A stretch of 64,000 nt of DNA from Verrucomicrobiota bacterium. GTDB taxonomy: Bacteria; Verrucomicrobiota; Verrucomicrobiia; Limisphaerales; UBA11358. Under the pieces are notes generated by a model that was given only the letters and a program-made list of their open reading frames with translations, was not told the origin of the DNA and did no database searches. A program made the position numbers and the translations under genes. The stretch's first letter is position 1, and each line of letters starts with the position of its first letter. Below are positions 1 to 64,000 of this stretch, piece by piece. The DNA lies in assembly GCA_049522015.1 (NCBI GenBank), contig JBEKOG010000010.1, forward strand, positions 21,840 through 85,839. The letters run 5' to 3'.

Positions 1-162
1 TCTTTTCGGCAACACGCCTCCAAGTTGCGCCCGGTCCTGGCACGCTGATTTTTGCTGACACGACACCAAAAGCTGGCTTACGATTTGCCGAGGCGCATTG
101 GAAACGTTTTTCCAATCAGTGGCGGCGGCAGGATTTAGCAACCGAACAACCGGCAGATTTCA

Positions 163-1227
163 ATGTCATCGGACAAACTGGGCAGCAAGGGGGGTGGTGG
201 ACTTTCGGGTGGAAACCCCCTGAGTCTGCTTCAGGAATGTTTCGCGTGCGGCGTGATCGTGGTGGGCACGCGCAAACGCATCGTCGCCTGCACCGCCGAA
301 GCCGCCGAACATCTGCACCGGGACGCGGCGAAGTTGCTGAACGCGCCAATGAGTTCATTGCCCGCGCCGCTGGCCAGACTGATTCAGGAAACCGCCCGGA
401 GCGGCAAGGCGATTTTGAACCGCGAAATTCCTTTGGGCCACGCCACGGCATTGCGCGCGAGCATTTTGCCCGTGAAAACGCGCGAGCCGGTGGAAATTGT
501 CGTCGTTTTGAACAGCCTGACATCCACGCCCGTTTTTGAGCAGAACCTCAGACGGCTCGACCGGCTGGCCAGCCTCGGCACGCTTTCGGCGAGCATGGCA
601 CACGAAATCAAAAACGGCATGGTGGCCATCAAGACGTTCGTTGACCTGCTGGCGCAGAAAGGCCAGGACACGGAACTCACCGAGGTCGTCGGGCGCGAGC
701 TGGAGCGCATCAATGCGATTGTGACGCAGATGCTGCGGTTTGCCGCGCCGAACCGCGCGGCGTTCACGACCGTGCGCATCCACGACGTGCTCGATCATTC
801 GCTGCGCCTGATGCAGCATCAAGTCAGCGGAAAATTGATTTCACTGCAACGTCATTACCAGGCCGAGCCGGACACCGTCCGCGGCGACGACGCGCAATTG
901 CAACAGGTGTTCATGAATCTTCTGCTCAACGCGCTCGAAGCGATGGGCACGAACGGGGTGTTGACCGTCAAGACGGAAACGGTGAAGGGCGAACGCAGCG
1001 AGCGGCAATTGCGGATCAACATTCAAGACACCGGTGTGGGCATCGCGCCGGAAAATCTGGAGCGCTTGTTCGAGCCGTTTTTCACGACCAAAAAAAATGG
1101 CACGGGCCTGGGGCTGGCCATCAGCCAGCGCATCGCGCTGGAACATCACGGTGTGATTCACGTGCAAAGCGACCCCGGCAAAGGCTCGCGGTTCAGCCTG
1201 TCGCTGCCGGCGTTCACTGCGGCCTGA
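163..1227 (+). CDS. Sensor histidine kinase (PAS-like N-terminal part, HisKA + HATPase_c core)
   Basis: 354-aa ORF; H-box SASMAHEIKNGMVAIKTF, N-box NLLLNALEAM, G1 IQDTGVGI, G2 GTGLGLAISQRI; no TM segment seen; true start uncertain. Confidence 0.9.
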   Translation: MSSDKLGSKGGGGLSGGNPLSLLQECFACGVIVVGTRKRIVACTAEAAEHLHRDAAKLLNAPMSSLPAPLARLIQETARSGKAILNREIPLGHATALRASILPVKTREPVEIVVVLNSLTSTPVFEQNLRRLDRLASLGTLSASMAHEIKNGMVAIKTFVDLLAQKGQDTELTEVVGRELERINAIVTQMLRFAAPNRAAFTTVRIHDVLDHSLRLMQHQVSGKLISLQRHYQAEPDTVRGDDAQLQQVFMNLLLNALEAMGTNGVLTVKTETVKGERSERQLRINIQDTGVGIAPENLERLFEPFFTTKKNGTGLGLAISQRIALEHHGVIHVQSDPGKGSRFSLSLPAFTAA

Positions 1228-1317
1228 CTGGCGGGCAGTGCAGCCGCAAGCTTCACCTTGCACCCCGAACACAACTTGAAGATCACATCTGCTCTTCCAC
1301 GAACGGACGATTAGATT

Positions 1318-3606
1318 TTACTCCCCGAGCAGGTGATAGGGCTGGGCGGTGTCGTCGCCGACGTGGGTTTTCGGCGCGGCCTTGAACGAGAAGGTGAAGG
1401 CCACCGTGAAATCCGTCGGGCCGGTGCTGTTGTCAATCACCCGGAAAGTCAGCGCGCAGGTCCAACTCCGCAGGTCGCGATAGACCGAGTAATTTTGTTC
1501 CTGCAAACGGCCGTTCGCGGCGTTGAAATCGTGCCGCGCGCGCAAACCCCAGTTGTCATTCACCCGGTAAAACATGGTGCTGGTGATGAAGTTGTTGGCT
1601 TGCGTAAACCCATCAAAGCCGCTGCGCAAATACCAGTGGCCGAGTCCCCAGCTCCAGCGTTCATTCGGTGTGAAGGTCAGTTGATGAAACGCCAGATTCA
1701 AATCGCCGCTGTTGATGGCGTAGCGCAGTTGTGAATCCAGCACGATCCACGAGCGCGGCTTGAAAGTGAGGTCGGAGTAAAGGTCGCTGAACGTCTCCCG
1801 CTGGCTGAACGGTTCGTCGAGATTGACTTGATCCTGGCCCGGGGTAAGCCGCCAATCCAACATCACGTTCCAATCGAGCAGATTGTCGAGCTGTCCGTCG
1901 CGCATGGTTTGGAGCGTGTTGCGCAGGCCGAAACGAATGACGTTCTCACTATCAATGGAATCAATGTTGTTGTAATCGGGAAATTGAACCGGCAAAAGCA
2001 ACAGGCTGGGCAATGCGGAATCGAACTGCGGAAGTTGTGCCGGCGGCGTGCTGGGCGAGGGCACGTAGGCGTAAGTCACCGATGGCTCGATGATGTGGCG
2101 CAGACCGTCAACAGCCAGAAGTGAATTCGTCGCGCCAGCCCAAAGCTGCGAGGCTTTGAACGAAGTTTCGACGCCGGTATTGAACACGCGGCGATAGGTT
2201 GCTGAGTTGGTGCCGCCCGGTCCGGTCTCCGAGCTGTAATAGGTGAAGCGTCCGCCGACGCGCGGCGTGACATTCAGCCAGCCAAAAAACGTTTCCGGCA
2301 GGAGCAGTTGATGAAAAGTGTCGGCACGGGAGGCGGAATAAGCCGGCGGGCTGTTCGTAGCGGCAAACAAGGCATTATTCGTGTCCGCAAAATACATCCG
2401 GTAATAGCCCGCCGAATTTTCGCTCTCGTAATAAAACGGCGTGTTAAGAACCTGCTGGCGATAACCGGTGAGCCTCACGTCGGGCAGGCGTTCGACCTGG
2501 TTGAAGAAATCATTTACCTGCGGCGTGGTTTCGGCGTCGAGACTCCAGTTGTTCCAATACTTGTTGACCTCGGTGAACGTGTTGGGCTGCGGATTATCGC
2601 GATAGGCGCCCTCGAAAAAATCATGCAGCATCAGCGGGTCGCTTTGGTAATTCACGAGCGCCTTCAAGTTCAAATTGGTGGCCGGGGTCGCCTGGTAACC
2701 GAGGTAAAACCGCTGGCGGTTCTCAGGAATCGCCCCCAAATTAGCGAAGCTGTTCGTGCTGACGCTGGCGTTCGGGTCCCGGTCGTGCAAATAGTAATAC
2801 TTGAACGCCGCCTCGCCCCATTGTCCGAGGTGCAGATTCAGGTCCGGGCCCGCGCCCACGCCCCGCTTCTCGCGGTAGTCCAGATGAATCTTTCCGTCCG
2901 CCGAATCGTCGAGATACCACGTGTAAGTGTTGAGCAAAAACGGCCCGTACGCGCTGCGGTAGCCGGGAAGAAAATTGAAATTGTTGACGTGCTCGCCCAG
3001 ATTGCGCCGGTAATACGGAAAGTAAAACGTCGGCACACCGTCCATGAACAGCACGGCGTTCCACATCTCGATGTATTTCCCGGGAACAATTTTTATATGA
3101 CTGGAACGGATGTAAATCGCCGGGTCGTTCACATCATCGGTCGTGACGAAAGCGTGGCGCGCGGTGTAGGTTTTATTGGTCGTGTCGCCCTGCAATTGCC
3201 GGCCTTGCGCGAACACCGGCGGTTTGCCCGTGCGAAATTGTTCGCTCTGCATCTGGTGCGTTTTGAAATTATAACGGATGTGTTCGCCGGCCCAGATTTG
3301 ATCGCGTTCCTCAATGCGCACATGCCCGTCGGCCACCGCCTCGCCCGTCTGCTGGTTCAACGTAACGCTGTCCGCCATGAGCGTCGCGCCTCCGTTTTGA
3401 ACATGATTCGTACCGTATTGAACAAGAATGTTCGTGCCGTAACCGATGTCACTTTTGAAATCGTAATCCATCTTCCCCTCCGGCGCGCCAGGAATGACTT
3501 CACTAAGCCCCCGTATCAACCAGGAAGATTGTTCCTGCGCCAGGGCAAGGAATGGAAAAATCACAGCAAAAAAAACGAGCGGCGCAATGGCGGACAATTT
3601 TCTCAT
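1318..3606 (-). CDS. lptD: LPS-assembly outer-membrane protein LptD (OstA family)
   Basis: OstA-like N-terminal segment (GATLMADSVTLNQQTGEAVADGHVRIEERDQIWAGEHIRYN) followed by a ~650-aa aromatic/Gly-rich beta-barrel-type region. Signal peptide MRKLSAIAPLVFFAVIFPFLALA begins at ATG 3606; the ORF-track GTG start at 3663 is probably an over-extension. Confidence 0.8.
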   Translation of the reverse strand: MRKLSAIAPLVFFAVIFPFLALAQEQSSWLIRGLSEVIPGAPEGKMDYDFKSDIGYGTNILVQYGTNHVQNGGATLMADSVTLNQQTGEAVADGHVRIEERDQIWAGEHIRYNFKTHQMQSEQFRTGKPPVFAQGRQLQGDTTNKTYTARHAFVTTDDVNDPAIYIRSSHIKIVPGKYIEMWNAVLFMDGVPTFYFPYYRRNLGEHVNNFNFLPGYRSAYGPFLLNTYTWYLDDSADGKIHLDYREKRGVGAGPDLNLHLGQWGEAAFKYYYLHDRDPNASVSTNSFANLGAIPENRQRFYLGYQATPATNLNLKALVNYQSDPLMLHDFFEGAYRDNPQPNTFTEVNKYWNNWSLDAETTPQVNDFFNQVERLPDVRLTGYRQQVLNTPFYYESENSAGYYRMYFADTNNALFAATNSPPAYSASRADTFHQLLLPETFFGWLNVTPRVGGRFTYYSSETGPGGTNSATYRRVFNTGVETSFKASQLWAGATNSLLAVDGLRHIIEPSVTYAYVPSPSTPPAQLPQFDSALPSLLLLPVQFPDYNNIDSIDSENVIRFGLRNTLQTMRDGQLDNLLDWNVMLDWRLTPGQDQVNLDEPFSQRETFSDLYSDLTFKPRSWIVLDSQLRYAINSGDLNLAFHQLTFTPNERWSWGLGHWYLRSGFDGFTQANNFITSTMFYRVNDNWGLRARHDFNAANGRLQEQNYSVYRDLRSWTCALTFRVIDNSTGPTDFTVAFTFSFKAAPKTHVGDDTAQPYHLLGE

Positions 3607-3667
3607 CAGGCGCGGCCAATTAAACAGAACGCCCTCCGGCTGCCAAGCGGATTTGGCACGCACCTAT

Positions 3668-4024
3668 CTAATCTTTCGGCACAAAGGTGAAGGCCACCGC
3701 CGCCAGGATGCACACAAACGCGGCGAGATGGTTCCACCGGATTTTTTCGCCGAGATACAAAATCGCGAAGCCGCAAAAGACGGTGAGCGTGATGACTTCC
3801 TGGATGATTTTGAGTTGCGTGGCGGAATAAACCGAGTTGCCCCAGCGATTGGCCGGCACCTGCAACAGGTATTCAAAGAAAGCGATGCCCCAGCTCACCA
3901 GAATGACGAGCAGCAGCGGCTTGCTTTTGAATTTCAAGTGGCCGTACCACGCGACCGTCATGAAAACATTCGAGCAGGTCAGCAGCACAATGGGCAGCCA
4001 GCGGGATTGAGTCAGGTCGTTCAT
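3668..4024 (-). CDS. Small DMT-superfamily membrane protein (DUF486-like, 4 TM)
   Basis: 118 aa, four hydrophobic helices, WYGHLKF...LQVPANRWG pattern typical of DUF486/DMT half-transporters. Confidence 0.65.
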   Translation of the reverse strand: MNDLTQSRWLPIVLLTCSNVFMTVAWYGHLKFKSKPLLLVILVSWGIAFFEYLLQVPANRWGNSVYSATQLKIIQEVITLTVFCGFAILYLGEKIRWNHLAAFVCILAAVAFTFVPKD

Positions 4025-4029
4025 AAATT

Positions 4030-4359
4030 TTATTCTTCGGAGGATTCAATTTCGCCCAGCGCCAGCCGCGCGCCGTGGCGAACGTGCAAGACGTGAACCT
4101 TGCTTTCGCTCACAGTAAATAGGATTCGGTATTTGTGCTGGCGGCGACCGTGGAAAATTTCGCGGATTTCCGAATTGAAAAATTCGCTTTCCGGCGCGAT
4201 CGGACAGCGTTCAGGAAACGTGTCCAACGAGAAAATCACTTCCAGCAACCGGTTATACCAGCGGATGGCAGCTTCTGCATCCTGCTCGGCCAGCCATTCG
4301 TAAGCCTCGCCGATGTCACGCTCCGCCGACGGCAGGATGATGACTTGATAATGCTTCAC
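4030..4359 (-). CDS. Type II toxin, RelE/ParE family
   Basis: 109 aa; ILPSAERDIGEAYEWL...RWYNRL...FPERCP...EIREIFHGRRQHKYRILFTVSESKVHVLHVRHGAR matches the ParE/plasmid-stabilisation pattern; overlaps the upstream antitoxin by 4 nt. Confidence 0.85.
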   Translation of the reverse strand: MKHYQVIILPSAERDIGEAYEWLAEQDAEAAIRWYNRLLEVIFSLDTFPERCPIAPESEFFNSEIREIFHGRRQHKYRILFTVSESKVHVLHVRHGARLALGEIESSEE

Positions 4360-4634
4360 CGGGGCGAGCGTAGAATTTTATATTTGGCGCGGATGCGATC
4401 CAAAACCTTGCGTGCCGGTTCGCCTTTGCCTGCCTTCATTTCATCCAGACCGCGCTGGATGCCGCGAATCGCGTCGAGCATGTCTTCAAACGCGGCGGCA
4501 TCCTGCACGATCAACTCCGCCTTGCCGTTGACCGTGAGGACTTCCGGACGGCCAGTGCTTTTGAGCCGGCGCAAGTGCGACTTGGCGTTGCGCTGAAAAT
4601 CCGTCAGCGACCGGATGTCTTGCAAGGCAATCAT
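4356..4634 (-). CDS. Type II antitoxin, Phd/YefM family
   Basis: 92 aa; LTDFQRNAKSHLRRLKSTGRPEVLTVNGKAELIVQDAAAFEDM is the Phd/YefM fold signature; stop overlaps the toxin start (4356-4359). Confidence 0.85.
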   Translation of the reverse strand: MIALQDIRSLTDFQRNAKSHLRRLKSTGRPEVLTVNGKAELIVQDAAAFEDMLDAIRGIQRGLDEMKAGKGEPARKVLDRIRAKYKILRSPR

Positions 4635-4824
4635 AACATTGAATTAAATGTTTTATCTATGCTACGCTGAAACTCCACCGAAAGCAAGCCCGAGCGGTGG
4701 GAGATTGCGATATTCCGGGCAAATTCCCAAGCCGCTGAAGCCTGACGTAGCGGCGTGTCGGCAGACCGCCGCATTTTTTTGGTTTATTCGAACGGCGGCG
4801 CTCTACCGAGACGCCGCTACGCTT

Positions 4825-5598
4825 TCAAAGCCTCACCGGAATACCTTTGCTCGCCAAAAATTTCTTCACGTCACCGACGGTGTAGGTGCCGAAATGGAAA
4901 ATGCTCGCGGCGAGGACGGCGTCGGCCCGGCCTTCGAGCAGCACCTCGGCCATGTGCTCCAGACTGCCCGCGCCGCCGCTGGCCACCACCGGCACGCCCA
5001 CGGCTTCGCTGATGCGCCGCGTGATGACCAGATCAAATCCGGCCTTCGTGCCGTCGGCGTCAATGCTGTTCAAAACAATTTCGCCCGCGCCGAGCGACAC
5101 CGCGCGTTTGGCCCAATCGACGGCGTCCAAGCCGGTCGGTTTGCGGGCGCCGTGCGAAAAAACCCCCCATTTGTCCGGTGCCACCTTCCGGCAATCAATG
5201 CTCACCACGATGCACTGGCTGCCGAATTTTTCGGCTCCGGCGCGAATCAAGTCGGGATTCGCCAGCGCCGAGGAATTGATGCTAATTTTGTCCGCGCCGG
5301 CCCGCAGCATCGTGAACATGTCGTCCACGGATTTGAGTCCGCCGCCAACGGTGAGCGGCATGAAGCATTGGTCGGCAGCGCGTTCAATGACGTCCACCAT
5401 CGTCGCGCGGCCATGCGCGGTGGCGGTGATGTCGAAGAACACCATTTCATCCGCGCCCTGTTCGTTGTAGCGGAGCGCGAGTGCGACCGGGTCGCCGACG
5501 TTGCGCAGTTCGCCCGCTTCGGCCTTGCCGAACTGGACGCCGCGCGTGACCTTGCCGTCATGGACGTCGAGGCAAGGAATAACTCGTTTGGCCATCAT
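4825..5598 (-). CDS. hisF: Imidazole glycerol phosphate synthase cyclase subunit HisF
   Basis: 257 aa; [21 protein letters not shown]..., full-length (beta/alpha)8 HisF pattern including [10 protein letters not shown] and [20 protein letters not shown]. Confidence 0.96.
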
Positions 5599-5849
5599 GA
5601 ATGACCATTGAAACGGCCCCCGGCGCGCACGGCAACCGATTAGCTTATTAAGTTATTAACACCTATTAACAATTACTTCGGTGCGTGCCAGCGCCGAGAA
5701 TTTCCTTGGCGCGCTGAAACCTATTTATCTTACCCACCGTCTTAGGAAATAGAAACGGCCGTGGAAACGGTGTTAGCAACCGGGCACGGCAAGTTGATTT
5801 TTGAATGTGGGAATGCCGTTTGTTGTCTGATAAAAATAGATTTTGGATT

Positions 5850-6587
5850 ATGAAACTACATGTTTTGACTTTGAATCTGGCTTTGGCGGCTTCGGCAGTT
5901 GGGTTGACGGGATGCCAGAATCCCGACGGCACGCAAAATAACACGGGCTCGGGAGCATTGATTGGTGGCGTGATGGGAGCAATCACGGGCTCGGCCATTG
6001 GCGGTCGTCACTACGGCGGACAGGACGCGTTGATTGGCGCGGCGGCGGGAGCGCTGGCCGGCGGCCTGATCGGCAATTCCATGGATCGCGAACAGGAGGC
6101 CCGGCTCAAGGCGCAGGCACCGCAGACTTACGTCAAAGTGGACCAGGGCCAGCCGTTGAGCATTGAGGATGTGAAGGCGCTCGCAAAAGCGGGCATCAGT
6201 GAAGACGTGATTATCAGCCAGATTCAAAACTCGCGGACGAGTTACCATTTGAGCGCGGCGGACATCATTGATTTGCGCGACGCGGGTGTGACGGACAAAG
6301 TCGTTAATTACATGATTAACACACCGGCCACCGCGGGCGATGCGGCTCCGGCCAGCACCGTGGTTGTCCAGCAGGCTCCTCCTCCTCCGCCGGTGGAAAC
6401 GGTGGTGGTCGCCGCACCGGGACCAGACTACGTCTGGATTGGCGGCGAATATGAATGGAGCGGAATCTCCTGGGTGTGGATCGGGGGACACTGGGGCTAT
6501 CCGCCCCACCCGCACGCCGTGTGGGTTGGCGGACGTGCCTGGCATGATCGCTATGGCTGGCACCATGACCGCGGATACTGGCGTTAA
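5850..6587 (+). CDS. Lipoprotein with glycine-zipper segment and C-terminal YXWGXW-type Trp/Gly repeats
   Basis: Lipobox LTGC in MKLHVLTLNLALAASAVGLTGCQ (ATG 5850); glycine zipper GALIGGVMGAITGSAIGG...AAAGALAGGLIG; C-terminal YVWIGGEYEWSGISWVWIGGHWGYPP...WVGGRAW repeats. Confidence 0.6.
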   Translation: MKLHVLTLNLALAASAVGLTGCQNPDGTQNNTGSGALIGGVMGAITGSAIGGRHYGGQDALIGAAAGALAGGLIGNSMDREQEARLKAQAPQTYVKVDQGQPLSIEDVKALAKAGISEDVIISQIQNSRTSYHLSAADIIDLRDAGVTDKVVNYMINTPATAGDAAPASTVVVQQAPPPPPVETVVVAAPGPDYVWIGGEYEWSGISWVWIGGHWGYPPHPHAVWVGGRAWHDRYGWHHDRGYWR

Positions 6588-7110
6588 TTTCCGCACACCA
6601 AAACGGCGCGCAGACAGATCCCCATTCTCCACCGCTCCTGCCGAAGAATGGTAGCCGTGGACGTCAGTCCGCGCTGATTTTAGCGCTGGGCGGGGTTCAA
6701 TGCAGAGGCACAAAAAGCAAGTTTGCGCTGACTCACGTCGGCGGCTATGGCGCTCGCAAGGTGGATGCAGTTTCAGACATACCTCCCGGCAAAAAAACGA
6801 CTTGAACCCGATTGTCGGCATTACACTTGCTGGAGATGATAACTGGATTCGGGCGGTGGCCAACTCACTACGGCTCCCCTTAAAAAAACGGGCCGTTTCT
6901 CCGACGCCACTGCCTGAATCCGATATTTGTCGCGCTTTCTTCCGTCTTCGTTACGCTACGCCGCGACAAGTCGGAGAATTTTGAACCACGAAATCACAAA
7001 GATACCGGAATTGCCGGACAGTTTTGTTCCAGATGAAATGTCCAGTCCACAACCGGCAATGAGAAAAGACATTTTTGAACGGACTATTAGCTAAAGCCGG
7101 TCCTTGCGGT

Positions 7111-7464
7111 TCAATGCCGCCAAGGGTATCGGCGCCGCCGCACCGGGTAGAGAAGGTCCGGGATGGCCTCTGATTCGCCGTCGTTCCAGGTTCGATCCGA
7201 GGCAGCGGTTGGAAGCGCGAATGGATTTCCAGTCATTGCCTTCATCCGGCCCTCCCGGGTTGCCAGCCGGTAGATGCCGAAGCCAACCAGACCCGCAACG
7301 ACGAGAATTGAAAAACACAACGCAATGAAGCCAAGTTCGGCGAGTGCCCTGCGAACGGCAGGGAAAAAAAGACTGATGAGCACAACCAAGCCTGCCAGTC
7401 GGGCGGTCCACCCAATCACATCGGCTTCCTGTTTTCGGTGTGCCATTTGATGCCAAATGTGCAC
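7111..7464 (-). CDS. Hypothetical small membrane protein
   Basis: 117-aa ORF with two hydrophobic helices (LAGLVVLISLFFPAV, FIALCFSILVVAGLVGFGIY); no recognisable family. Confidence 0.3.
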   Translation of the reverse strand: MHIWHQMAHRKQEADVIGWTARLAGLVVLISLFFPAVRRALAELGFIALCFSILVVAGLVGFGIYRLATREGRMKAMTGNPFALPTAASDRTWNDGESEAIPDLLYPVRRRRYPWRH

Positions 7465-7705
7465 ATCTCATGCCATCCTGGCATGTTGGTATCATTTGCG
7501 GTTAAACGACTTATGTCAGACGTGATGGGGCATGGGGAAAAGCCGTGGCTTGGCGTTATCACATTGTCGCATTTGCCCCATATCTTCCCCTGAATCGGTG
7601 AATCGTTGAAAAATCAACACGCCCGCACAGCATTCCGGGATATCGAGGCTGTGGAGACAAAATGATGGGTGGTGGTCTTTGGGCAGCCCGCGAGCGTGTG
7701 GAAAC

Positions 7706-7736
7706 TTGTTTACTTCGCCGCCCGCCGAAATATATT
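7706..7736 (+). promoter_or_regulatory. Candidate sigma70-type promoter of tRNA-Leu
   Basis: TTGTTTACT (-35 region, 7706-7714) and TATATT (-10, 7731-7736), about 12 nt upstream of the tRNA 5' end. Confidence 0.4.
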
Positions 7737-7747
7737 GGCGCACTGTT

Positions 7748-7834
7748 GCCGACGTGGCGGAACTGGCAGACGCGCCAGACTCAAAATCTGGTACTCGTGA
7801 GAGTGTGTGGGTTCGACCCCCTCCGTCGGCACCA
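7748..7834 (+). tRNA. tRNA-Leu (anticodon CAA), class II with long variable arm, encoded CCA
   Basis: GCCGACG acceptor pairs with CGTCGGC; anticodon stem CCAGA/TCTGG with loop CTCAAAA; TTCGA T-loop; close to E. coli tRNA-Leu(CAA) as I recall it; one U-U mismatch in the T stem; followed by a T-run. Confidence 0.92.
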
Positions 7835-7951
7835 TTTTTTATCCCGGTTGCATCTTAACTGATCCGGGAGAATTTTTCGGACCAATTCCCGCCGGTTTGA
7901 AGAAATCACCCCCATCTGAGGCGTGGAATTTCCGCAAACCGGTCTTCCGGC

Positions 7952-10900
7952 TCAACGCGATTTTCTGGCGGTGGCAATCGCCACGACCAGCCACAGGGCG
8001 AGGAACCCGGCGAGCGACCAGCCGACCCGGCCCGGCCAGTTGCCCGTACCCGCCTTCACCACCGAAAGCTGGATGGTCATCGGCTTGTGGACTCCGGTCT
8101 GGAGCACCTGGGTGAAGGCGTAACGCAAACCGCGCGTGGGCAGGTTCACATGCAGCGGCTGCACCTTCGCCATCGCCACTTCCTGCGCACGCTGCAGCTT
8201 GACCCATTGCTGTTCGGCCGCGGCGTTGTCGTAAGGCGCCGCCGCCGGTTGTTGGGCCACACCGGAAACGGACAACTGGTCGGCCAACTGTCCTGAATTG
8301 CGCTGCGCAAATTCGTTTTGCGCCATGATCAGGTTGCTGGCCTGTGCCTGGTTCAGGTCTTTTTGAAGCTGTTTCACGTCGGTATCCCGGGATTTGTCCG
8401 CGTAATAAGTGTTCGCGGCCCGGTTGTAATTGGCCATGGCTTCGCGCACGTTGCCCGATTGCAACAACTGTTGCGCCTTGCTGACGTCCTCCTTCGCCTG
8501 CTTTTGGGCGACGGCTTTGCTTTCGCTCTCCATCCGCGAGTATTCGGACAGGGTGAAACTCAACAGCGAAGGTTTGACCGTGGCCACTTCCCGCGACATT
8601 GTCCCGCCAAAACGGTCATAGTCGTAATTGGGCGGCAGGAACAATTCCCAGCGCGCATTCTTCAAGGGCACGTCAAACTGGGGCGAGGCGAAATCAATCT
8701 GCCCGCGCGTTTTCGGGAAGCCGTTGGTGCCGACATAGGTCAGCGTCACCGGTACGGTGGCGTCGTCACCGGACTGTTCCAGCGGCAACAGCAGTTTCCC
8801 GCCATTCTGGCTGGGCCGCACCGGCTGGCCGGCCACAAACGCCGACCAGACCGTCGCTCCCGCCGGCAATTCCACTTCGAGGAACTGCCGTCCGTTGTTG
8901 CGCAAATCCAGCGACATCTCAGTCATGGTCTGGCCATCGTCGGCAACCACCGTCGTGAAACGCGCGCTGTCCACGAGCGCTTGCAACACCTCCGCTTCAT
9001 CGAAGCGCCGGGCCTCGACGACGAGCGAGTAACCGGGGCGCAGATAGCGATACGACAGCACCGGGGTGTCTTCGGCCTGCCCGGCCCATTCCGGAAAATC
9101 TCCCGCGTCCACCCGGCTTAAATCCGTGGCCACGCGCTCGGCGACTTGCAGCGGCGGTTTGGCGACAATGGCCAGCAAACCCGTTTCGCGTTCCACCCCG
9201 GCGGCGGACACGCCGGCCAGCTCAATCCGGTTGGTTCCGGCCTCGCGCGGTTCCTCCCACGTGACCGTCAGCGTGTAAAAGCCGCTGGTCTTGCCCTGCA
9301 ATTCCACCCGCCACTCGTCGCCGTTCTGATCGCGACGGCGGATGTTGGGCCCGGAGATATCCACGTTCTTGAACGCCGCGGGAATTTTCAGGCGCAGTTC
9401 CTTCACCGGGGCGTTGGCGATTTCATAACGCACCTGCGCCCGGCCGCTGATCAGCGTTTCCGAAATCGTGAAGGTGTCCGCCACCTCGGCGCGCAACCAG
9501 GCCTCGACCGTCTCCGTGGTCACGGAAAGTTTCCAATTCGGCGCGGCCTGCGGCCCGGTGGCGATGAATTTGTAGGCCAGCACACCGGCCGCCCCGCGCA
9601 AGGCATTGTAGTCGGGCAGCGAAACCACCGGCACCTCCGCCAGTCCGTCGAACGCCTCGGTCCTGGCCGCGACGCCCGGATCGGTGGAAACGGAAACGAA
9701 ACCCGTCAGCTTCTCCGTATCCAGCGGACACACCCCCTCGACCGCCAGTGACTTTGGCAATTCCTTGAGGCTTCGCGTCAGCTCCAGGCGCAGCGAATAG
9801 TTGCCGCCGGTCCGTTCCTTCAACGCCACTTCCAGCCGGCGCGCATTGCCTTCGGTCCGTTCGGACCATTGCGAAACCCTGTCGCCGATGACCTGTTCGA
9901 CGCGATAGCCGGCCGGCAGGGCCAGCCGGAGCGTGAACACGCCGGCGCGCTTGATGGTGTAGTCCACCACGGCGGAAATGTTCAGTTGATCCGAGCCAAG
10001 GCGGATGTTGTTGCGGACCACCGCCTCGATTTGCGGCTGGATCGTTTCGGCGTTAACGTTCAAATCGAATTCCGGTTTCAGGAAACGGAACACGCTGGCC
10101 AGGCCATCACCGGCCGCCGGCATGACGCGGGCAAATTCCTCCGCGTCCACGCGCTGCAAATCGGACATGGAGGCGACCGACAGGTTCAATTCCTCCGCGC
10201 CGCGCAACGCCACCAGTCCCGTTTCGCGTTTCACCTCCAGCGCGCGCGGGATTTCCACTTTCACCGTTGCCGGCAATGCCTCCAGGATTTTTTCCGTTTC
10301 CACGGTCAGGCGATAGGCGGGGGAAACTCCCTTGAGCAGGTCCGCCACCAGCGTCTGGCCGCCGTTCTCATTCCGGATTTCCCACGTGCGAATCGCCTCG
10401 CCTTCGACGCGCAACAGGCGCTGGCCTGCCGGCAGCCGCACCCGCACCTGGCGCAATTCACCCTGCGTGATTTGATAATCCAGCACGGCGCGCACGTTCA
10501 CCACGCCGCCGCCGAACGTCACCAGTGCCGCATTCTGGCAAAAGACCGTGGCGGCGGTTTCCGCGGCGCGTTTCATGCGCGGTGTCCACAGCAATTCCAC
10601 GGAGCCGCTCGAGCCGATGACGGCCTCGACGCGTGTCCGGTCCTTGACCGTGGCGTGTTTGAAGGAAATGGCGGTGGGGAAATCCACGTCCGCGTCCGGC
10701 TGGTCCAGCGTGAGCACGAACTGGCTGGACAGCGCCGGCGGAATGCCGAACACCAGCCGCCGTTTGGTCACGTCGCCACCAGGTTTGACCAGCAGCCTGA
10801 TTTGCACGGTTGCCGCGCCGCGCCGCCCGAGTTGCACGGCCACGGCGTCGCCGTCGCGAACCAGGCTGGCCTCGCCGGATTTTACGGAGAATTGTTGCAC

Positions 10901-13900
10901 GGCCACGTCCGCGCCGAACAATGGAATTTTCTGGTCCGGTTTTGCCGACGACAGTTGCAACGTGGCGTCGAGTTGCGCCACCCGGTCGTTCACCGACCCG
11001 GCATAGCTGGCAGACAGGATGGAAACGCCGGTGATGGGGGACGGCAAATTGCGGGTGGCAGGTTCCGCCGCCCGGGCGCTCACGAGACCAAGTGCCAGCA
11101 ACAAAACCATGGCCGCCAGGACCGGGGGCGGGGTGGTTTGCGGCGAAGGGTTGCCGCCGTTGCCGTCGGTTGGCGGAGTGCGGCGCGGCCAGTATTTCCA
11201 GACCAATCGCGCGATGACCGCCAGCGCCACCAACGGAAATCCGATGATGAGCACGTCATGCAGCGCGCGCCAGGCAATCAGCAGACTGCACACCGACGCG
11301 AGGATCAGCACCAGCGCGAGGGTGAGTACGAAGGTGTTGGGCTGTTCCCGCCGCCATTGCCAGCCGAAGACGAGCAAACCGAGAACGAACGCACCCGCCT
11401 GCCCGACCATCTGCAACATCTGGAAGGCGTGCAGCGACATGACTTTGGCGCGGATGGAAAGCGGCTCGCCGCCGTCGCGCACGTTCAGGACCTTGGTGAA
11501 CAGGAATGAATTGCCGGTGTGCGGAATCTCGATGCGGATGGAACGAATGCCGGAAACGGTCGGCAACGGAGCGGCAACCGGCTCTTCCTCCGAAACCAGC
11601 ATACCGCCGGCCGAAACCGGGGGAGCAGCCACCGGCAATCCTGTTGTTTCATCGATTCTTTCACCTCCGGCCGGAGCCATGGCATTCGTAATCGTAACTG
11701 TGGCTGTTGTGCCCGCCACCACGCCACCGCCACCACCACCAGCCGCCAACCCCACAATTCTTTGGCGCTGCACCGGCGCGGGCGCAGTTCCAAGAGATTG
11801 CCTTCCCAACACCGCCTCGGTCTGTTTTCTTCGGTCCAGTTCGTCCTGCGGAACCAGTTTGAGAAAACCGCGCTGCTGAATTTCAGCGAATTGTGTGCTG
11901 CTCATCTGCTGTACGCTGCCGTCGGCATACAGCACGGAACAATGGTCATTGTTCATGGGTGAGAACGCCAGCACCGAGTCCGGCTCCAAGGCCGCCTCCG
12001 AACAGCCTCCGCCCACGTAAACAAACCGCTGCTGGCTTTCCGGGTCAATCGTGACCATGTCCGAACCGAGCTCATTTTTCATCTCCTCGAACGACGCCGG
12101 CAACCGGTCGTTGTTGTCCCCGGAGAAAAGCCGCACCGCGATGCCGATTTGCTTGAGGTTGCTGACCGCGTTGATGCGTTGCGCCTTGCGCTTGGCGCTG
12201 GAGAGCGCGGGCAGCAACATTCCGCCCAGCACGGCCAGAATCATAAACACCACAAACACGGTGATGACCCCGTTCCAGCCGCGGCGCACGGCGGAAACCA
12301 CCAGGGCAATCACCAGAAACGCCAGGATCCCCATGACAAAAAGGCCCGCGCCGGCTTCCCGCAGCACCGTGCCATAAAACGCGAGGAACCTTTGCCAGCC
12401 GTCCAGCAGTCCGTAGGTCGTGCCCTGAGCCACGCTCATGCTGCCATCAAAGCTGGATAGCCGTTTGGAAGCCGGCACATAAAGCTCCCACTCGGCATAG
12501 GTGTTCGGCACGTCGGTCCGGGGCGCAGCCAGTTCGAGCCGCCCCGGCCAGCGGGAATTCAACGCCCGGTTGGTCTGGGCGTACACGATGTCCACGGCGA
12601 ACGTCTGGTCACGGTTGATGTTGCGTGGCAACGGCACCAGCACCCAGTCGCCATCGCGCTCCGGTTTGGCGGGCCGGTTGTTGACGTAGCAGCCCCACAA
12701 ATCCGCACCCTTGGGCAGCAGGAACTTTTGGGACTGCTTTTCGTTGTTCTTCACCATGAACGAAGCTTGGGTCAGCATCTCCCCCGCCTCGGTAAGGACG
12801 GAGGTGATTTCCGTCCGGTCCGCCACTGCCTCGAGCACCGGCACCTCCCCGTGCCGCTGCACTTCCAGCGAAAGATCGTATTGGTCGCCGGTGTATTGAT
12901 AGGCCAGCAGGATGTTGCGTGTGATCAAGGCGCGGTCGGCCGCGGCCAGTTCCGCTTCGTCCACGCGATGCAACGAACCGCTGACCGGCTTCGGATTGAG
13001 TTTCAGGCTTGCGGCGGTGGTGACGGCAATCGAACCCGTCTCGCGCTCCACGTCGAGCGTGTGGATGCCGCCGACCGGCAACGTCGCGCTTTTCGGATCG
13101 AACTGGTAGTCGTAGGTGATCACCAAGGTGTAACCGCCCCAGACCTTGTCCTGCAGACCGATGGTCCAAACATCGCCGGACAGTTCCTTGCGCCGGATGT
13201 TCGGCCCGGTGAATTCGACATTCCGGCAGTAGGGCGGCAGCTTCACCTTGAATTCCTGCACGCCTTGGTTGATGAGACCGTAACGAACCGTTGCGCTGCC
13301 GCCCGCCAGTCCGTCGCCGATGGTCACCAGGTTGAAAACATCCGCCACCACGCGCGCCGCCAGCCGTTCGTCCGCCAGCGTCAGCTTCCAATCCGGCTGT
13401 TCAGCCGTGAAGGCCAGCAATTCATCGGAATGATTTTGCAGCCGGTTGACGGGAATTTCACGGAGGCCGCCCAGTTCGGCGGTTTTCAAGCGGATGCCCG
13501 GCGCCGAGACCGCGCCGATTTGCGCGGTCTCCTTGGCCGCGCCGGTGACGCGCAGGGGAGCAACCGTAATCCGGTCCGGAAACGCTTTCAAAGCCTGTTC
13601 CAGTTGCACTTGCAACGTGCGCGAACCGAGGACACGGCTCGCAAAGCTTACCATCAGTTTGCCGGCGGTGACGTTCCAGTCCTCCACCCCTTCGCCGCGC
13701 ACGTCGGCCACGACCATTCCCGGTGGCGGAACGAGGTCGAGCGTGTAAATGCCGGTCTTCTCAATGTTCAGCGCCAGGTTATGCGAAACCAGCAGGCGCG
13801 CTTCTTCCAGCCGCACTCCAACGCGGTCGGCAACGTTGATGACCGGCTCGATGCGCTTGACTTTGAGGGCGAGACTGAAGGGACGCGCGTTGAAACGATA

Positions 13901-14887
13901 CGCCGCGAGTTCGTTGCTGGCGGCATTGACCTGCCGCAGACCGCCGAGTGATTCCACTTCGACGAGCGTGTCCTCGGTTGCCAGCTTAAGCACGCCGGAT
14001 TCGCGGTCAATGTCGAGCGGTTGCGGTGGATTCAACTGCGCCGTCGCGGGCGTGGCTTCGAGGGTTTGCTCGGAAAAGACGGTGAGGTCGTATTCCTGTT
14101 CGACGGGTTTGATGAATTCAACGGTGAGAACCTGCCGGTCGCCGTCGGGTTTGATCTGCCAGTCGCGGATTTGTTCACCCGCCAGCCGCGTCAACGACTG
14201 GCCGGCCGGCAGCGCGAGGGTGAGGCCCGGGGCGTTGCCCTGGACGATTTCGTAATGGAATTTGGTGGTGTATTTGACGACGGTGGGCGTGATCTGCGCT
14301 GTCGCCAGAGTGTCCACGGTGAGCAGCGCCTTGCGCGCCACTTCGGCAACCTTCCCCTGCCAGCGCAAGGCCACGGTCTGGTCCGCGCCCAGAAATCCGC
14401 GCAGGCACGAGACGCCGTTGGTCTGCATGGATTCGAGCAGCGTGCCGTTGAGCAGTTGAATTTCCACCCCCGCACTGGCGGCCTGCGCGGTCACCGACGC
14501 GATGGCGGCGGCGGGGCCGGTGAAGGAAATCTGGTTCCACGGCTCGGCGCGCTGAATTTTGGCGACGAGGTCGAGTTTGAACCGGTACTGGCCCGGCCGG
14601 GTGGCGGTCAGGAGATAGCGGTTGCCGTCGCGGGTGATTTGCAAATCGGACGGCAATTTCACCGGCAACAACGCCACGTCGCCCTCAAACAATTTCACCG
14701 TCGCCTCGCCTTTGCCGGCGACCGCGATGTCCAGGTCCACGGCGAAGCGCGCTTCGTCATCGGACAATTTCGCGTCGTAGCGGACTTCGTTAAGGGACAA
14801 CCCGGCGGGCGGCGCCACGACTGGGCCCGGCAAAGCCGCAATCGCCGGAAACAGACAAACAAACAGGGTGAGGACTTTGTGGTTCAT
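7952..14887 (-). CDS. Giant (2311 aa) multi-domain envelope protein of unknown function; two paralogous halves
   Basis: Uninterrupted 7-kb ORF; GGAG 7 nt upstream of ATG 14887; signal peptide MNHKVLTLFVCLFPAIAALPG; internal TM clusters; C-terminal TM anchor WSLAGFLALWLVVAIATARKSR. Confidence 0.85.
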   Translation of the reverse strand: MNHKVLTLFVCLFPAIAALPGPVVAPPAGLSLNEVRYDAKLSDDEARFAVDLDIAVAGKGEATVKLFEGDVALLPVKLPSDLQITRDGNRYLLTATRPGQYRFKLDLVAKIQRAEPWNQISFTGPAAAIASVTAQAASAGVEIQLLNGTLLESMQTNGVSCLRGFLGADQTVALRWQGKVAEVARKALLTVDTLATAQITPTVVKYTTKFHYEIVQGNAPGLTLALPAGQSLTRLAGEQIRDWQIKPDGDRQVLTVEFIKPVEQEYDLTVFSEQTLEATPATAQLNPPQPLDIDRESGVLKLATEDTLVEVESLGGLRQVNAASNELAAYRFNARPFSLALKVKRIEPVINVADRVGVRLEEARLLVSHNLALNIEKTGIYTLDLVPPPGMVVADVRGEGVEDWNVTAGKLMVSFASRVLGSRTLQVQLEQALKAFPDRITVAPLRVTGAAKETAQIGAVSAPGIRLKTAELGGLREIPVNRLQNHSDELLAFTAEQPDWKLTLADERLAARVVADVFNLVTIGDGLAGGSATVRYGLINQGVQEFKVKLPPYCRNVEFTGPNIRRKELSGDVWTIGLQDKVWGGYTLVITYDYQFDPKSATLPVGGIHTLDVERETGSIAVTTAASLKLNPKPVSGSLHRVDEAELAAADRALITRNILLAYQYTGDQYDLSLEVQRHGEVPVLEAVADRTEITSVLTEAGEMLTQASFMVKNNEKQSQKFLLPKGADLWGCYVNNRPAKPERDGDWVLVPLPRNINRDQTFAVDIVYAQTNRALNSRWPGRLELAAPRTDVPNTYAEWELYVPASKRLSSFDGSMSVAQGTTYGLLDGWQRFLAFYGTVLREAGAGLFVMGILAFLVIALVVSAVRRGWNGVITVFVVFMILAVLGGMLLPALSSAKRKAQRINAVSNLKQIGIAVRLFSGDNNDRLPASFEEMKNELGSDMVTIDPESQQRFVYVGGGCSEAALEPDSVLAFSPMNNDHCSVLYADGSVQQMSSTQFAEIQQRGFLKLVPQDELDRRKQTEAVLGRQSLGTAPAPVQRQRIVGLAAGGGGGGVVAGTTATVTITNAMAPAGGERIDETTGLPVAAPPVSAGGMLVSEEEPVAAPLPTVSGIRSIRIEIPHTGNSFLFTKVLNVRDGGEPLSIRAKVMSLHAFQMLQMVGQAGAFVLGLLVFGWQWRREQPNTFVLTLALVLILASVCSLLIAWRALHDVLIIGFPLVALAVIARLVWKYWPRRTPPTDGNGGNPSPQTTPPPVLAAMVLLLALGLVSARAAEPATRNLPSPITGVSILSASYAGSVNDRVAQLDATLQLSSAKPDQKIPLFGADVAVQQFSVKSGEASLVRDGDAVAVQLGRRGAATVQIRLLVKPGGDVTKRRLVFGIPPALSSQFVLTLDQPDADVDFPTAISFKHATVKDRTRVEAVIGSSGSVELLWTPRMKRAAETAATVFCQNAALVTFGGGVVNVRAVLDYQITQGELRQVRVRLPAGQRLLRVEGEAIRTWEIRNENGGQTLVADLLKGVSPAYRLTVETEKILEALPATVKVEIPRALEVKRETGLVALRGAEELNLSVASMSDLQRVDAEEFARVMPAAGDGLASVFRFLKPEFDLNVNAETIQPQIEAVVRNNIRLGSDQLNISAVVDYTIKRAGVFTLRLALPAGYRVEQVIGDRVSQWSERTEGNARRLEVALKERTGGNYSLRLELTRSLKELPKSLAVEGVCPLDTEKLTGFVSVSTDPGVAARTEAFDGLAEVPVVSLPDYNALRGAAGVLAYKFIATGPQAAPNWKLSVTTETVEAWLRAEVADTFTISETLISGRAQVRYEIANAPVKELRLKIPAAFKNVDISGPNIRRRDQNGDEWRVELQGKTSGFYTLTVTWEEPREAGTNRIELAGVSAAGVERETGLLAIVAKPPLQVAERVATDLSRVDAGDFPEWAGQAEDTPVLSYRYLRPGYSLVVEARRFDEAEVLQALVDSARFTTVVADDGQTMTEMSLDLRNNGRQFLEVELPAGATVWSAFVAGQPVRPSQNGGKLLLPLEQSGDDATVPVTLTYVGTNGFPKTRGQIDFASPQFDVPLKNARWELFLPPNYDYDRFGGTMSREVATVKPSLLSFTLSEYSRMESESKAVAQKQAKEDVSKAQQLLQSGNVREAMANYNRAANTYYADKSRDTDVKQLQKDLNQAQASNLIMAQNEFAQRNSGQLADQLSVSGVAQQPAAAPYDNAAAEQQWVKLQRAQEVAMAKVQPLHVNLPTRGLRYAFTQVLQTGVHKPMTIQLSVVKAGTGNWPGRVGWSLAGFLALWLVVAIATARKSR

Positions 14888-15047
14888 AACAATCTCCATC
14901 TTTGATGGTTGAGCCTTGGTGGAAAAATCGGCTTCATGGAAAATCATTTGGCTTTGTACGCGCGCCGCCGGGGCCGGTTGCAAACAGGGGATTGGTGGGG
15001 CGCGGCGTGCGTGACTTCAGAAAGGAGGCGCGAATTCCGCTCAAAGC

Positions 15048-15062
15048 GCGTGATTTTCACGC
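15048..15062. promoter_or_regulatory. 15-nt palindrome in the divergent spacer between the giant gene and the defence islet
   Basis: GCGTGATTTTCACGC is a perfect inverted repeat; a related half-site TCGTGAAAAC lies about 90 nt downstream. Confidence 0.2.
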
Positions 15063-15262
15063 AGGCTGACACCATATTCATGGTTGTTGGACGGGGTATA
15101 CGGCAAAATACTCCCGCGGGGAACGGAAATAACAACACGCGATTTGTCATTCGTGAAAACAATTTATGGCCGGTGAATCCCGCGTGAGGCAGTGCCTTTT
15201 AAGCGGCGCGGTTTTGCCATTGCAAATGGCCCTGTCCGTCCTACGATGCGGAGGGAATTTCT

Positions 15263-15523
15263 ATGGCGACAGGAAAAACTCAGAAACAGTCATCCGGCGG
15301 CTCCGCTCTTGGTTTCGAAGCAACACTCTGGGCTACGGCTGACAAATTGCGCGGTAATCTCGACGCCGCCGAATACAAGCACGTCGTCCTCGGTCTCATA
15401 TTCCTGAAATACATCTCCGACGAATCCCGCACCCTCGCCGCGTTGCGCGATGCGCTGCTGCCGAAGCTGCTGTCGGGCGAGGTGCGCGTGCCCGCCGCAA
15501 AAAAACTTGTCGGTCTTGAATGA
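15263..15523 (+). pseudogene. Type I R-M remnant: HsdM N-terminus (53 aa) fused in frame to an HsdS C-terminus (33 aa)
   Basis: [32 protein letters not shown] is the HsdM_N signature. From codon 54 it reads [24 protein letters not shown], the conserved HsdS C-terminal helix. No methyltransferase catalytic or target-recognition domains. Confidence 0.75.
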
Positions 15524-15540
15524 CTTTTTGAATCAATCAT

Positions 15541-18162
15541 ATGCAAGCTCAACCAAAAACCATTCGTGATATCCTCCACACCGGGGATCAATACATCATT
15601 CCGCTGTTCCAGCGTTATTATTCCTGGACCAAGGAGCATTGGGAACGATTGCGCATGGATGTGTGGGCGCTGATGGAGAACGGCGCAAAGCCGGTTCATT
15701 TCCTCGGGCCGTTGGTCTGCACGCAACCGCCGCATCTTCCCGGTAACGCATCCGCCTACCAACTCATTGATGGACAGCAACGCATCACCACGCTGACGAT
15801 CCTCTTGGCTGCCATCCGGGATGTTGCGCGGTCGCGTAATCTCAACGATTTTGCTGAGGAGGTGACAGAGGACTATCTCCTGTTCAAACGCAAGCAAGGC
15901 AGCGACCGATACAAGGTTCTGCCCCGCCTCGGCGACCGCGAAGTGCTCACGGCCATGATCGAGGGAAATGATATGTCGGGCTTTTCAGACAGCCCCGTTT
16001 TTGAAGCGTGGAAATATTTTCACCGTCACGTCCAGCATTTGTCCCGCAAAGATACGGAACAACAACTGGCCAAGCTGTTGGATGTCATCACCACCCGTTT
16101 GAATTTGGTGGCCGTTCTGATTGATAGCGAGAATCCCTACGAAATTTTTGACAGCCTTAATTCCACCGGCTTGCCCCTTAAAGAGTCTGACCTCATACGC
16201 AACTTTGTTTTCATGGAAATCCCGTTGGCCAAGCAACAGGAGTTTAATGATCAACACTGGAAAGAGTTTGAGAAGGTGTTCGATGCCAACGACACCGAAG
16301 AGGCCATAGAAATGACGCCGTTTTACCGGGATTACCTCATGCGGAACGGCAAGTATTCGAAGGAAGATGCCACGTTCGTGGATTTCAAAAATGCTCATGA
16401 GGATGCCGTGCGGCAGCCGGAAGTGATGATTGGCGAACTGAAGCGTTACGCCAGACTCGACCTCATGCTGCGCCGCCCGGGGGCAGTCAAGGATGCGACG
16501 CTACGTGGCATTCTGCGTCAAGTGGACGGCATGGAAATCACCACGGCCTATCCACTGCTGCTGAATCTGTTGGACCGCAATGACCGGGGACAATTGAGCA
16601 AGGAGGATTTGTGCGGCTGCCTTGAGGACCTCGTCAGTTTTGTTCTTCGCCGCTCCATCTGCGGTGAAACGACGCGCACCTATGGCAAGTGGTTTGTCGA
16701 AGCCATCACCGTAATTCGCGACCATCCGCGCCGCGATCTGCAAACCTACTGGCTCAGCCGACGTTGGCCAGATGATGCTGCGGTCAAGGCCCGTCTGCCC
16801 AGCTTCGAATTGTATCGCCGCGAAAGCACCAAAACTCGTGTAATTCTTGAGGCGCTGGAAGAAAGTTTTGGCCACCGCGAGCGCGTGGATCTCTCCACCC
16901 TGACTATCGAGCACGTCATGCCTCAGACCATTACCAATAACAAGCACGGCAAGGCTTGGAAGGAGATGCTCGGCGCGGATTGGGAAAAAACCCACGAGAC
17001 GCTGCTTCATACCTTGGGCAATCTCACGCTCACCGGCTATAACACCGAGTTGAGCAATTCCGCCTTTGAGATCAAGAAGGTTGAACTCGCCAAGAGCCAT
17101 TTGGACCTCAACTCTTACTTCAATGCTCTGCCCAAATGGGATGCCGAAACGATCCGGGTGCGGACGGCTGTTCTGGCTGAACGCTTGGTTACACTCTGGC
17201 CCCGGCCCGCAACGGAAGTGGTTTATGCCGCTTCCGCCGAAGCGATGCCTGAGCCGGAGGGGTTGAACAACGCCGCCAAGCAGCGTCTCGAATATTGGCG
17301 ACATATGGATGTCCGGTTGGAGGAACGGGGAGTTCCGCGCGATTTCATTGTCGCTGCGCCGGATTCCTCCATTACCGCCAGCATCGGCGACTCCGGAGCC
17401 GCCGAGTTTGAGTTCGGCTTCAACCAGCAGCGTGGTCGGATTTTTGTTTCGTTGAATCTTTCCGATGAGATTGGCGCTTTCATTGCCAAGCACCTGTCCG
17501 AGGCCAAAGTCGCTATCGAACAGGAATTGGGTTATTCGCTTGATTGGGAGATTCGCAACCAGGGCGGCGAGATTTCCATCGCGGACGAAGGGATTCAAAT
17601 TCGCGATGAGAACGATTGGCCGGTTCAACACGATTGGTTTGGGGATCGGCTGGAGGATTTCCAGCGCGTTCTCCAGCCGCGCGTCATTGCGCTTGAAAAA
17701 GAGGCCCTCAAAGACCCCGAGCTTCGCCAGGCTTATGAACAGCGCGGGTTGCTCGTTAGATATTGGCGCGCCTGTTCGGCGGCCTTGGTCGGTTCACGGC
17801 TTTCGTTTCGTGAGAATGCCCCGGATGCTGGCCGCACCCTTTGCCGGTTTAGGCCGCTCGACGACGGCGTGTATTTGGGCGCGCAGTATTATCCCACCAC
17901 TTCCCAGCTCTGTGTTTATTTTGCCGTTTGGAGTTCGGCTGCGCGAAAGCAACGCCAGCTCTTTAAGGAACTCGTCGAAAGCCATATTCCCGAACTAGAA
18001 ACTCAGATCGGTGAAAAACTTCATTGGGAAGACCCGTATTTTTGGGTTTCCATACCGGCAGACATCGGCACGTCGTCGGACTGGCCCCGGCAACATCAGT
18101 GGGTAAAAGAAACGGCAGAGAAGTTTATTGCCACCTTCAAACCGCGTCTTGGCATCGAATAA
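15541..18162 (+). CDS. GmrSD-like DUF262-DUF1524 nuclease with two tandem DUF4268-like C-terminal modules
   Basis: 873 aa; DUF262/ParB-like motif YQLIDGQQRITTLTILLAAI; DUF1524 His-Me finger region TIEHVMPQT...LLHTLGNLTLTGYNTELSN; duplicated ~140-aa C-terminal modules (see findings). Confidence 0.85.
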   Translation: MQAQPKTIRDILHTGDQYIIPLFQRYYSWTKEHWERLRMDVWALMENGAKPVHFLGPLVCTQPPHLPGNASAYQLIDGQQRITTLTILLAAIRDVARSRNLNDFAEEVTEDYLLFKRKQGSDRYKVLPRLGDREVLTAMIEGNDMSGFSDSPVFEAWKYFHRHVQHLSRKDTEQQLAKLLDVITTRLNLVAVLIDSENPYEIFDSLNSTGLPLKESDLIRNFVFMEIPLAKQQEFNDQHWKEFEKVFDANDTEEAIEMTPFYRDYLMRNGKYSKEDATFVDFKNAHEDAVRQPEVMIGELKRYARLDLMLRRPGAVKDATLRGILRQVDGMEITTAYPLLLNLLDRNDRGQLSKEDLCGCLEDLVSFVLRRSICGETTRTYGKWFVEAITVIRDHPRRDLQTYWLSRRWPDDAAVKARLPSFELYRRESTKTRVILEALEESFGHRERVDLSTLTIEHVMPQTITNNKHGKAWKEMLGADWEKTHETLLHTLGNLTLTGYNTELSNSAFEIKKVELAKSHLDLNSYFNALPKWDAETIRVRTAVLAERLVTLWPRPATEVVYAASAEAMPEPEGLNNAAKQRLEYWRHMDVRLEERGVPRDFIVAAPDSSITASIGDSGAAEFEFGFNQQRGRIFVSLNLSDEIGAFIAKHLSEAKVAIEQELGYSLDWEIRNQGGEISIADEGIQIRDENDWPVQHDWFGDRLEDFQRVLQPRVIALEKEALKDPELRQAYEQRGLLVRYWRACSAALVGSRLSFRENAPDAGRTLCRFRPLDDGVYLGAQYYPTTSQLCVYFAVWSSAARKQRQLFKELVESHIPELETQIGEKLHWEDPYFWVSIPADIGTSSDWPRQHQWVKETAEKFIATFKPRLGIE

Positions 18163-18269
18163 TGGTCTTCACCGAATCCATCGTCAAAGATGCGGCGCTG
18201 CTGCCGAAGCTACTGTCGGGCGAGTTGCGCGTGCCCGCCACAATGTGCAAGCTGGAGGCCAGCGTATGA
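18162..18269 (+). pseudogene. 35-codon chimeric stub: HsdR-type N-terminus fused to an HsdS C-terminus
   Basis: MVFTESIVKDAAL + [13 protein letters not shown]; ATG overlaps the upstream TAA (TAATG, 18160-18164); TGA overlaps the darT ATG (ATGA, 18266-18269). Confidence 0.55.
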
Positions 18270-18853
18270 ATCCACGGGTCACAGAACTTCAATGCATCAT
18301 GCCGCTGGAAAACATTCCTTCGGTCCTGAAGCTTGGCATTCTGTCGAACGAGCGGGCGGCGAAAGTTCCGCACTATTCCGTTGCGCTGGAGGTGGTACAG
18401 GAACGGCGCGACCACAAAAACGTGCCCGGTGGTTTGAAACTGCATCAATACGCCAACCTCTATTTTCACGCCCGCAATCCGATGCTCTTTAAAAGAAAGG
18501 ATGCGGCGGCGACGTTATGCGTCTTGCGTGTTTCCACGGAAGTGAGGCATATTGACGGCGTGGTCATCACGGATCGCAATGCATCGAGCGATTATGTGCG
18601 CTTCCTGCATCCGTCACAGGCAGGATTGCTGGACTATGACGCAATTTTTGCGTCAGATTGGCGGCATCCGAACGATCCAATCGCTTACTATCGCCATCGT
18701 TCGCAAAAGTGTGCGGAAGTGCTCGTCCCTCATTGTGTCGAACCAAAACATTTGACCGGAGCATACGTGGTTGATGAGGCTGTCGCTTCCCAATTAACGT
18801 CGGCAGGCTTCGCCATGCCGGTCACAATTGATCCAGTCATGTTTTTCCGTTAA
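18266..18853 (+). CDS. darT: DarT, DUF4433 ssDNA ADP-ribosyltransferase toxin
   Basis: 196 aa from ATG 18266; IMPLENIPSVLKLGILS, ERRDHKNVPGGLKLHQYANLYFHARNPMLF, VITDRNASS, and QKCAEVLV (catalytic Glu context) parallel Thermus DarT as I recall it. The ORF-track start at 18128 runs through the preceding stub. Confidence 0.85.
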   Translation: MNPRVTELQCIMPLENIPSVLKLGILSNERAAKVPHYSVALEVVQERRDHKNVPGGLKLHQYANLYFHARNPMLFKRKDAAATLCVLRVSTEVRHIDGVVITDRNASSDYVRFLHPSQAGLLDYDAIFASDWRHPNDPIAYYRHRSQKCAEVLVPHCVEPKHLTGAYVVDEAVASQLTSAGFAMPVTIDPVMFFR

Positions 18854-18865
18854 CCCCAAACTGCC

Positions 18866-19978
18866 ATGTTTAAAGCACTCTTAGGCGACCTGTTTGCCAC
18901 CCAAGCCCAGACGCGGGTGAACACGGTCAATTGCATCGGCATCATGGGCAAAGGCGTGGCGCAAGAGTTCAAGAAACGTTACCCGGCGATGTTCGAGGAT
19001 TACGCCAGGCGTTGCGAGCGGAAACAGGTGCGTCTCGGCGAGCCGTATCCTTACCGCGATGCGTCGGGAATTCTTATCGTAAATTTTCCAACCAAAGATC
19101 ATTGGCGGTCGCCGTCGCGTCTGGCGGACATCGAGCGAGGGCTGGATTATTTTGTGCAGCATCATGCGGAATGGGGTGTCAAGAGCGTGGCCTTCCCGCC
19201 GCTCGGGTGTGGCAATGGCGGGCTCAGTTGGGAGGAAGTCGGACCGTTGATGTATGGGAAACTGCGGCATTTGGACATCGAGGTCGAGGTTTATGCGCCG
19301 TACGGAACACCCAAGAGCCAATTGGAAGAAGATTTCCTTGGTGGTCCGTCTCAGATGGAACTGGAGGGCAGAGGCCGCAAGCACGAGAAGATGAATCCCG
19401 AATGGGTGGTCTTGATGGAGGTCCTCCGCGAATTGGAGAAGCAGCCTTATGCCAGTCCGGTGGGCCGGACGATTTTTCAAAAGATTTGTTACGTCGTCAC
19501 TGAGATGGGAGTTCAGACCGGCTTCCAGTTTGGCAAGGGTAGCTACGGGCCGTTCGCCGACGAGGTGAAGCTGGCATTGCATGATTTCGCGAACAGGAAC
19601 TGGCTGCATGAGGAGCGACTGGGGAAGATGATCGCATTGCGTGTCGGCCCGCAGTACGAGAAGGAGCGATTAAAATACGAGGAAATCTTGAAGCGGCATG
19701 AGCGAAAGATTTCCAAAACAGTGGATCTGTTCAGCCGCATCAAGAACACGGAACAGGCTGAGGAAGTGCTGACGGTGTTATTTGCAAGCCGCCAGTTGAA
19801 GCAGGCTAAACCGCAACACGAAGTCGCCGAACAGGATCTTTTCGAATACATCCTCAATTGGAAGAAAACATGGCAGACCGACGAGAAGAAACAGGCGGTG
19901 GCCAGTGCTATCCGAAATCTGGTCATGTTAGGCTGGATGCGATTGCAGTTCAGCGAATCCCTTCCTGATGCGGTGTAG
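18866..19978 (+). CDS. darG: DarG, macrodomain antitoxin
   Basis: 370 aa; N-terminal macrodomain loops NCIGIMGKGVAQEF and FPPLGCGNGGLSWEEV; ~200-aa helical C-terminal domain; sits 12 nt after darT. Confidence 0.85.
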   Translation: MFKALLGDLFATQAQTRVNTVNCIGIMGKGVAQEFKKRYPAMFEDYARRCERKQVRLGEPYPYRDASGILIVNFPTKDHWRSPSRLADIERGLDYFVQHHAEWGVKSVAFPPLGCGNGGLSWEEVGPLMYGKLRHLDIEVEVYAPYGTPKSQLEEDFLGGPSQMELEGRGRKHEKMNPEWVVLMEVLRELEKQPYASPVGRTIFQKICYVVTEMGVQTGFQFGKGSYGPFADEVKLALHDFANRNWLHEERLGKMIALRVGPQYEKERLKYEEILKRHERKISKTVDLFSRIKNTEQAEEVLTVLFASRQLKQAKPQHEVAEQDLFEYILNWKKTWQTDEKKQAVASAIRNLVMLGWMRLQFSESLPDAV

Positions 19979-19984
19979 CCGCCA

Positions 19985-20047
19985 ATGCCATCATTCACCG
20001 AATCCATTGTTGAACTTCTGTGCGCGGAATGGGACGGGCAAGGATGA
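19985..20047 (+). pseudogene. 20-codon stub resembling an HsdR N-terminus
   Basis: MPSFTESIVELLCAEWDGQG; its TTCACCGAATCCATTGT repeats 18168-18184 with 16/17 identity. Confidence 0.35.
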
Positions 20048-20081
20048 ATCAGTATTGATTCATGCCCGGCGCCGGTTAAAC

Positions 20082-20714
20082 ATGGCGGTGATGATTCCGG
20101 GTGGGGAAAGTGAATTAATCGCGCGCTGCCGTCGCGGTGAGGCGGCGGCGTGGGACGAATTGTTCGACCGGCATTACGAGGCAACGGCGCGGTTTGTCTT
20201 CCAACTCGGACACGATCTGGCGCGCGAGGACGTGGAGGAAATCTGCCAGGAGGTTTTTCTTTCGGTCATCAAAAATCTCGGCTCGTTCCAGGGCGAAAGC
20301 CGGTTTCAGACCTGGCTCTTTCGCATCGCCGTCAACCGGGCGTGCGATTACCGCGAACACCGCGCGGCCGCCAAACGCGGCGGGGGAGCGACCCCGGTTT
20401 CCCTGGACGCCGGGGATGACGACCGCCCGCCGATTGACCCGCCGGCCCCCACGCCCGGTCCGGACGCCAGCCTGCTGGCCGCCGAACGGCTGGCGCTTGT
20501 CCGGCAGGCGGTAGACCGGTTGGAAGCGCCGTGCCGCGAAATCATTGAGTTGCGTTATTTTGGTGATTTGAGTTACGAGGAAATCGGCGGCACATTGAAA
20601 TTGAACACGAAGACCGTCAGTTCGCGACTAAGCAAATGCCTCGACCGGCTGGAAATCATCGCCCGGACGCTTTTTGCGGAGGAATCGGACAACCCAATTC
20701 CGTCCAACACCTGA
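20082..20714 (+). CDS. ECF-type RNA polymerase sigma-70 family factor
   Basis: Region 2 EICQEVFLSVIKNLGSFQGESRFQTWLFRIAVNRACDY and region 4 EIIELRYFGDLSYEEIGGTLKLNTKTVSSRLSKCLDRL; ATG 20082 preferred over the ORF-track start at 19968. Confidence 0.9.
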   Translation: MAVMIPGGESELIARCRRGEAAAWDELFDRHYEATARFVFQLGHDLAREDVEEICQEVFLSVIKNLGSFQGESRFQTWLFRIAVNRACDYREHRAAAKRGGGATPVSLDAGDDDRPPIDPPAPTPGPDASLLAAERLALVRQAVDRLEAPCREIIELRYFGDLSYEEIGGTLKLNTKTVSSRLSKCLDRLEIIARTLFAEESDNPIPSNT

Positions 20715-20718
20715 CGAC

Positions 20719-21903
20719 ATGGCAGAAGAACGCGACATCGAGAAACAATTGCGCGGCTACGCTGAACAGCGGCGCCGGGAGGCGGGTGCGCCCTTTGAGC
20801 TGCACCTGGCCACGCGCCGGCTGTTGCAGGATGAGGTCCGGCGGACACATAAAAAACCGGCCGAAGCCGCTGAAAGGGCCTCCCTTTTCGCAAGCTGGTG
20901 GTTCCGGATTGCGGCGGGCGCTTGCGTGGTCGTCCTGGCGGCGGCCGTTTTTCTCCCGGCCTTGTCGAGGAGCAAATCCAGAAGCCTGCGGCTCGCACAG
21001 AATTTGGGACTGCGCGAAAAGGCGATCACCGGATCCGCCCAAAACCGACCGTCATCACCGCCCTCGGAAAACGCTCCGGCGCTGGTTGCGTCGGCGCCGC
21101 CAAGCCGGGACGATACGGACAAGGACAGGTTTGCCGCGGCACGGGAAATCGTCATGAACCAGGCTGCGGCAACGCCGTCAACCGTGGTTGCCACAAATGG
21201 CATCACATCCGGCATGGCTGCCGGAGGCTCGACACTGGCATTCGTCCCACATTCCGCGCAGCAGAATTTTTACTTCCGCAATGTGGGCGCGCCAGCCGAC
21301 ATCAGCGTGGCCGTCGGCCGCACGGCGGGGGACCAATTGGCCAAATCGGATTTAAAGCAATCATTGAATGACCGGACAAAAGCGGCCGCCGGAAAAATTC
21401 CGCTGGCCTCGTTTCAAATCGAGCAAACCGGCAACCAGATTCGCATCACGGACGGCGACGGTTCGGTTTACAATGGCAATCTGACGGTCACCAACGCGGA
21501 AACGCCCAACGCAGGAACGTCCATCGCCCGGTCGGATGGAGTTGCCCTGGCGCCCGCGCCCGCAGCGGAAGCAGAAAGGCAATTCGCTCAATCCGCCATC
21601 CAAAATGGAACACCCTCCCTCAACAACGCGGCCTTGGCGCAAAACCAGAACTTCCGGTTCAAAGCTGCCGGCACCAATTTAAGTTTGAATCAACGGATCA
21701 CCATCAGCGGTGAATTCATCGCCGCGACCAACCCGGCGACTTTATGGGGAACCACGCAGAACGGCGGCGGTGGTGGCGGTGGTGCAAATTCTCAAGCGAC
21801 AGCCACCGGCTCGCAGCAGTTGTCGAACGGACGCATCATCGGCAAAGTTGTTTTGGGCAACGGCCAGGAAATCCCGCTCAACGCAACACCCGTGGCGCCC
21901 TGA
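20719..21903 (+). CDS. Putative single-pass anti-sigma factor / membrane protein
   Basis: Starts 5 nt after the sigma gene; short cytoplasmic N-terminus, one TM helix (WWFRIAAGACVVVLAAAVFLPAL), ~300-aa low-complexity ectodomain; assignment by position only. Confidence 0.45.
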   Translation: MAEERDIEKQLRGYAEQRRREAGAPFELHLATRRLLQDEVRRTHKKPAEAAERASLFASWWFRIAAGACVVVLAAAVFLPALSRSKSRSLRLAQNLGLREKAITGSAQNRPSSPPSENAPALVASAPPSRDDTDKDRFAAAREIVMNQAAATPSTVVATNGITSGMAAGGSTLAFVPHSAQQNFYFRNVGAPADISVAVGRTAGDQLAKSDLKQSLNDRTKAAAGKIPLASFQIEQTGNQIRITDGDGSVYNGNLTVTNAETPNAGTSIARSDGVALAPAPAAEAERQFAQSAIQNGTPSLNNAALAQNQNFRFKAAGTNLSLNQRITISGEFIAATNPATLWGTTQNGGGGGGGANSQATATGSQQLSNGRIIGKVVLGNGQEIPLNATPVAP

Positions 21904-22238
21904 CCGCTGGCCAGGCCATTCACGTTTGCCGAATTCCGTTCCGCCATCAGCAAGGCAACCACGGCAGATTCAATGTGATTTTTCAAGACCGGTTGCTTTG
22001 TCCGGTGTCTTTGCGCATCATTGCGCGTCGTCCGCGCTTTTCATCCGGACACCGAATGTCATATTCGATGAAAAAAACACTCGGCAGAATCCAGACACCC
22101 GCCCACAATTGAAGAATATGCATGGTTCACCCAATGGAATTTTGTTTGCCCACCGCCCGGGTGAACGCGCAATTTCTACGCCAACAAGCTTTGGAAGCTG
22201 AAGCGTCAAAATCGGACAAACTTCCATCTTAAATACGC

Positions 22239-23300
22239 ATGGCCTTCAAACATTTTGCGAAACAGACGCAAGGCGTCGAATTGCTCCAGCGTTCGCTCGC
22301 CCGCGGGCGGCTCGGCCACGCCTACCTGTTCGCCGGGGATCAGCTCGAAGAGTTGGAATCGCTCGCCCGCACATTGGCCAAAACGCTGAACTGCCAGAAC
22401 CCCGTCAAAACCGGCGGCGTGACGACCGATTGTTGCGACGCCTGTTTGAGCTGCCGGGAAATTGACCGCGACACCCATGCCGACGTGCATTGGGCGCGGC
22501 CTGAATCCAAATCGCGCATCGTCACCGTCGAGCAAACGCGCGAGTTGATGCGCGAAATCCAACTCAAACCCACCGGGGCCGAATACAAGGTGGCAATCAT
22601 CGCGGGGGCGGACCGGTTTAATGTTCAAGCCGCCAATGCCTTCTTGAAAACGCTTGAAGAACCGCCCGGCAAGTCGGTTCTGATTCTGCTTTCAACCGAG
22701 CCGCAGCGGATTTTGGAAACAATTTTGTCGCGCTGTCTGCGCCTGAATTTTTTCGGCGAAGGCACCCGGTTGCCTGACCCGGCGCAAATGGAATGGCTCG
22801 CGCATTTTGACGCGCTGGCGGCCCATGAGCAAAAAAGTTTGCTGGGGCGCTACCGGCTGCTCGACGCGCTGCTGCAAAGGCTTGGCGAAATCCGGGCGCG
22901 CGTGGAAGAGACCCTGACCGCGCGTTCGCCATTGCAACAGCACGATGAAATCGAAAAAGACCTGCGCGAAAAGTGGGAGGACGAACTGGCTGCGGCCATT
23001 GAAGCGGAATATCGCCGCCAGCGGGCGGAGGTGCTTTTGCTCGTGCAATGGTGGTTGCGCGACGTTTGGCTGTCCACCCTCCGCAGTAGCACTGCTACGG
23101 AGGACGGGCGCACACTTGCCGCCGGCGGAAACCTGCTGAAATTCCCTGAAATTTCCGGTACGGAAGCCGTCGCCCGGCGCATTACGCCACGGCAGGCATT
23201 GAAAAATTTGCAAACCCTGGAGCAAACCCAGCGGTTGTTGCACACCAACGTGCAGGAAGCGCTTGCGCTGGAAGTCAGCCTGCTCAAACTTCGTTTTTAA
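22239..23300 (+). CDS. holB: DNA polymerase III delta-prime subunit
   Basis: GRLGHAYLFAGDQ, zinc-module cysteines CCDACLSCREI, KVAIIAGADRFNVQAANAFLKTLEEPP, SRC motif LSRCLRLNF. Confidence 0.85.
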   Translation: MAFKHFAKQTQGVELLQRSLARGRLGHAYLFAGDQLEELESLARTLAKTLNCQNPVKTGGVTTDCCDACLSCREIDRDTHADVHWARPESKSRIVTVEQTRELMREIQLKPTGAEYKVAIIAGADRFNVQAANAFLKTLEEPPGKSVLILLSTEPQRILETILSRCLRLNFFGEGTRLPDPAQMEWLAHFDALAAHEQKSLLGRYRLLDALLQRLGEIRARVEETLTARSPLQQHDEIEKDLREKWEDELAAAIEAEYRRQRAEVLLLVQWWLRDVWLSTLRSSTATEDGRTLAAGGNLLKFPEISGTEAVARRITPRQALKNLQTLEQTQRLLHTNVQEALALEVSLLKLRF

Positions 23301-23324
23301 CCGGTTGCGAACGAAATCTCCGCA

Positions 23325-24743
23325 ATGAGGTCTGAAAAAAAAATCACCGGAATCGGGTTTTACGCGCTCGTATTCGGACTGTTTCTCGGTCTGGCGATTT
23401 TGAAGTTTGGCAATCCGGTCATCCTCGACCAAAAAATCACGCCGCCGGTTTCGCCTTCCGAATTTTGGGCGGACGCCTGGCCCCCGCATTGGGGCAACTG
23501 GATTCTGTTGCCGCTGGCATTGACGGGCGCGGCGCTTGTGTTCGCGAGCAAGCCGCGCTGGCCGGGAACACGCCGGCTCTGGCTGCTGCCGTTGCTATGG
23601 TTCGGCTGGCAGCTTCTTTCCGCCACGCAAACGGTGGATGGCAATCTCACCGCAACGACGCTTTGTCAATTTGCCGGATGCCTCGCCTGCTATTTCATCG
23701 GCGCATTGGTTTTGGGACGCGAGCGCGCATGGCATTGGCTGCTCATCGGGGTGCTGGCGGCGTTTGCATTTTGCCTCGTTCGGGGAATCAACCAGCGGCT
23801 TTTTGAGTTTCCAGCGAGCCGCCAATTGTTACTGGAAGGCGAGCGCGCAGGCTGGACCAACATTCCGCCGGCCATGCTGCTGGAAATGAAGCGTAACCAG
23901 GCGGTCATCAACACCAACGGCGTGGATGTGCCCAATCCGGCCATCCTCGCCAAGTTTGCCAAAGGGCGCGTCATGGGCACGTTGGTTTATCCCAATGCCC
24001 TGGCGGGCCTAATTCTGCTGTTACTGCCGGTGTCGCTCGTTTTGGCATTCAACAGCACAAAACGACTGCGACCACCCATTCGCGCGACGGTAATCACACT
24101 GACCATTTTTCTGGGTGGCGCGGCATTTTTTTGGACCGGCTCGAAGTTGGGTTGGCTGATTGCGATGGTGATTGGCGGCGCGTGCTTATTTCGTTTGCGG
24201 TGGCCGATGCGATTAAAACTGGCAACCCTGACAGGTATTTTGCTGATCGGGCTGGTAATTTTTGCCATACGATTTCACAGCTACTTTGCCGCCGGCGCAA
24301 CCAGTGTCGGCGCCCGGTTTGATTACTGGCGCGCGGCGGTGGAAACCACATTCATGCATCCGCTGCTGGGAACGGGCCCGGGCACTTTTCAACGGCCTTA
24401 CGCACAACTCAAATCGCCCACCGCCGAAATGGCCCGCCTGGCACATAATGACTACCTTGAACAATTTTCGGACTCGGGCATTGTCGGCGGAACGCTCTTT
24501 GGAGCCTGGATTGTGCTTTCGCTGTTGACGATCGGGCGGCGCGTCTGGCGCTCTGGTGATCCGGCCAGCTTCGCCATTTTTCTGGGAGTATTTGCCTGGT
24601 TTATCCAGGGGTTGGGTGAGTTTAGCCTCTATGTTCCGGCACTGGCTTGGACGGCTTTCATCTTATTAGGCTTTCTGCTCGCCACGACCGGAAATCAAAT
24701 CGACAAACATCCGATGACCGGTTATTCTGCCTACCGCACATGA
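23325..24743 (+). CDS. O-antigen ligase/polymerase family (Wzy_C) membrane protein
   Basis: 472 aa, at least 10 TM helices; periplasmic loop [12 protein letters not shown]...[17 protein letters not shown] typical of O-antigen ligase-like proteins. Confidence 0.8.
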
Positions 24744-25186
24744 AAATTCTCTTCCTCAACGGGCCGAATCTGAATCTGTTGGGACAGCGCGAGCCTGAAG
24801 TCTATGGCCGCGTGACTTTGGCTGACATCGAGGCAAAAGTGCGTGAACGTGCCGCACAGTTGAAGGTGGGGATTGATTTCCGGCAATCCAATCTGGAAGG
24901 CGAGCTGGTTGACTGGATTCAGCAGGCAAAGGGGAAATTTGACGTGATTGTCATCAATGCCGCTGCTTACACTCATACCAGCATTGCGCTACGGGACGCG
25001 ATTGCGGCGGTAGGAGTCCCGACTATTGAGATCCACCTCTCAAACGTTCATGCGAGAGAAAAATTCAGACACAAATCGCTCATTGCGCCGGTTTGTTGGG
25101 GGCAAATCACCGGCTTTGGCCAAAAATCTTATATTTTGGCATTAGAAGCATCCGTTGACGTTAACGCTAATAAAAAACAGTCGTAA
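24740..25186 (+). CDS. aroQ: Type II 3-dehydroquinate dehydratase
   Basis: [23 protein letters not shown]..., [32 protein letters not shown]; ATG overlaps the upstream stop (ATGA). Confidence 0.94.
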
Positions 25187-25248
25187 AAATGTATTTTTAT
25201 GGCAATCTTATCGGTTTTTATTTGATTTAAATTTTTCTATTTTGTGAC

Positions 25249-25277
25249 TTGACGATAATCATTCAAATGGTTAGGAT
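25249..25277 (+). promoter_or_regulatory. Candidate accBC promoter in a 200-nt AT-rich spacer
   Basis: TTGACG (25249-25254), 17 nt, TAGGAT (25272-25277); a hand count of line 25201-25260 gives about 27% G+C. Confidence 0.25.
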
Positions 25278-25385
25278 TTAACCCAGCTTAATAATAAGTT
25301 AAGCATAGTCAGACTTTGGATGCTGTTTTTTGGGTTATTTAGGATAAAAAACAGGAATTTGAGTTTACTTTAACGAAAACGTACT

Positions 25386-25853
25386 GTGGATATAAAAGAT
25401 ATTAAAGCCATCGTTGACCTGATGAAGAAGAATTCCATTACGGAGTTCGAGTTAGAACGTCAGGATTCAAAAATCAGGCTCAAACGTGGTTCCAACGGCG
25501 GTGTGCCTGTCGTTCAGTACGATGAACCAATAGCTGGTGGCGGCGCTCCAGTTTTACTGCCTGTCGCTGTCCCATCGGCACCGGTTGGCACACCACTGAT
25601 TCCCGCCACGAACGAAATTGAGGTCAAATCGCCAATGATTGGCACTTTTTATCGCGCACCATCCCCTGAGGCCGCAAGCTACGTTGAGATTGGAACCGAA
25701 ATAAGTCCCGAATCCGTCGTATGCATCATCGAAGCGATGAAAGTGATGAATGAAATCAAAGCTGAAGTCAAAGGCGTAATCACTCAGGTTCTGGTGGAAA
25801 ACGCCAAGCCGGTGGAGTTCGGCCAGCCGTTGTTCAAAGTGCGGCCGGCCTGA
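25386..25853 (+). CDS. accB: Biotin carboxyl carrier protein AccB
   Basis: GTG start; Pro/Ala linker; biotinylation motif IIEAMKVMNEI. Confidence 0.94.
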   Translation: MDIKDIKAIVDLMKKNSITEFELERQDSKIRLKRGSNGGVPVVQYDEPIAGGGAPVLLPVAVPSAPVGTPLIPATNEIEVKSPMIGTFYRAPSPEAASYVEIGTEISPESVVCIIEAMKVMNEIKAEVKGVITQVLVENAKPVEFGQPLFKVRPA

Positions 25854-25903
25854 CTTCGGCGACGGAAACATTCGTTAATCCTGTTTGCTTTCACTGAAAG
25901 CCC

Positions 25904-27286
25904 ATGTTTGAAAAAATTCTGGTCGCCAATCGCGGCGAGATAGCCGTTCGGATCATCCGCGCTTGCAAAGAATTGAACATCCGCACTGTGGCCGTTTATT
26001 CGGAAGCGGATGCCAATTCCATGCACGTGCAACTGGCCGATGAGGCCATTTGCATCGGCAAAGCGGCGGCGGCGGAAAGTTATTTACGCATTGACCGCAT
26101 CATCAGCGCAGCGGAAGTCACGGATGTGGACGCGATTCATCCCGGCTACGGTTTTCTTTCGGAAAATGCACATTTCGCCGAGGTTTGCGAGAGTTGCAAC
26201 ATTCGTTTTATCGGCCCAAATCCGCGCACGATGCAGGCGCTGGCCGACAAAGCGCTCAGCCGCGCACTGGCCAAAAAAGCCGGCGTGCCGTTGCCGCCAG
26301 GATCGGACGGCGTTGTTGAAAAGGAGCCGGAGGCCCTGACCATCGCCAAACACATCGGGTATCCGGTAATGATCAAAGCCATTGCCGGCGGCGGCGGACG
26401 CGGGATGCGTGTGGCGCACAATGACATTTCGCTCGTGAAAGGTTATCACACAGCGCGAAATGAAGCGGAAAAGGCATTTGGCAATTCCGGGGTCTATATC
26501 GAGAAATACATCGAGAATCCGCATCATATCGAAATTCAGATTCTCGGTGACCAAAAGGGCCGCATTATTCATCTGGGCGAACGTGATTGTTCCGTTCAAC
26601 GCCGCAACCAAAAACTTATCGAAGAAGCGCCGTCGCCATTGCTCGAGTATAAATTCCGCAAATTGCGCGACAAAATCGGCAAGGCTGCCGTGAAAATCGC
26701 TGAGGCCGCACACTATACCAACGCCGGCACCGTCGAATTCATCGTGGACAATCACGGTAATTTTTATTTCCTCGAAGTCAACAAGCGGATTCAAGTCGAG
26801 CACCCGGTCACCGAGGAAGTCACGGGCATTGATCTCGTGCGCTATCAAATCCTGCTGGCGATGGGCGAGCTGCTGCAACATTCGCAAGGTGACATTCAAA
26901 TCAAAGGTCACGCCATCGAATGTCGCATTAATGCCGAAGACCCGTTTGATGATTTCCGTCCCAGCCCGGGGCGGATTGAGATGTATTTTCAACCCGGCGG
27001 CCGCGGCGTGCGCGTGGACACACATGCTTACGCAGGTTACACGATCCCATCGGCGTACGACTCAATGATTGGCAAGCTTATCACCACGGGCAAAGACCGG
27101 CGGGAGGCGATGGATCGCATGAACCGGGCGCTCGCCGAATATATGATTACTGGCATTAAAACCACAGTGTCCTTCCAGCAAGCCATCATGCAGGACCCGA
27201 ATTTCCGGCGTGGCGTTTATTCAACCGGTTTCGTCGAACAATTGCTCGGCGGCGCACGGCGTGAATTGATTGAGGAAAAGACTTGA
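25904..27286 (+). CDS. accC: Acetyl-CoA carboxylase biotin carboxylase AccC
   Basis: MFEKILVANRGEIAVRIIRAC..., HPGYGFLSEN, GYPVMIKAIAGGGGRGMRV, full-length ATP-grasp pattern. Confidence 0.97.
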   Translation: MFEKILVANRGEIAVRIIRACKELNIRTVAVYSEADANSMHVQLADEAICIGKAAAAESYLRIDRIISAAEVTDVDAIHPGYGFLSENAHFAEVCESCNIRFIGPNPRTMQALADKALSRALAKKAGVPLPPGSDGVVEKEPEALTIAKHIGYPVMIKAIAGGGGRGMRVAHNDISLVKGYHTARNEAEKAFGNSGVYIEKYIENPHHIEIQILGDQKGRIIHLGERDCSVQRRNQKLIEEAPSPLLEYKFRKLRDKIGKAAVKIAEAAHYTNAGTVEFIVDNHGNFYFLEVNKRIQVEHPVTEEVTGIDLVRYQILLAMGELLQHSQGDIQIKGHAIECRINAEDPFDDFRPSPGRIEMYFQPGGRGVRVDTHAYAGYTIPSAYDSMIGKLITTGKDRREAMDRMNRALAEYMITGIKTTVSFQQAIMQDPNFRRGVYSTGFVEQLLGGARRELIEEKT

Positions 27287-27377
27287 TGGCGGGTTGGGTG
27301 CCAACAGTCCTCCCCGGTATTACCAGAAATATATTTGACAGCCGCCGTCCGCCGTTTATCTTGAACCACTAAATACT

Positions 27378-27821
27378 ATGGCTGACATTCCCTCGAACAT
27401 ACCAGGCGCGCCCGCAGGCGCTGTGCCACCGGTAAAAAAAGAAACCGGCAAGGTCCAACCCAAAAAAGAAACCGTCCGAATCAATTTGCCGCCGAAACCA
27501 TCCACGGCGCCAACCATCAAACTGCCGACGCTGCCGCCCGGCGGTCCTACCGGCGCTCCAAGCGTGGTACCATTGTCAAGCGGCGCGGCAAAAGCGCCAT
27601 CGGCGCCTACTGCTGCCGCGCCACGAGCCGCTACTGCTACCGCTGCTGCGCCCGTAGCTCAAACACGCTCCGCTCCGGCGGTTCAAAGAGTGGCGCCGGC
27701 CGCCGCTCCCACGTTTGGCGCGCTCGACAACATTCTGGTCATCGCCGCGGTTGTGGCTGGATTGTTTGCCGCCGGCACTGTGGTCTGGATGTTCCTGATC
27801 CTCAAAAATGCAATCGGCTGA
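27378..27821 (+). CDS. Pro/Ala-rich protein with C-terminal TM anchor (hypothetical)
   Basis: 147 aa, low-complexity PA-rich body, terminal helix ILVIAAVVAGLFAAGTVVWMFLIL. Confidence 0.4.
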   Translation: MADIPSNIPGAPAGAVPPVKKETGKVQPKKETVRINLPPKPSTAPTIKLPTLPPGGPTGAPSVVPLSSGAAKAPSAPTAAAPRAATATAAAPVAQTRSAPAVQRVAPAAAPTFGALDNILVIAAVVAGLFAAGTVVWMFLILKNAIG

Positions 27822-27873
27822 AACCGGTTTTGACCGAATTGTTTTTCGTGCCCAAAACCATTCCATTTGACGT

Positions 27874-28206
27874 ATGGCTTCTCCATTAATCGTCACGCTC
27901 ACGCAGGACAATTTCGCGCAGCAGGTTTTGCAATCGCCGGTGCCCGTGCTCGTTGATTTCTGGGCCGAATGGTGCGGCCCGTGCAAAATGATCGCGCCGC
28001 TCCTTGACGAACTGGCCGACGAATACGATGGCAAGGTGAAAATCGGCAAAGTGAATATTGACGAACATCAGTCGCTCGCCACCGAGTATGGCATCCGCGC
28101 CATACCTACGCTGCTGCTTTTTAACAAGGGCGAAATCGCCGAGCAAATGGTTGGCGCCAAGAGCCGGCGCGATTTCAAGGCCAGCCTGGATCGCGTCGCG
28201 GCCTGA
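27874..28206 (+). CDS. trxA: Thioredoxin
   Basis: 110 aa, active site [20 protein letters not shown]. Confidence 0.94.
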
Positions 28207-28233
28207 CCGCTGCCGGTCCCGCGAGGCGGGATT

Positions 28234-29256
28234 ATGCCGCTTATCGTCACGCCCCGCCAATTCACCCAGCGTGCCGAGTTGTACCACCAACTCAACCAGC
28301 TCACGGCCGCCGGAATCCCCATCGTTCGCGCATTGGAGCAAATCAAACGCAACCCTCCCGCTCCTTCGTTCCACGAGCCGTTGCAACGCCTGCTCGATGA
28401 ACTCGCCAAGGGCGCGACGCTGGCCGAATCATTGCAGGCGCTCGACTGGCTGCCCGCGTTCGACCTGGCGTTGATCACGGCTGGCGAGCAAAGCGGTCGG
28501 CTCGATACCTGTTTCCGCATGCTCGCCGATTACTACAACGACCGCGCCCGCGTCATCAAGCAGGTGATAGCCCAACTTATTTATCCCGTCGGATTGATTC
28601 ATTTTGCCGCCTTCATTTTTTTAATTGTGCTTCCGTTCGCCGGATCACAGTTCAATGCCAGCCTGCCCCTGCTTTGCGCCAAAGCTGCGCTCATTCTCTC
28701 CCCGTTTTATGGCGCCGTCGCCCTGATGATTTACGCCTCGCAAAGCAAACACGGCGAAAACTGGCGTGCAGTAATGGAATCCCTGTTGCGACCGGTTCCA
28801 ATCCTCGGCACGGCACGGCATTATCTCGCCCTGTCCCGGCTGGCAGCGGCGCTTGAAGCGCTCATCAGCGCCGGGGTCAACATCTTTGAGGCTTGGGACC
28901 TGGCTGCCACTGCCAGCGGCTCGCCGGCCTTGCGTCGGGCCGTCGCCGCCTGGAAATCGCGCGTGGTTGCCGGCCAAATGCCGTCCGAGGCCGTGCGCCT
29001 CTGCCCGCTGTTCCCGGGAACCTTCGCCAACCTTTACGCCAGCGGCGAGGTCAGCGGCAAACTGGATGATTCGCTCCGCCAGCTAAACCGGATCTACAAT
29101 GAGGACGGCACGCGCAAGCTGAACGCCTTCGCCACTTGGATGCCGCGGCTCGTTTATATGCTGGTCGCGTTGATGATCGCTTACAAAGTCATCCAGTTCT
29201 GGGCTGGCCTCTATGGTCCACACAGCGACCTTTCCAATGTTCTGAAAGGATTTTAA
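28234..29256 (+). CDS. Type II secretion / type IV pilus platform protein, GspF/PilC family (orphan)
   Basis: Two T2SSF repeats, each ending in the (A/I)GE.SG.LD motif (LITAGEQSGRLDTCFRMLADYY and LYASGEVSGKLDDSLRQLNRIY); 3 TM segments. Confidence 0.75.
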   Translation: MPLIVTPRQFTQRAELYHQLNQLTAAGIPIVRALEQIKRNPPAPSFHEPLQRLLDELAKGATLAESLQALDWLPAFDLALITAGEQSGRLDTCFRMLADYYNDRARVIKQVIAQLIYPVGLIHFAAFIFLIVLPFAGSQFNASLPLLCAKAALILSPFYGAVALMIYASQSKHGENWRAVMESLLRPVPILGTARHYLALSRLAAALEALISAGVNIFEAWDLAATASGSPALRRAVAAWKSRVVAGQMPSEAVRLCPLFPGTFANLYASGEVSGKLDDSLRQLNRIYNEDGTRKLNAFATWMPRLVYMLVALMIAYKVIQFWAGLYGPHSDLSNVLKGF

Positions 29257-29298
29257 TTCCGCTTTGCGCGCCGGACTGTTGCCCATTACTTTCGCCGC

Positions 29299-30486
29299 AT
29301 GACATTGACCGAATTGCTCGCGAACGAGGAACTTCGCCAACGTGAGTTCCCTGTCGCTCGCGACAAAATTTTCCTCGCGCACGCCGGGGTTTGTCCGTTG
29401 CCGCATCGCGTTGCCGAAGCCGTTTCCGAATGCGCCCAACGCGGCACGCTGGGAGATCAGGAAGCCTTCGTCCTGCACCGCTTGAACGATGCGCGCCAGC
29501 TCGGGGCGCAATTGTTGAATTGCCAGCCGGAGGAAATCGCGCTGGTCGGACCGACTTCGCTCGCGCTGAGTTTTGTCGCCGCCGGGCTGGGTTTTCGCAA
29601 AGGCGACAACATCCTCATTTATCACGACGATTACCCGTCGAACGTTTATCCGTGGATGGCGCTGGCCGAACGCGGCGTCGAAGTCCGCCTGCTCAACACG
29701 CGCGGCCTCGGCGTCATCCGCCCGCAGGACGTGATGGGCCAGGTGGACGAAAACACCCGGCTCGTCGCGCTCGCCTCCTGCCACTTCATCAGCGGCTATC
29801 GAATTGATTTTAAGGCCATCGGCAAATTTTTGCGCGAACGCGGAATCCTGTTTTGTCTCGATGCGATTCAGACGCTTGGCGCGTTTCCGACGACGGTCGA
29901 GCACGTGGATTTTCTCGCCGCCGACGCGCACAAATGGCTGCTCGGCCCTTGCGGTGCGGGCCTGCTTTATGTCCGGCGCGAGTTGCAGGAAAAACTGAAC
30001 CCGCCGATTTACGGCTGGCACAACGTGCGCTGCCCGAATTTCGTCGCGCAGGAACAAATTATTTTCCGCAACGGCGCGGCGAAATACGAAGCCGGCACGC
30101 ACAATCTGCTGGGACTGGTCGGTTTGATCGCCGCCATGGAACTCGTGCTGGAAATTGGTGTCGAAAACATTGCGGCCGAACTGCTGCGCAAACGCGCATG
30201 GCTCGTGCCCGCGTTGCAGGCAAAAGGTTTTGCGGTTTTGAACGCGGACGCGAAAATTGAAAACGCGAGCGGTATCATTTCCTTTCATCAGGCGGGCCCC
30301 AGCCGCGACGAAGCGGCTTCAGCCGCGAAGGCGGGCAAAGACCTCACGGCGTTGCACAAAAAATTGACTGACGCCGGCGTCGTGGCGTCGTTGCGCGCGG
30401 ACCGCAAGGGACAAAATTACATCCGTTTCTCGCCGCATTTTTACAACACCGACGCGGAATTACAACGCACACTGGAATTGCTGTAG
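29299..30486 (+). CDS. Class V-fold PLP-dependent aminotransferase / cysteine desulfurase-like enzyme
   Basis: 395 aa; PLP-lysine context FLAADAHKWLLGPCGAGLLYV; LDAIQTLGAFP. Confidence 0.8.
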   Translation: MTLTELLANEELRQREFPVARDKIFLAHAGVCPLPHRVAEAVSECAQRGTLGDQEAFVLHRLNDARQLGAQLLNCQPEEIALVGPTSLALSFVAAGLGFRKGDNILIYHDDYPSNVYPWMALAERGVEVRLLNTRGLGVIRPQDVMGQVDENTRLVALASCHFISGYRIDFKAIGKFLRERGILFCLDAIQTLGAFPTTVEHVDFLAADAHKWLLGPCGAGLLYVRRELQEKLNPPIYGWHNVRCPNFVAQEQIIFRNGAAKYEAGTHNLLGLVGLIAAMELVLEIGVENIAAELLRKRAWLVPALQAKGFAVLNADAKIENASGIISFHQAGPSRDEAASAAKAGKDLTALHKKLTDAGVVASLRADRKGQNYIRFSPHFYNTDAELQRTLELL

Positions 30487-30781
30487 TCCCGGCCAAATTC
30501 CCCCTCCTGGGAGCGCCGGTCTGTCGGGCCGAAGCTTCAGAGCGGAGGCTGACGTCCCGCCGGCCCGCTGCGTTGCGAAGGAGGGTTCCACCTGCCGATG
30601 GGACATTAACGATGAGGGGTTGGACAAGTTGCCTGCGCCGGTTGGATACACTCTGGCGAATCGTTTTGGGCATTGTTCATCGGCTTGGACACACGGCAAC
30701 AAAACTGCTTCCAGCCATATTGGGGGCAGGACCCGGCATCGGGGCGAGACATCGGTGTGAAATGCAGGAATACCACATCAA

Positions 30782-30845
30782 ATGTGTGATAGATTCACAC
30801 ATCGCGCTTGACAGCCGGGGCGCAATGTGTGAATATTTCACACAT
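30782..30845 (+). promoter_or_regulatory. Twin 21-bp palindromic operators flanking and overlapping a TTGACA promoter upstream of blaI
   Basis: ATGTGTGATAGATTCACACAT (30782-30802) and ATGTGTGAATATTTCACACAT (30825-30845); TTGACA at 30808-30813; GAATAT 17 nt downstream lies inside the second palindrome. Confidence 0.55.
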
Positions 30846-30849
30846 ATCC

Positions 30850-31233
30850 ATGATTTCCCTGAATCAAAATGAACTGGAGGCGCTTCGCATCCTTTGGGGA
30901 CGGGGCGAATTGAAGCCGGCGGAGATTCAGGCGCATTTCTCGTGGCCGATCGAAAACGCCACCTTGCGCTCGGTTTTGGTCAACCTGGTCGGGAAGCGGC
31001 ACGTCACCCGACGGCTGCAGGGGAAGGCGTTTTTTTATGCGGCCCGTGTTCCCAAAGCCACTTTGCTTCAGACCATGATGGAGACGCTGGCGCGAGTCTT
31101 TACGGGCGGCTCCCATCAGGAACTGGTTGTTCAATTGATGGAAACATCCGACATCAAAGCAGCAGACCTCAAACTCATCCGCCAAACCGCCGCCGGGTTG
31201 GCGTCCAAAAAAGCAAAAAGGAAATCAAAATGA
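30850..31233 (+). CDS. BlaI/MecI/CopY family transcriptional repressor
   Basis: 127 aa; winged-helix N-terminus LNQNELEALRILWGRGELKPAEIQAHF...ATLRSVLVNLVGKRHVTRRLQGKAFFYAA; ATGA overlap with the downstream M56 gene. Confidence 0.85.
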   Translation: MISLNQNELEALRILWGRGELKPAEIQAHFSWPIENATLRSVLVNLVGKRHVTRRLQGKAFFYAARVPKATLLQTMMETLARVFTGGSHQELVVQLMETSDIKAADLKLIRQTAAGLASKKAKRKSK

Positions 31234-33683
31234 ATCTGCCTCTATTCCTTGCTTCGCCGGGGATTGCAACCCTTTTCAAATGGACTTGCCTGCTTGCGCT
31301 GGGTTGGGCGGCCCATTGGGTGATGCGTCACCGTCACGCCCGCTGGCGGTTGATCCTCTGGCGCAGCATTCTTTGCTTCAGTCTGGCCCTGCCTCTGCTC
31401 CAATTTTTTCAAGTCCCCGGCCTCAAGATTCCGATCGCCAGCAATGTTGCTTCCACAACCGAATTCGCCGGCTCACTTTCACCGGCCACCGCCGGTAATC
31501 CAGTTCAGCCCACAGCATCAGTGGCAACACCGGCGCAAGCACAGGTCGGAGTCAGCCCGACTTCCCGTAGTGTCAATTCTCTCCAACCTCCAACCTCACC
31601 AAAGCCAGCCTCATGGGAAAGTATTCTCGTGGTGACCTGGGCATTGGGCTGTGGCTGTGGAGTCGTCCGGCTTGTCGTGCTGCAGCTTCATCTTTCCCGT
31701 TTGCGAAAAGAAACCTGCCGCCCGGGTCCGGACCTTCAGCACTTGGCAAAACAAATTCGGGCCCGGCTCAATGTTCGGCGGGAGGTTGATGTTCAAATTT
31801 CAGATGCGGTTACTTCTCCATTTGTTTGCGGCTTGTTGAAACCGACGATCATCCTGCCGCGAACGCTGGCACAGCATCTTTCCCCGGGCGAAGCATCCGC
31901 GCTCTTGAGCCACGAAATCGCGCACCTGCGCCAGCACGACCTGGCTTGGTGTGTGGCCTGGCGATGGATGAAGGCCGTCTGCTGGTTTCATCCGTTTGTG
32001 TGGCAGATTCCTGCCGCTCACAACCTGGCCTGTGAACAGGAAGCCGACCGCGTCGCTTCGGGACAATTGGCGGACCAAGATTCCTATGCCCAGTTGTTGG
32101 CCCGGCTGGCGTTGCGGGTGCTGGCTTTGCCGGCCGTTGAGACCAAACTGACGCTGAATGGAAATTCTCAAATTGCGTGGCGGTTGAATCATCTTGGCAA
32201 AAAGGGAATGGACACTTGGAATTGGAAATATTCGGTGGCGGGATTTGGCCTGGTGGGGTTATTGTTCCTCATGACCGCCGGTTGCGAGTTTTCAAAATCT
32301 AGTCCCACCCCCTCACAAAGCTCGACGAAGGTTGAGTTCAAAGAAGTGCTGGTCGTGGTGCAGGACGAAGACGGCAAGCCAATCGAAGGGGCGACGATTT
32401 CACCCTCGGGTTTTCGGGTGAAAGGGCTTCATGGTGCTGATGCGTATGGTTGGAATAAAAAGCTGTTCGGTCCACCTGTACAGGCCATCACCGATAGCGA
32501 GGGTAAAGCATATGTGAAATATCCCGTTGAAGGTATCCCGGAGGAAAAGGAGTTCACGGGAGAACTCATCTTCGGGGTTTCCCACCCGGAATTTGCGTCT
32601 GTATTCATACAGAGTTATTCAGTGGACAGCCCGGAGCAACCGATTCAATTGACCCGAGGCATTCATCTGGAAGTCTCGGGTTATTACGGTAGTGATCATC
32701 AGCCCGTAACTGAACTGGTCCCGAATCTCAGTGAAGGAGTGCCCCCGGAAGACTGGCAGAAGGAGGAAAACGGCGTGCTCGTCTTTCACAAACTTTCCCC
32801 TGGCGGACATCTGCTGCAACTCATGGGACGGCTGCCATCGGGTGAGATTGTCTATAGTGACACCATGGCTTTCACGGCCGAAAAAGGGAAGCCCTGTCAT
32901 TTAGCAATGGAAATGAAGCCTGGCATTCGGCTGGAAGGACGGATTGACGATCAGGTGCCACGGCCGGTGAAAAATGGCCGGGTCATGATTGATATCCGGC
33001 CTAAGGAATATCCTGTGCTTAACGTGGTCGAGGATTATTATGATGCCGATAAAAAATACGGTGGCCGTCATTTTTGGCACAGTTATCGCCCCATCAGCGA
33101 GGATGGAACCTTTGTTTTTGAGTCCATTCCTCCTGGCGAGGCGGACGTCGTTGTCTTGGGCGACGGTTTTGCGTCCAAAACCATCGGCCAACTCCAGAAT
33201 CGGGTGAATGGGGCTTTGGTCAAAGGTCCCGTCATGGCCATCCCGCAGGCTTTCCCGCTGGTGGCGCCCGTCACCAAAATTGAGGTAACAACGGAACCCA
33301 CCGCGACCTTGGAATTCACCGCCACAACCCAATCGGGCCGGCCGATTGAGGGAGTCGGGGTGGGGATGTATCCGTCCGTATTTCGCATGTGGGGAATGTT
33401 TGGCTGGATGAAGAATTCCAGCGAAGAACCTTATCGGGAGATACCGCATCTGTCCGACCCCATTTTTTCCGGCCAGACGGATAAAAACGGAAAGCTCGTC
33501 ATTAAGAACCTTCCAGCGGAGACCCATGGAATGGATGTTGAACATCCGCAATTTCAGGTGCCGCTACAGGAGCCCAACGGGTGGCGTGACCGGCATATTC
33601 GCGCCAAATTCTCGCCGGGAACAACCAATAAAATGGAACTGACTCTTGAGCCAAAGGGTAAGGATTTTATCGGGGGCCATTGA
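31230..33683 (+). CDS. BlaR1-like M56 metallopeptidase signal transducer with non-PBP C-terminal domain
   Basis: 817 aa from ATG 31230; 4 TM segments; zinc motif LLSHEIAHLRQHD; C-terminal ~460 aa with CarboxypepD_reg-like strands (VVVQDEDGKPIEGATISP, TTQSGRPIEGVGVGMYP). Confidence 0.8.
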   Translation: MNLPLFLASPGIATLFKWTCLLALGWAAHWVMRHRHARWRLILWRSILCFSLALPLLQFFQVPGLKIPIASNVASTTEFAGSLSPATAGNPVQPTASVATPAQAQVGVSPTSRSVNSLQPPTSPKPASWESILVVTWALGCGCGVVRLVVLQLHLSRLRKETCRPGPDLQHLAKQIRARLNVRREVDVQISDAVTSPFVCGLLKPTIILPRTLAQHLSPGEASALLSHEIAHLRQHDLAWCVAWRWMKAVCWFHPFVWQIPAAHNLACEQEADRVASGQLADQDSYAQLLARLALRVLALPAVETKLTLNGNSQIAWRLNHLGKKGMDTWNWKYSVAGFGLVGLLFLMTAGCEFSKSSPTPSQSSTKVEFKEVLVVVQDEDGKPIEGATISPSGFRVKGLHGADAYGWNKKLFGPPVQAITDSEGKAYVKYPVEGIPEEKEFTGELIFGVSHPEFASVFIQSYSVDSPEQPIQLTRGIHLEVSGYYGSDHQPVTELVPNLSEGVPPEDWQKEENGVLVFHKLSPGGHLLQLMGRLPSGEIVYSDTMAFTAEKGKPCHLAMEMKPGIRLEGRIDDQVPRPVKNGRVMIDIRPKEYPVLNVVEDYYDADKKYGGRHFWHSYRPISEDGTFVFESIPPGEADVVVLGDGFASKTIGQLQNRVNGALVKGPVMAIPQAFPLVAPVTKIEVTTEPTATLEFTATTQSGRPIEGVGVGMYPSVFRMWGMFGWMKNSSEEPYREIPHLSDPIFSGQTDKNGKLVIKNLPAETHGMDVEHPQFQVPLQEPNGWRDRHIRAKFSPGTTNKMELTLEPKGKDFIGGH

Positions 33684-33907
33684 ATTCCGTCTGTCGCACC
33701 TGCGACTACAAACTGGAGGAATGGCTGAAGGTTGAGGGTTGAGTGTTGATGGAATAATCAGCGGCAAAACTTTGTTTTTCACCGAACCCGAGCCACTGCC
33801 GATGCTCCTTCCCGCGAGCAGCGGCACGGCGTTAAACCAACCATGATGTTATTTTACACAGCCCCGGTCAGGATAAACCACCGGCGAACACGAACCCAGG
33901 TTCACAG

Positions 33908-36088
33908 TCACGACTCATCCTGCCGGCTGTATTCGCGGATCGAGGCTTTCCACCACGGCGCGAGCGATTGACGCAGCCAGGCTTCATGATACAGCCAGAC
34001 CATGGTGCGCTCGTCGGCCATGACTAAAAGCCGTTCGGCGGGCGTCAATTTGTCCGGCCCGGCGGCCAGCAATTTTTCGCCGAGCGCGCGGACTTGTGGA
34101 CTTCCGACGCCCATCCCGGCGAGTTGCTCGGCATAAACCGGATTGAGCTGTTTCTCGCGCAGCAGTGAAACGTGAATGGCGTTGACGTAAGGATCGAGCA
34201 CCGCCTCCGCCAGACCCGTGTGGGGACGGCGCGGGGAAGTGTCTTCGGTGATTTCATGAACTTTCATGTTCGCACGGAGCGCGACGAGTTCCGGCGGCGG
34301 TGCGATTTCTTCCGGCGTGAGAAACAATCCCAGCTTTCGCGCCTGCGCGCCGAGGCTGCGCCGGCTGGTGAAGACACTCAAGGGAATGGACAAAATCATT
34401 CCCGCCAGCATGGGCGTGAACCACCAGAACAGCGACGGTCCGAGCCACCACATGAATGCGCCCCAAACCAGCCCGATCAGCGTGTGCCCCCAATGCCGCC
34501 GGATGGCATAGGTCCACACCGTGCCACCGGCGGCGCGTTTTTGCGGCCACCAACCGACACTGACACCCAACAGGTTGGTGACGACAAACCGCGTATGCCA
34601 CAGCATCAGCAGTGGCGCGTGCAACGTGGAAAAAATGGTTTCGCAAAAGACGCCGGTGGTTGCGCGCGCTAGGCCGCCGAACGCCCGCCGTCGTTCCGAA
34701 TCATATGAAAGGTCAATGAGCGCAAGCGCCTTTGGCAGCATGATGGCGACCATGCAGATGACGAAAATGAGCAGGGCGTGGGCGGTGCCGCTAAAGTTGC
34801 CCAAGGATCGCGTGAACGCCCGCACGGTGATGTCCGAAAGACCGGTGTGTTTGTGGAACCAGCAGATCCAGTTGAAAGTGAGCAAAAATGCCAGCCATAA
34901 AGGCCCGGCAAGATAGCCGCAAATACCCAGAATCAGATGCAACCGACTCACCCCGCGCAGCCCTTTGGCAAAGAGCACGAGGCCGTGCTGCAGGTTGCCC
35001 TGACACCAGCGGCGTTCGCGCTGGGCGTTTTCGATCATGGCCTGCGGTGTTTCCTCGTAGCTGCCTTCGAGGTCGTAAGCGAACCAGATTTCCCAATTTT
35101 CGCGCAACATCAGCGCCGCCTCGACAAAGTCGTGGCTGAGAATCTGGCCCCCGAACGGCTTGCGCCCGGGCAGTTGCGGCAAATCACAAAATTGCATGAA
35201 CGGTTCGGTGCGGATGATGGCGTTGTGCCCCCAATAATTTCCCAGATCGAGCGCCCAGTAATTCAATCCGGCAATGAACAGCGGCGCGTAAAGGCGGTTG
35301 GCAAATTGCTGGATGCGTCCAAACAATGTTTCGGCGTTGACCACCGCCGGCACGGTTTGAATCAATCCGACGTCCGGATGCGTTTCCATCAATTTCACCA
35401 GGTCCACGAGCGTTTTGCCGCGCATGACGCTGTCGGCGTCGCAGACCATGAAATAGCGGTAGCGGCGGCCCCAGGCATTGAGAAAATCGCGTATGTTCCC
35501 GCTCTTGCGGCTTTCGTTGTTCAACCGGCGGCGATAGTGAATGCGGCCCAGCGCGTCAAGTTCATGAACCAAATCATACCAGCACCGTTCCTCCTCGATC
35601 CATTTGTCGGGATTGGTGGAGTCGCTCAGGATGAAAAAGTCGAACCGTTCAAGCTGGCCGGTTTTTTCCAAAGATTCATACGTTGCGCGCAAGCCTTCGC
35701 AGACGCGCACGACTTCTTCGTTGTAAACCGGAAAGACAATCGCCGTGCTGATGCCGGCAATGCTTTGGCCGCGATATTCCTTCAGACGCGTGATGCAGCG
35801 GTCGTCGCCGAACATCCGCAACACAAAACCATACACGCCGTGCATGCAACCGATGGCAATGAACAAAAACAAAATCACAAACAAAACCAGCAGCACGGTG
35901 CGCGACGCGGACCAGCCCGTCCGCCACAGCAAATCGGCAAAGAGCATCGAGACCAGACCGGTGAGCAGCAGCGCGCATGAATAAAAGATGAACAGCCGCC
36001 AGTCATGACGCTCGATAAGCGGCGCGGACATCACCCGCAATGGCGGTGACTGGCTTGAGGGCGGGGCGGATGGGGAAACGCCGGGCAT
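33908..36088 (-). CDS. opgH: Osmoregulated periplasmic glucan glucosyltransferase OpgH/MdoH
   Basis: 726 aa; GT2 core with FILSDS, MVCDADSVM, QRERRWCQGNLQH; multiple TM helices on both sides. Confidence 0.92.
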   Translation of the reverse strand: MPGVSPSAPPSSQSPPLRVMSAPLIERHDWRLFIFYSCALLLTGLVSMLFADLLWRTGWSASRTVLLVLFVILFLFIAIGCMHGVYGFVLRMFGDDRCITRLKEYRGQSIAGISTAIVFPVYNEEVVRVCEGLRATYESLEKTGQLERFDFFILSDSTNPDKWIEEERCWYDLVHELDALGRIHYRRRLNNESRKSGNIRDFLNAWGRRYRYFMVCDADSVMRGKTLVDLVKLMETHPDVGLIQTVPAVVNAETLFGRIQQFANRLYAPLFIAGLNYWALDLGNYWGHNAIIRTEPFMQFCDLPQLPGRKPFGGQILSHDFVEAALMLRENWEIWFAYDLEGSYEETPQAMIENAQRERRWCQGNLQHGLVLFAKGLRGVSRLHLILGICGYLAGPLWLAFLLTFNWICWFHKHTGLSDITVRAFTRSLGNFSGTAHALLIFVICMVAIMLPKALALIDLSYDSERRRAFGGLARATTGVFCETIFSTLHAPLLMLWHTRFVVTNLLGVSVGWWPQKRAAGGTVWTYAIRRHWGHTLIGLVWGAFMWWLGPSLFWWFTPMLAGMILSIPLSVFTSRRSLGAQARKLGLFLTPEEIAPPPELVALRANMKVHEITEDTSPRRPHTGLAEAVLDPYVNAIHVSLLREKQLNPVYAEQLAGMGVGSPQVRALGEKLLAAGPDKLTPAERLLVMADERTMVWLYHEAWLRQSLAPWWKASIREYSRQDES

Positions 36089-36091
36089 GGC

Positions 36092-36682
36092 TTAGTGCGT
36101 GAGGATGAAAATGGCCACCAGCAGCAAGGCAAACAGCGTCCAAGCCAGAACCATTTTGAGATAGGGCAGCTTGCCCAGATTCGTCAGGGTTGTAATCGGG
36201 CCAAGATCGAAGGGGCGCGGCGTCATTTTTGAGAGCTGAAAATCCGGCCCGGCGCGCAGATAGGTTTCGCGCATGGCGCTGATGAATTCCTTCGGCCACG
36301 GGCCGGGCCGCAAAAATTGTTCCTGCCATCGGCCCGGCATGTCGGCGAGCAGCAGCGCGAGCCGCCCGCGCGTGGAGAGCATCTGGTCGGCGTTGGCCGG
36401 CGGTTCCTGCAACACCTCGGCGAACCACTCAATCACAATGCGATCCATTTCCTCGGCGGCGAGCTGGGTGGCGGAGCGGTCCGGTTCGACGGGCGCGCGG
36501 TGCGCGGCGCGTTCGAGCACCCGGAGCACCAGCCGGCCGAGCAGGGCTTTGTTGCGGACGCGCAGGGCGTGGAAATAATTCTCCACCTTCTCATACGCCG
36601 CGTTCCATTCTTCCAGCGGGCGTCCCGCCAGATGGCCGGCGGAATCGGTCAGCGCGCCAATGCCGTTCATGGCGGACTCCAT
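36092..36682 (-). CDS. Hypothetical tail-anchored protein between opgG and opgH
   Basis: About 196 aa from ATG 36682, or 192 aa from ATG 36670 which overlaps the opgG stop as ATGA; soluble helical body; C-terminal TM MVLAWTLFALLLVAIFIL; stop lies 3 nt before the opgH start. Confidence 0.5.
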   Translation of the reverse strand: MESAMNGIGALTDSAGHLAGRPLEEWNAAYEKVENYFHALRVRNKALLGRLVLRVLERAAHRAPVEPDRSATQLAAEEMDRIVIEWFAEVLQEPPANADQMLSTRGRLALLLADMPGRWQEQFLRPGPWPKEFISAMRETYLRAGPDFQLSKMTPRPFDLGPITTLTNLGKLPYLKMVLAWTLFALLLVAIFILTH

Positions 36683-38229
36683 TGATAAGTCCAGGTTTCG
36701 CTTAAAAGGTTGGTTCCCTTTTGCAATGTGCAGCGCAGGTCCACGGGATCGGTGTTGCCGGGCCTGGGTTGCATTTTCAAAATAACGCGCCAGGTGCCCA
36801 GCCCGTAGCAGCGCAGGACCTGGTTGTTCACAATCACCGCGTTGGCGCTGCAATTGGCAACCGCCTGCGGGAGATCGCTTTCGGGAATGGCGTCGAGTTT
36901 CGGCCCGTCGAAATCAATCACGAATTGCCGGCCATTGGGATAGCCTGAGTCCAGCCCCATGCGCGTGGACACGACTTTTTCGTCGGATAGTTTGTCCGTG
37001 TCGCTCATCCAACGAAGCGTGTAGCTGAAGCGGCAGGGTTGCAGCGGCGCGGGTTTGTTTTTGGGATCCCAAAACACCACGATGTTGTCGAAGCCCTCGT
37101 AATTCTCGCTCAGTTCCACCAGATGCAAATCGCCGTCGCCCCAGTTGCCCCGCGGCTCGACCCACACGCTGGGTTCGAGGTGATAAAGGTTGAACATGTC
37201 CTGATACGCCGCAAAGGAACGCTCGCGCTGCAACAGCCCAAAACCGCGGATATTCGGGGCGGAAAAAATCTGGTGGCGCATGACGGACGGATTGTCGAGC
37301 GGATGCCAGAACACTTCGCCGTTGTCCATGCGCACCAGCAATCCGTCGGTGTCATGAACTTCGGGACGGTAATCATCGAATTTGCGCTCCGAATTTTTGC
37401 CGAACAAAAACATGCTCGTCAGCGGCGCCAGGCCGATGGTTCTGATGGGCAGCCGGTTCGTATCCACGGCGTGAACCGTGTTCGTTTCGCGTAAAAACAG
37501 CACGGCTTCAACGTCCGCCACGGTCATTTCACCCGGGTGGATGACAATTTGATACGCGCCCGCGCAACTGACGCTGTCGAGAATGGCAAACAACTTTAAT
37601 TGCCCATCGTCCATTTGCGGCTTGCCCAGCCACCAGTCGGTAAAAATGGGAAATTCCTCCGGCCGGTCCGGTTCCCCGCAGTCCAGGGCCAGTCCGCGCG
37701 CGGATTGACCGTAATGCTGTCCCTTGCTGAGCAGCCGGAAATAGCTCGCGCCGAGAAACGCGCCGATTTCATCCCACTTGTTCGATTCGTTCAATTGATT
37801 CAACAGGCGGAACCCGGCGTAACCGGTGTCTGAAGGAATCTCGTTTTGAATGTGCAACGCGCGGTAATTGAAAAAGTCCTGCACGAACCGGATGGGCTGC
37901 ACGTGCGTGGCCGTAAATTCATAAATGTGAACCGGTTCCTGGTAGATGTAGCCCGGATGAAAAAACTCCGCGTGAAACGGCAGGCCATCCGCCGCCCACA
38001 ACGCCCGCTCGTGCCGGAATTCAATCTCGCGGTATTTGTCGTAATCCAGATTTTCCTGCCGCAGCACCTTCGGCAAATCGGCGCGCGGTGAGTGGAAAGG
38101 ATGGCGCGCGCGTTCGAGAGCGCGTTGCGCCACATAATCCAAATTGACCTCGGCTGATTCCGCGCCGATCAATATCTTGCCGGCCAGCACCAGTCCGATT
38201 GTTAAAACCAGGCAACTAGGTCGCCACAT
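36667..38229 (-). CDS. opgG: Periplasmic glucan biosynthesis protein OpgG/MdoG
   Basis: 520 aa; signal peptide; MdoG-family blocks FHAEFFHPGY, GASYFR, GLALDCG, FWDP. Confidence 0.9.
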   Translation of the reverse strand: MWRPSCLVLTIGLVLAGKILIGAESAEVNLDYVAQRALERARHPFHSPRADLPKVLRQENLDYDKYREIEFRHERALWAADGLPFHAEFFHPGYIYQEPVHIYEFTATHVQPIRFVQDFFNYRALHIQNEIPSDTGYAGFRLLNQLNESNKWDEIGAFLGASYFRLLSKGQHYGQSARGLALDCGEPDRPEEFPIFTDWWLGKPQMDDGQLKLFAILDSVSCAGAYQIVIHPGEMTVADVEAVLFLRETNTVHAVDTNRLPIRTIGLAPLTSMFLFGKNSERKFDDYRPEVHDTDGLLVRMDNGEVFWHPLDNPSVMRHQIFSAPNIRGFGLLQRERSFAAYQDMFNLYHLEPSVWVEPRGNWGDGDLHLVELSENYEGFDNIVVFWDPKNKPAPLQPCRFSYTLRWMSDTDKLSDEKVVSTRMGLDSGYPNGRQFVIDFDGPKLDAIPESDLPQAVANCSANAVIVNNQVLRCYGLGTWRVILKMQPRPGNTDPVDLRCTLQKGTNLLSETWTYQWSPP

Positions 38230-38318
38230 TCAGATAAGGAGAACCGAAGTGGGCTCAATTTGCAAGTTTAGCCAGCAACCACTTGGATGACAATGAATTA
38301 TGCCACTAAAATAACCGT

Positions 38319-39458
38319 TCAATCCAGCGTCTGGCGATAACGTTTGATGCCGATGGCCAGCATCATGACCAAAAACAGCGCAATCGGCCAAAGGTCGGGC
38401 GCGATTTCGGCAAAACCATTCCCTTTCAGCAGAATCCCGCGCACGACCCGCAGAAAATGCGTCAGCGGCAGAATTTCGCCGATGTCCTGCGCCCAGCCCG
38501 GCATGCCGCGAAAGGGGAACATGTAACCCGACAACAACAGTGACGGCAGAAAAAAGAAGAATGCCATCTGCACCGCTTGAAGCTGGTTTTTGGCAATGGT
38601 CGAAAACGTGATGCCGACCGCGAGATTCGCCACGATGAACGGAAACGTCAACACCAGCAGCAACGACACGCTGCCGACAATCGGCACATTGAACAGAAAC
38701 TTCGACGCCAGCAAAATCAGGAAGACTTGAATGTAGCCAACCGTGATATAAGGCACAATCTTGCCAATCATCACCTCACCAGGGCGCGCCGGCGTTGAAA
38801 GCAGGTTTTCCATCGTGCCGCGCTCGCGTTCGCGCGTGATGGCCAGCGCCGTGATGATGATCATCGTCATCGTGAGCATCACGCCCATCAGGCCGGGCAC
38901 GATGTTATTCTGCGTGATGTTTTCCGGATTGTAATGCTGATGCACCACCAGATTGAACGGAGTGGGGCTGCCGCGCAAATTCGTCAGCGGCCCGGTCAGG
39001 TCGCGGTTCAAAACAGTGGTGGTCAGCAGATTGATTGCCGCAATGGCATAACCCACCGCCGAAGGATCGGTCGCGTCGGCTTCCAGCAGCAAATCCGGGC
39101 GTTCGCCGCGCAGCAATTTGCGCGAAAAATCCACCGGAATATGCACCACGAATTGAACCGTGCCTTGCGCGAGCAGTCTTTGAATTTCCGCCTCGCTCTT
39201 CGGTTCGCGAACAATGTCGAAATAACTGCTGTTGCGCAAACCCCACACAATCGTCCGTGAAAAAACGCTATTGTCCGCCGAATAAACCGCCGTGGGCAGA
39301 TGCTTTGGATCGGAATTGATGGCGTAGCCGAAAAGAATGAGCTGGAGCAGCGGAATGCCGATCATCATTGCGAACGTGACGCGGTCGCGGCGCATCTGGA
39401 TGAATTCCTTGCCGACAATCGTCCAGAACCGCCGCCAGTTGAATTCGTGCAGTTTCAC
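38319..39458 (-). CDS. ABC-2 type transporter permease
   Basis: 6 TM ABC-2 pattern (WRRFWTIVGKEFIQMRRDRVTFAMMIGIPLLQLILFGYAI). GTG 39458 has GGAG 8 nt upstream; the ORF-track TTG start at 39518 lies inside a repeat hairpin. Confidence 0.85.
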   Translation of the reverse strand: MKLHEFNWRRFWTIVGKEFIQMRRDRVTFAMMIGIPLLQLILFGYAINSDPKHLPTAVYSADNSVFSRTIVWGLRNSSYFDIVREPKSEAEIQRLLAQGTVQFVVHIPVDFSRKLLRGERPDLLLEADATDPSAVGYAIAAINLLTTTVLNRDLTGPLTNLRGSPTPFNLVVHQHYNPENITQNNIVPGLMGVMLTMTMIIITALAITRERERGTMENLLSTPARPGEVMIGKIVPYITVGYIQVFLILLASKFLFNVPIVGSVSLLLVLTFPFIVANLAVGITFSTIAKNQLQAVQMAFFFFLPSLLLSGYMFPFRGMPGWAQDIGEILPLTHFLRVVRGILLKGNGFAEIAPDLWPIALFLVMMLAIGIKRYRQTLD

Positions 39459-39480
39459 GAAAGCGTCTCCAGTATTTTTG

Positions 39481-39551
39481 TAGCAGCCAACGTGAGTTGG
39501 CTCTGACTTTTTCCGCAAAGACCAGATGGAGTCGACTGACGTCGGCTGCTA
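39481..39551. repeat. Inverted pair of REP-like hairpins
   Basis: TAGCAGCCAACGTGAGTTGGCTC (39481-39503) versus the reverse complement of GAGTCGACTGACGTCGGCTGCTA (39529-39551); related copy GTAGCCGTGGACGTCAGTCCGCG near 6650. Confidence 0.6.
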
Positions 39552-39567
39552 TGATGGTTTGGAAGTT

Positions 39568-40500
39568 TCACGAAAAATTGTCCTTGGCCGTTTCCATCAA
39601 ACTGATGAACACGTCCTCCAGCCCGGATTCGATTTGTTGCCAGCGATATGCGCCGGTCATCCACGGCCCCACACTTGCGCGCAGTTGGGCCGCATCACGT
39701 CCACTGATATGCAACGTTGTGCCAAACGCCACAACCTGTTCGACCCCGGGTTTGCCGCGAATTTTTTCCGCCAGTGCCGGCAAATCCGGCCCGGCAGCCT
39801 CCCAAGTCGTCAGCCCGGCAGCCTTGACGACTTCCTCGACGCTGCCGCGCGCGAGCAAGTTGCCGTAGGCGATGTAGGCCAGCCGATGGCAACGCTCGGC
39901 CTCGTCCATGTAATGCGTCGTGATGAGCACGGTCAATCCGCCGGCGGCAAGCTGATGAATTTCCTCCCAAAAATCACGGCGCGCCTTCGGGTCAACGCCC
40001 GCCGTCGGTTCATCGAGCAGAAGCAATTGCGGCTCGTGAATCAGGCAGGCGGACAGCGCCAGCCGCTGTTTCCAACCACCGGAAAGCGTGCCGGCAAGCT
40101 GGCTGCGTCGCGCAGTCATGCCGAGTTGTTCGAGACTTTTTTCAACGGCGGCTTTGCGTCCCGGCACGCCGTAAATGCGCGCGATGAAATCCAGGTTCTC
40201 CTCGATGGTCAGGTCTTCGTAAAAGCTGAACCGCTGCGTCATGTAGCCAATGTTCTTCTTGATCTCGCCGGATTCACTGCGTATGTCGAAGCCCAGACAA
40301 CGTCCACTGCCGCCGTCGGGCTTGAGCAAACCACACAACATCCGCAGGAACGTCGTTTTGCCGCTGCCGTTCGGGCCCAGAAAGCCGTAAATCTCCCCGC
40401 GCCGCACCTGCATCGGAATGTTGTTCACGACCGTGCGGTTGCCGAACCGCTTCGTGATGCCCTGCACGTCAATGACAAGGTCAGACGGGTTCATGGACAC
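39568..40500 (-). CDS. ABC transporter ATP-binding protein
   Basis: Walker A GPNGSGKTT, signature LSGGWKQRL, Walker B LLLLDEPTAG, H-loop TTHYMDEA. Confidence 0.94.
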   Translation of the reverse strand: MSMNPSDLVIDVQGITKRFGNRTVVNNIPMQVRRGEIYGFLGPNGSGKTTFLRMLCGLLKPDGGSGRCLGFDIRSESGEIKKNIGYMTQRFSFYEDLTIEENLDFIARIYGVPGRKAAVEKSLEQLGMTARRSQLAGTLSGGWKQRLALSACLIHEPQLLLLDEPTAGVDPKARRDFWEEIHQLAAGGLTVLITTHYMDEAERCHRLAYIAYGNLLARGSVEEVVKAAGLTTWEAAGPDLPALAEKIRGKPGVEQVVAFGTTLHISGRDAAQLRASVGPWMTGAYRWQQIESGLEDVFISLMETAKDNFS

Positions 40501-40512
40501 AGTCAGAGGCTT

Positions 40513-40576
40513 GGAGTTCCGCCTTCAGGCGGCACGTGGTGCATGAATGTCGCAGACCGCCTGAAGGCGGGACTCC
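40513..40576. repeat. 64-nt long hairpin between the membrane-fusion and ATPase genes
   Basis: GGAGTTCCGCCTTCAGGCGG (40513-40532) pairs with CCGCCTGAAGGCGGGACTCC (40557-40576), 19/20; each arm also contains its own CCGCC-N4-GGCGG mini-hairpin. Confidence 0.6.
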
Positions 40577-40597
40577 AAACAAAAGCCGGTTCACGGT

Positions 40598-41416
40598 TCA
40601 TTTTGGTTCCAAATCCACATCCACCGGCTGGCCGGGACGAAGGTCCGCCGCATACGCCGGAGAAAATTTCGCCTCGATCATAAAAACCAGTTTAGCCCGG
40701 TTCTCCTGGCTGTAAATCACGGGCGGCGTGAACTCGGCCTGCGTGGATATGTAATTGATGATGGCCGGATAGGCGTGCGGACCGCCGTCGAATGTCACGC
40801 TGACCGTTTGACCGGGCTTGATTCGCGGCAACGCCGCCTGCGGCACAAAGAAACGCACTTTCACATTGCCTGGCGGCAACAGCTCGACGACCGGATTGCC
40901 CGCCGCGACCCATTCGCCGGCGCGATACAACGTGTCGTGTACAAACGCGTTCGCCGGCGCAAATTGTTGCTTTTGATCGAACGACCAGCGCGCTTTGTCC
41001 AGCGCGGCAGTTTGTGATTCCACCTGGGCTTGGTCGGCATCACGCTGCGCGCGGGTCTGGTCGAGTTCTTCGGCGGAAATCACTCCCTGATCGTTGCGCA
41101 ATTGTTGGCGGCGGCCATATTCGGCTTCGGAAAGCGCGAGGCTGGCTTTCGCCTGCGCGAGATTTTTTTCCGCCTGTTGGACAGCAGCGGCTTCCGACCC
41201 GCGTTCCAACTCAAACAACAACTGCCCGGCTTTGACCTCGTCGCCGCGCGCAACGGCCAGGTTCGTCAGCGCGCCGCCGAGCGGTGACGCCACGTAAACG
41301 TATTCGCCTTCGATGTAGCCTTGAAAGACGTTTGAAGAGTTCGAGGAACAACCAGCGACAAAAATCGCTGCCAGTGCAAAACTGAAGGTTAAAATAAATA
41401 TTCTTCGCCGCCACAT
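40598..41416 (-). CDS. HlyD-family membrane fusion (periplasmic adaptor) lipoprotein
   Basis: ATG 41416; lipobox FVAGCSS; biotinyl-lipoyl-like hairpin VARGDEVKAGQLLFELE; coiled-coil region; beta-barrel C-terminus. Confidence 0.85.
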   Translation of the reverse strand: MWRRRIFILTFSFALAAIFVAGCSSNSSNVFQGYIEGEYVYVASPLGGALTNLAVARGDEVKAGQLLFELERGSEAAAVQQAEKNLAQAKASLALSEAEYGRRQQLRNDQGVISAEELDQTRAQRDADQAQVESQTAALDKARWSFDQKQQFAPANAFVHDTLYRAGEWVAAGNPVVELLPPGNVKVRFFVPQAALPRIKPGQTVSVTFDGGPHAYPAIINYISTQAEFTPPVIYSQENRAKLVFMIEAKFSPAYAADLRPGQPVDVDLEPK

Positions 41417-41491
41417 CGGGCAAAGGAAAACCCATGCAACAAAAAATTGCAAGTTTGCACCGAATTGCCCAACTGATAGATTCATGGCCGT

Positions 41492-42874
41492 ATGAAAAAG
41501 TTGTTTTTCTGCGTCGGGGTGTTCATTTGTTTTGTCTGGAACATAACAGCGCAAAACACAAATATCAGTTTGCCCGGCTGGATCACGCGTCCGCTGTCGC
41601 TGACCGACTGCCTCAATATCGCGCTTCAACAAAACGCCACGATTCTCAAGGCCGGGAACGATCTTGAGGCGTCGCAGGGGGTGGTCGTGCAAACTCGCGC
41701 CGTCGCCCTGCCCCAGGTTCAAGCCACCGGCCAATACAAGGACACCGATCCTCACGCGATTGAAAGTCTTCCTTTTCCACCACCACTAGGACCCGTAACG
41801 CTGCCGCATCAAAACTGGAATTCAGGCGTTCAAATCGTCCAATCCATTTACGAGGGCGGGAAAATGGTCGCGGCGTTGCGAGCGGCCAGCGTCACGAAAC
41901 AACAGGCACTGGCGCAATATCAGACTGTGATTGCCGACACCTTGCTTGGTGTGCGAGTGGCGTATTTCGACGTGCTGCTCGCCGCCCAGCAAATCACCGT
42001 GCATGAGGCCTCGGTCAACCTGCTCCAAAAGGAACTCGAAGACCAGCAACGCCGCTACGATGCCGGCACCGTGCCGCACTTCAACGTGCTCCGCGCCGAA
42101 GTCGCTGTCGCCAATGAGCGTCCGGCCCTGATCCGGGCGCGAAACGATTATCGCATCGCCAAAAATAATCTATCCAACCTGCTGGGCTACAATTTGCCGC
42201 GCGAAATTTGGGAGGACATTCCGTTGAACCTGACGGATACGCTCGACGCCGCACCGTATCAGGTGGATTTGCCGGCGGCGATTCAGCAGGCACTGGCCAG
42301 ACGCACGGAACTTGTCGCCGTGCGCAAAACGGCTGAGTTGCAACGCTTGAATGTCGTGAACGCCAAAGCCGGCTACAAACCGACGGTTCAGGTCTTCGCG
42401 GGTTATGGCTGGTATAATGCGCAATATACGCAGCCGGTCGAACTCGATCACGATATTCACGGCTGGAACGCCGGCGGACAGTTGAGCTGGGACATTTTCG
42501 ACGGAATGCTCACGCACGGCAAAGTTGTCCAAGCCAGGGCGCTGTACGAAAAATCCATGACTGACGTGGACGACAAGGGACGCCAAATTGAGCTCGAAGT
42601 TCGCACGGCCTATTCCGATTTCATCGAGGCGCGGGAAGTTCTGGACTCGCAGCAAAAAGTGCAGGAGCAGGCCGACGAAGCCCTGCGTGAAGCGAGAGCG
42701 CGCGCCGAGGCCGGCACCAGCACGCAACTCGACGTGCTCGACGCCGAGACTTCGCTGACGCAGGCGCGCACGACGCAAATCCAGGCGTTGCACGATTATG
42801 TCGTCGCCCGCGCCAGACTCGAACGCGCCATCGGCGAGGACATGATTCAAAAGCCCGCGCCGTCAAAACCATGA
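41492..42874 (+). CDS. TolC-family outer-membrane efflux protein
   Basis: 460 aa, signal peptide, two OEP repeats ([26 protein letters not shown]..., [18 protein letters not shown]...); divergent from the HlyD-ABC operon. Confidence 0.85.
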
Positions 42875-42917
42875 TTTGCCATTGACGAAACCGGTGGCTC
42901 TGGGATTTTGTCGGGCT

Positions 42918-44471
42918 ATGGCAAAAATTCAACGGGCGCTGATTTCAGTTTCGGACAAAACGGGCCTGGTTCCGTTCGCGCAAATTCTGGCCAAGGCCGG
43001 AATTGAAATTATTTCCACTGGCGGCACCGCCAAAACGCTGCGCGAGGCCGGACTCACAGTGAAGGACGTCAGCGAATACACGGGCTTTCCTGAAATGCTT
43101 GATGGCCGCGTCAAAACGCTCCACCCGAAAGTCCACGGCGGCTTGCTGTTCATTCGCGGCAACAAAACGCACGAAGCCGCCGTCCGCGCGCACAACATTC
43201 AGCCAATTGATCTCGTCGTGGTGAATCTTTATCCATTCGAGCAAACGGTGGCGAAGCCGGATGTCACTTTGCACGACGCGATTGAGAACATTGACATCGG
43301 CGGGCCTTCGATGCTGCGCAGTGCGGCGAAAAATCACGCCAGTGTCACGGTGGTCGTTGATCCGCTGGACTACGCGGAAGTCGCGGAACACATTTCCGCC
43401 AGCGGCGATACGACCCTCGAACTGCGGCGCAAACTGGCAGCGAAAGTTTTTGCGCGCACTGCCGCCCATGACGGTGCCATTGCCGCGCATCTGCAAAAAG
43501 AATTCAACGTGACGGAGGCTTCCAGCCTGCCATCTTCACTCAATGTTTTCGCGCCGCTGGCGCAGCCGCTGCGTTACGGTGAAAATCCGCATCAAGCGGC
43601 GGCGCTTTACGGCGGTTTCAATGAATTTTTCCAGCAACTGCACGGCAAGGAACTTTCCTACAACAACATTCTGGATTTGACGGCGGCGGCGAATTTGATT
43701 GCGGAATTTTCGGACGACCCGCCGACGCTGGCGATTTTGAAGCACACCAATCCGTGCGGGGTCGGCCAAGGCGCAAATTTGCGTGAGGCGTGGGACAAGG
43801 CGTTGGCGACGGACAAACAGGCGCCGTTTGGCGGCATCATCGCCGTGAACCGTCCACTCGACGGCGCGTGCGCGGAGGTCATCGCGGAAATTTTCAGCGA
43901 GGTCATTGTCGCGCCGGATTTTTCAGCGGAAGCACTGGCAATTTTGAAAAAGAAAAAAAATCTGCGGTTGCTCAAAGTCTTAAAATCACCGCTCGCCGCA
44001 CGGTCGCTGGACGTGCGAAGTGTCGGGGCAAATTCGTTTTTGTTGCAGGAGCGCGATTTGAAAACAGCGGCGCGCGCGGATTTGAAAATCGTCACCCGCC
44101 GGCAGCCAACGGACCATGAATTGCGCGCAATGCTTTTTGGCTGGCGCGTGGTGAAGCACGTGAAGTCAAACGCGATTATTTATGCGGCGGCGGACCGGAC
44201 GCTGGGCATTGGCGCGGGACAAATGAGCCGCGTGGACGCAAGCCGGATTGCGGTCTGGAAGGCGGGCGAAGCGAAGCTTTCGCTGAAAGGCAGCGTGGTT
44301 TGCAGCGACGCATTTTTCCCGTTCCCGGACGGTTTGATTGCGGCGGCGGAAGCGGGCGCAACGGCGGCGATTCAACCGGGCGGTTCGGTGCGCGACGCAG
44401 AAATAATCGCGGTGGCGGACAAACGAAATATGGCCATGGCATTCACCGGCACGCGGCATTTCCGGCATTAA
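42918..44471 (+). CDS. purH: Bifunctional AICAR transformylase / IMP cyclohydrolase PurH
   Basis: [18 protein letters not shown]..., [28 protein letters not shown]-terminal GGSVRD...FTGTRHFRH. Confidence 0.96.
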
Positions 44472-44863
44472 CGGATGAGCCAGTAAATCAATGCAAATTG
44501 GGCGGCAGTGACAGCAGCCAGCAACCCCCAGACGAATGCTTCACGCAGGTGCAGGCTGCGCTGGCGGGCGGCGGCAAGCCAGAACTGGAGTTTGGCGGAA
44601 CCGAGGGTGATGATGTCACCGTTCCGAAGAATCGCGGTCTGAACGGGTTCGCCGTTGACGGTGGTCAGGGCGTTTGGCGCGGTTGCGAGCGTGAAACCTT
44701 TCTGCCGGTTAAATTCCAGTGTGAGGTGCTGATCCCAAATGCCGGCATCGTCGAGTTGCAGTTCGTTTCCAGGCGCACGTCCGATGCGGAAAGGAAAACG
44801 GCGGGCTGCCGATTGAGCGCCCGCCTTTCTTCCTGAAAGGATGTTGAGTTGAATCATCACCAA
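44468..44863 (-). CDS. FHA-like domain protein with C-terminal TM helix
   Basis: 131 aa; [27 protein letters not shown]...[14 protein letters not shown] resembles an FHA fold; [21 protein letters not shown]; overlaps the Wza-like gene by 7 nt. Confidence 0.55.
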
Positions 44864-45507
44864 ATTCGACGCGGCACCTGGATTTGGTCGTTAGGATAAA
44901 CCTGCGGATCTTTGGACGAGTCTCGCAACGCTTCGTTGCAATTGACTTTGATGCGCTGGCCGTTGGCGCGGATGAGCCAGACTTTTTTGTGATTGGCAAA
45001 GTCAGTGAAATCGCCCGCAGTCGTAATGGCCTTGGTGACGGTCATTTGGCCGGCGTAGAGCTGGCGTCCGGGCTGTTTAACTTCGCCGGTGACGTAGTAG
45101 ACGCGATCTCCGGTATTCACGGTGACCGTGAGATGGCGGTAAAGCTTCGGCACATAGAGATTATATATTTCGTTCTGAAGTTCCCCCGCAGTTTTGCCCG
45201 CAGCCTGAACATGGCCGATATTGGGCATGGTGATGGTGCCGTCCTCTTTGATGGGCTCCACGTGTGGTTCTATAATTTCCGGCAGGCCGGTCAAGGCCAC
45301 CGCGACAGTGTCACCGACATGAAACCGTGCAACCTCCGCTGCAGAATAGTAGCCTGTAAACGGCGAACCGGTCATTACCGGCGGAGTGGGGGTGTCGGAA
45401 AAGATGGGATCGCTCGATGACGAGTAGCAGCCAGTGAAAATGACACCGGTGAACAGCAGGCCACAGGCAAATAATCCCAAACTTGATGCTTTCCAAAATA
45501 ATTTCAT
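44857..45507 (-). CDS. Polysaccharide export lipoprotein (Wza-like, Poly_export + SLBB)
   Basis: Lipobox FTGCYS; YHVGDTVAVALTG...; DGTITMPNIGHVQAAGKTAGELQNEI; SLBB-like YVTGEVKQPG. Confidence 0.8.
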   Translation of the reverse strand: MKLFWKASSLGLFACGLLFTGVIFTGCYSSSSDPIFSDTPTPPVMTGSPFTGYYSAAEVARFHVGDTVAVALTGLPEIIEPHVEPIKEDGTITMPNIGHVQAAGKTAGELQNEIYNLYVPKLYRHLTVTVNTGDRVYYVTGEVKQPGRQLYAGQMTVTKAITTAGDFTDFANHKKVWLIRANGQRIKVNCNEALRDSSKDPQVYPNDQIQVPRRIW

Positions 45508-45539
45508 TGTCCCTAATCCTTACGAAACTGGGCGCACAA

Positions 45540-47711
45540 TCAATACTTTTGTTTAATCCCGATCCTGTCGGTGTCGTCGGAATCTTTTCCCTTGGCGGGG
45601 GTTTCCAGAGCGTCTTCGTTGCGCGTGTAGTAATAATTGCCGTGATAGTAGCCGGTATAGTAGTAATAGCTTTCGTCCTGCGACATGTTGATGTTGTTGA
45701 GGAGGATGCCGATGAGGTTGCCACCGACTTTTTCGATCAATTGCTTGGCGCGGATGCTCATGGGCTGTGGATAGCGGCGGTATTGAATAACCTGAATGAC
45801 CATGTCCACTTCACTGGCCAGGACCGAGGCGTCGCTCACACCCAGAATGGGCGGCGAATCGAAGAAGATGAAATCGTATCGCTGCTTCAATTCGGCGACC
45901 ATTTCCTTCATCTGCGCCGAACCGAGAATGCTCATCGAAGTGCTCGGCAGTTTGCCGCTGGCCATGAAGTCAAGCATCGGCACGCTGGTGGTCTGGATGA
46001 CTTCTTCGAGTTGGTTTTGTTTCAGCAGATAATTGGTCAGGCCGATGTTGTTGCCGACGTGCAACTGTTTATGCAGTGTCGGACGGCGCAGGTCGGAATC
46101 CACGACCAAGATGCGCTGGCCGGCTTGAGCAAACACCGTGGCCAGGTTCACGACGGTGATGGATTTGCCTTCTCCCGCGCCGGCGCTGACGACGACAATG
46201 GTGTTGAGCTTTTCGTCCTTGCGTGAGAACAGGATGTTGGTGCGCAGCACGCGGTAGGCCTCGGCGTGCGGGCTTTCGAGGCCTTCGTCCACCAAGTAGC
46301 CGACGTTTTGCGGGATAACGCCAAGTACCGGCGATTGGAACGCACGCTCCACCTCGTCAATCGTCTTGACGCTGGTATCCAGATATTCAATGAAGAAGGC
46401 CAAACCGACCCCCATGATCAAGCCAATGACAACACCGAGAACGATGTTCAATGTCTTGTTTGGTTTGACGGGGTTGTCTCCAGGCTCGGCCGGGCCGGTA
46501 ATTTCCACAATTGAAGTTTTGGGAATTTCAAGATCGAGCTTTTCCGCTTCGATTTTGGCGGCAAGCAGCCTGTGAAATTCGATCATGTTTCCCAACTGGC
46601 GTTTTTCCAACCAGTAAGGCTGGCCTTTGGTGTAATCCGTTTGATCTTTTTCTTTGGCTGTCTCAACGCTGGCGGTGAGTGCGTCGAGTGCAGCTTTCTC
46701 TGACTGAACTTGGTTTTCCAAACTGGCCATGATGCCGGCGACCCGGGCGTCAATCTGGCGATTCAACTCTTCAATCATGGATTGGAGACGGGCGATATGT
46801 AGATCGGCCGGTGAATAGTCGTTTGTCAAAGTGACGAATGACTGTTGAGCCTCATGCAGTTTGTTCAACAAATCGGACAGGGCTGGATCCGGGATCAACG
46901 TGGGCAGAACGTCTCTCTGTTTATCCGGGCTTAGGGCCTGAAGTTGGGTCAGTTGTTTATCCAGTTTCATGTAGCGCGTCTCGCCTTCGAGACGCATGGC
47001 GTTGTAGTTGCGCAATTGCTCCTGCGAGAGCGTAGGCGTGGGGATCATGGAGTTGGGATCACTGTCATTGACGCTCAATTCCTTGCGCAGGTTGTCCACG
47101 TTGGTTTGAACGGCTTGGATTTGCTCTCCTTCCGACTGGAACTGATCTTCCAAAACCTTGATGCCATTCAGGGTGAGTTGCCTGCGCAGATGGAGGCGGT
47201 AATCGCGGTAGGTTTCGGCAATGACATTGGCGAGCCGCGCCGCTTCGTTTTTGTCTTCGCTATAGACGGTGATTCCAATGAGCTTGGTGTTGCGCACGGG
47301 CATCAGGCTCATTCGTCGCTTGAGAAATTCCATGGTCTCGGGAGTTTTGAGTGTCTCGCCGCCAAAGTATTTTTTGCCCCACTCGACGTTCAGGTTCAGG
47401 GTTTCGATGACTTTTCCCAAAACAACACGATCCTGGATGATTTCAAATTCGGTCTGAATGAAATAAGGGTCGTAAGCCGCGTATGGCACCTCGCCGCTAA
47501 CACCTCGAATGTCTGAGATGGTGTCGGGTTCGATTCTGATTCGGGCCGTGCTGGCGTAGGATTCGGGCAAAAGGAAGGTTACCGCTGTGGCGACAATGGC
47601 GGTAATCAGAAAAACAGTGATGATGATGGCCTTGCGAATGCGGATGATGCGCCAATAGTCCAGGAAGTGCAGCTTGGTTTCCTGTTGCGGCTGATTTTGT
47701 AATGAATCCAT
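45540..47711 (-). CDS. Polysaccharide co-polymerase / BY-kinase (Wzc/GumC-like) with Tyr-rich tail
   Basis: Wzz-type N-terminus plus long coiled coil; second TM; P-loop VVVSAGAGEGKSITVVNLA, DSDLRRP, FDSPP; tail ESYYYYTGYYHGNYYYT. Confidence 0.88.
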   Translation of the reverse strand: MDSLQNQPQQETKLHFLDYWRIIRIRKAIIITVFLITAIVATAVTFLLPESYASTARIRIEPDTISDIRGVSGEVPYAAYDPYFIQTEFEIIQDRVVLGKVIETLNLNVEWGKKYFGGETLKTPETMEFLKRRMSLMPVRNTKLIGITVYSEDKNEAARLANVIAETYRDYRLHLRRQLTLNGIKVLEDQFQSEGEQIQAVQTNVDNLRKELSVNDSDPNSMIPTPTLSQEQLRNYNAMRLEGETRYMKLDKQLTQLQALSPDKQRDVLPTLIPDPALSDLLNKLHEAQQSFVTLTNDYSPADLHIARLQSMIEELNRQIDARVAGIMASLENQVQSEKAALDALTASVETAKEKDQTDYTKGQPYWLEKRQLGNMIEFHRLLAAKIEAEKLDLEIPKTSIVEITGPAEPGDNPVKPNKTLNIVLGVVIGLIMGVGLAFFIEYLDTSVKTIDEVERAFQSPVLGVIPQNVGYLVDEGLESPHAEAYRVLRTNILFSRKDEKLNTIVVVSAGAGEGKSITVVNLATVFAQAGQRILVVDSDLRRPTLHKQLHVGNNIGLTNYLLKQNQLEEVIQTTSVPMLDFMASGKLPSTSMSILGSAQMKEMVAELKQRYDFIFFDSPPILGVSDASVLASEVDMVIQVIQYRRYPQPMSIRAKQLIEKVGGNLIGILLNNINMSQDESYYYYTGYYHGNYYYTRNEDALETPAKGKDSDDTDRIGIKQKY

Positions 47712-47794
47712 ATGTCGGGAAAAAATAATGGAAGCCAGACCATTGACCCGGCTCCCGTCTAAACGTTCAAAACAATTTGGTTTGACACGGCCGG

Positions 47795-49093
47795 CTAATA
47801 GGCGGCTGTAACTCCCAAATAAACGCGGTTGCGCGTGTAACTGTTTCCTGGAATTTGAGAGGCAAAATCATCAAGATTGTAGCCGGCATCAACTGAAAAA
47901 TGCTGGTTGAAACTATACGACAGGTTCACACCCAAATTATAGTAATTAACCCCCACATTGTTGTAATAGCCTTCGTTGTATACCGAGTGTTGCCAGCGCC
48001 CAATGACTGAGCCCAGCAGCTTGGGTGTCAATTTGTGGTTGATGGAAGCGTAAAGCGTGGAACTTTCCTGGTTCTGCGTAATACGCCCTTGGGCGTCCGG
48101 CGCAACCTGGTCCGTTGCATTCTGCGATTCCGTGAAACCAATCTGCGCATAGCTGCCCGGAGCATAGGTGTAGGTAGCCGACATGACCGCATAAGGGGCC
48201 AGCGATGGCGAGCTAAGCGGATCGTTGTAAGTCTCCGTATATTGAAAGCCGCCCTGTGCGTTCACAGACAGATTCGGCAGAAAGGCGTGTTGAACACCGA
48301 CATAACCGATGTAGGAACGACTGTCACGATCTTGGCTGTAATAAAACGGGTTGCCGGTAATAACATAAAGCGGATACGAGATGGCAATTTGCTCATCCGC
48401 CGTATAATTCACCAGCCCAAAGTTGCCACCGATCAGGACCACGGTTTCCGGCCGGACCTGCCATTGCAAATTCAGCCACACTGATTGTTCAATCCGATTC
48501 AGCAGGCCGGCAAGGCTGGGATTTAAATAATTACCGCCACTGTTTTGGTAGTCGTAAAATGAGTTTTGATAGCCCAACACGGTGCTGAATAACCGCGTCC
48601 AAATCGTGTTCAGAGTTAGGGTGCCCGTGTTGCGGATGTTATTTCCCTCAGTGCGGGTAGGCACAGAAGTATTGGGATCAATCAATTCCGGCTCCTGTCC
48701 CATAACAAACGAATCCTGCACTCTTGCCTCCCAGCGTTCGGTGAACGCGTGATCCACCCATAAATCGAATTGATGGCTCTGATCAATCGGATTTTGGCCA
48801 AGAGTTTCCCGATCTTGATAATAATACAAACCGTAAATGTAACGCATCCCCAACTCGGTTTGTTGCAGTGGCACGTTAAGCTCAAGTTGGGGGGAAAACT
48901 CAAAACCGAAGCTGCCTCGTTTGTCCCCCGATGACGCTGAAGCTGTTAGGTAATTGTCATCATAAAACCCCCGCAGCGTGCCCGAAACACTCCACATGGA
49001 AGCCGACGTGGAATTCCAGTCAGGGGCATAGGCTCCCTGAAGGCTGGCCGTCCCAGCAGCAATGAGTCCCACAGAGAAAAAAAACTTCTTCAT
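47795..49093 (-). CDS. Putative outer-membrane beta-barrel protein of the polysaccharide export operon
   Basis: Signal peptide MKKFFFSVGLIAAGTASLQGAYA; alternating aromatic/polar strands; terminal YLGVTAAY. Confidence 0.5.
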   Translation of the reverse strand: MKKFFFSVGLIAAGTASLQGAYAPDWNSTSASMWSVSGTLRGFYDDNYLTASASSGDKRGSFGFEFSPQLELNVPLQQTELGMRYIYGLYYYQDRETLGQNPIDQSHQFDLWVDHAFTERWEARVQDSFVMGQEPELIDPNTSVPTRTEGNNIRNTGTLTLNTIWTRLFSTVLGYQNSFYDYQNSGGNYLNPSLAGLLNRIEQSVWLNLQWQVRPETVVLIGGNFGLVNYTADEQIAISYPLYVITGNPFYYSQDRDSRSYIGYVGVQHAFLPNLSVNAQGGFQYTETYNDPLSSPSLAPYAVMSATYTYAPGSYAQIGFTESQNATDQVAPDAQGRITQNQESSTLYASINHKLTPKLLGSVIGRWQHSVYNEGYYNNVGVNYYNLGVNLSYSFNQHFSVDAGYNLDDFASQIPGNSYTRNRVYLGVTAAY

Positions 49094-49280
49094 ATCGCTA
49101 CCTCACCGGGTCATTCGTTTAGACCGTTCAAGCCCTTTTGCATTCAAACATTTCAAAAAATATGCCAACGACCAATAATTTTGTTAAAGTTACCAACAAA
49201 ATATTACCACAGTCAAAGTATTTTTTAGCATTTTTTTTGCTTATTTGGACAGCAAAAAGTCCTTAAAAATCCAGCATGCC

Positions 49281-51032
49281 TCAACCATGCAAGTGCTTGC
49301 GTTTTAATTCCTTCCGCAGCGATTTTAAGGCAAGAGTATTGACGACGTCTGTTTTTTCCAGCCAACCCTTGCGCGCGATTCCCGCGCCCAGCCTGAGAAA
49401 ACCAGCGTGTTCATTCCGGTGCGCGTCCGGGTTGATGACGCATTTCACGCCCCTGCTTTTTGCGTAAGGCCATAACCGCCAGTCCAAGTCAAACCGGTGC
49501 GGATTACAATTCAGCTCAATCCATGTTCCAGTCTCAGCACACGCATCAATCACCGCCGGCACGTTGACTGGATACGGTTCGCGTTCCAAAAGCAGCCGGC
49601 CGGTTGGGTGACCGATAATGTGGACAAATTTGTTTTCCGCCGCCCGAATCAAACGTTTTGTGTTCTCCGCCTCGCCGCTGGCTGGAACGTGCAAGCTTGC
49701 CACCACCACATCCAGTTCTGCGAGCAATTCGTCGTTGAAATCCAGCCGGTCGCGCAAAATGTCCACTTCGGTTCCGGTGAGCAGACAAAAAGCGCTGCCG
49801 CGTTCGGCAAGCTGCCCGTTAATCTTTTTGATTTCCTTGATTTGCTCGCGAACACGTTTTGCGTCGAGACCATTCGCCTGAAACGACGACTTCGAATGGT
49901 CGGTGATCGCCCAGTATGCCAAACCAAGTTCTTCCATGTATTCGGCAATTTCCTCAAGCCGATTGTGGCCGTCACTCCACGTCGAGTGATTGTGCAGCGC
50001 GCCTTTCAAATCCGTCCATTCGATGAGCCGCGGCAAATCGTTCTTTTCACCCGCCGCAAATTCTCCATGATCTTCACGCAATTCAGGCGGCACAAACGGC
50101 AAATCCAGTTTCGCAAAAATTTCCGTTTCGTCCCGGCATGGCACAAGCAGCTTGGGGTCGCGCGTCTCTTCCTTCGATTTGAACAAGCCGTATTCGTTGA
50201 GCCGCAGGCCGCGCTGAATCGCCCGCTGGCGCATGACGATGTTGTGCTCCTTGCTGCCGGTGAAATACGCCAGCGCAAACGGAAATTCCCTGTCGCTCAC
50301 CACGCGCAAGTCGCATTGAATGCCACCGTCCAGAATGACGCTGGCCTTTGTTTCACCCCTGGCGGTGACTTTGATGATGTCCGGCTGCGCGACAAACCCC
50401 CCAATTACCTCCGACGGCTTTTTCGACGATGCCAGCAAATCAATGTCGCCGATGACTTCCTTGACCCGCCGCAGACTGCCGGCAGCGCTACATCGGATGA
50501 CGTCAGGGTGCCCGCGCAAACCGTCGAGCAACGGTTCGGCGGCGCGCAACGCTTCGCTCAACAAATGTTTCGAAGCGTAAGTGCGGCGGCGCTCAATGCC
50601 TTCGAGCAAATTTGACTGCGTTTTTTCACCAAAGCCGTCGAGTTCGGCCACTTTGCCAGCATGGCAGGCAGCTTCGAGTTTCTTGACCGAATCCACGCCG
50701 AGTTTTTGGTTGAGCGCCTGGATCTTCTTCGGGCCCAGCCCGGGAATTTCCAGCATCTCAATCAAACCGGGTGGAATCGAAGCTTTCAACTCATCGTAAT
50801 ACTTCAATTTGCCGGTGGTGACGAGTTCGGTGATTTTTTGCGTTAGCGCTTCGCCGACACCTTTGATTTCGCCCAGCCGATTTTCGGCGACAATTTTTGA
50901 CAGCGGCTCGCTCAGACCTTCAATCGTTCGCGCGGCATTCACGTAGGCCCGCGTCTTGAACGGATTTTCGCCCTTCAATTCCAGCAGGGTGCCGATTTCG
51001 GCCAAAATTTCCGCGACTTGCTCTTTGTCCAT
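49281..51032 (-). CDS. polX: Family X DNA polymerase with C-terminal PHP domain (PolX)
   Basis: HhH N-terminus (ENPFKTRAY...), GSLRR...GDIDLL nucleotidyltransferase motif, PHP motif LHNHSTWSDG and ITDHS. Confidence 0.9.
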   Translation of the reverse strand: MDKEQVAEILAEIGTLLELKGENPFKTRAYVNAARTIEGLSEPLSKIVAENRLGEIKGVGEALTQKITELVTTGKLKYYDELKASIPPGLIEMLEIPGLGPKKIQALNQKLGVDSVKKLEAACHAGKVAELDGFGEKTQSNLLEGIERRRTYASKHLLSEALRAAEPLLDGLRGHPDVIRCSAAGSLRRVKEVIGDIDLLASSKKPSEVIGGFVAQPDIIKVTARGETKASVILDGGIQCDLRVVSDREFPFALAYFTGSKEHNIVMRQRAIQRGLRLNEYGLFKSKEETRDPKLLVPCRDETEIFAKLDLPFVPPELREDHGEFAAGEKNDLPRLIEWTDLKGALHNHSTWSDGHNRLEEIAEYMEELGLAYWAITDHSKSSFQANGLDAKRVREQIKEIKKINGQLAERGSAFCLLTGTEVDILRDRLDFNDELLAELDVVVASLHVPASGEAENTKRLIRAAENKFVHIIGHPTGRLLLEREPYPVNVPAVIDACAETGTWIELNCNPHRFDLDWRLWPYAKSRGVKCVINPDAHRNEHAGFLRLGAGIARKGWLEKTDVVNTLALKSLRKELKRKHLHG

Positions 51033-51124
51033 GCACTTGAGTATAAGCGTATAAGGACGAGTTCCAAAGAGAAAGTGGGTGAAGGCGTGAGTTCCTTTCT
51101 GGCCCGAAAAACGCTTCCTAAACC

Positions 51125-51152
51125 GCAGGTCAGAAAGAGCAGGTCAGAAAGA
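51125..51152. repeat. Tandem 14-bp direct repeat abutting a TTGACA box
   Basis: GCAGGTCAGAAAGA x2 (51125-51138 and 51139-51152), immediately followed by TTGACA (51153-51158). Confidence 0.6.
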
Positions 51153-51288
51153 TTGACAGAATCTAATTTTGTGATTAGATACATTTGATTTGCTTGGAAA
51201 GGCTTATGCAACAATCTGAAGGTTTAACAATCAAGATTGTCAGATTGATTAAAGTGCAGCCGGAAATGAAATTATAGGACTTAAAAGT

Positions 51289-53268
51289 ATGGAAAATTTG
51301 ATATTTCCCCGGGAATATATGCGGGCGGCATTGATGGTATCGCTGTTAAGCGTGTGGGTGCTGGTGGGGCTTTTTTACTACCTGAATCGTTACACCAAAC
51401 GGGACTATTTCACCGTGTGGACTGCGGCATGGTTGTTTTATGCGCTGTGGCTGACGTTAAGCCTCCAGATGCAGAAGACTCCGCCTGACAGCGTCTTTTT
51501 CATGATCAAGGAGGGTTGTGTGGCGATTTCGGCGGTCTTTCTTTTGTGGGGCAGCTTGCGTTTTCTCAGCCTCCCCGTTCGGCAGACGTTGTTTGGTCTG
51601 TTCATGGTGTTCCTGCTGGTTTGGACCCTCGTCAGTCCGCAAATCCTCTCAAGTACATTGCAAATTCAGTTGCCGGTCTTTATTCTGCTTGGTTCCGGCA
51701 GTATTTTTGCCGGGGCTTGTTTCTTCCGGCTGCGGAAGAAAATGCCGTTCGTGGGCGCGGGCATGCTGGCGCTGGGATTCTTTCTGTGGGGATTCTACTT
51801 GGGGAGTTATCCGTTTTCGCAGCAATACGACAACCTGTTCAGCGCCGGTTTTTTTGTGGCCGCGGTGCTGCAGCTCTTCATTGCCGTCAGCATGATTGTG
51901 CTCGTCTTGGAGGAGGTCCGGTACAAAAATGAGCAGACGATTGCCGAAATCGCGGCGGTTCGTTCGGAGAAGGAGGCCTTGCAGGTCAAAGTCATCACCA
52001 CCGAGGAACAATGCCGCAGCCTTTATGATCAAGTGCGCGTCACCGAGGGACTTCAGAGAGCTTATGAAGAGTTGCGCCGGACCCAGCAAATGGTTGTGCA
52101 GCAGGAGCGCCTCCGCGCCTTGGGACAGATGGCCAGCGGTGTTGCCCACGATGTCAACAACGCGCTGTCTCCCATTGTCGCCTATTCGGAACTGCTGCTG
52201 AGTACGCTGCCGGATTTGCCGGAGGCCTCAAGGCATTACCTGCAAACCATCAACCAGGCGGGCGGAGACATAGCTCAAATCGTCACCCGCATGCGGGAGT
52301 TCTATCGGCGTCGCTCTGATGCGGAACCATTGCTCCCGGTGAACATTAATCAGATTATCGAAGAAGTAATCGAACTCACCCGGCCGCGCTGGCGCGACCT
52401 TTCGCAGCGCCAGGGCATCTCCATCCAGATCCAACACGAACTGGAACCCCAACCGCCGCTGCTGCTGAGTGATCCCAGCGAACTCCGGGAAGCGCTGATC
52501 AACCTGGTCTTCAATGCGGTGGACGCCATGCCGCAAGGCGGCACCATCACCTTTGTCACTCGTTCCATTAGTGGTCCCGTTTCGGAAGAGAGTGGGGCCT
52601 CCGAGCGGCAGCTTCAGGTCGAAGTGAAGGACAACGGCCTTGGCATGGATGAAAAAACACGGCAACGTTGTCTGGAGCCGTTTTTTTCCACCAAGGCTCA
52701 GCGCGGCGGCACTGGACTCGGTCTGGCGATGGTTTACGGAATGATGCAACGCCACGACGGCACCATTGAGATTGACAGTGCTCCCGGCCGCGGCACCTGT
52801 TTCCGGCTCACTTTTCCCATTCGGGAAAAATCTTCGCAAACCGCCCGGGGCGCTTTGCCGCAAGTCAAACCGAAGCGCTCCCTTCACATCCTCTGTATTG
52901 ATGACGACGCGCAGGTCCGGCAACTTCTGGACGATTGTCTCACTCACTTCAATCATCGGGTGATGGTTGCCTCCGGCGGGGAGCACGGAATGGAATTGTT
53001 CCGCACCGCCATGCAGAAAAACCAGCCCTATGAAGTGGTCATTACGGATCTGGGCATGCCAAAGATGGATGGACACCAAGTGGCCCGAACCATCAAGGCG
53101 GAGTCCCCCAACACACCCGTCATCATGATGACCGGCTGGGGCACGATAATGAAGGAAGAGGGGGAAACGGCTTCAGAAGTGGACGCCGTAATCGGCAAGC
53201 CACCGCGCATGAATGAACTAAACGACTTGCTTCTCCGGATTACTGCGTCGGACAAACGCCACGCTTGA
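51289..53268 (+). CDS. Hybrid sensor histidine kinase / response regulator with multi-TM N-terminal sensor
   Basis: 659 aa; about 6 TM helices; H-box MASGVAHDVNNALSPIV; N-box NLVFNAVDAM; G-boxes DNGLGMD and GTGLGLAMV; REC domain ILCIDDD...VITDLGMPKMDG...IGKP. Confidence 0.9.
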   Translation: MENLIFPREYMRAALMVSLLSVWVLVGLFYYLNRYTKRDYFTVWTAAWLFYALWLTLSLQMQKTPPDSVFFMIKEGCVAISAVFLLWGSLRFLSLPVRQTLFGLFMVFLLVWTLVSPQILSSTLQIQLPVFILLGSGSIFAGACFFRLRKKMPFVGAGMLALGFFLWGFYLGSYPFSQQYDNLFSAGFFVAAVLQLFIAVSMIVLVLEEVRYKNEQTIAEIAAVRSEKEALQVKVITTEEQCRSLYDQVRVTEGLQRAYEELRRTQQMVVQQERLRALGQMASGVAHDVNNALSPIVAYSELLLSTLPDLPEASRHYLQTINQAGGDIAQIVTRMREFYRRRSDAEPLLPVNINQIIEEVIELTRPRWRDLSQRQGISIQIQHELEPQPPLLLSDPSELREALINLVFNAVDAMPQGGTITFVTRSISGPVSEESGASERQLQVEVKDNGLGMDEKTRQRCLEPFFSTKAQRGGTGLGLAMVYGMMQRHDGTIEIDSAPGRGTCFRLTFPIREKSSQTARGALPQVKPKRSLHILCIDDDAQVRQLLDDCLTHFNHRVMVASGGEHGMELFRTAMQKNQPYEVVITDLGMPKMDGHQVARTIKAESPNTPVIMMTGWGTIMKEEGETASEVDAVIGKPPRMNELNDLLLRITASDKRHA

Positions 53269-53347
53269 GACGGTCCGGGCAACCCAAGTCCCCGCCGGCC
53301 GGTCTTTTTCCGTGCCGTTTTGTGCGAATGCCGGTAAGTTCAAACTC

Positions 53348-54142
53348 ATGTCACGGATCGTGAAATGGCCGGTGGCGCTTACCATTGCCGGCTCCGACAG
53401 CGGCGGCGGCGCCGGCATTCAGGCCGATTTGAAAACCTTCGCCGCGCTTGGCGTTCACGGCGCGAGTGTCATCACCTGCCTCACCGCGCAAAATCCCCGG
53501 CGTGTTCTCGCCGTCGAACCGTGTTCGCCTGAAATTGTGCGGCAGCAAATGAAAGCCGTGTTCGAGGAATTACAGCCGGCGGCGGTGAAAACCGGCATGT
53601 TGTTTTCAGCGGAAATCATTCGTGCCCTTGTCGATTTTTTCAAAAAGCAAAAGTGCCCGCCGCTCGTGGTCGATCCGGTCATGATTTCAACCAGCGGCGC
53701 GCCATTGCTGAAACCGGCGGCGATTAAAATTTTACGGGAACAATTGCTGCCGCTCGCAATGCTGGTCACCCCCAACCTCGACGAAACCGGGATTTTGACC
53801 GGTTGCAAAATTGCGTCCGTTGAAAACATGCGCGTGGCGGCGCGGGAAATCCACGCGCGGTTCGGCTGCGCTGCGCTGGTCAAAGGCGGCCATTTGCGCG
53901 GGATGCGCGAGGCGGTGGATATTTTTTTTGACGGCCGGACGGAATTGCTGTTGAGCGCGCCGTTTATCAAAGGCGTCTCGACTCACGGCACGGGCTGCAC
54001 TTATTCGGCGGCCATCGTGGCGGCGCTGGCGTCGAACCATGATTTGCCGCGCGCGGTTGAAATCGGCAAACGCCACGTGACCGCAGCCATCACGCGGAGT
54101 TATCGCATCGGGAAACATTTCGCGCTCGGACACTTTGCCTGA
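53348..54142 (+). CDS. thiD: Hydroxymethylpyrimidine / phosphomethylpyrimidine kinase ThiD
   Basis: ALTIAGSDSGGGAGIQADLKTF, AVKTGML, VVDPVM, VTPNLDE, VKGGHL, THGTGCTYSAAI. Confidence 0.92.
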   Translation: MSRIVKWPVALTIAGSDSGGGAGIQADLKTFAALGVHGASVITCLTAQNPRRVLAVEPCSPEIVRQQMKAVFEELQPAAVKTGMLFSAEIIRALVDFFKKQKCPPLVVDPVMISTSGAPLLKPAAIKILREQLLPLAMLVTPNLDETGILTGCKIASVENMRVAAREIHARFGCAALVKGGHLRGMREAVDIFFDGRTELLLSAPFIKGVSTHGTGCTYSAAIVAALASNHDLPRAVEIGKRHVTAAITRSYRIGKHFALGHFA

Positions 54143-54155
54143 GCGCCTGAAATCG

Positions 54156-55724
54156 TCATGGCCGCCACAACCGGAAAAACAGACTGGTGTTCGTTATGCC
54201 CATCACCACGGAGTTTTGATTGTTGGTCACGACGGAAGCCGGACCGTTTGTGTTCCACGAGGCTGGCGGATTGAGATTCGCGGCCGATTCCAGAACGAAG
54301 CCGGCAGGATAAAGTGGCCATTGAAGGACGACGTTTGTGCCGGACCGGACAATACCCAGCGGCAGGGAGAAAAATTCAAATGCGAGCGCGTAGGTTTCGC
54401 TGCTGCTGACAAAACTCCCGCCGGCTTTCCAAACCTGCAAATCGTACCGCCCCTGCGCGAGATTCGGCACAAAGATGTGCTCCACGTTGTCCACGGCGCT
54501 GGTGCTGACCGCCACGAGATTGCTGTTGGCGGCGTTGTATAAAAACAGGTTGAGGTTGTTGATGCCCGACTTATTTCGTTGACGGTTCCAAACGAGCGTT
54601 GCTGTCGCCGTGAACATGGCTTCGCTGACGCCGTTGGTGACGTTGAAATAATAATGGTTCACCCCGTCGGACGTGGAACTGCTGGTGTTGGTGTTGAAAT
54701 CCCAGCCGCTTAAGGTGCTGACCATGCCACTGGCGCCAGTGGGGGGATGTGCCCCGCCGGTGGAAACGCTGGTGGAAACAATATAACCATGCCTGCCCCC
54801 GGCGAGTTGCTCGTAGGAATTGAAAACGTTCAACACGCCCGCGCCGTAGCGCGTGTCCAAGGGCGAAGGGGCGTTGTTGGTCCAATCGGCGGGTTTGACG
54901 GCACCATTCAGCAGCAGTGCCTTCACCGTGCGGATGTCCGCGGCGGCATTCGTGCCATTGCCGCCATCGCCGCGCGCGCCGGCCTGCATGAGCACTGCCG
55001 CTGCGCCGGAAACATAAGGCGTGGAAAAACTCGTGAGCCCGGCGGGATAACCCGGCGCCGTGATGTCCGGTTTGGCGCGACCGTTGTCAAGTGTCGGCCC
55101 GGTGCTTGAACTGCCATTGTCAACCGCCACGCCAATCCCGTTATAACAGGTCGCCGGCGCGTTCACCGACCCGCCATTGCCCACGCCGGAAACAAACAAT
55201 GTATTGTATCGCTCGGTGTAATTGTCGTAGGTCGAATCAATGATCTGTTGCTGGCTGACGCCGGTTACGACAAAGTTAAAACTCTGGTTTACCACCGGAT
55301 CATTGTTGTTGAGAGGGACAGACCCCGCGATCAACGAGTTGTAAAAATAACCTGCCTCGTAATTGTCCACGAGCGCGACGTTCGTGGCCACGCCATTGGG
55401 AATGCCATAAAAATTTGTCCCCACCGCATCCGCATGACCGGACTCGGCCCCCAAGGAGTTGGGAAAGGTTGTCGCCGAACCGTTGCTGGAATAATAGGTG
55501 AAGAGGCTGGTCAATTGCCCGAACGAGCTGGAATTAACCTGCCAGTTGGTCGTCGTTGGCCCGTTGTTTGCCTCCGGCTGTGCCACGTGTATGCCCGCCC
55601 CATTGACATTGGTCGTTATAGTCCACAATAGCGTAACGCCGATGGTGTCGAGATTCTGTGCGCGGGCGGCCATTGGCCCCAAGAAAACGAAGGCTAGGAG
55701 AAATTGTGCGCCGCGCAATTTCAT
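54156..55724 (-). CDS. Secreted subtilisin-like (clan SB) serine peptidase
   Basis: Signal peptide MKLRGAQFLLAFVFLGPMAARA (ATG 55724); His-motif-like ESGHADAVGT; VSGVGNGG; Ser motif LTSFSTPYVSGAAAVLMQAG; catalytic Asp motif not confidently located. Confidence 0.7.
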   Translation of the reverse strand: MKLRGAQFLLAFVFLGPMAARAQNLDTIGVTLLWTITTNVNGAGIHVAQPEANNGPTTTNWQVNSSSFGQLTSLFTYYSSNGSATTFPNSLGAESGHADAVGTNFYGIPNGVATNVALVDNYEAGYFYNSLIAGSVPLNNNDPVVNQSFNFVVTGVSQQQIIDSTYDNYTERYNTLFVSGVGNGGSVNAPATCYNGIGVAVDNGSSSTGPTLDNGRAKPDITAPGYPAGLTSFSTPYVSGAAAVLMQAGARGDGGNGTNAAADIRTVKALLLNGAVKPADWTNNAPSPLDTRYGAGVLNVFNSYEQLAGGRHGYIVSTSVSTGGAHPPTGASGMVSTLSGWDFNTNTSSSTSDGVNHYYFNVTNGVSEAMFTATATLVWNRQRNKSGINNLNLFLYNAANSNLVAVSTSAVDNVEHIFVPNLAQGRYDLQVWKAGGSFVSSSETYALAFEFFSLPLGIVRSGTNVVLQWPLYPAGFVLESAANLNPPASWNTNGPASVVTNNQNSVVMGITNTSLFFRLWRP

Positions 55725-55876
55725 GGGATTTTCATTTTTTACCGCAAATTTTATGCCCAATTCCAACCCCATATCTGAAGTTTGAGGCGGTTGCGGATTC
55801 CTAAAATATAGCCGCGAATCGTGCCAAAGCAAATCACAGTCATTTCCTTTTAACGCCGCAGCGCTACACTGCCAGC

Positions 55877-56656
55877 GTGTCCGACACGCTGGTTGTCAAC
55901 GAAATCTACTTGAGCTTGCAAGGCGAAAGCACCTTCGCCGGGCTGCCGTGCGTTTTTATCCGGCTCACCGCCTGCGATTTGCGCTGCTCGTATTGCGACA
56001 CCGCCTACGCCTTTACCGAAGGCAAAAAAAAATCACTCGAAGAAATTTGCACGGAAGTCCGGCAACTGGCCGCGCCGTTCCGCCCGCCCCTCAACCCTCA
56101 ACCCCTTGGCGCGGCGAAGCGGAGCGGAGACGGCTCAACCCTCAACTCCGTGCCCTTGGTTGAACTTACCGGCGGCGAACCGTTGCTCCAGAAAAATTCC
56201 CTGCCGCTGATGAAATTGCTTTGTGACGACGGTTTTACCGTGTTGCTTGAAACCAGCGGTGCGCATGACATCTCGCCGGTTGACCCGCGCGTCCGGCGCA
56301 TCATGGATTTGAAATGTCCCGGCAGTGGCGAGGCCGAACGCAATCGCTGGGCCAACCTCAAACTCCTGAAAGCGACCGATGAAATCAAATTCGTCATTCG
56401 CACGGTTGAAGATTATGAGTGGGCCAGGCGGCAAATCCCCGAACACCGGCTGAATCTGGTATGCCCTCTGCTCTTTTCGTGGGTGCATCCGCTGGCGCCG
56501 GAGCAACAAAATAAATCATTGAAAAAGGTTCCCGCCGGCCAGACGGCGGTTTCGCGGCGCGAATTGGCGGAAAGAATCATCGCCGACGCGCTGCCGGTGC
56601 GGTTTCAAGTTCAACTGCACAAAATCATCTGGCCGCCGAAACAACGGGGAGTTTAA
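55877..56656 (+). CDS. queE: 7-carboxy-7-deazaguanine synthase QueE (radical SAM)
   Basis: GTG start; NEIYLSLQGESTFAGLPCVFIRLTACDLRCSYCDT, LTGGEPLLQ, ETSG, C-terminal QLHKIIW. Confidence 0.9.
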   Translation: MSDTLVVNEIYLSLQGESTFAGLPCVFIRLTACDLRCSYCDTAYAFTEGKKKSLEEICTEVRQLAAPFRPPLNPQPLGAAKRSGDGSTLNSVPLVELTGGEPLLQKNSLPLMKLLCDDGFTVLLETSGAHDISPVDPRVRRIMDLKCPGSGEAERNRWANLKLLKATDEIKFVIRTVEDYEWARRQIPEHRLNLVCPLLFSWVHPLAPEQQNKSLKKVPAGQTAVSRRELAERIIADALPVRFQVQLHKIIWPPKQRGV

Positions 56657-56891
56657 TCAGCCACCGATGAAACGCAGATTGAATACAGAAATACGCAACC
56701 GCGTTTTCTCCCTCTCCGCCAACGAAGTTGGGGGAGTGGGCCGCCCGTCCTCCGTAGCAGTACTGCGGAGGGTGGAGGGTGAGGTGGCGCGTGAAACTCA
56801 AATCCCCTCACCCGGTCCCTCTCCCCGCTTGGGCGGGGCGAGGGGAAAAGCATTCTGCATTTCTAAAATTCATCCGTGTCCATCCGTGGTT
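56657..56891. repeat. Composite cluster of short repeat modules filling the queE / aminotransferase spacer
   Basis: Hairpin CCTCCGTAGCAGTACTGCGGAGG (56749-56771); GC-rich module (reverse-strand reading ...SPRPSGERDRVRG...); 21-mer CATCCGTGTCCATCCGTGGTT (56871-56891). Confidence 0.5.
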
Positions 56892-56896
56892 AAAAA

Positions 56897-58189
56897 ATGA
56901 AATCGCAGCAAACCATCCGACTGCTGCGTGATTACGAATCGCGCAACATCGTGTTCATGGAGCCGGACGGCTCCTGGCCCATCATTTGGGAACGCGCCAA
57001 AGACGTTTTCGTTTGGGACGCCGACGGGAAAAAATACCTCGATTTGACCGCCGCGTTTGGCGTCGCCGCCGCCGGTCATGCAAACCCGCGCGTCGTCAAA
57101 GCCGGTCAAAAACAAATGTCCCGCCTTTTGCACGCCATGGGCGACGTGCATCCGCACGCGCGCAAAGCGGAACTCGCCCGCGACTTGAGCCGGATTACAT
57201 TTGAACGTTGGAGCAACGGCAAAAAATCGGGCAAGGTCATTTTCGGCAATTCCGGTTTTGAAGCCGTTGAGGCCGCGTTCAAAACCGCGATGCTGGCCAC
57301 CGGCAAACGCGGTGTGATTGCCTTCGAGGGCGCGTATCATGGCCTCGGCTACGGCGCGCTCAACGCCACCCACCGCAATTTTTTTCGCACCCCGTTTCAT
57401 TTTCAACTTCGCGAGTTTGGAAACTTCGTGCCGTTTCCAAAAAAATCCACCGACCTTGCTGCCGTTGAATGGTCCATCCGCCATCTTTTCCGCCGCGAAT
57501 GGATTGGCGCGATTCTCGTCGAACCGGTGCAGGCACGCGGCGGCATCCATGTTCCGCCCAAGGAATTTCTGCCGCTGCTGCGAAAACTGTGCGACGAGCA
57601 CGGTGCGCTGCTGATTCTCGATGAAATTTACACCGGCTTCGGCCGCACCGGAAAATGGTTTGCCTGCGAACACACCGGCGTCGTGCCCGACCTGATCTGC
57701 CTGGGCAAGGCACTCACCGGCGGTTTCCCGCTCTCGGCCTGCATTGGCCGTGCCGACCTGATGGATACCGCGTGGCCGGCATCGCGCGGCGAGGCGATTC
57801 ACACCAGCACCTTCCTCGGCCATCCCGTCGGCTGCGCGATGGCGCTGGCGCAAATCAAGGAGATTGAAAACCTGGATTTGTCCGAAAGCAGCGCGGAACT
57901 TGGCGAATTTCTGCTCGGCGAACTGCAATCGAAGATTTCAAATCCGAAATTTCAAATCGCCGCGCGCGGTTTGGGTTTGATGGCTGGCGTCGAACTGCAC
58001 TTGTCCGACGGCAGGCCGGCCACCGACGTGGCCATGCAGGCCATTAAAACCATGTTACAGCACGGCTTCATTCTGTTGCCCGAAGGGGAGTATGGTAACG
58101 TCATCAGTTTCACCCCACCGCTGACCATCACCAAAGCGCAATTGGCCAAAGCGGTCAACACGCTGGCGGAAGTCCTAAACCACGGATAA
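56897..58189 (+). CDS. Class III PLP-dependent aminotransferase (acetylornithine/GABA aminotransferase-like)
   Basis: 430 aa; GNSGFEAVEAAFK, ILVEPVQARGGI, LLILDEIYTGFGRTGKWF, PDLICLGKALTGG (PLP Lys), STFLGHP. Confidence 0.88.
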   Translation: MKSQQTIRLLRDYESRNIVFMEPDGSWPIIWERAKDVFVWDADGKKYLDLTAAFGVAAAGHANPRVVKAGQKQMSRLLHAMGDVHPHARKAELARDLSRITFERWSNGKKSGKVIFGNSGFEAVEAAFKTAMLATGKRGVIAFEGAYHGLGYGALNATHRNFFRTPFHFQLREFGNFVPFPKKSTDLAAVEWSIRHLFRREWIGAILVEPVQARGGIHVPPKEFLPLLRKLCDEHGALLILDEIYTGFGRTGKWFACEHTGVVPDLICLGKALTGGFPLSACIGRADLMDTAWPASRGEAIHTSTFLGHPVGCAMALAQIKEIENLDLSESSAELGEFLLGELQSKISNPKFQIAARGLGLMAGVELHLSDGRPATDVAMQAIKTMLQHGFILLPEGEYGNVISFTPPLTITKAQLAKAVNTLAEVLNHG

Positions 58190-58230
58190 ACACGGATGTA
58201 CCCAGCGCGGCTTACGCCGCAACCACAGAT

Positions 58231-58329
58231 TTTGGACTGCGGCGGGAAGCGAAGCGCCACGCCGCTTTTGGAAGCAACCGGCAGCACGGAAAGCGGTGTC
58301 GCCGCTGCGCTCTGCCACCGCAGTCCAAA
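58231..58329. repeat. About 100-nt imperfect hairpin element
   Basis: TTTGGACTGCGGCGGGAAGCG...GCCGCTTT (58231-58268) versus AAAGCGGTG...CCACCGCAGTCCAAA (58290-58329); followed by AATTCG-rich repeats up to about 58470. Confidence 0.6.
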
Positions 58330-58494
58330 TCTTTGTCGTCCGTGCGCGAAGTTGCAGGATTGTATTACGGATATGGAAAACAAATCTTTACGCGAATTTC
58401 GCCAATTGTCGCGAATAGTTTGCGTCTGTTTTTTTAATTCGTGCCAATTCGCGCAATTCGTGTAAAAGCTGCTTTCCAGGTGAAGCTTTCGGAG

Positions 58495-59409
58495 ATGCGG
58501 GAACTGCTGGCCACGCGCGGGATTCAACTGACAAAATCCCTCGGCCAGAATTTTCTGCACGATGGTAATCAACTCCGGCGCATCGTCGAGGCGGCGGAAC
58601 TGAAAAAAACGGATAAAGTCCTTGAAATCGGCCCGGGGCTGGGCCCGCTGACGGAATTGTTGCTGGAAAATGCGGGTGTGGTTTTGGCGATCGAGAAAGA
58701 CGCCCGGCTCATGCAAGTTTTACGGGAGCGGTTCGACGTAGCGCAGGCGTCCCGCCTGCACGATTTCAAAAAAAATTTGAAAGCAGGCGGACCGCCCGCG
58801 CTACATTTGCTCCACGCCGATGCGCTGGAGTTTTTGAAAGTGGGACAGGCTTCCAGCCTGTCATCTGAAAATAAATCAGAGACAGGCAGGATGCCTGTCC
58901 CACTTGATTGGCACGATTGGAAGCTCGTGGCGAATTTGCCCTACTCCGTCGCCTCAACCATTTTTGTGGAACTGGCGCAATCACCCAAACGACCGGAGCG
59001 GATGGTCGCGACGTTGCAGCTCGAAGTGGCCCACCGGCTCATGGCCAAAGCTGGCGACGAAGATTACGGGGTGCTGACGCTGCTGCTTCAACTCGACTAC
59101 GAGCTGCGCGAGTGGTTCAAAATACCGGCAAGCTGTTTTTTTCCCGCCCCGGACGTGGATTCGGCCTGCGTGGTCTTGATTCGTCGCGCCCAACCGCTTT
59201 TGCCCGAAAACCAGCACGCGATTTTTGTGAAAATCGTGAAGCGCGCGTTTTCGCAACGACGAAAAAAAATGCTGAAACTTTTAAGGGAAGACTGGCCGCC
59301 GGAAAAATTGGAGCGGGCATTTGAAGAATTGAAAATTCCCCCGCAGGAACGCGCGGAGAAATTGAGTTTGGAACAAATTGTTGCGCTGACAGTAATTTTA
59401 GCGCCGTAG
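58495..59409 (+). CDS. rsmA: 16S rRNA (adenine1518/1519-N6)-dimethyltransferase RsmA/KsgA, with two in-frame insertions
   Basis: KSLGQNFLHD, VLEIGPGLGPLTE, ANLPYSVAS, FFPAPDVDSACV, FSQRRKKM. Start could be GTG 58480. About 30 aa longer than E. coli KsgA between the SAM-binding motif and NLPY. Confidence 0.88.
   Translation: MRELLATRGIQLTKSLGQNFLHDGNQLRRIVEAAELKKTDKVLEIGPGLGPLTELLLENAGVVLAIEKDARLMQVLRERFDVAQASRLHDFKKNLKAGGPPALHLLHADALEFLKVGQASSLSSENKSETGRMPVPLDWHDWKLVANLPYSVASTIFVELAQSPKRPERMVATLQLEVAHRLMAKAGDEDYGVLTLLLQLDYELREWFKIPASCFFPAPDVDSACVVLIRRAQPLLPENQHAIFVKIVKRAFSQRRKKMLKLLREDWPPEKLERAFEELKIPPQERAEKLSLEQIVALTVILAP
58738..58804. repeat. 67-nt palindromic element inside the rsmA ORF
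   Basis: GTAGCGCAGGCGTCCCGCCTGC / GCAGGCGGACCGCCCGCGCTAC arms around the palindromic core TTTCAAAAAAAATTTGAAA. Confidence 0.7.
58840..58903. repeat. 64-nt palindromic element inside the rsmA ORF
   Basis: GTGGGACAGGCTTCCAGCCTGTC / GACAGGCAGGATGCCTGTCCCAC arms around TCTGAAAATAAATCAGA. Confidence 0.7.
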
Positions 59410-60035
59410 GCGTGGCATATTTGTAGAATTTACGCCAAAAAAGATTCCCAAGCTCCGTCAGGAGCGGCATCTTCCGGGCATGGCCAACACCTACACGCAG
59501 ATTTACATCCACGTCGTGTTCGCCGTCGAAGGCCGGCAAAGTCTCATCTCGCCGGAACATAACAATGAACTTCAAAAATACATCACCGGCATTATCTCTG
59601 CGCAAGAGCACAAGCTGATTGTCATCAACAATATGCCGGACCATTTGCATTTGCTGGTCGGCCTGCGGCCGGACACAGCGTTGTCTGATCTGGTACGAGA
59701 CGTAAAAGCCGGCTCATCAAAATTTATCAATGAAAAGCATTGGGTTATGGGACGATTTTCGTGGCAGGGAGGATTCGGCGCATTTTCATATTCGCGCTCA
59801 CAACTCGGCGCGGTGATCCGTTACATCGAGAACCAACAAAAGCATCATGCGAAGAAATCGTTTCGCGATGAATATGTTGAATTGCTCGAAAAATTCTGCG
59901 TGGAATACGACCGGCGCTATATTTTTACGGCTGGCGACGAGTAATTTTGCAACCAGAAGCAGAATATGTCGCCCCTGACGGGGCTAAAAACTGATTGTTG
60001 ATTTGATTTCTACAAATATGCCGCGCCTACGGCGC
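59401..60035 (+). mobile_element. IS200/RAYT-like element: Y1 transposase gene bounded by about 70-bp composite inverted ends
   Basis: Left GCGCCGTAGGCGTGGCATATTTGTAGAA (59401-59428) and right TTCTACAAATATGCCGCGCCTACGGCGC (60008-60035) are 27/28 inverted; each has a subterminal hairpin 22 nt inward (GCTCCGTCAGGAGC 59452-59465; GCCCCTGACGGGGC 59971-59984). Confidence 0.7.
59480..59944 (+). CDS. IS200/IS605-family HUH Y1 transposase (RAYT-like)
   Basis: 154 aa; QIYIHVVFAVEGR, HUH motif DHLHLLV, catalytic Tyr helix VIRYIENQQKHH. Confidence 0.88.
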   Translation: MANTYTQIYIHVVFAVEGRQSLISPEHNNELQKYITGIISAQEHKLIVINNMPDHLHLLVGLRPDTALSDLVRDVKAGSSKFINEKHWVMGRFSWQGGFGAFSYSRSQLGAVIRYIENQQKHHAKKSFRDEYVELLEKFCVEYDRRYIFTAGDE

Positions 60036-60040
60036 TGTTT

Positions 60041-60538
60041 ATGAGCGAGGAAATTTTCGACATCGTCAACGAGCGCGACGAGGTGGTTGGGCAGAATACG
60101 CGCCACGAGGTGCACCGGCTTGACCTGAAGCATCGCGCCGTGCATGTGCTGGTGTTCAATTCGCTCGGTGAGACTTTTCTCCAAAAGCGCTCGATGAACA
60201 AAGACCGCGAGCCGGGCAAATGGGATTCCTCATCGTCGGGTCACGTGGATTCCGGCGAGGATTACGACGCCTGCGCCGTGCGCGAATTGCGCGAGGAAAT
60301 CGGATTGACCGTTGCCAAAGCGCCGGAGCGGCTGTTCAAAATCGCCGCGTGCCCGGAAACGGATGCGGAATTTGTCTGGGTCTATCGCTGTCAGGCCGAA
60401 GGGCCGTTCCAACTGCATCCGGACGAAATCGAGCGCGGCGGATGGTTTGCGCCGGAAAAAATCACGCGCTGGATTGCAGAGAAACCGGGGGATTTTGCGA
60501 GCGCGTTCCGGCTTATCTGGCAAACATTGAACCGTTAA
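60041..60538 (+). CDS. NUDIX hydrolase
   Basis: Nudix box GHVDSGEDYDACAVRELREEIGL; 165 aa; ATG lies 5 nt after the right end of the IS200-like element. Confidence 0.88.
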   Translation: MSEEIFDIVNERDEVVGQNTRHEVHRLDLKHRAVHVLVFNSLGETFLQKRSMNKDREPGKWDSSSSGHVDSGEDYDACAVRELREEIGLTVAKAPERLFKIAACPETDAEFVWVYRCQAEGPFQLHPDEIERGGWFAPEKITRWIAEKPGDFASAFRLIWQTLNR

Positions 60539-60608
60539 ACCATCGGCAACAGGTCAGATTGATGAAATATGATGGGGTGGATGAAGGCCAAAATTCCTAA
60601 TTCCTAAA

Positions 60609-60702
60609 TCCGAATGACTAAATAATTCCCAATGACCAATTCAGAATGCCCGGGCGGGGAGAATTATTTTGTCATTCGGGCTTCGTGATTATTTAGTCAT
60701 TA
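60609..60702. repeat. AT-rich GTCATTCG-type inverted and direct repeats upstream of clpP
   Basis: CCGAATGACTAAATAATTC (60610-60628) pairs with GAATTATTTTGTCATTCGG (60661-60679), 18/19; further copies GATTATTTAGTCATT (60688-60702) and TTAGTCATTCGTCATTC. Confidence 0.5.
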
Positions 60703-60835
60703 TGGCTTAGTCATTCGTCATTCAAGGGATATGCGCCTTTCATGGGAACACCCCTGGCCTGGCCGGTCCTAAACCAAAACAACCCATTACCGATCCGTTT
60801 CGCGCCTTTACTTGCGGCAAAAATAGAGTAGTTAT

Positions 60836-61471
60836 TTGGCCATGGAAAATTTTCTGGTTCCGATTGTGGTTGAACAAACCGGCCGCGGCGAGCGGAGTTG
60901 GGACATTTATTCGCGCCTGCTCGTTGACCGCATCCTTTTCATCGGCACGCCGGTGGATGACATGGTTTCGAACGTCATCATCGCGCAGCTTTTGTTCCTG
61001 CAAATGTCCGATCCGAAAAAGGACATTCATCTCTACATTAATTCACCCGGCGGCAGCGTTACGGCCGGGCTGGCGGTTTACGACACGATGCAATATCTCA
61101 CCTGCGACGTGAACACCTATTGCGTCGGGCAGGCGGCCAGCATGGCCGCGGTCCTGCTCGCGGCGGGCACGAAGGGCAAACGTTACGCCTTGCCGAACGC
61201 GCGCATCCTCATCCATCAGCCCTGGGGCGGCGTGCAGGGCCAGGCCAGCGACATCAGCATCCAGGCCAGGGAAATTTTGCGGCTCAAGGACCGGCTCAAC
61301 GAAATTCTCGCCAAACACACCGGCAAATCCGTCGAAAGCATTGGCAAAGACACTGACCGCGACAACTTCATGTCCGCCGCCGAAGCCAAAGCTTACGGCC
61401 TCGTGGATCAAGTGGTGCAATCCCGCAAGGAAATCCCCGGGTCCGCGGAGAAAACTTCGGTGGTTGTTTGA
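60836..61471 (+). CDS. clpP: ATP-dependent Clp protease proteolytic subunit
   Basis: [44 protein letters not shown] (Ser), ILIHQP (His). Confidence 0.96.
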
Positions 61472-61601
61472 ACAAGATAATCTCAAACGTCGCATGAACT
61501 CAAAGCGAACCCTCACGGCCCCCGCCCTTTCCGAAAGGGCGAGGGAGAAGCGTTCGGATGTTCGCTGTAATTCTAAATGCGCCGCGCCATTCGCCGTTGG
61601 C

Positions 61602-61632
61602 AATCGCAAATCGTAAATCGCAAATCGTAAAT
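61602..61632. repeat. Heptamer/14-mer tandem repeat immediately upstream of clpX
   Basis: CGCAAATCGTAAAT x2 (61605-61618 and 61619-61632), underlying AAATCGY period of 7; ends 5 nt before GTG 61638. Confidence 0.7.
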
Positions 61633-61637
61633 TCCCC

Positions 61638-62924
61638 GTGGCCCGTCCGAACAACATCACCATGTGCAGTTTCTGCGGCAAGTCGCACGCGGAAGTGCGC
61701 AAGCTCATCGCCGGACCGGACGTTTATATTTGCGACAATTGCGTCATCCTTTGCAAAAACGTCCTCGACCGCGAATTCGCGGCCACCGCCAAAAAGCAGC
61801 AGCCCAAGTTTACCGTTCCCAAACCCGCGGTCATCAAACGGCACCTTGACCTTTATTGCATCGGCCAGGAACACGCCAAAAAAACTTTGGCCGTCGCGGT
61901 ACACAACCATTACAAACGCATCCAACCGGAACCGGAGGTGGAAAACGAGACGGCCGGCAAGCCGCCGCGCCCGCACGCCGACGTTGAAATCGAGAAGAGC
62001 AACATTTTGATGGTCGGGCCGACCGGCTCCGGTAAAACGCTGCTGGCCCGGACGCTTGCCAAGATTCTTGACGTGCCGTTCGCCATCGCCGACGCGACGA
62101 CGCTCACGGAGGCCGGGTATGTGGGCGAGGACGTGGAGAATATTATTCTGCGTCTGCTCCAAAACGCCGACTACGACGTGAAGCGCGCCCAGCGCGGCAT
62201 TATTTACATTGACGAGATTGACAAGATCGCGCGCAAGGCGGAAGGCCCGTCTATCACCCGCGATGTTTCGGGCGAAGGCGTGCAGCAGGCGCTCCTGAAA
62301 ATCCTCGAAGGCACGGTCTGCAACGTCCCGCCCCAGGGCGGCCGCAAACATCCGCAGCAGGAATACATCCGCGTGGACACAACGGACATTTTGTTCATTT
62401 GCGGCGGCGCATTCATCGGGCTGGAGAAGGTCATTCACCGGCGGCTGGGCCGGCACGTGATTGGTTTTGGCGCAATTGGGGAGGCGCACAAAAACGCCGG
62501 CACGGCGCGCAATGAAATTCTGCAACACGCCGAACCGGAGGATTTGCTCAATTTCGGCTTCATTCCTGAATTTGTCGGCCGGTTGCCGGTGATGACGACG
62601 CTGGCCGAATTGACCGAAGAGGAGCTGGTGGCAATTCTCACTGAGCCGAAAAACGCGCTGACCAAGCAATATGCCAAACTCATGGCCATGGAAGGCGCGG
62701 AACTGGAATTTACCCCGGACGCACTGCATGAACTGGCGGCGCAGGCGCTGAAAAAGGGCACCGGCGCGCGGGCCTTGCGCGGCTTGATTGAAAAGTTGAT
62801 GCTCGATTTGATGTATGAAGCGCCGGACAACGGCAGCATCATTCACGTCAAAATCACCCGGCCGGTGGTGCTGGGCGAAAGCAAACCCATTGTGCGGCGG
62901 AAGCAGGACCAGGCGGCGGCGTAA
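61638..62924 (+). CDS. clpX: ATP-dependent Clp protease ATP-binding subunit ClpX
   Basis: Zinc-binding CSFCGK...ICDNC, Walker [29 protein letters not shown]; start is GTG 61638 or ATG 61662. Confidence 0.96.
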
Positions 62925-62931
62925 AAAGCAG

Positions 62932-62950
62932 GACAGGCGTCCCGCCTGTC
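62932..62950. repeat. GACAGGCG-TCC-CGCCTGTC hairpin 8 nt after the clpX stop
   Basis: Perfect 8-bp stem with 3-nt loop; same GACAGGC/GCCTGTC core as the rsmA-internal elements; no T-run, so not a canonical intrinsic terminator. Confidence 0.5.
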
Positions 62951-62999
62951 AAATCCGTGCGGCAAAAATCCGACTTGTGCGGCCAACCAGCCGGGATCA

Positions 63000-63069
63000 G
63001 CGCCGCAGGCGCGGCATACTTGTAGCTTTTCGTTTCCTGGAAATCACAAGCTCCGTCAGGAGCGACATC
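63000..63069 (+). repeat. Solo copy of the IS200/RAYT-like left end
   Basis: GCGCCGCAGGCGCGGCATACTTGTAG (63000-63025) and AAGCTCCGTCAGGAGCGACAT (63049-63069) match the two boxes of 59401-59470 with the same spacing; no transposase gene adjacent. Confidence 0.6.
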
Positions 63070-63165
63070 GTCTGATGGGACGGGTAGAATATGCCGCTCC
63101 TGTTTACCACGCCGAAGTTGAACAAAGGCGGGACGGAGCTTGAAAATGTTTTGGGGCTGGATTTC

Positions 63166-63600
63166 TTATCGTTGAAACAAACCTTTGACCTTTGTGAAAA
63201 ACGAAGGCGAACGCAAATGGTTGATGTATTTTGCCCAAGAATCTTCCGTTCCAAATTTTCTTTCAATTCGCGCTTCTTCGCCCCGCATCAATTCCAAAAT
63301 CTGATCGTCCTCGTTTTTGTCCAACCAGAAACCATGTTCCGGGCAGCAATCGAGTTGCAAATCGAAGAACCGATAATCGAACCGTTTGAGCGGTGCAGAG
63401 CAAACCGGACATTTAAGCTCTGTATCGTAGCTGACGAGATAAAGTGAACCTTTGTTCGCCTCATTATTAAAAGCTTCATTTTCCAGCTCATCCAATTCGG
63501 CAGGCGTGAGCCACATTCCCTGACAATTCGGACAAGCCTCAACTTCCACACCACGATCATTTTGGGTTTGAAGATTAACATTACACTTTGGACATTTCAT
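63166..63600 (-). CDS. Double zinc-ribbon (zf-TFIIB-like) protein
   Basis: 144 aa; two CPxC...CPxC(Q/E)G.WL units (MKCPKCNV...ACPNCQGMWLTPAELDELE and LKCPVCSA...CCPEHGFWLDKNED); lies in a low-GC patch. Confidence 0.6.
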   Translation of the reverse strand: MKCPKCNVNLQTQNDRGVEVEACPNCQGMWLTPAELDELENEAFNNEANKGSLYLVSYDTELKCPVCSAPLKRFDYRFFDLQLDCCPEHGFWLDKNEDDQILELMRGEEARIERKFGTEDSWAKYINHLRSPSFFTKVKGLFQR

Positions 63601-63841
63601 TCCGGCGAGAATACTTGAACCGTTTGCACAATTGCAACGCTGTGTTCACACCCCAATATCCTCATTCCCAAGTTCCGGCCTGGCTTTGATGAAAGCGTGC
63701 ATGAGATGGATACAGGCCAGGTCTTGCAACACTTTGTCATGTCGTAGGAGTCGAGGTGACGAGACTCATTTCTGTTTTTTAAAATTGATTAGAGACTCCT
63801 TATGTCGTCTCCTACAATAAATCCACTTTTACGTCCGCCAG

Positions 63842-64000
63842 TCAAGCCGCCGAAAGAAAATAGACGCGACCGGGCTGAAACCGGGACAAACGGCGCAGCA
63901 ATTCCGGTGCGCAGGTTTTCACGTCGGCAAGACGATTCGATCTGGCACGCAGAACAACCACGGCGAAGGGAAGATTATCGAGTTTTTGTTCGCGCGGCAG
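63842..64000 (-). CDS. 3' end of an unidentified ORF running off the window
   Basis: Open frame reading ...LPREQKLDNLPFAVVVLRARSNRLADVKTCAPELLRRLSRFQPGRVYFLSAA-stop (TGA at 63842-63844); no family recognised. Confidence 0.25.
   Translation of the reverse strand: MPREQKLDNLPFAVVVLRARSNRLADVKTCAPELLRRLSRFQPGRVYFLSAA

Follow-up and report, generated by a model that had tools for sequence, protein, structure and literature searches.

A pseudopilin-type module that has lost its prepilin-peptidase site inside a giant membrane protein of Verrucomicrobiota, with sister modules in the putative anti-sigma factors of related genomes

The stretch of 64,000 nucleotides of a Verrucomicrobiota genome examined for the current report (the window) carries a giant gene whose product contains, far from either end, a segment that resembles the pseudopilins of type II secretion. 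The locus raises the question of how a segment of this kind came to reside in the middle of so large a protein, whether it might still be handled as a prepilin and what it might do there if it is not. The H-X9-DG/DUF1559 prepilin-type proteins, to which the segment was likened in a first-pass annotation of the window, are among the largest families of the Verrucomicrobiota and Planctomycetota. To our knowledge they have no established function, and the four papers found to name DUF1559 touch on it only in passing.

The ORF in question spans 7952-14983 on the minus strand (2,343 codons, open from a TTG at 14983). The start of the gene is likely to be Met33 at 14887, and in alignments with orthologues the conservation between homologues begins near residue 41. 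The gene and its parts, in window coordinates, are arranged as follows:

7952..14887, minus strand: giant envelope protein gene, two paralogous halves around a central membrane region
12359..14800, minus strand: ectodomain I (residues 62-875), made up of beta-sandwich domains in an all-beta array and predicted to be periplasmic
12284..12346, minus strand: transmembrane (TM) helix (residues 880-900) closing half I, predicted to run from periplasm to cytoplasm (hydropathy scan; helix 2-32 of the AlphaFold2 model)
12266..12283, minus strand: predicted cytoplasmic loop RRGWNG (residues 901-906), in the position of a prepilin leader
12116..12277, minus strand: alpha1 helix of pilin type (about residues 903-956), with an internal TM segment as its N-terminal half
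11864..12115, minus strand: compact globular module head (about residues 957-1040), with an MKNEL...DP block, beta strands and the ADGSV strand
11912-11926, minus strand: ADGSV strand of the module head
11624..11863, minus strand: variable Gly/Ala/Pro-rich linker (residues 1041-1120)
11060..11419, minus strand: three clustered TM helices (1189-1265), then a proline-rich basic loop; half II starts with a helix that resembles a signal peptide (1285-1308) (hydropathy scan)

The two halves of the protein are 29% identical to each other over 793 aa (E 1e-95). Homologues number more than 260, are 2,260-2,680 aa in length, share this architecture and come from the Verrucomicrobiota, where their distribution is class-wide yet patchy (12 of 301 genomes). 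All eight that were retrieved have the two-half arrangement, and orthologues are 55-80% identical along the full protein. A homologue search with half II recovered fragments of the giant family and no named single-half relatives. Many orthologues bear the automatic JGI names 'H-X9-DG protein' or 'PulG'; the public name "pseudopilin PulG" describes only ~6% of these 2,300-residue proteins and is to be corrected. For the ectodomains, sequence searches gave a match neither in Pfam nor in the PDB. The AlphaFold2 model of ectodomain I (mean pLDDT 79.8) consists of strands throughout, and its best Foldseek matches were ribophorin I/Ost1 (E 2e-8, with TM-scores of only 0.17-0.31) and then the legs of integrin alpha. 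At such low TM-scores an identity with ribophorin I was rejected, and the matches indicate a beta-sandwich array only. The positive-inside pattern of the membrane segments would place both ectodomains and the head of the pilin-type module in the periplasm.

The first-pass annotation had pointed to two strings as the marks of a pilin/DUF1559-like module, and both are encoded in this one minus-strand ORF: ILAVLGGMLLPAL at residues 915-927 (12203-12241) and CSVLYADGSVQQM at residues 1015-1027 (11903-11941). The helix also lies where it had been placed, as an internal TM segment beginning at residue ~903, ~900 residues into the protein and directly behind TM helix 880-900 and the short RRGWNG loop. 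Scans of the protein and of the segment with the curated Pfam and NCBIfam models yielded only sub-threshold matches, among them GspG on the segment (E 8.8e-5) and PF07596 (DUF1559) on the giant protein (E 0.26, with 11.7 bits where the cut-off is 23.3); on the giant protein there was no match at all for TIGR04294 (H-X9-DG). Custom profiles were therefore needed. Searched with an HMM of the module built from 120 orthologues, the same genome yields ~45 prepilin-type ORFs (E 1e-9 to 7.5e-24), and in many of these the match takes in the ADGSV strand at the C-terminal side as well as the helix. With hhalign, the module aligns with free-standing H-X9-DG-type prepilins at 99.93% probability (E 1.1e-35, 137 columns), and the alignment reaches their ADGSVQQ block. 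The orthologue profile finds PulG/GspG (5wda, E 2.8e-8) in the PDB, in register, as are geopilin and PilA. The curated models likewise recognize the module in a number of orthologues: GspG in 15 of 21, PF07596 in 10 of 21 (best E 4.3e-8) and TIGR04294 in 5 of 21 (E <= 0.01).

Collectively these matches are decisive: the module belongs to the pseudopilin/H-X9-DG family, and the resemblance is far beyond chance. The concern that it might reflect no more than the composition of a TM helix was thus answered by the custom profiles, and not by the curated models, which stayed below threshold on the giant protein. The likeness to the H-X9-DG family stood with regard to homology and to the DGS strand; it did not stand with regard to the motif itself, which is H1014-X6-D1021-G1022, that is, H-X6-DG. 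The His of the family aligns with an Asn, and the His of the module differs from one orthologue to another, in contrast to DG(S/H)V, which they keep. In the AlphaFold2 model of the module (pLDDT 78.8; 78-87 in the head region) a helix of 54 residues, which contains the MLLPAL, AKRKAQRI and NLKQIG motifs, comes first; behind it are short helices and three beta strands, and a further helix stands at the C-terminus. A Foldseek search of the PDB with this model returned no pilin (best E 0.3), and the pilin fold is supported solely by sequence and secondary structure.

The module might be a relic of evolution, a purely structural TM hairpin and spacer between two fused halves that has no specific partner, and the residues that are invariant in it (MLLPAL, NLKQ, P and ADGxV) are the core motifs common to the whole prepilin-type family, which may merely maintain the fold. 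Against this, the head is as conserved among orthologues (58-76% identity) as are the ectodomains, whereas the true linker that adjoins it has varied to the extent that only 7-20% identity is left.

The residues at the start of the helix bear on the processing of the module. In the GspG, geopilin and hhalign alignments the in-register -1 residue is W903, +1 is N904 and the position of Glu5 is taken by T908. The canonical G|FTLIE is absent from the module, and neither TIGR02532 nor PF07963 matches it. As had been noted from the letters alone, then, the cleavage site is, on these alignments, gone. The ancestral Glu5 has been kept in orthologues L007, L010 and L017. A free-standing counterpart is P0384, a canonical prepilin of 170 residues whose prepilin motif exceeds the curated cut-off and whose head is 49% identical to that of the module, gapless over 119 aa. 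Because of this similarity and of the Glu5 kept in some orthologues, the earlier suggestion of domain capture is supported, with a small free-standing prepilin as the probable source; the comparison with free-standing genes of the same genome, which had been recommended, provided the ~45 matches.

It might be argued that prepilin peptidase still cuts within the conserved loop, behind the Gly of either RRG or WNG, and so separates half I from a half II that begins with the pilin-type module. The loop is a near-invariant basic-basic-Gly sequence exactly where a prepilin leader would end (R, R/G and W are near-invariant among orthologues), a prepilin peptidase gene is present in the genome, and in L007 and L010 there is an Ala at -1 and a Glu at +5, in register. 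We nevertheless regard such cleavage as highly improbable. The in-register -1 residue of the giant protein is Trp, the use of either Gly as -1 would put the helix 1-2 residues out of register, and the sister modules described below read RQRW or RRQW, with no Gly at all. A tight hairpin turn with an interfacial Trp fits these loops better.

The first-pass annotation had proposed that the module may tether the ectodomain to a pilus or to an apparatus like that of type II secretion, and had drawn attention to an "orphan" GspF-like gene at 28234. In the corresponding version of the idea, the uncleaved module would be the point at which the giant protein docks to type IV filaments or to a type II secretion system, either as a base subunit retained in the membrane or by way of the assembly platform. 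The genome does have full filament machinery (a prepilin peptidase, at least 7 full-length GspE/PilB ATPases, 4-5 secretins and 8 T2SSF-type ORFs) in addition to the ~45 prepilin-type proteins, alpha1 has kept the core motifs of the family, and some orthologues have kept Glu5. In this lineage, however, Glu5 is replaced by Thr, and a TM helix on the N-terminus of alpha1 would be expected to hinder its packing into the core of a filament. The conserved neighbourhood of the 18 loci compared contains no gene for a pilus or for secretion, and the GspF-like gene is one of the 8 T2SSF-type ORFs and stands 13 kb away behind unrelated genes. We consider a tether of this kind improbable, though less so than cleavage of the loop.

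The only neighbour that the loci of relatives have in common with this locus is new: a divergent pair of genes for an ECF sigma factor and a putative anti-sigma factor, and not pilus genes. In the window these genes and a promoter-like motif are situated as follows:

15090..15114, minus strand: promoter-like motif of the ECF type, GGAGTATTTT-N11-CCCGTC, ~200 nt ahead of the start of the giant gene
19968..20714, plus strand: ECF sigma factor gene (Sigma70_r2, Sigma70_ECF and r4 domains)
20719..21903, plus strand: putative anti-sigma factor gene, its role suggested by position and topology
20926-20985, plus strand: TM helix of the putative anti-sigma factor, VFLPALSRSKSRS, a remnant of a pilin-like module

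In this genome a defence islet stands between the giant gene and the ECF sigma gene. The pair is adjacent to the giant gene in 11 of the 18 loci (adjacent and divergent in L003-L006 and G195; nearby in L007, G159 and G090), and none is within reach in the other 7. The sigma copies that adjoin the giant gene are 64-99% identical in L001-L007, G159 and G195, and 56-60% in G090. The putative anti-sigma gene overlaps or abuts the sigma gene and encodes one TM helix; no profile match backs its assignment as an anti-sigma factor.

This TM helix links the pair to the giant protein. At 6 of the 11 loci with an adjacent pair, the putative anti-sigma factor contains the full compact module, and these orthologues match the module HMM at E 1e-37 to 1e-47. 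In the genome under study the match is weak and confined to the helix, which aligns with that of the L004 orthologue, where the whole module has been kept; the place of the head is taken by a low-complexity stretch. The closest relatives, L001-L003, also have headless anti-sigma factors, and the anti-sigma factor of G090 has no module match. A maximum-likelihood tree of the modules, whose deep nodes have a support of 26-51%, shows only that those of the anti-sigma factors group together in a single clade (83%) within the compact modules. Among the best 144 representative clusters, ~72 are anti-sigma-like and ~46 giant-like, and in the sample of 301 genomes a second copy of the module was found only in genomes that possess the giant. 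The module profile alone reaches 41,716 representative clusters at E <= 1e-10, and a metagenome scan with the module alignment picked up the generic helix pattern, mostly in free-standing prepilins; beyond these it contributed a single additional fragment of a giant, and anti-sigma pairs not already known were absent from it. The compact module has been taken up twice, the second time by the anti-sigma factor next to the giant gene.

This second recruitment, and the abundance of the module in its new setting, speak against the module as a mere structural relic. In favour of that explanation, the module of the giant persists where the anti-sigma head has been lost or where no sigma gene is adjacent. 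On balance we find it doubtful, but a good deal less so than attachment to a pilus. The same facts set a limit on any explanation that relies on the anti-sigma factor: since 7 of the 18 loci have no sigma gene within reach, the G090 anti-sigma factor has no module, and the giant's module is still conserved where the anti-sigma factor is headless (in L001-L003 and here), the head must have a role beyond pairing with the anti-sigma factor.

ECF-type promoters combine a GGAAC-like -35 element with a CGTC -10 element across a spacer of 16-17 nt. At 12 of the 18 loci the giant gene is preceded by a motif of the form GGAG[CT]ATTT-N11-YCCGTC, with fixed boxes and a variable spacer, and the strict form of this motif occurs once in the 5.1-Mb genome. 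It was not found upstream of the sigma gene. We infer that the motif acts as a promoter for the giant gene, which would then probably be transcribed under the control of the neighbouring ECF sigma factor.

The explanation that we favour, with a probability of about 0.55, is that a pseudopilin-type module (residues ~903-1040, type IV pilin fold) was captured from a prepilin and built into a giant inner-membrane protein as a membrane anchor and periplasmic docking head, in a setting linked to an ECF sigma factor. The module would be neither processed nor polymerised, because 900 residues and a TM helix precede it, and because its -1 residue is Trp and the position of Glu5 is taken by Thr. Its alpha1 helix would form the second arm of a TM hairpin and return the chain to the periplasm, where the compact head, between two large beta-sandwich ectodomains, might act as a docking site for another protein. 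For the head, the likeliest partner would be the sister module that, in related genomes, supplies both the TM helix and the periplasmic part of the anti-sigma factor, and the product of the giant gene might in this way exert a feedback of the FecA/FecR type on its own regulator. In the present genome, with its headless anti-sigma factor, the coupling would proceed through the helix alone or have been lost.

A more specific and decidedly tentative form of this proposal is that the two proteins recognize each other through their paralogous uncleaved modules, helix to helix within the membrane and head to head on its periplasmic side, with Fec-like feedback, and that the captured fold has been put to a new use in signalling and dimerisation. 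If true, this recognition would be the first experimentally tractable function for the huge H-X9-DG/DUF1559 family of the PVC bacteria. An unprocessable version of the fold, set in a conserved giant membrane protein, shows its use outside of fibres, and its duplication, to the place of the sensor in an adjacent anti-sigma factor, offers a defined two-gene system with a predicted promoter.

Several known systems can be compared with this arrangement. GspG/PulG and the type IV pilins share with the module a helix of ~54 residues with a hydrophobic N-terminal half (aligned from mature GspG residue 2 to ~65), a small head behind it, predicted to contain beta strands in the module, and an N-in/C-out orientation, likewise predicted for the module. 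The module differs from them in being internal, 900 residues from the start and preceded by a TM helix, in having Trp at -1 and Thr at 5 and in the lack of pilus genes nearby; it is probably never released from the membrane. With the H-X9-DG/DUF1559 proteins (PF07596, TIGR04294) it has in common the LLPAL-AKxKAQRI-NNLKQIG-DNxDxxP series, the MxNEL...P.D block and ADGSVQQ, whereas its head is compact, without their three insertions and conserved Cys pair, the cleavage/methylation motif is missing and H-X6-DG, with a non-conserved His, replaces the family motif.

The published accounts of PilA-PilS (PMC6058289), Caulobacter PilA (PMC7196804), minor pilins with FimS (PMC5979040) and truncated PilA with MucA (PMC3684759) offer precedent for membrane-embedded pilin helices that communicate with regulators. 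As in FecA-FecR-FecI, a pair consisting of an ECF sigma factor and a membrane anti-sigma factor adjoins its probable target gene; the analogy is drawn from gene order and the promoter-like motif only, and here, in contrast, both of the presumed partners carry the same pilin-derived module. Modular type IV pilins, in which an extra functional module has been grafted onto a pilin module, have reportedly been described for Streptococcus sanguinis, and they too combine a pilin module with other domains in one polypeptide. Their pilin module is N-terminal, processed and polymerised, with the extra module at the C-terminal side, whereas in the giant protein the module is unprocessed and has large domains on both sides of it.

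The window holds a single very long ORF (7952-14983, minus strand, 2,343 codons), whose product is referred to here as the giant protein. Its likely start codon is Met33, at 14887 and ahead of a signal-peptide-like helix, since conservation among the relatives sets in near residue 41. The two strings quoted in the first-pass annotation as pilin-like were located in this protein, at residues 915-927 (12203-12241) and 1015-1027 (11903-11941), within a module of about residues 903-1040.

Layout of the giant protein (minus strand; hydropathy scan)
Residues 36-61: signal-like helix
After this first signal-like helix: region of ~810 residues
Residues 880-900: TM helix
Between TM helix 880-900 and the pilin-like helix: loop RRGWNG
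After RRGWNG: pilin-like helix, then a soluble stretch
Residues 1189-1265: three TM helices
Between the TM cluster 1189-1265 and helix 1285-1308: basic proline-rich loop
Residues 1285-1308: second signal-like helix
After helix 1285-1308: second large region, ~800 residues
Residues 2322-2341: C-terminal TM helix

Basic residues sit on alternate loops, which would put the pilin-like head, like the two large regions, in the periplasm and orient the pilin-like helix N-in/C-out, as in a prepilin. The two halves of the protein are paralogues that share 29% identity across 793 residues (E 1e-95). Both ectodomain halves (12359-14800 and 8669-11059, minus strand) are unannotated all-beta arrays with neither a Pfam match nor a PDB sequence match. 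The AlphaFold2 model of the former, ectodomain I, is an all-beta array (pLDDT 79.8) for which Foldseek ranked ribophorin I/Ost1 of the eukaryotic oligosaccharyltransferase first in the PDB (E 2e-8), followed by integrin legs, with low TM-scores; we read no more from these matches than tandem beta-sandwiches on a membrane anchor.

The fusion is not an artefact of assembly, because more than 260 homologues share the position of the module and the identity along the whole length, and the two-half architecture recurs in sampled genomes. The module lies at the same place in >260 database proteins of 2,260-2,680 residues. Orthologues are 55-80% identical over the full length, with a drop to 7-20% in the linker 1041-1120. 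The giant protein was found in 12 of the 301 sampled genomes of the class, and its two halves are kept in all eight genomes fetched (42-62% identity), although in one of them, G211, the gene is split over three adjacent ORFs. Many orthologues had already been named "pseudopilin PulG" or "H-X9-DG protein" by the JGI pipeline.

Curated models are weak on the single protein: the GspG model TIGR01710 scores E 8.8e-5 (22.5 bits vs a cut-off of 88.85), DUF1559 scores E 0.26, and the N_methyl and TIGR04294 models give no match. Even so, four independent lines rule out the outcome named as refuting when a pilin/DUF1559-like module was first proposed, the lack of a significant profile match. Apart from these four, 21 orthologue modules were scanned singly at E <= 0.01, and GspG was matched by 15, DUF1559 by 10 and TIGR04294 by 5. 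An HMM of the module (120 orthologues) found ~45 six-frame ORFs in the same genome at E 1e-9 to 7.5e-24, most of which start (G/A)FTLIELLVV and many of which align to the helix as well as to the ADGSV strand at the C-terminus. Among PDB sequences, a profile of the 21 modules matched the PulG/GspG pseudopilus subunit 5wda (E 2.8e-8), geopilins and PilA, in alignments that begin at mature residue 2. A set of 11 free-standing prepilin-type proteins, marked by the blocks INCVNNLKQ, WEGDNNDxYP, MSNELxTPKILxCP and ADGSVQQ, was compared with the module profile to profile; the probability was 99.93% (E 1.1e-35, 137 columns) over a span from the loop to past ADGSVQQ, while three insertions of that family and its invariant Cys pair are missing from the giant's module. 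A free-standing protein of the representative library, P0384 (170 residues), has a canonical KRG|FTLVELLVV site and a TIGR02532 match above the curated cut-off; an ungapped alignment of 119 residues puts its head at 49% identity to that of the giant (E 2e-37).

These comparisons show that the module descends from a prepilin, and by descent it belongs to the H-X9-DG/DUF1559-type superfamily, while failing the curated thresholds and the H-X9-DG motif. At the end of the module the giant protein has H-X6-DG; the His of the family lines up with an Asn, and conservation is limited to DG(S/H)V. In the AlphaFold2 model (residues 870-1050, pLDDT 78.8) a TM helix leads through a turn into a helix of 54 residues, which is followed by two short helices, three strands and a last helix at the C-terminus, an order consistent with pilin topology; a Foldseek search with the model returned no pilin among PDB matches.

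The G|FTLIE-type site is indeed missing, as had been noticed at the outset: in a register identical in all alignments, W903 occupies -1, N904 +1 and T908 the Glu5 position. The site is a vestige rather than a coincidence: more distant orthologues keep ...GVIELLVVV (L007 and L010, with Ala at -1 and Glu at +5) or ...TGIEILVV (L017). The R-R-G-W loop is near-invariant among giant proteins, and the sister modules described below have RQRW or RRQW, with no Gly. Residual cleavage of the giant protein at this loop seems highly improbable; we read its Gly as a hairpin-turn residue and its Trp as an interfacial anchor. The module has lost its processing site and is fixed inside a conserved membrane protein.

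Among the canonical prepilin-type ORFs of the genome, many have Ala instead of Gly before FTLIELLVV (e.g. C34:28241-29230, C19:67047-67394, C49:783-1910), and in a few that are free-standing the motif is degenerate (GFTLVGLII on contig C74, ALTLTEVLVV on C40). On the contig of the window, 2.4-3.5 kb ahead of its start, an ORF of ~390 codons (C10:18292-19467, plus strand) encodes several TM helices and then a pilin-like module with no prepilin motif, matched by the module HMM (E 1e-9) in both helix region and C-terminal strand. It is a second uncleavable form of the module; a database relative, P0218, combines DUF4190 with the module, and capture of the pilin fold behind other membrane anchors seems to be recurrent.

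Neighbours of the giant gene in the window
15090-15114, minus: ECF-type promoter-like motif GGAGTATTTT-N11-CCCGTC, ~200 nt before Met33
15115-19967: GmrSD/DarTG defence islet, exactly between this motif and the ECF sigma gene
19968-20714, plus: ECF sigma factor
20719-21903, plus: its 409-residue partner, a putative anti-sigma factor
Also holB and an O-antigen-ligase-like gene

Across the ten loci compared, the sole neighbour common with this locus is the ECF sigma gene with its partner, divergent to the giant gene, and no pilus-related gene is conserved beside the giant gene. The sigma pair directly adjoins it in L003-L006 and G195 (gap 100-330 bp), and islets of 4-5 kb and differing content intervene in this genome, L001 and L002. 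Of the corresponding spans, L003:7067-7295 has no islet, L001:3347-7257 shares it partly and L002:2141-7229 has unrelated content of similar size. The position resembles a hot spot for insertions. Seven of 18 loci have no sigma gene nearby. In L004 (14418-19013) and L005-L007, genes for a MoxR-type AAA ATPase, DUF58 and transglutaminase/DUF4129 lie downstream on the same strand, a hint of a Bat/MoxR-type envelope complex; they are absent here.

A tether to a pilus or T2SS had been proposed with reference to an "orphan" GspF gene at 28234. This gene proved to be no orphan but one of 8 T2SSF-type ORFs in the genome, and nothing links it to the giant gene; other contigs encode a prepilin peptidase, at least 7 full-length GspE/PilB ATPases and 4-5 secretins. 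The short gene (28234-29256, plus strand) has a close paralogue on contig C5 (38205-39098) that sits beside a further T2SSF gene and one for a GspE-type ATPase, and its product looks like a Tad-type platform protein rather than a T2SS GspF.

In related genomes, a sister copy of the module sits in the neighbouring regulator. The partners in L004-L007, G159 and G195 (436-546 residues) run from a cytoplasmic N-terminus through a single TM helix to a periplasmic part. The compact module is present in full, its pilin helix being their sole TM segment, and over positions 10-149 the giant-module HMM scores them at E 1e-37 to 1e-47. Within a genome the two modules are 36-46% identical, both with a compact head without Cys; P0384 shares the compact head. 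Free-standing prepilin-type ORFs of this genome are more distant from the giant's module (best E 7.5e-24, in pieces). In a representative set of 1.84 billion proteins, 131 clusters match the module profile at E <= 1e-30, and the top 144 comprise ~72 of anti-sigma type, ~46 of giant type and a rest of fragments and a few free-standing prepilins. The genes for the two architectures are neighbours, and their modules belong to one compact subfamily. Within the 301-genome sample, a second module copy occurs in 2 of 12 genomes with the giant vs 0 of 289 without, a co-occurrence that is only suggestive, the genomes being kin. In this genome and L001-L003 the partner retains only a helix remnant (VFLPALSRSKSRS at 20926-20985, plus strand), its head being replaced by a Pro/Ser/Ala-rich stretch; the C-terminal domain here has its own conserved block with DGSVY.

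In 12 of 18 loci the stretch ahead of the giant gene contains, on the strand of that gene, GGAG[CT]ATTT-N11-YCCGTC; the boxes are fixed and the spacer varies. Three of the 12 loci lack an adjacent sigma gene. In the 5.1-Mb genome the strict form is found a single time. The general ECF consensus, a GGAAC-like box, a 16-nt spacer and CGTC, is similar in layout, and the giant gene carries a conserved ECF-like motif; a search upstream of the sigma gene did not find it.

We propose that the pilin-like helix forms the return leg of a TM hairpin and that the head may be a periplasmic docking piece. The neighbouring sigma factor would drive the giant gene, and the giant's module might contact that of the anti-sigma factor, which could thereby sense whether the giant protein is present or what state it is in. 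The head must also serve something else, because the anti-sigma factor of this genome lacks one and 7 of 18 loci have no nearby sigma gene; contacts inside the giant protein itself are perhaps involved. Our literature searches found no account of such an architecture, DUF1559 in four papers but solely in passing, and nothing relevant on pseudopilins with anti-sigma factors. Membrane-embedded pilins that signal to regulators have precedents in PMC6058289, PMC7196804, PMC5979040 and PMC3684759. Unlike a pilin that serves as a fibre subunit, the module has no N-terminal class III signal, no Glu5 and no linkage to the machinery; it would act like a pilin only at membrane insertion, and the proposed sensing between giant protein and anti-sigma factor would follow a Fec-like logic.

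Follow-up and report, generated by a model that had tools for sequence, protein, structure and literature searches.

A GmrSD-family gene with twin DUF4268 modules in a decayed type I restriction-modification locus of a Verrucomicrobiota bacterium

What is a duplicated C-terminal module doing on a GmrSD-type restriction protein, and does the position of its gene directly upstream of darT and darG have a functional meaning? Both questions are raised by a gene located in a stretch of Verrucomicrobiota DNA of 64,000 nucleotides (the window; Table 1). The reading that we prefer, with a probability of roughly 60%, is that of an intact, HEC-06-like type IV restriction endonuclease of the GmrSD family which uses its twin DUF4268 as a sensing or specificity module, which belongs to a clade carried as cargo of type I restriction-modification (R-M) systems, and for which DarTG is not a partner.

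Table 1. Features of the GmrSD locus, with positions given in the window
Feature	Position	Strand	Details
hsdM'::'hsdS in-frame stub	15263..15523	+	86 aa; HsdM N-terminus (aa 2-54) and HsdS C-terminus (aa 52-76 and tail); Pfam HsdM_N aa 19-54
Direct repeat of 49 nt, left copy	15452..15500	+	hsdS 3' end (15 residues); repeat family D1
GmrSD-family type IV restriction enzyme gene with two C-terminal DUF4268 modules	15541..18162	+	ATG start, 873 aa; Pfam, PADLOC, AF2, Foldseek
DUF262 / GmrSD_N ParB-like NTPase domain	15565..16212	+	aa 9-224; Pfam PF03235, E 1.1e-34
DGQQR motif	15769..15783	+	aa 77-81
DUF1524 / GmrSD_C His-Me finger nuclease domain	16765..17181	+	aa 409-547; Pfam PF07510, E 1.2e-25
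DUF4268 copy 1	17269..17706	+	aa 577-722; Pfam 57.1 bits; acidic, pI 4.6, net charge -13
DUF4268 copy 2	17716..18150	+	aa 726-870; Pfam 30.3 bits; mildly basic, pI 8.5
hsdR'::'hsdS in-frame stub	18162..18269	+	35 aa; HsdR N-terminus (MVFTESIVKDAAL), then HsdS C-terminus; translation
Direct repeat of 49 nt, right copy	18195..18243	+	94% identical; repeat family D1
darT, ssDNA ADP-ribosyltransferase toxin	18266..18853	+	Pfam DarT, E 4.4e-30
darG, macrodomain antitoxin	18866..19978	+	Pfam Macro, E 3.2e-19
hsdR'::'hsdR in-frame stub	19985..20047	+	20 aa; MPSFTESIVE joined to LLCAEWDGQG and stop; first ~10 and last ~10 HsdR codons; repeat D8

The catalytic core leaves little doubt about the family. 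A sequence-only reading had proposed a GmrSD-like DUF262-DUF1524 protein, and its open reading frame and motifs proved exact, with Pfam assigning both GmrSD_N and GmrSD_C. Translation of the frame places EHVMPQT at residues 457-463 and LHTLGNLTLTGYN at residues 489-501, which corresponds to the EH...N...N form of the His-Me finger in GmrSD_C. D77, G78, Q79, Q80 and R81 are invariant among 25 aligned homologues, as are E457, H458, N494 and N501 of the His-Me finger in the homologue alignment. The PADLOC profiles Orf5 (1e-154) and HEC-06 (3e-64) both match the protein. AF2 models it as a single chain with a helical linker (pLDDT 83.8, pTM 0.71), and Foldseek matches this model to DndI, SspE and BrxU with a probability of 1.00 (9jfl, 2e-12; 7drr, 6e-11; 7p9k, 1e-5). 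The marks of the GmrSD family, i.e. an N-terminal DUF262 domain with DGQQR, a C-terminal DUF1524 His-Me finger and a family-like overall fold, are all present. Judged by homology, the DUF262 domain would bind and hydrolyse nucleotides, and the His-Me finger would cut DNA carrying phage-type base modifications.

Comparison with known systems shows where this protein departs from them. HEC-06 and the PADLOC Orf5 are matched end to end by residues 2-555, share DGQQR and EH(x)xP, and are likewise embedded in larger defence operons; their models, however, comprise 543-569 positions and are devoid of DUF4268, whereas the protein described here adds about 300 residues. HEC-06 no longer defends once DGQQR or EH has been mutated (Payne et al., bioRxiv 10.1101/2024.01.29.577857). 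BrxU, the EcoCT and Eco94 GmrSD enzymes, SspE and DndI have the same fold made of DUF262, a helical linker and DUF1524; yet all of them lack DUF4268, and their sequence similarity to our protein is confined to the DUF262 region. SspE and DndI sense phosphorothioate DNA, and BrxU, which is part of BREX, is another example of a type IV or modification-sensing role within a different defence system.

The additional 300 residues arose by an ancient tandem duplication of DUF4268, in agreement with the two-copy repeat and the resemblance to DUF4268 that had been proposed. Pfam detects DUF4268 (PF14088) in two stretches of the protein (E 4.7e-22), and each copy, when scanned separately, exceeds the gathering cut-off of 27 bits. 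BLASTP aligns the two halves of the region with each other (E 6e-7 over 69 residues), and the profile-profile comparison for which the sequence-only reading had called, done with hhalign on the family profiles of copies 1 and 2, returned a probability of 99.9% (E 6.2e-33; 136 aligned columns; 18% identity). In the AF2 models, the order of secondary structure elements is the same in both copies. Copy 2 diverges more than any other part of the protein, and the acidic character of copy 1 extends to the family, where its median net charge is -10. In view of this contrast between an acidic and a basic copy, the two appear to have diverged in function. Compared with close homologues, the twin region is 66% and 57% identical as opposed to 80-88% for the core, and such fast evolution is expected for a specificity surface. 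In the L095 and L098 proteins the core shares 86% identity with that of the protein described here, and the twin 66-74%. Faster divergence might equally mean weaker constraint.

The twin region was modelled with high confidence (pLDDT 92.2, pTM 0.79) as an alpha-beta3-alpha(2)-beta2-alpha unit that occurs twice, at about residues 577-722 and 726-870. The high pTM suggests a fixed mutual arrangement, and in this model the two copies would pack into one confident unit. Foldseek searches of the PDB with a single domain retrieved the type III secretion chaperones Spa15 and InvB (TM 0.62) together with ExsC, CesT and SicP; YbjN and the tandem-duplicated ARPC2 were also matched, the latter with an E-value of 4e-5 but a TM of only about 0.2. 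The topology of the predicted model agrees with a secretion-chaperone-like fold, at modest TM-scores and a sequence identity of about 10%. None of the top 50 PDB matches was an EVE, PUA, YTH, ASCH or SRA structure, and the predicted topology is an alpha/beta sandwich rather than the beta-barrel of EVE- or PUA-like readers. At the sequence level, the twin profile retrieved nothing meaningful from the PDB (best E-value 0.8). Among predicted structures of viral proteins, Foldseek produced no convincing match, and the viral contigs scanned contained zero relatives; there is thus no sign of a phage origin.

How unusual is this architecture? The twin layout is the same in 108 of the 120 best database clusters, which are spread across several phyla, and the closest named relatives are Verrucomicrobiota, Planctomycetota, Nitrospiraceae and Gammaproteobacteria MAGs. 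The identical protein forms a database cluster with 30 member sequences, and 6,928 clusters at 50% identity are matched by the twin profile. DUF4268 is present in one, two or apparently three copies in different variants. Moreover, DUF4268 was catalogued as an extra domain of GmrSD proteins as early as 2015 (Machnicka et al., PMC4619093), and this catalogue and that of Jablonska et al. 2017 (PMC5714182) hold the same combination of GmrSD and DUF4268 as found here. DUF4268 is described there as 'most often associated with DUF262 and DUF1524', with 'one or two additional domains' (PMC4619093, PMC5714182). Both are bioinformatic catalogues, and the passages covered neither single out the tandem pair nor hold a structure or experiments. 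The 873-residue protein is therefore a further member of a widespread and already catalogued architecture, and the idea of a novel arrangement has to be given up. What stands of the claim that a twin extension lies outside the characterised enzymes is that no experimentally characterised GmrSD enzyme has DUF4268.

The twin DUF4268 is most likely the part of the enzyme that senses its cue or determines its specificity, which among the roles that had been suggested (a sensor or a DNA-modification reader) is the best reading given the fusion partners of DUF4268 and the work on Madara and MdgA/B. Domains found fused to DUF4268 are GmrSD, HSDR_N, NucS_C, PLDc_2, HEPN, TIR, Pkinase and PD-(D/E)XK, and attachment to many different defence-type effectors is the usual pattern of a sensor module. 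In Madara/PDC-S11 and MdgA/B, DUF4268 is the sole non-nuclease domain, and these systems restrict T4 with glc-HMC DNA but spare T4 whose cytosine is unmodified (bioRxiv 10.64898/2026.09.05.749240; 10.1101/2025.02.28.640651). They share DUF4268 with the protein described here but combine one copy with a NucS-like PD-(D/E)XK nuclease, whereas here two copies accompany a GmrSD nuclease. Consistent with this difference, the PDC-S11 profiles match only residues 572-721, and do so via their C-terminal halves (profile positions 168-313 on residues 572-716); the proteins have a module in common and belong to different families. By this reading the twin module would help to recognise modified DNA or another infection cue and would thereby set which phages are restricted.

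Several observations point away from a reader of DNA. EcoCT GmrSD, BrxU and HEC-06 discriminate modified DNA without DUF4268, so that the module is in principle dispensable for this task. The strongly acidic copy 1 is unfavourable for binding to the DNA backbone. The predicted fold resembles protein-binding chaperones, YbjN and ARPC2 (TM up to 0.62) and not known base-modification readers; the authors of the Madara study call DUF4268 distantly EVE-like, which our Foldseek search does not reproduce. Fusions to Ser/Thr kinases, TIR or HEPN domains need no DNA reader.

An association of DUF4268 with hsdM and hsdS, mentioned in the sequence-only reading, does hold for this clade: type I R-M genes are present at about 19 of 28 informative loci. 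At several of them (L082, L088, L095, L096, L098, L103 and the P0020 context) the gene lies intact and on the same strand between hsdS and hsdR. As a control, GmrSD genes without detected DUF4268 have hsdM or hsdR within 7 kb at 11 of 46 loci, a set defined with clade-specific HMMs that may miss distant DUF4268 copies. The R-M link is thus stronger in the twin clade but not exclusive to DUF4268. In type I R-M operons, members of the clade normally travel as cargo in the interval from hsdS to hsdR, where the enzyme would complement R-M by attacking modified DNA that escapes it. The slot downstream of the gene is occupied in relatives by RhuM, a deaminase protein, AAA+ and subtilase proteins, HipA-like and HIRAN proteins, or by nothing. 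Defence cargo between hsdS and hsdR is also known from the EPEC RptR-RMS-DarTG2 island (PMC12255303) and from PrrC in the EcoprrI locus, but in contrast to these the R-M genes here are stubs and two cargo cassettes are concatenated. A further difference is the regulatory link that exists between PrrC and EcoprrI, to which the present locus is likened by gene position alone.

This context also bears on an alternative that we regard as possible though unlikely, namely that the twin DUF4268 serves to bind proteins or to oligomerise, as an intramolecular pseudo-dimer of the secretion-chaperone-like fold instead of a DNA reader. It might hold the nuclease inactive, trap a phage protein (an anti-restriction factor, for example), or dock the enzyme on HsdR or HsdM. 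PrrC is held by EcoprrI in this manner. The single-domain structural matches, which comprise type III secretion chaperones that form dimers, YbjN and the tandem-duplicated ARPC2, are consistent with this, and so is the acidic copy 1, a feature shared with type III secretion chaperones. DUF4268 moreover occurs fused to TIR and HEPN and, in Ser/Thr kinases, between the kinase domain and WD40 or SBP domains. Finally, the stop codon of the GmrSD gene overlaps the hsdR start (TAATG) in L082 and L095, which suggests co-translation with HsdR. Against this, the TM-scores are modest at about 10% identity, and Madara and MdgA/B function as single genes in E. coli, with MdgA cleaving T4 DNA in vitro without a partner (bioRxiv 10.64898/2026.09.05.749240; 10.1101/2025.02.28.640651). 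Type I R-M genes are absent nearby at about 6 of 28 loci of the clade, and the gene copy described here is intact despite the loss of its R-M genes.

A more far-reaching reading takes the twin not as a DNA reader but as a pseudo-dimeric, chaperone-like protein sensor made of an acidic and a basic half, which couples a type IV nuclease to type I R-M or to a phage protein; the clade would be a PrrC-like 'guard' of type I R-M that is normally co-translated with HsdR. Linked to it is the idea that the in-frame stubs and the repeated hsdS 3' ends described below mark a general route for fusion and cargo swap of type I R-M operons, the mini-ORFs being retained since they keep the downstream cargo translationally coupled. 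We consider this reading quite unlikely.

The R-M genes at the locus survive only as three in-frame stubs. The first, which judging from its sequence is what remains of a deleted hsdM-hsdS pair and which probably still heads the operon, is 56% identical to the N-terminus of an intact HsdM (BLASTP, E 5e-21) and 84% identical to residues 388-412 of the 423 residues of an intact HsdS (E 6e-12). The second overlaps with its start the stop of the GmrSD gene (TAATG) and with its stop the start of darT (ATGA), and its composition identifies the junction to darT as an hsdR'::'hsdS deletion scar. Intact HsdR proteins start with MKFTESTVEDAAL (L082) or MAFTESIVEDATL (L095), and one intact HsdR ends with AELLCSDWAA before the stop codon; the third stub is 97% identical at the DNA level to the hsdR 3' remnant of L086. 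The two 49-nt repeats flank the GmrSD gene on both sides, and the homology of close relatives ends near the right copy, at 18174-18240. We envisage that the R-M genes were reduced by deletion to three short in-frame stubs and that two such operons fused, which would have brought DarTG alongside. As all three deletions are in-frame and preserve start/stop overlaps, downstream genes would stay translated.

Such decay invites the view that the GmrSD gene itself is an inactive relic in a crumbling defence island, with no current function. Only stubs remain of the three type I R-M genes that flank it, and related deletions truncate the GmrSD gene elsewhere (hsdM' fused at about codon 493 in L086; HsdM::DUF4268x2 in L114). 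We nevertheless find this view very unlikely, for the frame of 873 codons is uninterrupted, the catalytic and structural residues that are invariant in the family have all been retained, the identical protein recurs in a cluster of 30 member sequences, and each of the three deletions left an in-frame mini-ORF with preserved start/stop overlaps.

The proposal that the twin module is a platform coupling the enzyme functionally to the co-transcribed DarTG, which could appeal to adjoining genes on one strand, start/stop overlaps via the 35-residue stub and the lack of a predicted terminator-like site between the GmrSD gene and darTG, is highly improbable and contradicted by several findings: tblastn detected DarT or DarG at 0 of 119 related loci, relatives carry at least four other cargo sets in the slot behind the GmrSD gene or leave it empty, the junction to darT is a deletion scar, L084 and L085 (about 92-93% DNA identity) have no homology to the darT region within their downstream flanks of about 0.6 kb, homology to relatives breaks off close to the hsdS 3' repeat that precedes darT, and DarTG is independently known as cargo of the hsdS-hsdR slot in the EPEC RptR-RMS-DarTG2 island (PMC12255303). 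Conserved co-occurrence with darT and darG was thus not found, and DarTG as a functional partner was rejected on the absence from the 119 loci, the varied cargo and the homology break. The darTG genes are an adjacent, unrelated cargo cassette, and chance shuffling of genes within a decayed type I restriction system seems to have placed them beside the GmrSD gene.

The locus illustrates well how type I R-M islands take up cargo and shed the R-M genes themselves. Beyond this, DUF4268 recurs in defence effectors as a large and unexplained family, and two recent preprints propose that it senses the modification in new type IV nucleases (bioRxiv 10.64898/2026.09.05.749240; 10.1101/2025.02.28.640651). 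With its conserved core and diverging sensor, the GmrSD twin-DUF4268 clade represents a well-sampled natural series that could serve to test what this domain recognises.

The GmrSD ORF starts with ATG and runs for 873 codons without interruption. The DGQQR motif (aa 77-81) and the His-Me finger motifs EHVMPQT (aa 457-463) and LHTLGNLTLTGYN (aa 489-501), from which a GmrSD-like enzyme had been recognized, were all located in its translation; an alignment of 25 homologues, reaching down to 40% identity, shows no variation at their key residues. The C-terminal modules, likened to DUF4268 in the sequence-only reading, each exceed the curated Pfam cut-off of 27 bits when the halves are scanned apart (copy 1, 57.1 bits; copy 2, 30.3 bits). 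BLASTP aligns the two copies at E 6e-7, and a profile-profile alignment based on 97 full-length homologues does so over 136 columns with 99.9% probability (E 6e-33). The proposed internal repeat thus stands, and judged by these comparisons the two C-terminal halves are homologous to each other.

Features of the window and of related metagenomic loci (L numbers); X'::'Y denotes the 5' part of X joined to the 3' part of Y
Feature	Location	Strand	Description
2343-aa ORF	7952-14983	-	divergent from defence operon
hsdM'::'hsdS	15263-15523		86-aa ORF
49-nt repeat, first copy	15452-15500		hsdS 3' coding end
GmrSD gene	15541-18162	+	873 aa
GmrSD_N (DUF262)	aa 9-224	+	Pfam E 1.1e-34
GmrSD_C (DUF1524)	aa 409-547	+	Pfam E 1.2e-25
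DUF4268	two stretches, C-terminal region	+	Pfam E 4.7e-22
DUF4268 copy 1	17269-17706	+	aa 577-722
DUF4268 copy 2	17716-18150	+	aa 726-870
hsdR'::'hsdS	18162-18269		35-aa ORF directly after GmrSD stop
49-nt repeat, second copy	18195-18243		hsdS 3' coding end
DarT	18266-18853		genuine; cargo after GmrSD gene
DarG	18866-19978		genuine; cargo after GmrSD gene
ECF sigma-factor ORF	19968-20714		as listed
hsdR'::'hsdR	19985-20047		20-aa ORF after darG; MPSFTESIVE-LLCAEWDGQG*
hsdM-GmrSD junction	L086, 1551-2875		hsdM 5' end joined to GmrSD gene at ~codon 493
hsdM-DUF4268 junction	L114, 7837-9927		696-aa ORF; HsdM_N and half N6_Mtase domain joined straight to twin
Cargo	L086, 2929-3951		RhuM-family protein
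Cargo	L088, 10080-11573; L090, 10065-11561		498-499-aa cytidine-deaminase/HATPase_c_4/wHTH protein
Cargo	L096, 9786-13363; L098, 10033-13896		AAA ATPase and S8 subtilase
Cargo	L106, 10148-11832; neighbourhood of database protein P0020		HipA-like and HIRAN
Cargo	L082; L095		none; hsdR next

A search of a 5.8-billion-protein collection yielded more than 100 clusters (90% identity) that match the protein end to end over ~870 aa, with identities from 100% down to ~40%. According to HMMs that we built for each of the two copies, 108 of the best 120 matches have two DUF4268 copies; most of these are ~870 aa long, and three, of ~990 aa, carry an additional ~130-aa insert separating the copies. Nine matches have one copy (six of ~720-736 aa, three of 835-875 aa) and three have none (521-591 aa, core only or partial), while a 1047-aa representative appears to have three. 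Named relatives belong to the Verrucomicrobiota, Planctomycetota (Pirellulimonas, Posidoniimonas), Nitrospiraceae and gammaproteobacterial MAGs. DUF4268 is listed in PMC4619093 among the additional domains that homologues of GmrSD carry, being 'most often associated with DUF262 and DUF1524', and PMC5714182 names it as a typical C-terminal extension in this His-Me finger group. The twin extension, set apart in the sequence-only reading from the characterized enzymes, is therefore common and catalogued, yet no member has been characterized experimentally; the protein is a further member of a widespread, previously catalogued GmrSD subtype.

Genomic context was screened with HsdM, HsdS, HsdR, DarT and DarG as queries in homologue neighbourhoods and in 36 metagenomic loci that the twin had retrieved. 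Type I R-M genes are present in ~19 of the ~28 loci with sufficient flanking DNA, usually in the order hsdM-hsdS-(cargo)-GmrSD_DUF4268x2-(cargo)-hsdR. Three loci, the window among them, contain only R-M remnants, and six lack type I R-M genes, one of these adjoining a type III-like mod/res pair. In the control set, hsdM or hsdR lies near 11 of 46 GmrSD genes without detected DUF4268. Others have reported GmrSD-like genes embedded in type I R-M and Hma systems (bioRxiv 10.1101/2024.01.29.577857), and the hsdS-hsdR gap has been described as a recombination hotspot whose cargos include DarTG2 (PMC12255303).

The window remnants are three short fusion ORFs, arranged as hsdM'::'hsdS / GmrSD-DUF4268x2 / hsdR'::'hsdS / darT darG / hsdR'::'hsdR. 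The first 54 residues of the 86-aa ORF correspond to the HsdM N-terminus (E 5e-21) and its tail to the final HsdS residues (84% identity over 25 aa, E 6e-12). The 35-aa ORF combines an HsdR N-terminus (compare MKFTESTVEDAAL and MAFTESIVEDATL of intact HsdR proteins) with an HsdS C-terminus, and in the 20-aa ORF the ten initial codons of hsdR run in frame into its ten terminal ones (for comparison, an intact HsdR ends in ...AELLCSDWAA*). Two copies of a 49-nt direct repeat, 94% identical, bracket the GmrSD gene exactly. From this arrangement it looks as if two hsdS-to-hsdR cargo cassettes were fused by deletion and all R-M genes were lost afterwards. All three scars are in frame, which is expected by chance in ~1 in 27 cases, and have retained start and stop codons that overlap with those of the cargo genes beside them (TAATG, ATGA); this might reflect selection for preserved translational coupling. 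Among the relatives, L090 has a separate, independent hsdR'::'hsdS fusion, L094, L098 and L106 have hsdR 5' stubs downstream of the GmrSD gene, and truncated hsdM genes are fused in L086 and L114 (see table); in this lineage, repeated internal deletions appear to erode cargo genes as well as R-M genes. The position of hsdS 3' ends on both sides of the GmrSD gene, with additional ones separating cargo genes of L084, L088 and L090, suggests that this end is a crossover site in cargo exchange or operon fusion.

On the left flank, the divergent 2343-aa ORF gives no match to Pfam at any E-value up to 1, and it lies in a stretch whose G+C content is raised (0.62-0.63 versus ~0.54-0.59 nearby). On the right, the ECF sigma-factor ORF as listed overlaps the end of darG and the hsdR stub. 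Because its Sigma70_r2 match begins only at residue 65, the true start is probably further downstream, e.g. at the ATG near 20082, which would make ~20050 the right-hand boundary of the defence island.

AlphaFold2 modelled the twin (aa 566-873; 26 aligned sequences) with pLDDT 92.2 and pTM 0.79, and the full-length protein with pLDDT 83.8 and pTM 0.71. In each predicted module a helix is followed by three strands, two short helices, two strands and a long helix. When the models were compared with the PDB by Foldseek, the core aligned with DndI (9jfl), SspE (7drr) and BrxU (7p9k), and a single module with the type III secretion chaperones Spa15 and InvB (TM 0.62); other single-domain matches were ExsC, CesT, SicP and YbjN. 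The twin matched ARPC2, a tandem pair of this fold, at E 4e-5 yet with a TM of only ~0.2. EVE, PUA and SRA readers were absent among its top 50 PDB matches, in contrast to the description of DUF4268 as 'distantly EVE-like' by the authors of Madara, and no DUF4268-containing structure is detectable in the PDB by sequence. In this confident model the predicted fold of the twin resembles secretion chaperones rather than EVE domains, an assignment that is new here.

DUF4268 is the sole non-nuclease domain of the modification-dependent nucleases Madara/PDC-S11 and MdgA/MdgB; Madara and MdgA/B restrict glucosyl-HMC T4 but not unmodified-cytosine T4, and MdgA cleaves T4 DNA in vitro (bioRxiv 10.64898/2026.09.05.749240; 10.1101/2025.02.28.640651). 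PDC-S11 profiles align to aa 572-716 of the window protein. The twin profile matches 6,928 clusters (50% identity) at E up to 1e-3, and fusion partners in the top 146 proteins include GmrSD, Ser/Thr kinases, HSDR_N-type PD-(D/E)XK, NucS_C, PLD, HEPN, TIR and FRG; a single module shared by such a range of effectors is what is usually seen with sensors. In the Ser/Thr kinase fusions DUF4268 directly follows the catalytic domain, with WD40 or SBP_bac_3 thereafter in some and two copies in one; proteins of four or five tandem DUF4268 copies alone also exist (kinase-fused and multi-copy database examples: P0160, P0166, P0173, P0224, P0258, P0131, P0138). Named domains among the fusion partners are TIR, HEPN_Swt1, FRG, PLDc_2 and HSDR_N.

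Within the clade the twin region diverges fastest, copy 2 above all other parts. Identities for DUF262, linker, DUF1524, copy 1 and copy 2 are 88, 80, 80, 66 and 57% in close homologues (70-100% overall identity, n=28) and 58, 50, 54, 24 and 16% in distant ones (35-55%, n=36). With a pI of 4.6 and a net charge of -13 (the family median is -10), copy 1 is strongly acidic; copy 2 is mildly basic (pI 8.5, net charge +2). Both the charge asymmetry and the rapid divergence are new here. From nuclease context, fusion partners and divergence rate we infer that DUF4268 is a sensor or specificity module, and we assign a probability of about 0.6 to the twin playing this role in a type IV nuclease. Points that count against a simple DNA reader are the predicted chaperone-like fold, the acidity of copy 1, the kinase, TIR and HEPN partners that have no need of DNA targeting, and the sensing of modified DNA even by GmrSD enzymes without DUF4268. 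Weighing these points against the lines supporting a sensor, we regard it as rather unlikely that the twin is instead a protein-binding or regulatory pseudo-dimer, and favour the sensor or specificity module.

The suggestion that the twin is an interaction platform for DarTG is rejected because DarT and DarG, found in the window only, have no match in any of 119 related loci, because in L084 and L085 (~92-93% identity over the GmrSD gene; sequence reaching only ~0.6 kb beyond it) homology ends before darT, and because the cargo in this slot varies between relatives (see table). ORFs of the same size as the 498-499-aa cargo protein, whose domains come from scans of L088 and L090, occur in L091, L099 and L100 too; in L082 and L095, hsdR follows the GmrSD gene immediately with a TAATG stop-start overlap. 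This evidence that the DarTG adjacency is incidental is new here. DUF4268, the extra domain of the GmrSD protein, is at present being tied to modification-dependent defence by other groups.

Follow-up and report, generated by a model that had tools for sequence, protein, structure and literature searches.

REPIN-like palindromic doublets in frame within the predicted rsmA gene of a Verrucomicrobiota bacterium, probably mobile DNA translated into protein loops

What are two long DNA palindromes doing inside an open gene for an rRNA methyltransferase? The question arises from a 64,000-nt stretch of a Verrucomicrobiota genome (the window, in what follows), in which both palindromes lie within one gene:

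58480-59409, forward strand: rsmA (ksgA) coding sequence, 309 codons plus stop, intact (from the list of open reading frames)

The product is predicted to be the 16S rRNA dimethyladenosine transferase RsmA/KsgA and has probably retained its enzyme activity. Motifs I-IV are kept (EIGPGLG, AIEKD, HADAL and NLPY), Pfam RrnaAD (PF00398) matches in a single stretch over residues 17-304 (5e-48), and NCBIfam TIGR00755 ksgA gives 212 bits at a cut-off of 171. In 20 independent metagenomes from peat and wetland, 98-100% of the words sampled from the gene were present. In the initial annotation it was called essential, an overstatement given that ksgA is dispensable in E. coli and other model bacteria. 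The extra segments that the same annotation had noticed relative to E. coli KsgA are indeed present, although our comparison was made with B. subtilis KsgA (PDB 6ifs), which has 29 residues between two conserved blocks as against 59 in this RsmA.

The DNA of the two segments is organized as follows, with type A occupying the first site (site 1) and type B the second (site 2):

58738-58804, forward strand: type A GTAG-REP doublet, 67 nt, predicted translation VAQASRLHDFKKNLKAGGPPAL
58738-58759, forward strand: type A left unit; GTAG tag, one C, hairpin GCAGGCG-TCC-CGCCTGC at 58743-58759
58764-58782: small palindrome TTTCAAAAAAAATTTGAAA belonging to the AT-rich type A spacer
58783-58804, forward strand: type A right unit; degenerate hairpin and CTAC tag at 58801-58804
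58840-58903, forward strand: type B GTGG-tagged REP doublet, 64 nt, predicted translation VGQASSLSSENKSETGRMPVP
58840-58862, forward strand: type B left unit; GTGG tag and GACAGGCT-TCC-AGCCTGTC, hairpin at 58844-58862
58863-58880: type B spacer, 18 nt
58881-58903, forward strand: type B right unit; GACAGGCA-GGA-TGCCTGTC, hairpin at 58881-58899, CCAC tag at 58900

Both elements begin at codon position 1. The arms of type A span 22 nt and are 86% complementary, those of type B 25 nt and 92%; the corresponding DNA folds of -27.3 kcal/mol (z = -8.4) and -27.4 kcal/mol (z = -9.7) were equalled by none of 200 shuffles each, and as RNA the elements fold at -41.1 and -47.5 kcal/mol, respectively. Arms, folds and shuffles thus bear out the two ~65-nt palindromes of the initial annotation at these coordinates, the intact 309-codon frame with its Pfam and NCBIfam matches bears out their in-frame position within an open rsmA, and the translation reproduces both peptides quoted there; the two-nucleotide loop it gave for the GCAGGCG hairpin needs correcting to three. 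In this genome type A has a degenerate right arm (GCAGGCGGACCGCCCGC), which is perfect in the relative L001. Each element pairs two inverted GC-rich hairpins built on the core CAGGC-N5-GCCTG with a TCC or GGA loop, and the GTAG/GTGG and CTAC/CCAC tags face outward. These are features of GTAG-type REPs and REPINs: the tags are in place (GTAG 58738 and CTAC 58801 in A, GTGG 58840 and CCAC 58900 in B), in both elements two inverted units fold into one longer hairpin, and the stems of 7-8 bp with 3-nt loops (58743-58759, 58844-58862, 58881-58899 and, outside the gene, 62932-62950) fall within the REP range of 5-13 bp and 2-20 nt. All six frames of the hairpin units are free of stop codons, while the whole elements are open in three and four of six. 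At the insert junctions the predicted protein reads VGQASSLSSENK, MPVPLDWHDWK, FDVAQASR and AGGPPALHLLHADALEFLK.

Are these segments an old property of RsmA or later arrivals? Among the 120 nearest orthologues listed (74-100% identical), both sites are polymorphic for presence and absence. Site 1 is either empty or filled with type A, B, C or D, a heptamer run or other inserts, with at least six alternative, unrelated inserts in orthologues that are 75-95% identical; site 2 holds type B in 76 of the 120 and is otherwise empty, save for one sequence with a single hairpin in another frame (DRQDAC). Compared as DNA, the inserts prove to be distinct palindromes that occupy the same loop. Nearly every combination of states at the two sites is present in the listed set, and a neighbour-joining tree of the insert-free columns proved too shallow to order gains and losses, leaving only the near-complete set of combinations visible. 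Type B is identical or near-identical in orthologues L005-L009. In P0118, a database protein, the 33 residues between two B copies are missing. The insert-free form has normal KsgA length, and orthologues without the repeats have not kept the extra residues either (P0115/L003 and P0091/L001 at site 2, P0005/L005 at site 1). Together with the 29 residues of B. subtilis KsgA, this indicates that the empty form is ancestral.

The homologous site-2 insert in 76 of the 120 listed orthologues would, by itself, be compatible with one old, vertically inherited event, and hence with ancient lineage-specific loops that merely lie in self-complementary DNA, without any mobile element. Yet this explanation is at odds with the unrelated sequences at site 1 in such similar orthologues and with the standard length of the insert-free alleles, and it is contradicted by the dispersal of the same 19-23 nt units and tags through unrelated genes and intergenic DNA of several phyla, in numbers far above chance expectation. 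We regard it as highly improbable.

This dispersal is already evident within the window, which contains two related features outside rsmA:

62928-62950, forward strand: single REP unit of the same superfamily, intergenic; degenerate tag GCAG and GACAGGCG-TCC-CGCCTGTC
40511-40578, no strand assigned: type D palindromic doublet, TTGGAGTTCCGCCTTCAGGCGG ... CCGCCTGAAGGCGGGACTCCAA, intergenic in this window

The first begins 4 nt after the clpX stop codon (62922-62924), and its hairpin, at 62932-62950 and 8 nt past that codon, is the free intergenic copy that had been noted previously. In its stem, the outer pairs follow type B, and the inner pair, like the loop, follows type A. The window contains three copies of GACAGGC-N5-GCCTGTC (58844, 58881 and 62932), where chance would give 0.25, and the count for this genome, which covers these 64 kb, stands at three B-type and two A-type units. 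Type D, intergenic here, belongs to a family that forms the in-frame site-1 insert of rsmA in the relatives L008, P0009, P0011, P0014 and P0076; one RNA contig (X26 record 6) carries it at that site.

Beyond the window, we find the type B hairpin in at least 120 stretches of GTDB genomes and the type A hairpin in at least 120 metagenome stretches, with rsmA accounting for none of the 120 type A metagenome loci among the matches listed. The families are thus repeated elsewhere, as the initial annotation presumed, both between genes and, in frame, within other conserved genes. Hosts confirmed by Pfam comprise Glx-tRNA synthetase, DnaE, UvrA, GcvP, HrpB, ClpB, HypF and GlnE. IleRS, recognized by translation, has two inserts in L001, where the type A family is in frame, and three different ones in L009, and the related SPRUCE 686 genome carries REP copies in rsmA, IleRS and Glx-tRNA synthetase. 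Metagenome loci yielded 170 type A hairpins, 66 of them within open stretches of at least 300 codons, and several of these stretches were confirmed as genes. The predominantly extragenic location of REPs and REPINs is therefore not observed, given that both rsmA copies are intragenic and many type A copies sit in ORFs; the Opitutus terrae precedent discussed below shows such a location to be no strict requirement. In other genes the type A unit is read in five different frames, an argument against a peptide under selection. Across 34 type B doublets from many genomes, most have GTAG/GTGG...CTAC/CCAC outside the hairpins, and the spacers are variable; between the subfamilies B, B', A and the clpX copy, stem pairs covary (G-C/C-G, A-T/G-C, T-A/C-G/G-C). 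On these sequence comparisons, the REP superfamily appears to be spread through Verrucomicrobiota, Planctomycetota and other phyla.

Do the inserts reach the protein? RNA contigs from three metatranscriptomes cross element B without a gap (58831-59062, 58835-58935 and 58807-58936), so that the second element is uninterrupted in RNA and no RNA-specific joint is seen. A sole joint skipping 70 nt was considered as an excision and dismissed, as it holds 16 other letters coding for RRESH, the empty allele of a relative. That the palindromes never reach the finished protein, being removed like introns or inteins, or that rsmA is an inactivated pseudogene, might be entertained because such stable hairpins are unusual in coding regions, ksgA can be dispensed with in model bacteria, and P0118 has lost residues between its B copies. 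Removal is countered by the RNA contigs, and an intein would need to be far longer than 21-22 residues. Against a pseudogene speak the intact frame and the catalytic motifs, whose residues form invariant columns in an alignment of 30 orthologues, along with the divergence across ten orthologues of 0.36 at third codon positions versus 0.21 at all positions, an approximately twofold difference that indicates purifying selection on the protein. We give both variants very little credence. The protein is probably made, with the inserts translated as part of it.

Within the protein, the insert sites are likely to lie just before strands beta3 and beta4 of the Rossmann domain, in solvent-exposed loops away from the SAM/adenine pocket. 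This placement relies on motif positions and general class I methyltransferase topology, since an AlphaFold2 model built with 30 close orthologues was poor (mean pLDDT 48, pTM 0.50); it was rejected for fold search and loop placement, and only its secondary-structure string was used, as weak support.

The junctions bear on the class of element. In this genome, with a slash marking the boundary, they read TTCAAC/GTAG...CTAC/ATTTGC for A and TTGAAA/GTGG...CCAC/TTGATT for B. Comparing empty and filled alleles revealed no flanking direct repeat or target-site duplication at the rsmA junctions; at site 2, ~10-12 nt of the empty allele are replaced, with a net gain of 54 nt, rather than cleanly interrupted. 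Owing to this replacement and the missing duplication, the insertion chemistry is not readable from the junctions. Positions -3 to -1 before the GTAG tag display an A-rich bias too weak to claim targeting, and a target-site motif was rejected. The elements had been described as REP/MITE-like. Like bacterial MITEs (Nezha, ERIC, Correia/NEMIS), they are small non-autonomous palindromes in or near genes that fold in mRNA; unlike MITEs, they show neither IS-derived terminal inverted repeats nor target-site duplications. 'REP/REPIN-like' is therefore the better fit, and of the earlier label only the REP half, which the anatomy sustains, is retained.

What could have moved them? Next to rsmA lies a conceivable candidate:

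59406-60030, forward strand: Y1 (HUH) transposase unit adjoining rsmA, gene at 59480-59944
59406-59428: left end of the unit, GTAG and GCGTGGCATATTTGTAGAA
60008-60030: right end of the unit, TTCTACAAATATGCCGCGC and CTAC
Inner inverted hairpins of the unit: GCTCCGTCAGGAGC and GCCCCTGACGGGGC

The gene matches Pfam Y1_Tnp (9e-25) and scores 66 bits with NCBIfam IS200 (above the cut-off of 55) and 36 bits with REP_Tyr_transpos (below 80). In relatives the unit is absent from this position, with rsmA followed directly by a NUDIX gene. We rejected it as the cognate transposase: its ends are bounded by GTAG/CTAC, but its repeats differ from A and B. A search by tblastn with the window Y1 and by an HMM of three Y1 sequences, covering 8261 ORFs of at least 90 codons and ~250 loci, returned just three Y1 genes (window, L017 and L207), all with other flanking repeats, which in L207 are GTAG-CCCACGG units. 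In this small sample of ~1.5 Mb of loci, no RAYT/Y1 gene was flanked by A or B hairpins.

Together, we consider the two rsmA palindromes to be GTAG-type, REPIN-like REP doublets, that is, mobile non-autonomous DNA that colonized tolerant loops and is translated, with a probability of roughly 85%. The orthologue polymorphism, the dispersal of the families and the RNA contigs support the initial annotation, which had REP-like elements colonizing a coding region and being translated. Mechanistically, non-autonomous doublets would have landed at two positions of rsmA, before beta3 and beta4, mobilized in trans by a RAYT-type Y1 transposase that might act on single-stranded hairpins and cut at the GTAG tag. 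They may have persisted because the net length change preserves the reading frame, because the hairpin units are free of stops in all six frames, and because both sites would be loop regions facing away from the SAM/adenine pocket. The mRNA would then retain the elements, which would be translated into loops of 21-22 residues.

Tolerance, however, is not the only conceivable reason for their presence. The in-gene palindromes could be kept by selection as nucleic-acid structures: as mRNA hairpins tuning translation, co-translational folding or decay, as DNA sites for RAYT, gyrase or another REP-binding protein, or as GTAG-bounded slots for cassette exchange. Site-2 type B is the least diverged 21-codon window of rsmA among 224 windows compared in six orthologues, differing by 0.089 at third positions (median 0.284, minimum 0.140) and by 0.046 at all positions (median 0.142). 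With ten orthologues it remains in the lowest 1-2% (0.198 versus 0.360; 2 of 244 windows are as low), both comparisons resting on a small DNA sample of 6-10 sequences. In 76 proteins the type B arms are more conserved than the spacer; the left arm of L253 carries two double, pair-preserving changes, while single substitutions in L008 and L009 produce G-T, for which RNA would have a G-U pair. Types A and B share identical site-1 junctions (TTCAAY/GTRG...CYAC/AYTTGCTCC), and as RNA both hairpins are highly stable (-41 and -47.5 kcal/mol).

Several of these observations, however, can be read differently. Arm conservation could stem from gene conversion by the numerous other copies, and the seemingly compensatory arm of L253 is identical to B', a separate subfamily existing elsewhere, pointing to replacement rather than step-wise covariation. 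At site 1, type A does not surpass the gene in conservation (window and L001 differ at 8/63 versus 120/762 positions), in this genome the right arm of type A is decaying, and many orthologues lack either insert. At the protein level the site-2 peptide is average (0.846 versus 0.873, with 82% of windows more conserved). We therefore see selection for structure as possible but unlikely. Less likely again, though worth spelling out, is a version in which REP doublets in rsmA, IleRS and other genes are under nucleotide-level selection and reside in fixed GTAG-bounded slots whose cassettes are swapped by a Y1 transposase. If true, REP/RAYT systems in these Verrucomicrobia would find long-lived safe havens in conserved housekeeping genes, or, alternatively, the hairpins would have been recruited to control translation of these genes. 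As its divergence at synonymous sites is below that of the catalytic core, element B offers a testable case for whether REPINs are conserved by selection, conversion or re-insertion.

Translation of in-gene REPs is not new in kind, having been described in this phylum and in Rickettsia. The verrucomicrobium Opitutus terrae contains ~70 intragenic GTAG REPs of the families GTAG-17 to -20 (Di Nocera, De Gregorio & Rocco 2013, BMC Genomics 14:522; PMC3733652). These are short GC-rich stem-loops with a terminal GTAG, or GTGG in most GTAG-20 units; dimers coding for 20-30 residues make up over half of the intragenic inserts, some ORFs are hit twice, and hosts include UvrA, HrpA and HypF, as well as tRNA synthetases in other species (PMC3733652). 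The elements described here agree with them in phylum, GTAG/GTGG tags, in-gene dimers, a double-hit ORF and overlapping hosts. The GTAG-19 peptides GTGVPPV, TGGTPVP and GRDARAT represent the same frames as TGVPPV, TGGTPV and RRDACAT here and, by back-translation, the GTAG-19 loop and inner stem would be near-identical to ours. They differ in order (Limisphaerales here, per source names) and in their stems (GACAGGC and GCAGGCG here); so far as the accessible portions of the intragenic list and supplements of that paper extend, neither these stems nor rsmA/ksgA appear in them. Comparison of orthologues here adds the presence/absence polymorphism, the occupation of a single site by several families and the unusually low divergence of element B.

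The classic case, the Rickettsia palindromic elements (RPEs), are either of the CGTC class or longer elements such as RPE-1, of ~100-150 bp, and are not known to have a dedicated transposase. As summarized in PMC3733652, they are palindromic repeats in frame in likely functional genes, including essential ones (Ogata et al. 2000, 2002), with RPE-4 and RPE-6 being REP-type CGTC repeats in the Di Nocera scheme. Insertion in frame into ORFs that stay open and conserved is common to both; unlike RPE-1 to RPE-8, our elements are 64-67 nt long and GTAG/GTGG-tagged and hence not RPEs, and their hosts are free-living peat bacteria rather than an obligate intracellular alphaproteobacterium. With the REPINs of Pseudomonas and E. 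coli (Nunvar 2010; Bertels & Rainey 2011), as represented in PMC3733652, they share the pairing of two inverted REP units into one long hairpin, the GTAG tag, copies dispersed across public genomes and metagenomes, conserved arms and a variable spacer. Classical REPINs, in contrast, are almost all extragenic and accompanied by a single-copy RAYT with the same flanking REPs, whereas here copies lie in genes and the loci searched held no cognate RAYT.

Related peat bacteria harbour rsmA alleles with zero, one or two inserts, drawn at one position from at least six different kinds. This amounts to a natural experiment on the quantity of foreign, strongly structured DNA that a conserved enzyme can take up. 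For annotation there is a warning as well: what passes for a 'lineage-specific loop' of 20 residues in a protein from Verrucomicrobiota or Planctomycetota is often a translated REP unit, typical peptides being GQASSLS, DRQDACP, TGRMPVP, AQASRL, AGGTPAL, RRDACAT and SAGVPPA.

What are the two long palindromes inside rsmA (ksgA)? The initial annotation read them as REP/MITE-like elements inserted in frame and translated as surface loops. We confirm the in-frame palindromes themselves, and their reading as REP-like insertions translated within rsmA is supported. The features concerned are:

58480–59409, forward strand: rsmA/ksgA, intact ORF of 309 codons (Pfam RrnaAD, 5e-48, a single stretch over residues 17–304; NCBIfam TIGR00755, 212 bits, cut-off 171)
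58738–58804, inside rsmA (site 1): type A palindrome, 22-nt arms, 86% complementary
58840–58903, inside rsmA (site 2): type B palindrome, 25-nt arms, 92% complementary
Intergenic, beginning 4 nt past the clpX stop codon: single hairpin unit GCAG-GACAGGCG-TCC-CGCCTGTC

As single-stranded DNA, type A folds at −27.3 kcal/mol (z = −8.4) and type B at −27.4 kcal/mol (z = −9.7), with 0 of 200 shuffles as good in either case; the RNA folds reach −41.1 and −47.5 kcal/mol, respectively. Each palindrome consists of two inverted copies of one small hairpin, arranged as GTAG-C-GCAGGCG-TCC-CGCCTGC ... GCAGGCGGACCGCCCGC-G-CTAC in type A and as GTGG-GACAGGCT-TCC-AGCCTGTC ... GACAGGCA-GGA-TGCCTGTC-CCAC in type B. 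The type A hairpin described initially is thus present, albeit with a loop of 3 nt instead of two and with a right arm that is degenerate in this genome. The free hairpin after clpX, the open reading frame and the two additional peptides, which are the translations of the two elements, were all as annotated. Each element begins on the first base of a codon, and GACAGGC-N5-GCCTGTC occurs three times in the window (0.25 expected).

A protein search across 5.8 billion sequences listed the 120 nearest orthologues (74–100% identical; source names Limisphaerales or Verrucomicrobiota), whose alignment reveals presence/absence polymorphism at both sites. Site 2, between ALEFLK and DWxxWKLVANLPY, holds the type B peptide or a variant from the B′ subfamily in 76 sequences, a short 'empty' form of 3–5 residues (RESH, REPR or similar) in ~42, and a lone hairpin in a different frame (DRQDAC) in one. 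Site 1, between RERF and LxLLHADA, is occupied by type A, type B, type C (a distinct 80-nt palindrome, SEGRVPRAPN...ELAPPK), type D (a fourth palindrome, ESRLQP...GGTPN), a tandem heptamer AATCCGC or one of two more inserts, and is near-empty in orthologue P0005; almost all combinations of states at the two sites were found. Close orthologues without the repeats do not carry the same residues, which argues against an ancestral loop and leaves the insertion reading standing. At the DNA level (13 orthologue loci), the inserts are distinct palindromes, and the site 1 junctions are identical for types A and B (TTCAAY/GTRG...CYAC/AYTTGCTCC). Alignment to solved KsgA structures yields two blocks separated by 59 residues, as compared to 29 in B. 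subtilis KsgA, so that the insert-free allele is the one of normal, ancestral length.

The AATCCGC heptamer stands once at site 1 in locus L005 (136–1011) and four times in tandem in L003 (1379–2227), L009 and L253; only frame-keeping copy numbers were seen, and any other would cause a frameshift of the kind known from phase variation. One orthologue (P0118) lacks 33 residues, including strand β3 and motif III. Its junction lies within two type B copies, the left arm of site 1 being fused to the right arm of site 2, and reflects either recombination between both in-gene repeats or an assembly artefact.

The hairpins also recur well beyond rsmA, as anticipated. The type B unit GGACAGGCWTCCWGCCTGTC lies in at least 120 stretches of GTDB contigs (one genome per species), with Verrucomicrobiota, Planctomycetota, Kiritimatiellota, 'delta proteobacteria', Acidobacteriota and Chloroflexaceae among the matches listed; the type A unit lies in at least 120 metagenome stretches, with rsmA the host in none of the 120 matches listed. 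Thirty-four B doublets from matched loci share their build, with spacers of 8–52 nt and, in most, an outer GTAG or GTGG tag flanking each hairpin. With their GC-rich hairpin, GTAG tag, inverted doublets and dispersal across genomes and metagenomes, the rsmA elements match GTAG-type REPs/REPINs. Other genes are invaded in frame as well: a Glu/Gln-tRNA synthetase (in the genome with orthologue P0091) has a B doublet in its catalytic domain, DnaE elsewhere holds a single unit, and type A units reside in UvrA, GcvP, HrpB, ClpB, HypF and GlnE. IleRS, 7 kb from rsmA, contains two in-frame doublets in locus L001 (17481–20465; VAQASGLCADAKNTDQRSVPQ and LAQASRLPAENKNAGETPVL) and three in L009 (18236–20920; VGDDVRSL...SLVTSTPT, AAGVSPADQNNGSSGKMPEAR and a third near the N-terminus), which differ from those of L001 at the same positions; an extra copy follows just beyond the stop codon. 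Across relatives, the same 2–3 positions in IleRS carry doublets of different families, and IleRS is a second multi-family hotspot gene. Further copies were noted as follows:

40511–40578, intergenic, with ABC ATPase and HlyD-like genes on either side: type D palindromic doublet GGAGTTCCGCCTTCAGGCGG..., of the family inserted in frame at rsmA site 1 in some relatives (e.g. L008)
4746–4821, just downstream of hisF: palindrome CGTAGCGGCGTGTCGGCAGACCGCCGC / GCGGCGCTCTACCGAGACGCCGCTACG bounded by GTAG...CTAC, a further REP-doublet family
L085, 5997–7007 (a Pirellulales MAG): seven type B hairpins with a period of ~168 nt within long open stretches, a tandem array with a REP unit and possibly a repeat protein

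How does the protein cope with such inserts? All six frames of the hairpin units are free of stop codons, and the whole elements are open in three (type A) and four (type B) of six. In other genes, the type A unit is read in five frames (VAQASRL, SAGVPPA, RRDACAT, AGGTPAL, QAGRLRY), and hence no single peptide seems to be selected. The inserts lie in the Rossmann domain, directly N-terminal to β3 (LHLLH, then the motif III aspartate) at site 1 and to β4 (KLVA, then NLPY) at site 2. Class I methyltransferases have their cofactor and substrate sites at the C-terminal ends of the corresponding strands, and by this analogy both inserts should project from the opposite face. An AlphaFold model (pLDDT 48, too poor to confirm the face) places both in coil, between H75–85, H112–124 and E147–152. 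Catalytic motifs are invariant across the orthologues and third positions diverge more than all positions (0.36 vs 0.21); judged from sequence, the rest of RsmA is under purifying selection.

Element B at site 2 is the least diverged 21-codon window of rsmA among six orthologues, with a third-position difference of 0.089 (224 windows: median 0.284, minimum 0.140) and an all-position difference of 0.046 (median 0.142); with ten orthologues it falls in the lowest 1–2% of windows. No comparable conservation was seen for type A at site 1. Since the site 2 peptide is merely average at the protein level (76 sequences; arms kept better than spacer), any constraint would be on nucleic acid. Alternatively, conversion by copies elsewhere may have homogenised the arms, or the arms may have been replaced altogether, in line with L253, whose left arm is of the separate subfamily B′, with two pair-preserving double changes.

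In Proteobacteria, REPs and REPINs are thought to be mobilised by RAYT Y1 transposases that act on single-stranded hairpins (PMC3733652), and such an enzyme may likewise move the rsmA elements. A Y1 transposase does lie next to rsmA:

59480–59944: Y1 transposase gene, directly 3′ of rsmA and before a NUDIX gene (Pfam 9e-25)
59406–60030: Y1 unit with terminal repeat GCGYGGCATATTTGTAGAA, bounded by GTAG plus GCGTGGCATATTTGTAGAA at one end and an inverted copy plus CTAC at the other

The left GTAG of this unit overlaps the rsmA stop codon, and relatives lack the unit at this position. Its repeats, both the terminal one and the inner inverted hairpins (GCTCCGTCAGGAGC and GCCCCTGACGGGGC; GCYCCGTCAGGRGC hairpins), differ from types A and B, and the enzyme passes the IS200 model and not the RAYT model. 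About 1.5 Mb of retrieved loci yielded no transposase with A or B units on its flanks. No target duplication was seen at the rsmA element junctions, where site 2 differs from the empty allele by replacement of a few codons (net +54 nt); the A-rich bias before the tag is weak. In a similar community, L207 (1380–2110) holds a Y1 transposase with GTTCCCACGG-N-CCGTGGGCTAC on both sides, a clear REP-flanked transposase unit of another REP family (GTAG-tagged, stem CCCACGG). Fragments resembling the terminal repeat of the Y1 unit are plentiful in peat metatranscriptome contigs.

In 20 peat and wetland metagenomes, rsmA is present at 98–100% of sampled words. Metatranscriptome contigs from three runs traverse element B without interruption; one carries type D at site 1 and thus comes from a relative. 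The sole 'skip' joint has 16 extra letters coding for RRESH, the empty allele of another relative, and many more contigs match the hairpin arms only before diverging, being other family copies. Element B is hence retained in these contigs, which may hold DNA carry-over and lose rare forms, so that absence of processing is not proven.

Intragenic GTAG REPs of this sort have been described before. The study that set up the GTAG and CGTC REP superfamilies (Di Nocera, De Gregorio and Rocco 2013; PMC3733652) placed GTAG REPs in the PVC superphylum, treated Rickettsia RPE-4 and RPE-6 as intragenic CGTC REPs, and reported that dimers coding for 20–30 residues make up over half of the intragenic inserts, some ORFs being hit twice. 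It lists ~70 intragenic cases for Opitutus terrae, including UvrA, HrpA and HypF, and in one family of this species GTAG has become GTGG in most units (PMC3733652). UvrA and HypF are shared hosts. As neither ksgA/rsmA nor the stems of types A and B appear in that intragenic list, the rsmA case is new as an instance only, of limited novelty. What it adds is presence/absence polymorphism among orthologues, the piling up of several repeat families at one loop, like behaviour in the neighbouring IleRS and the slow divergence of one element, type B at site 2.

Two other palindromic regions stand out in the window. At 30782–30845, two copies of ATGTGTGA-N5-TCACACAT, 43 nt apart from start to start, look like paired operator sites for a dimeric regulator. 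At 60592–60722, nested AT-rich inverted repeats with 31–35 nt arms separate the NUDIX gene from clpP.
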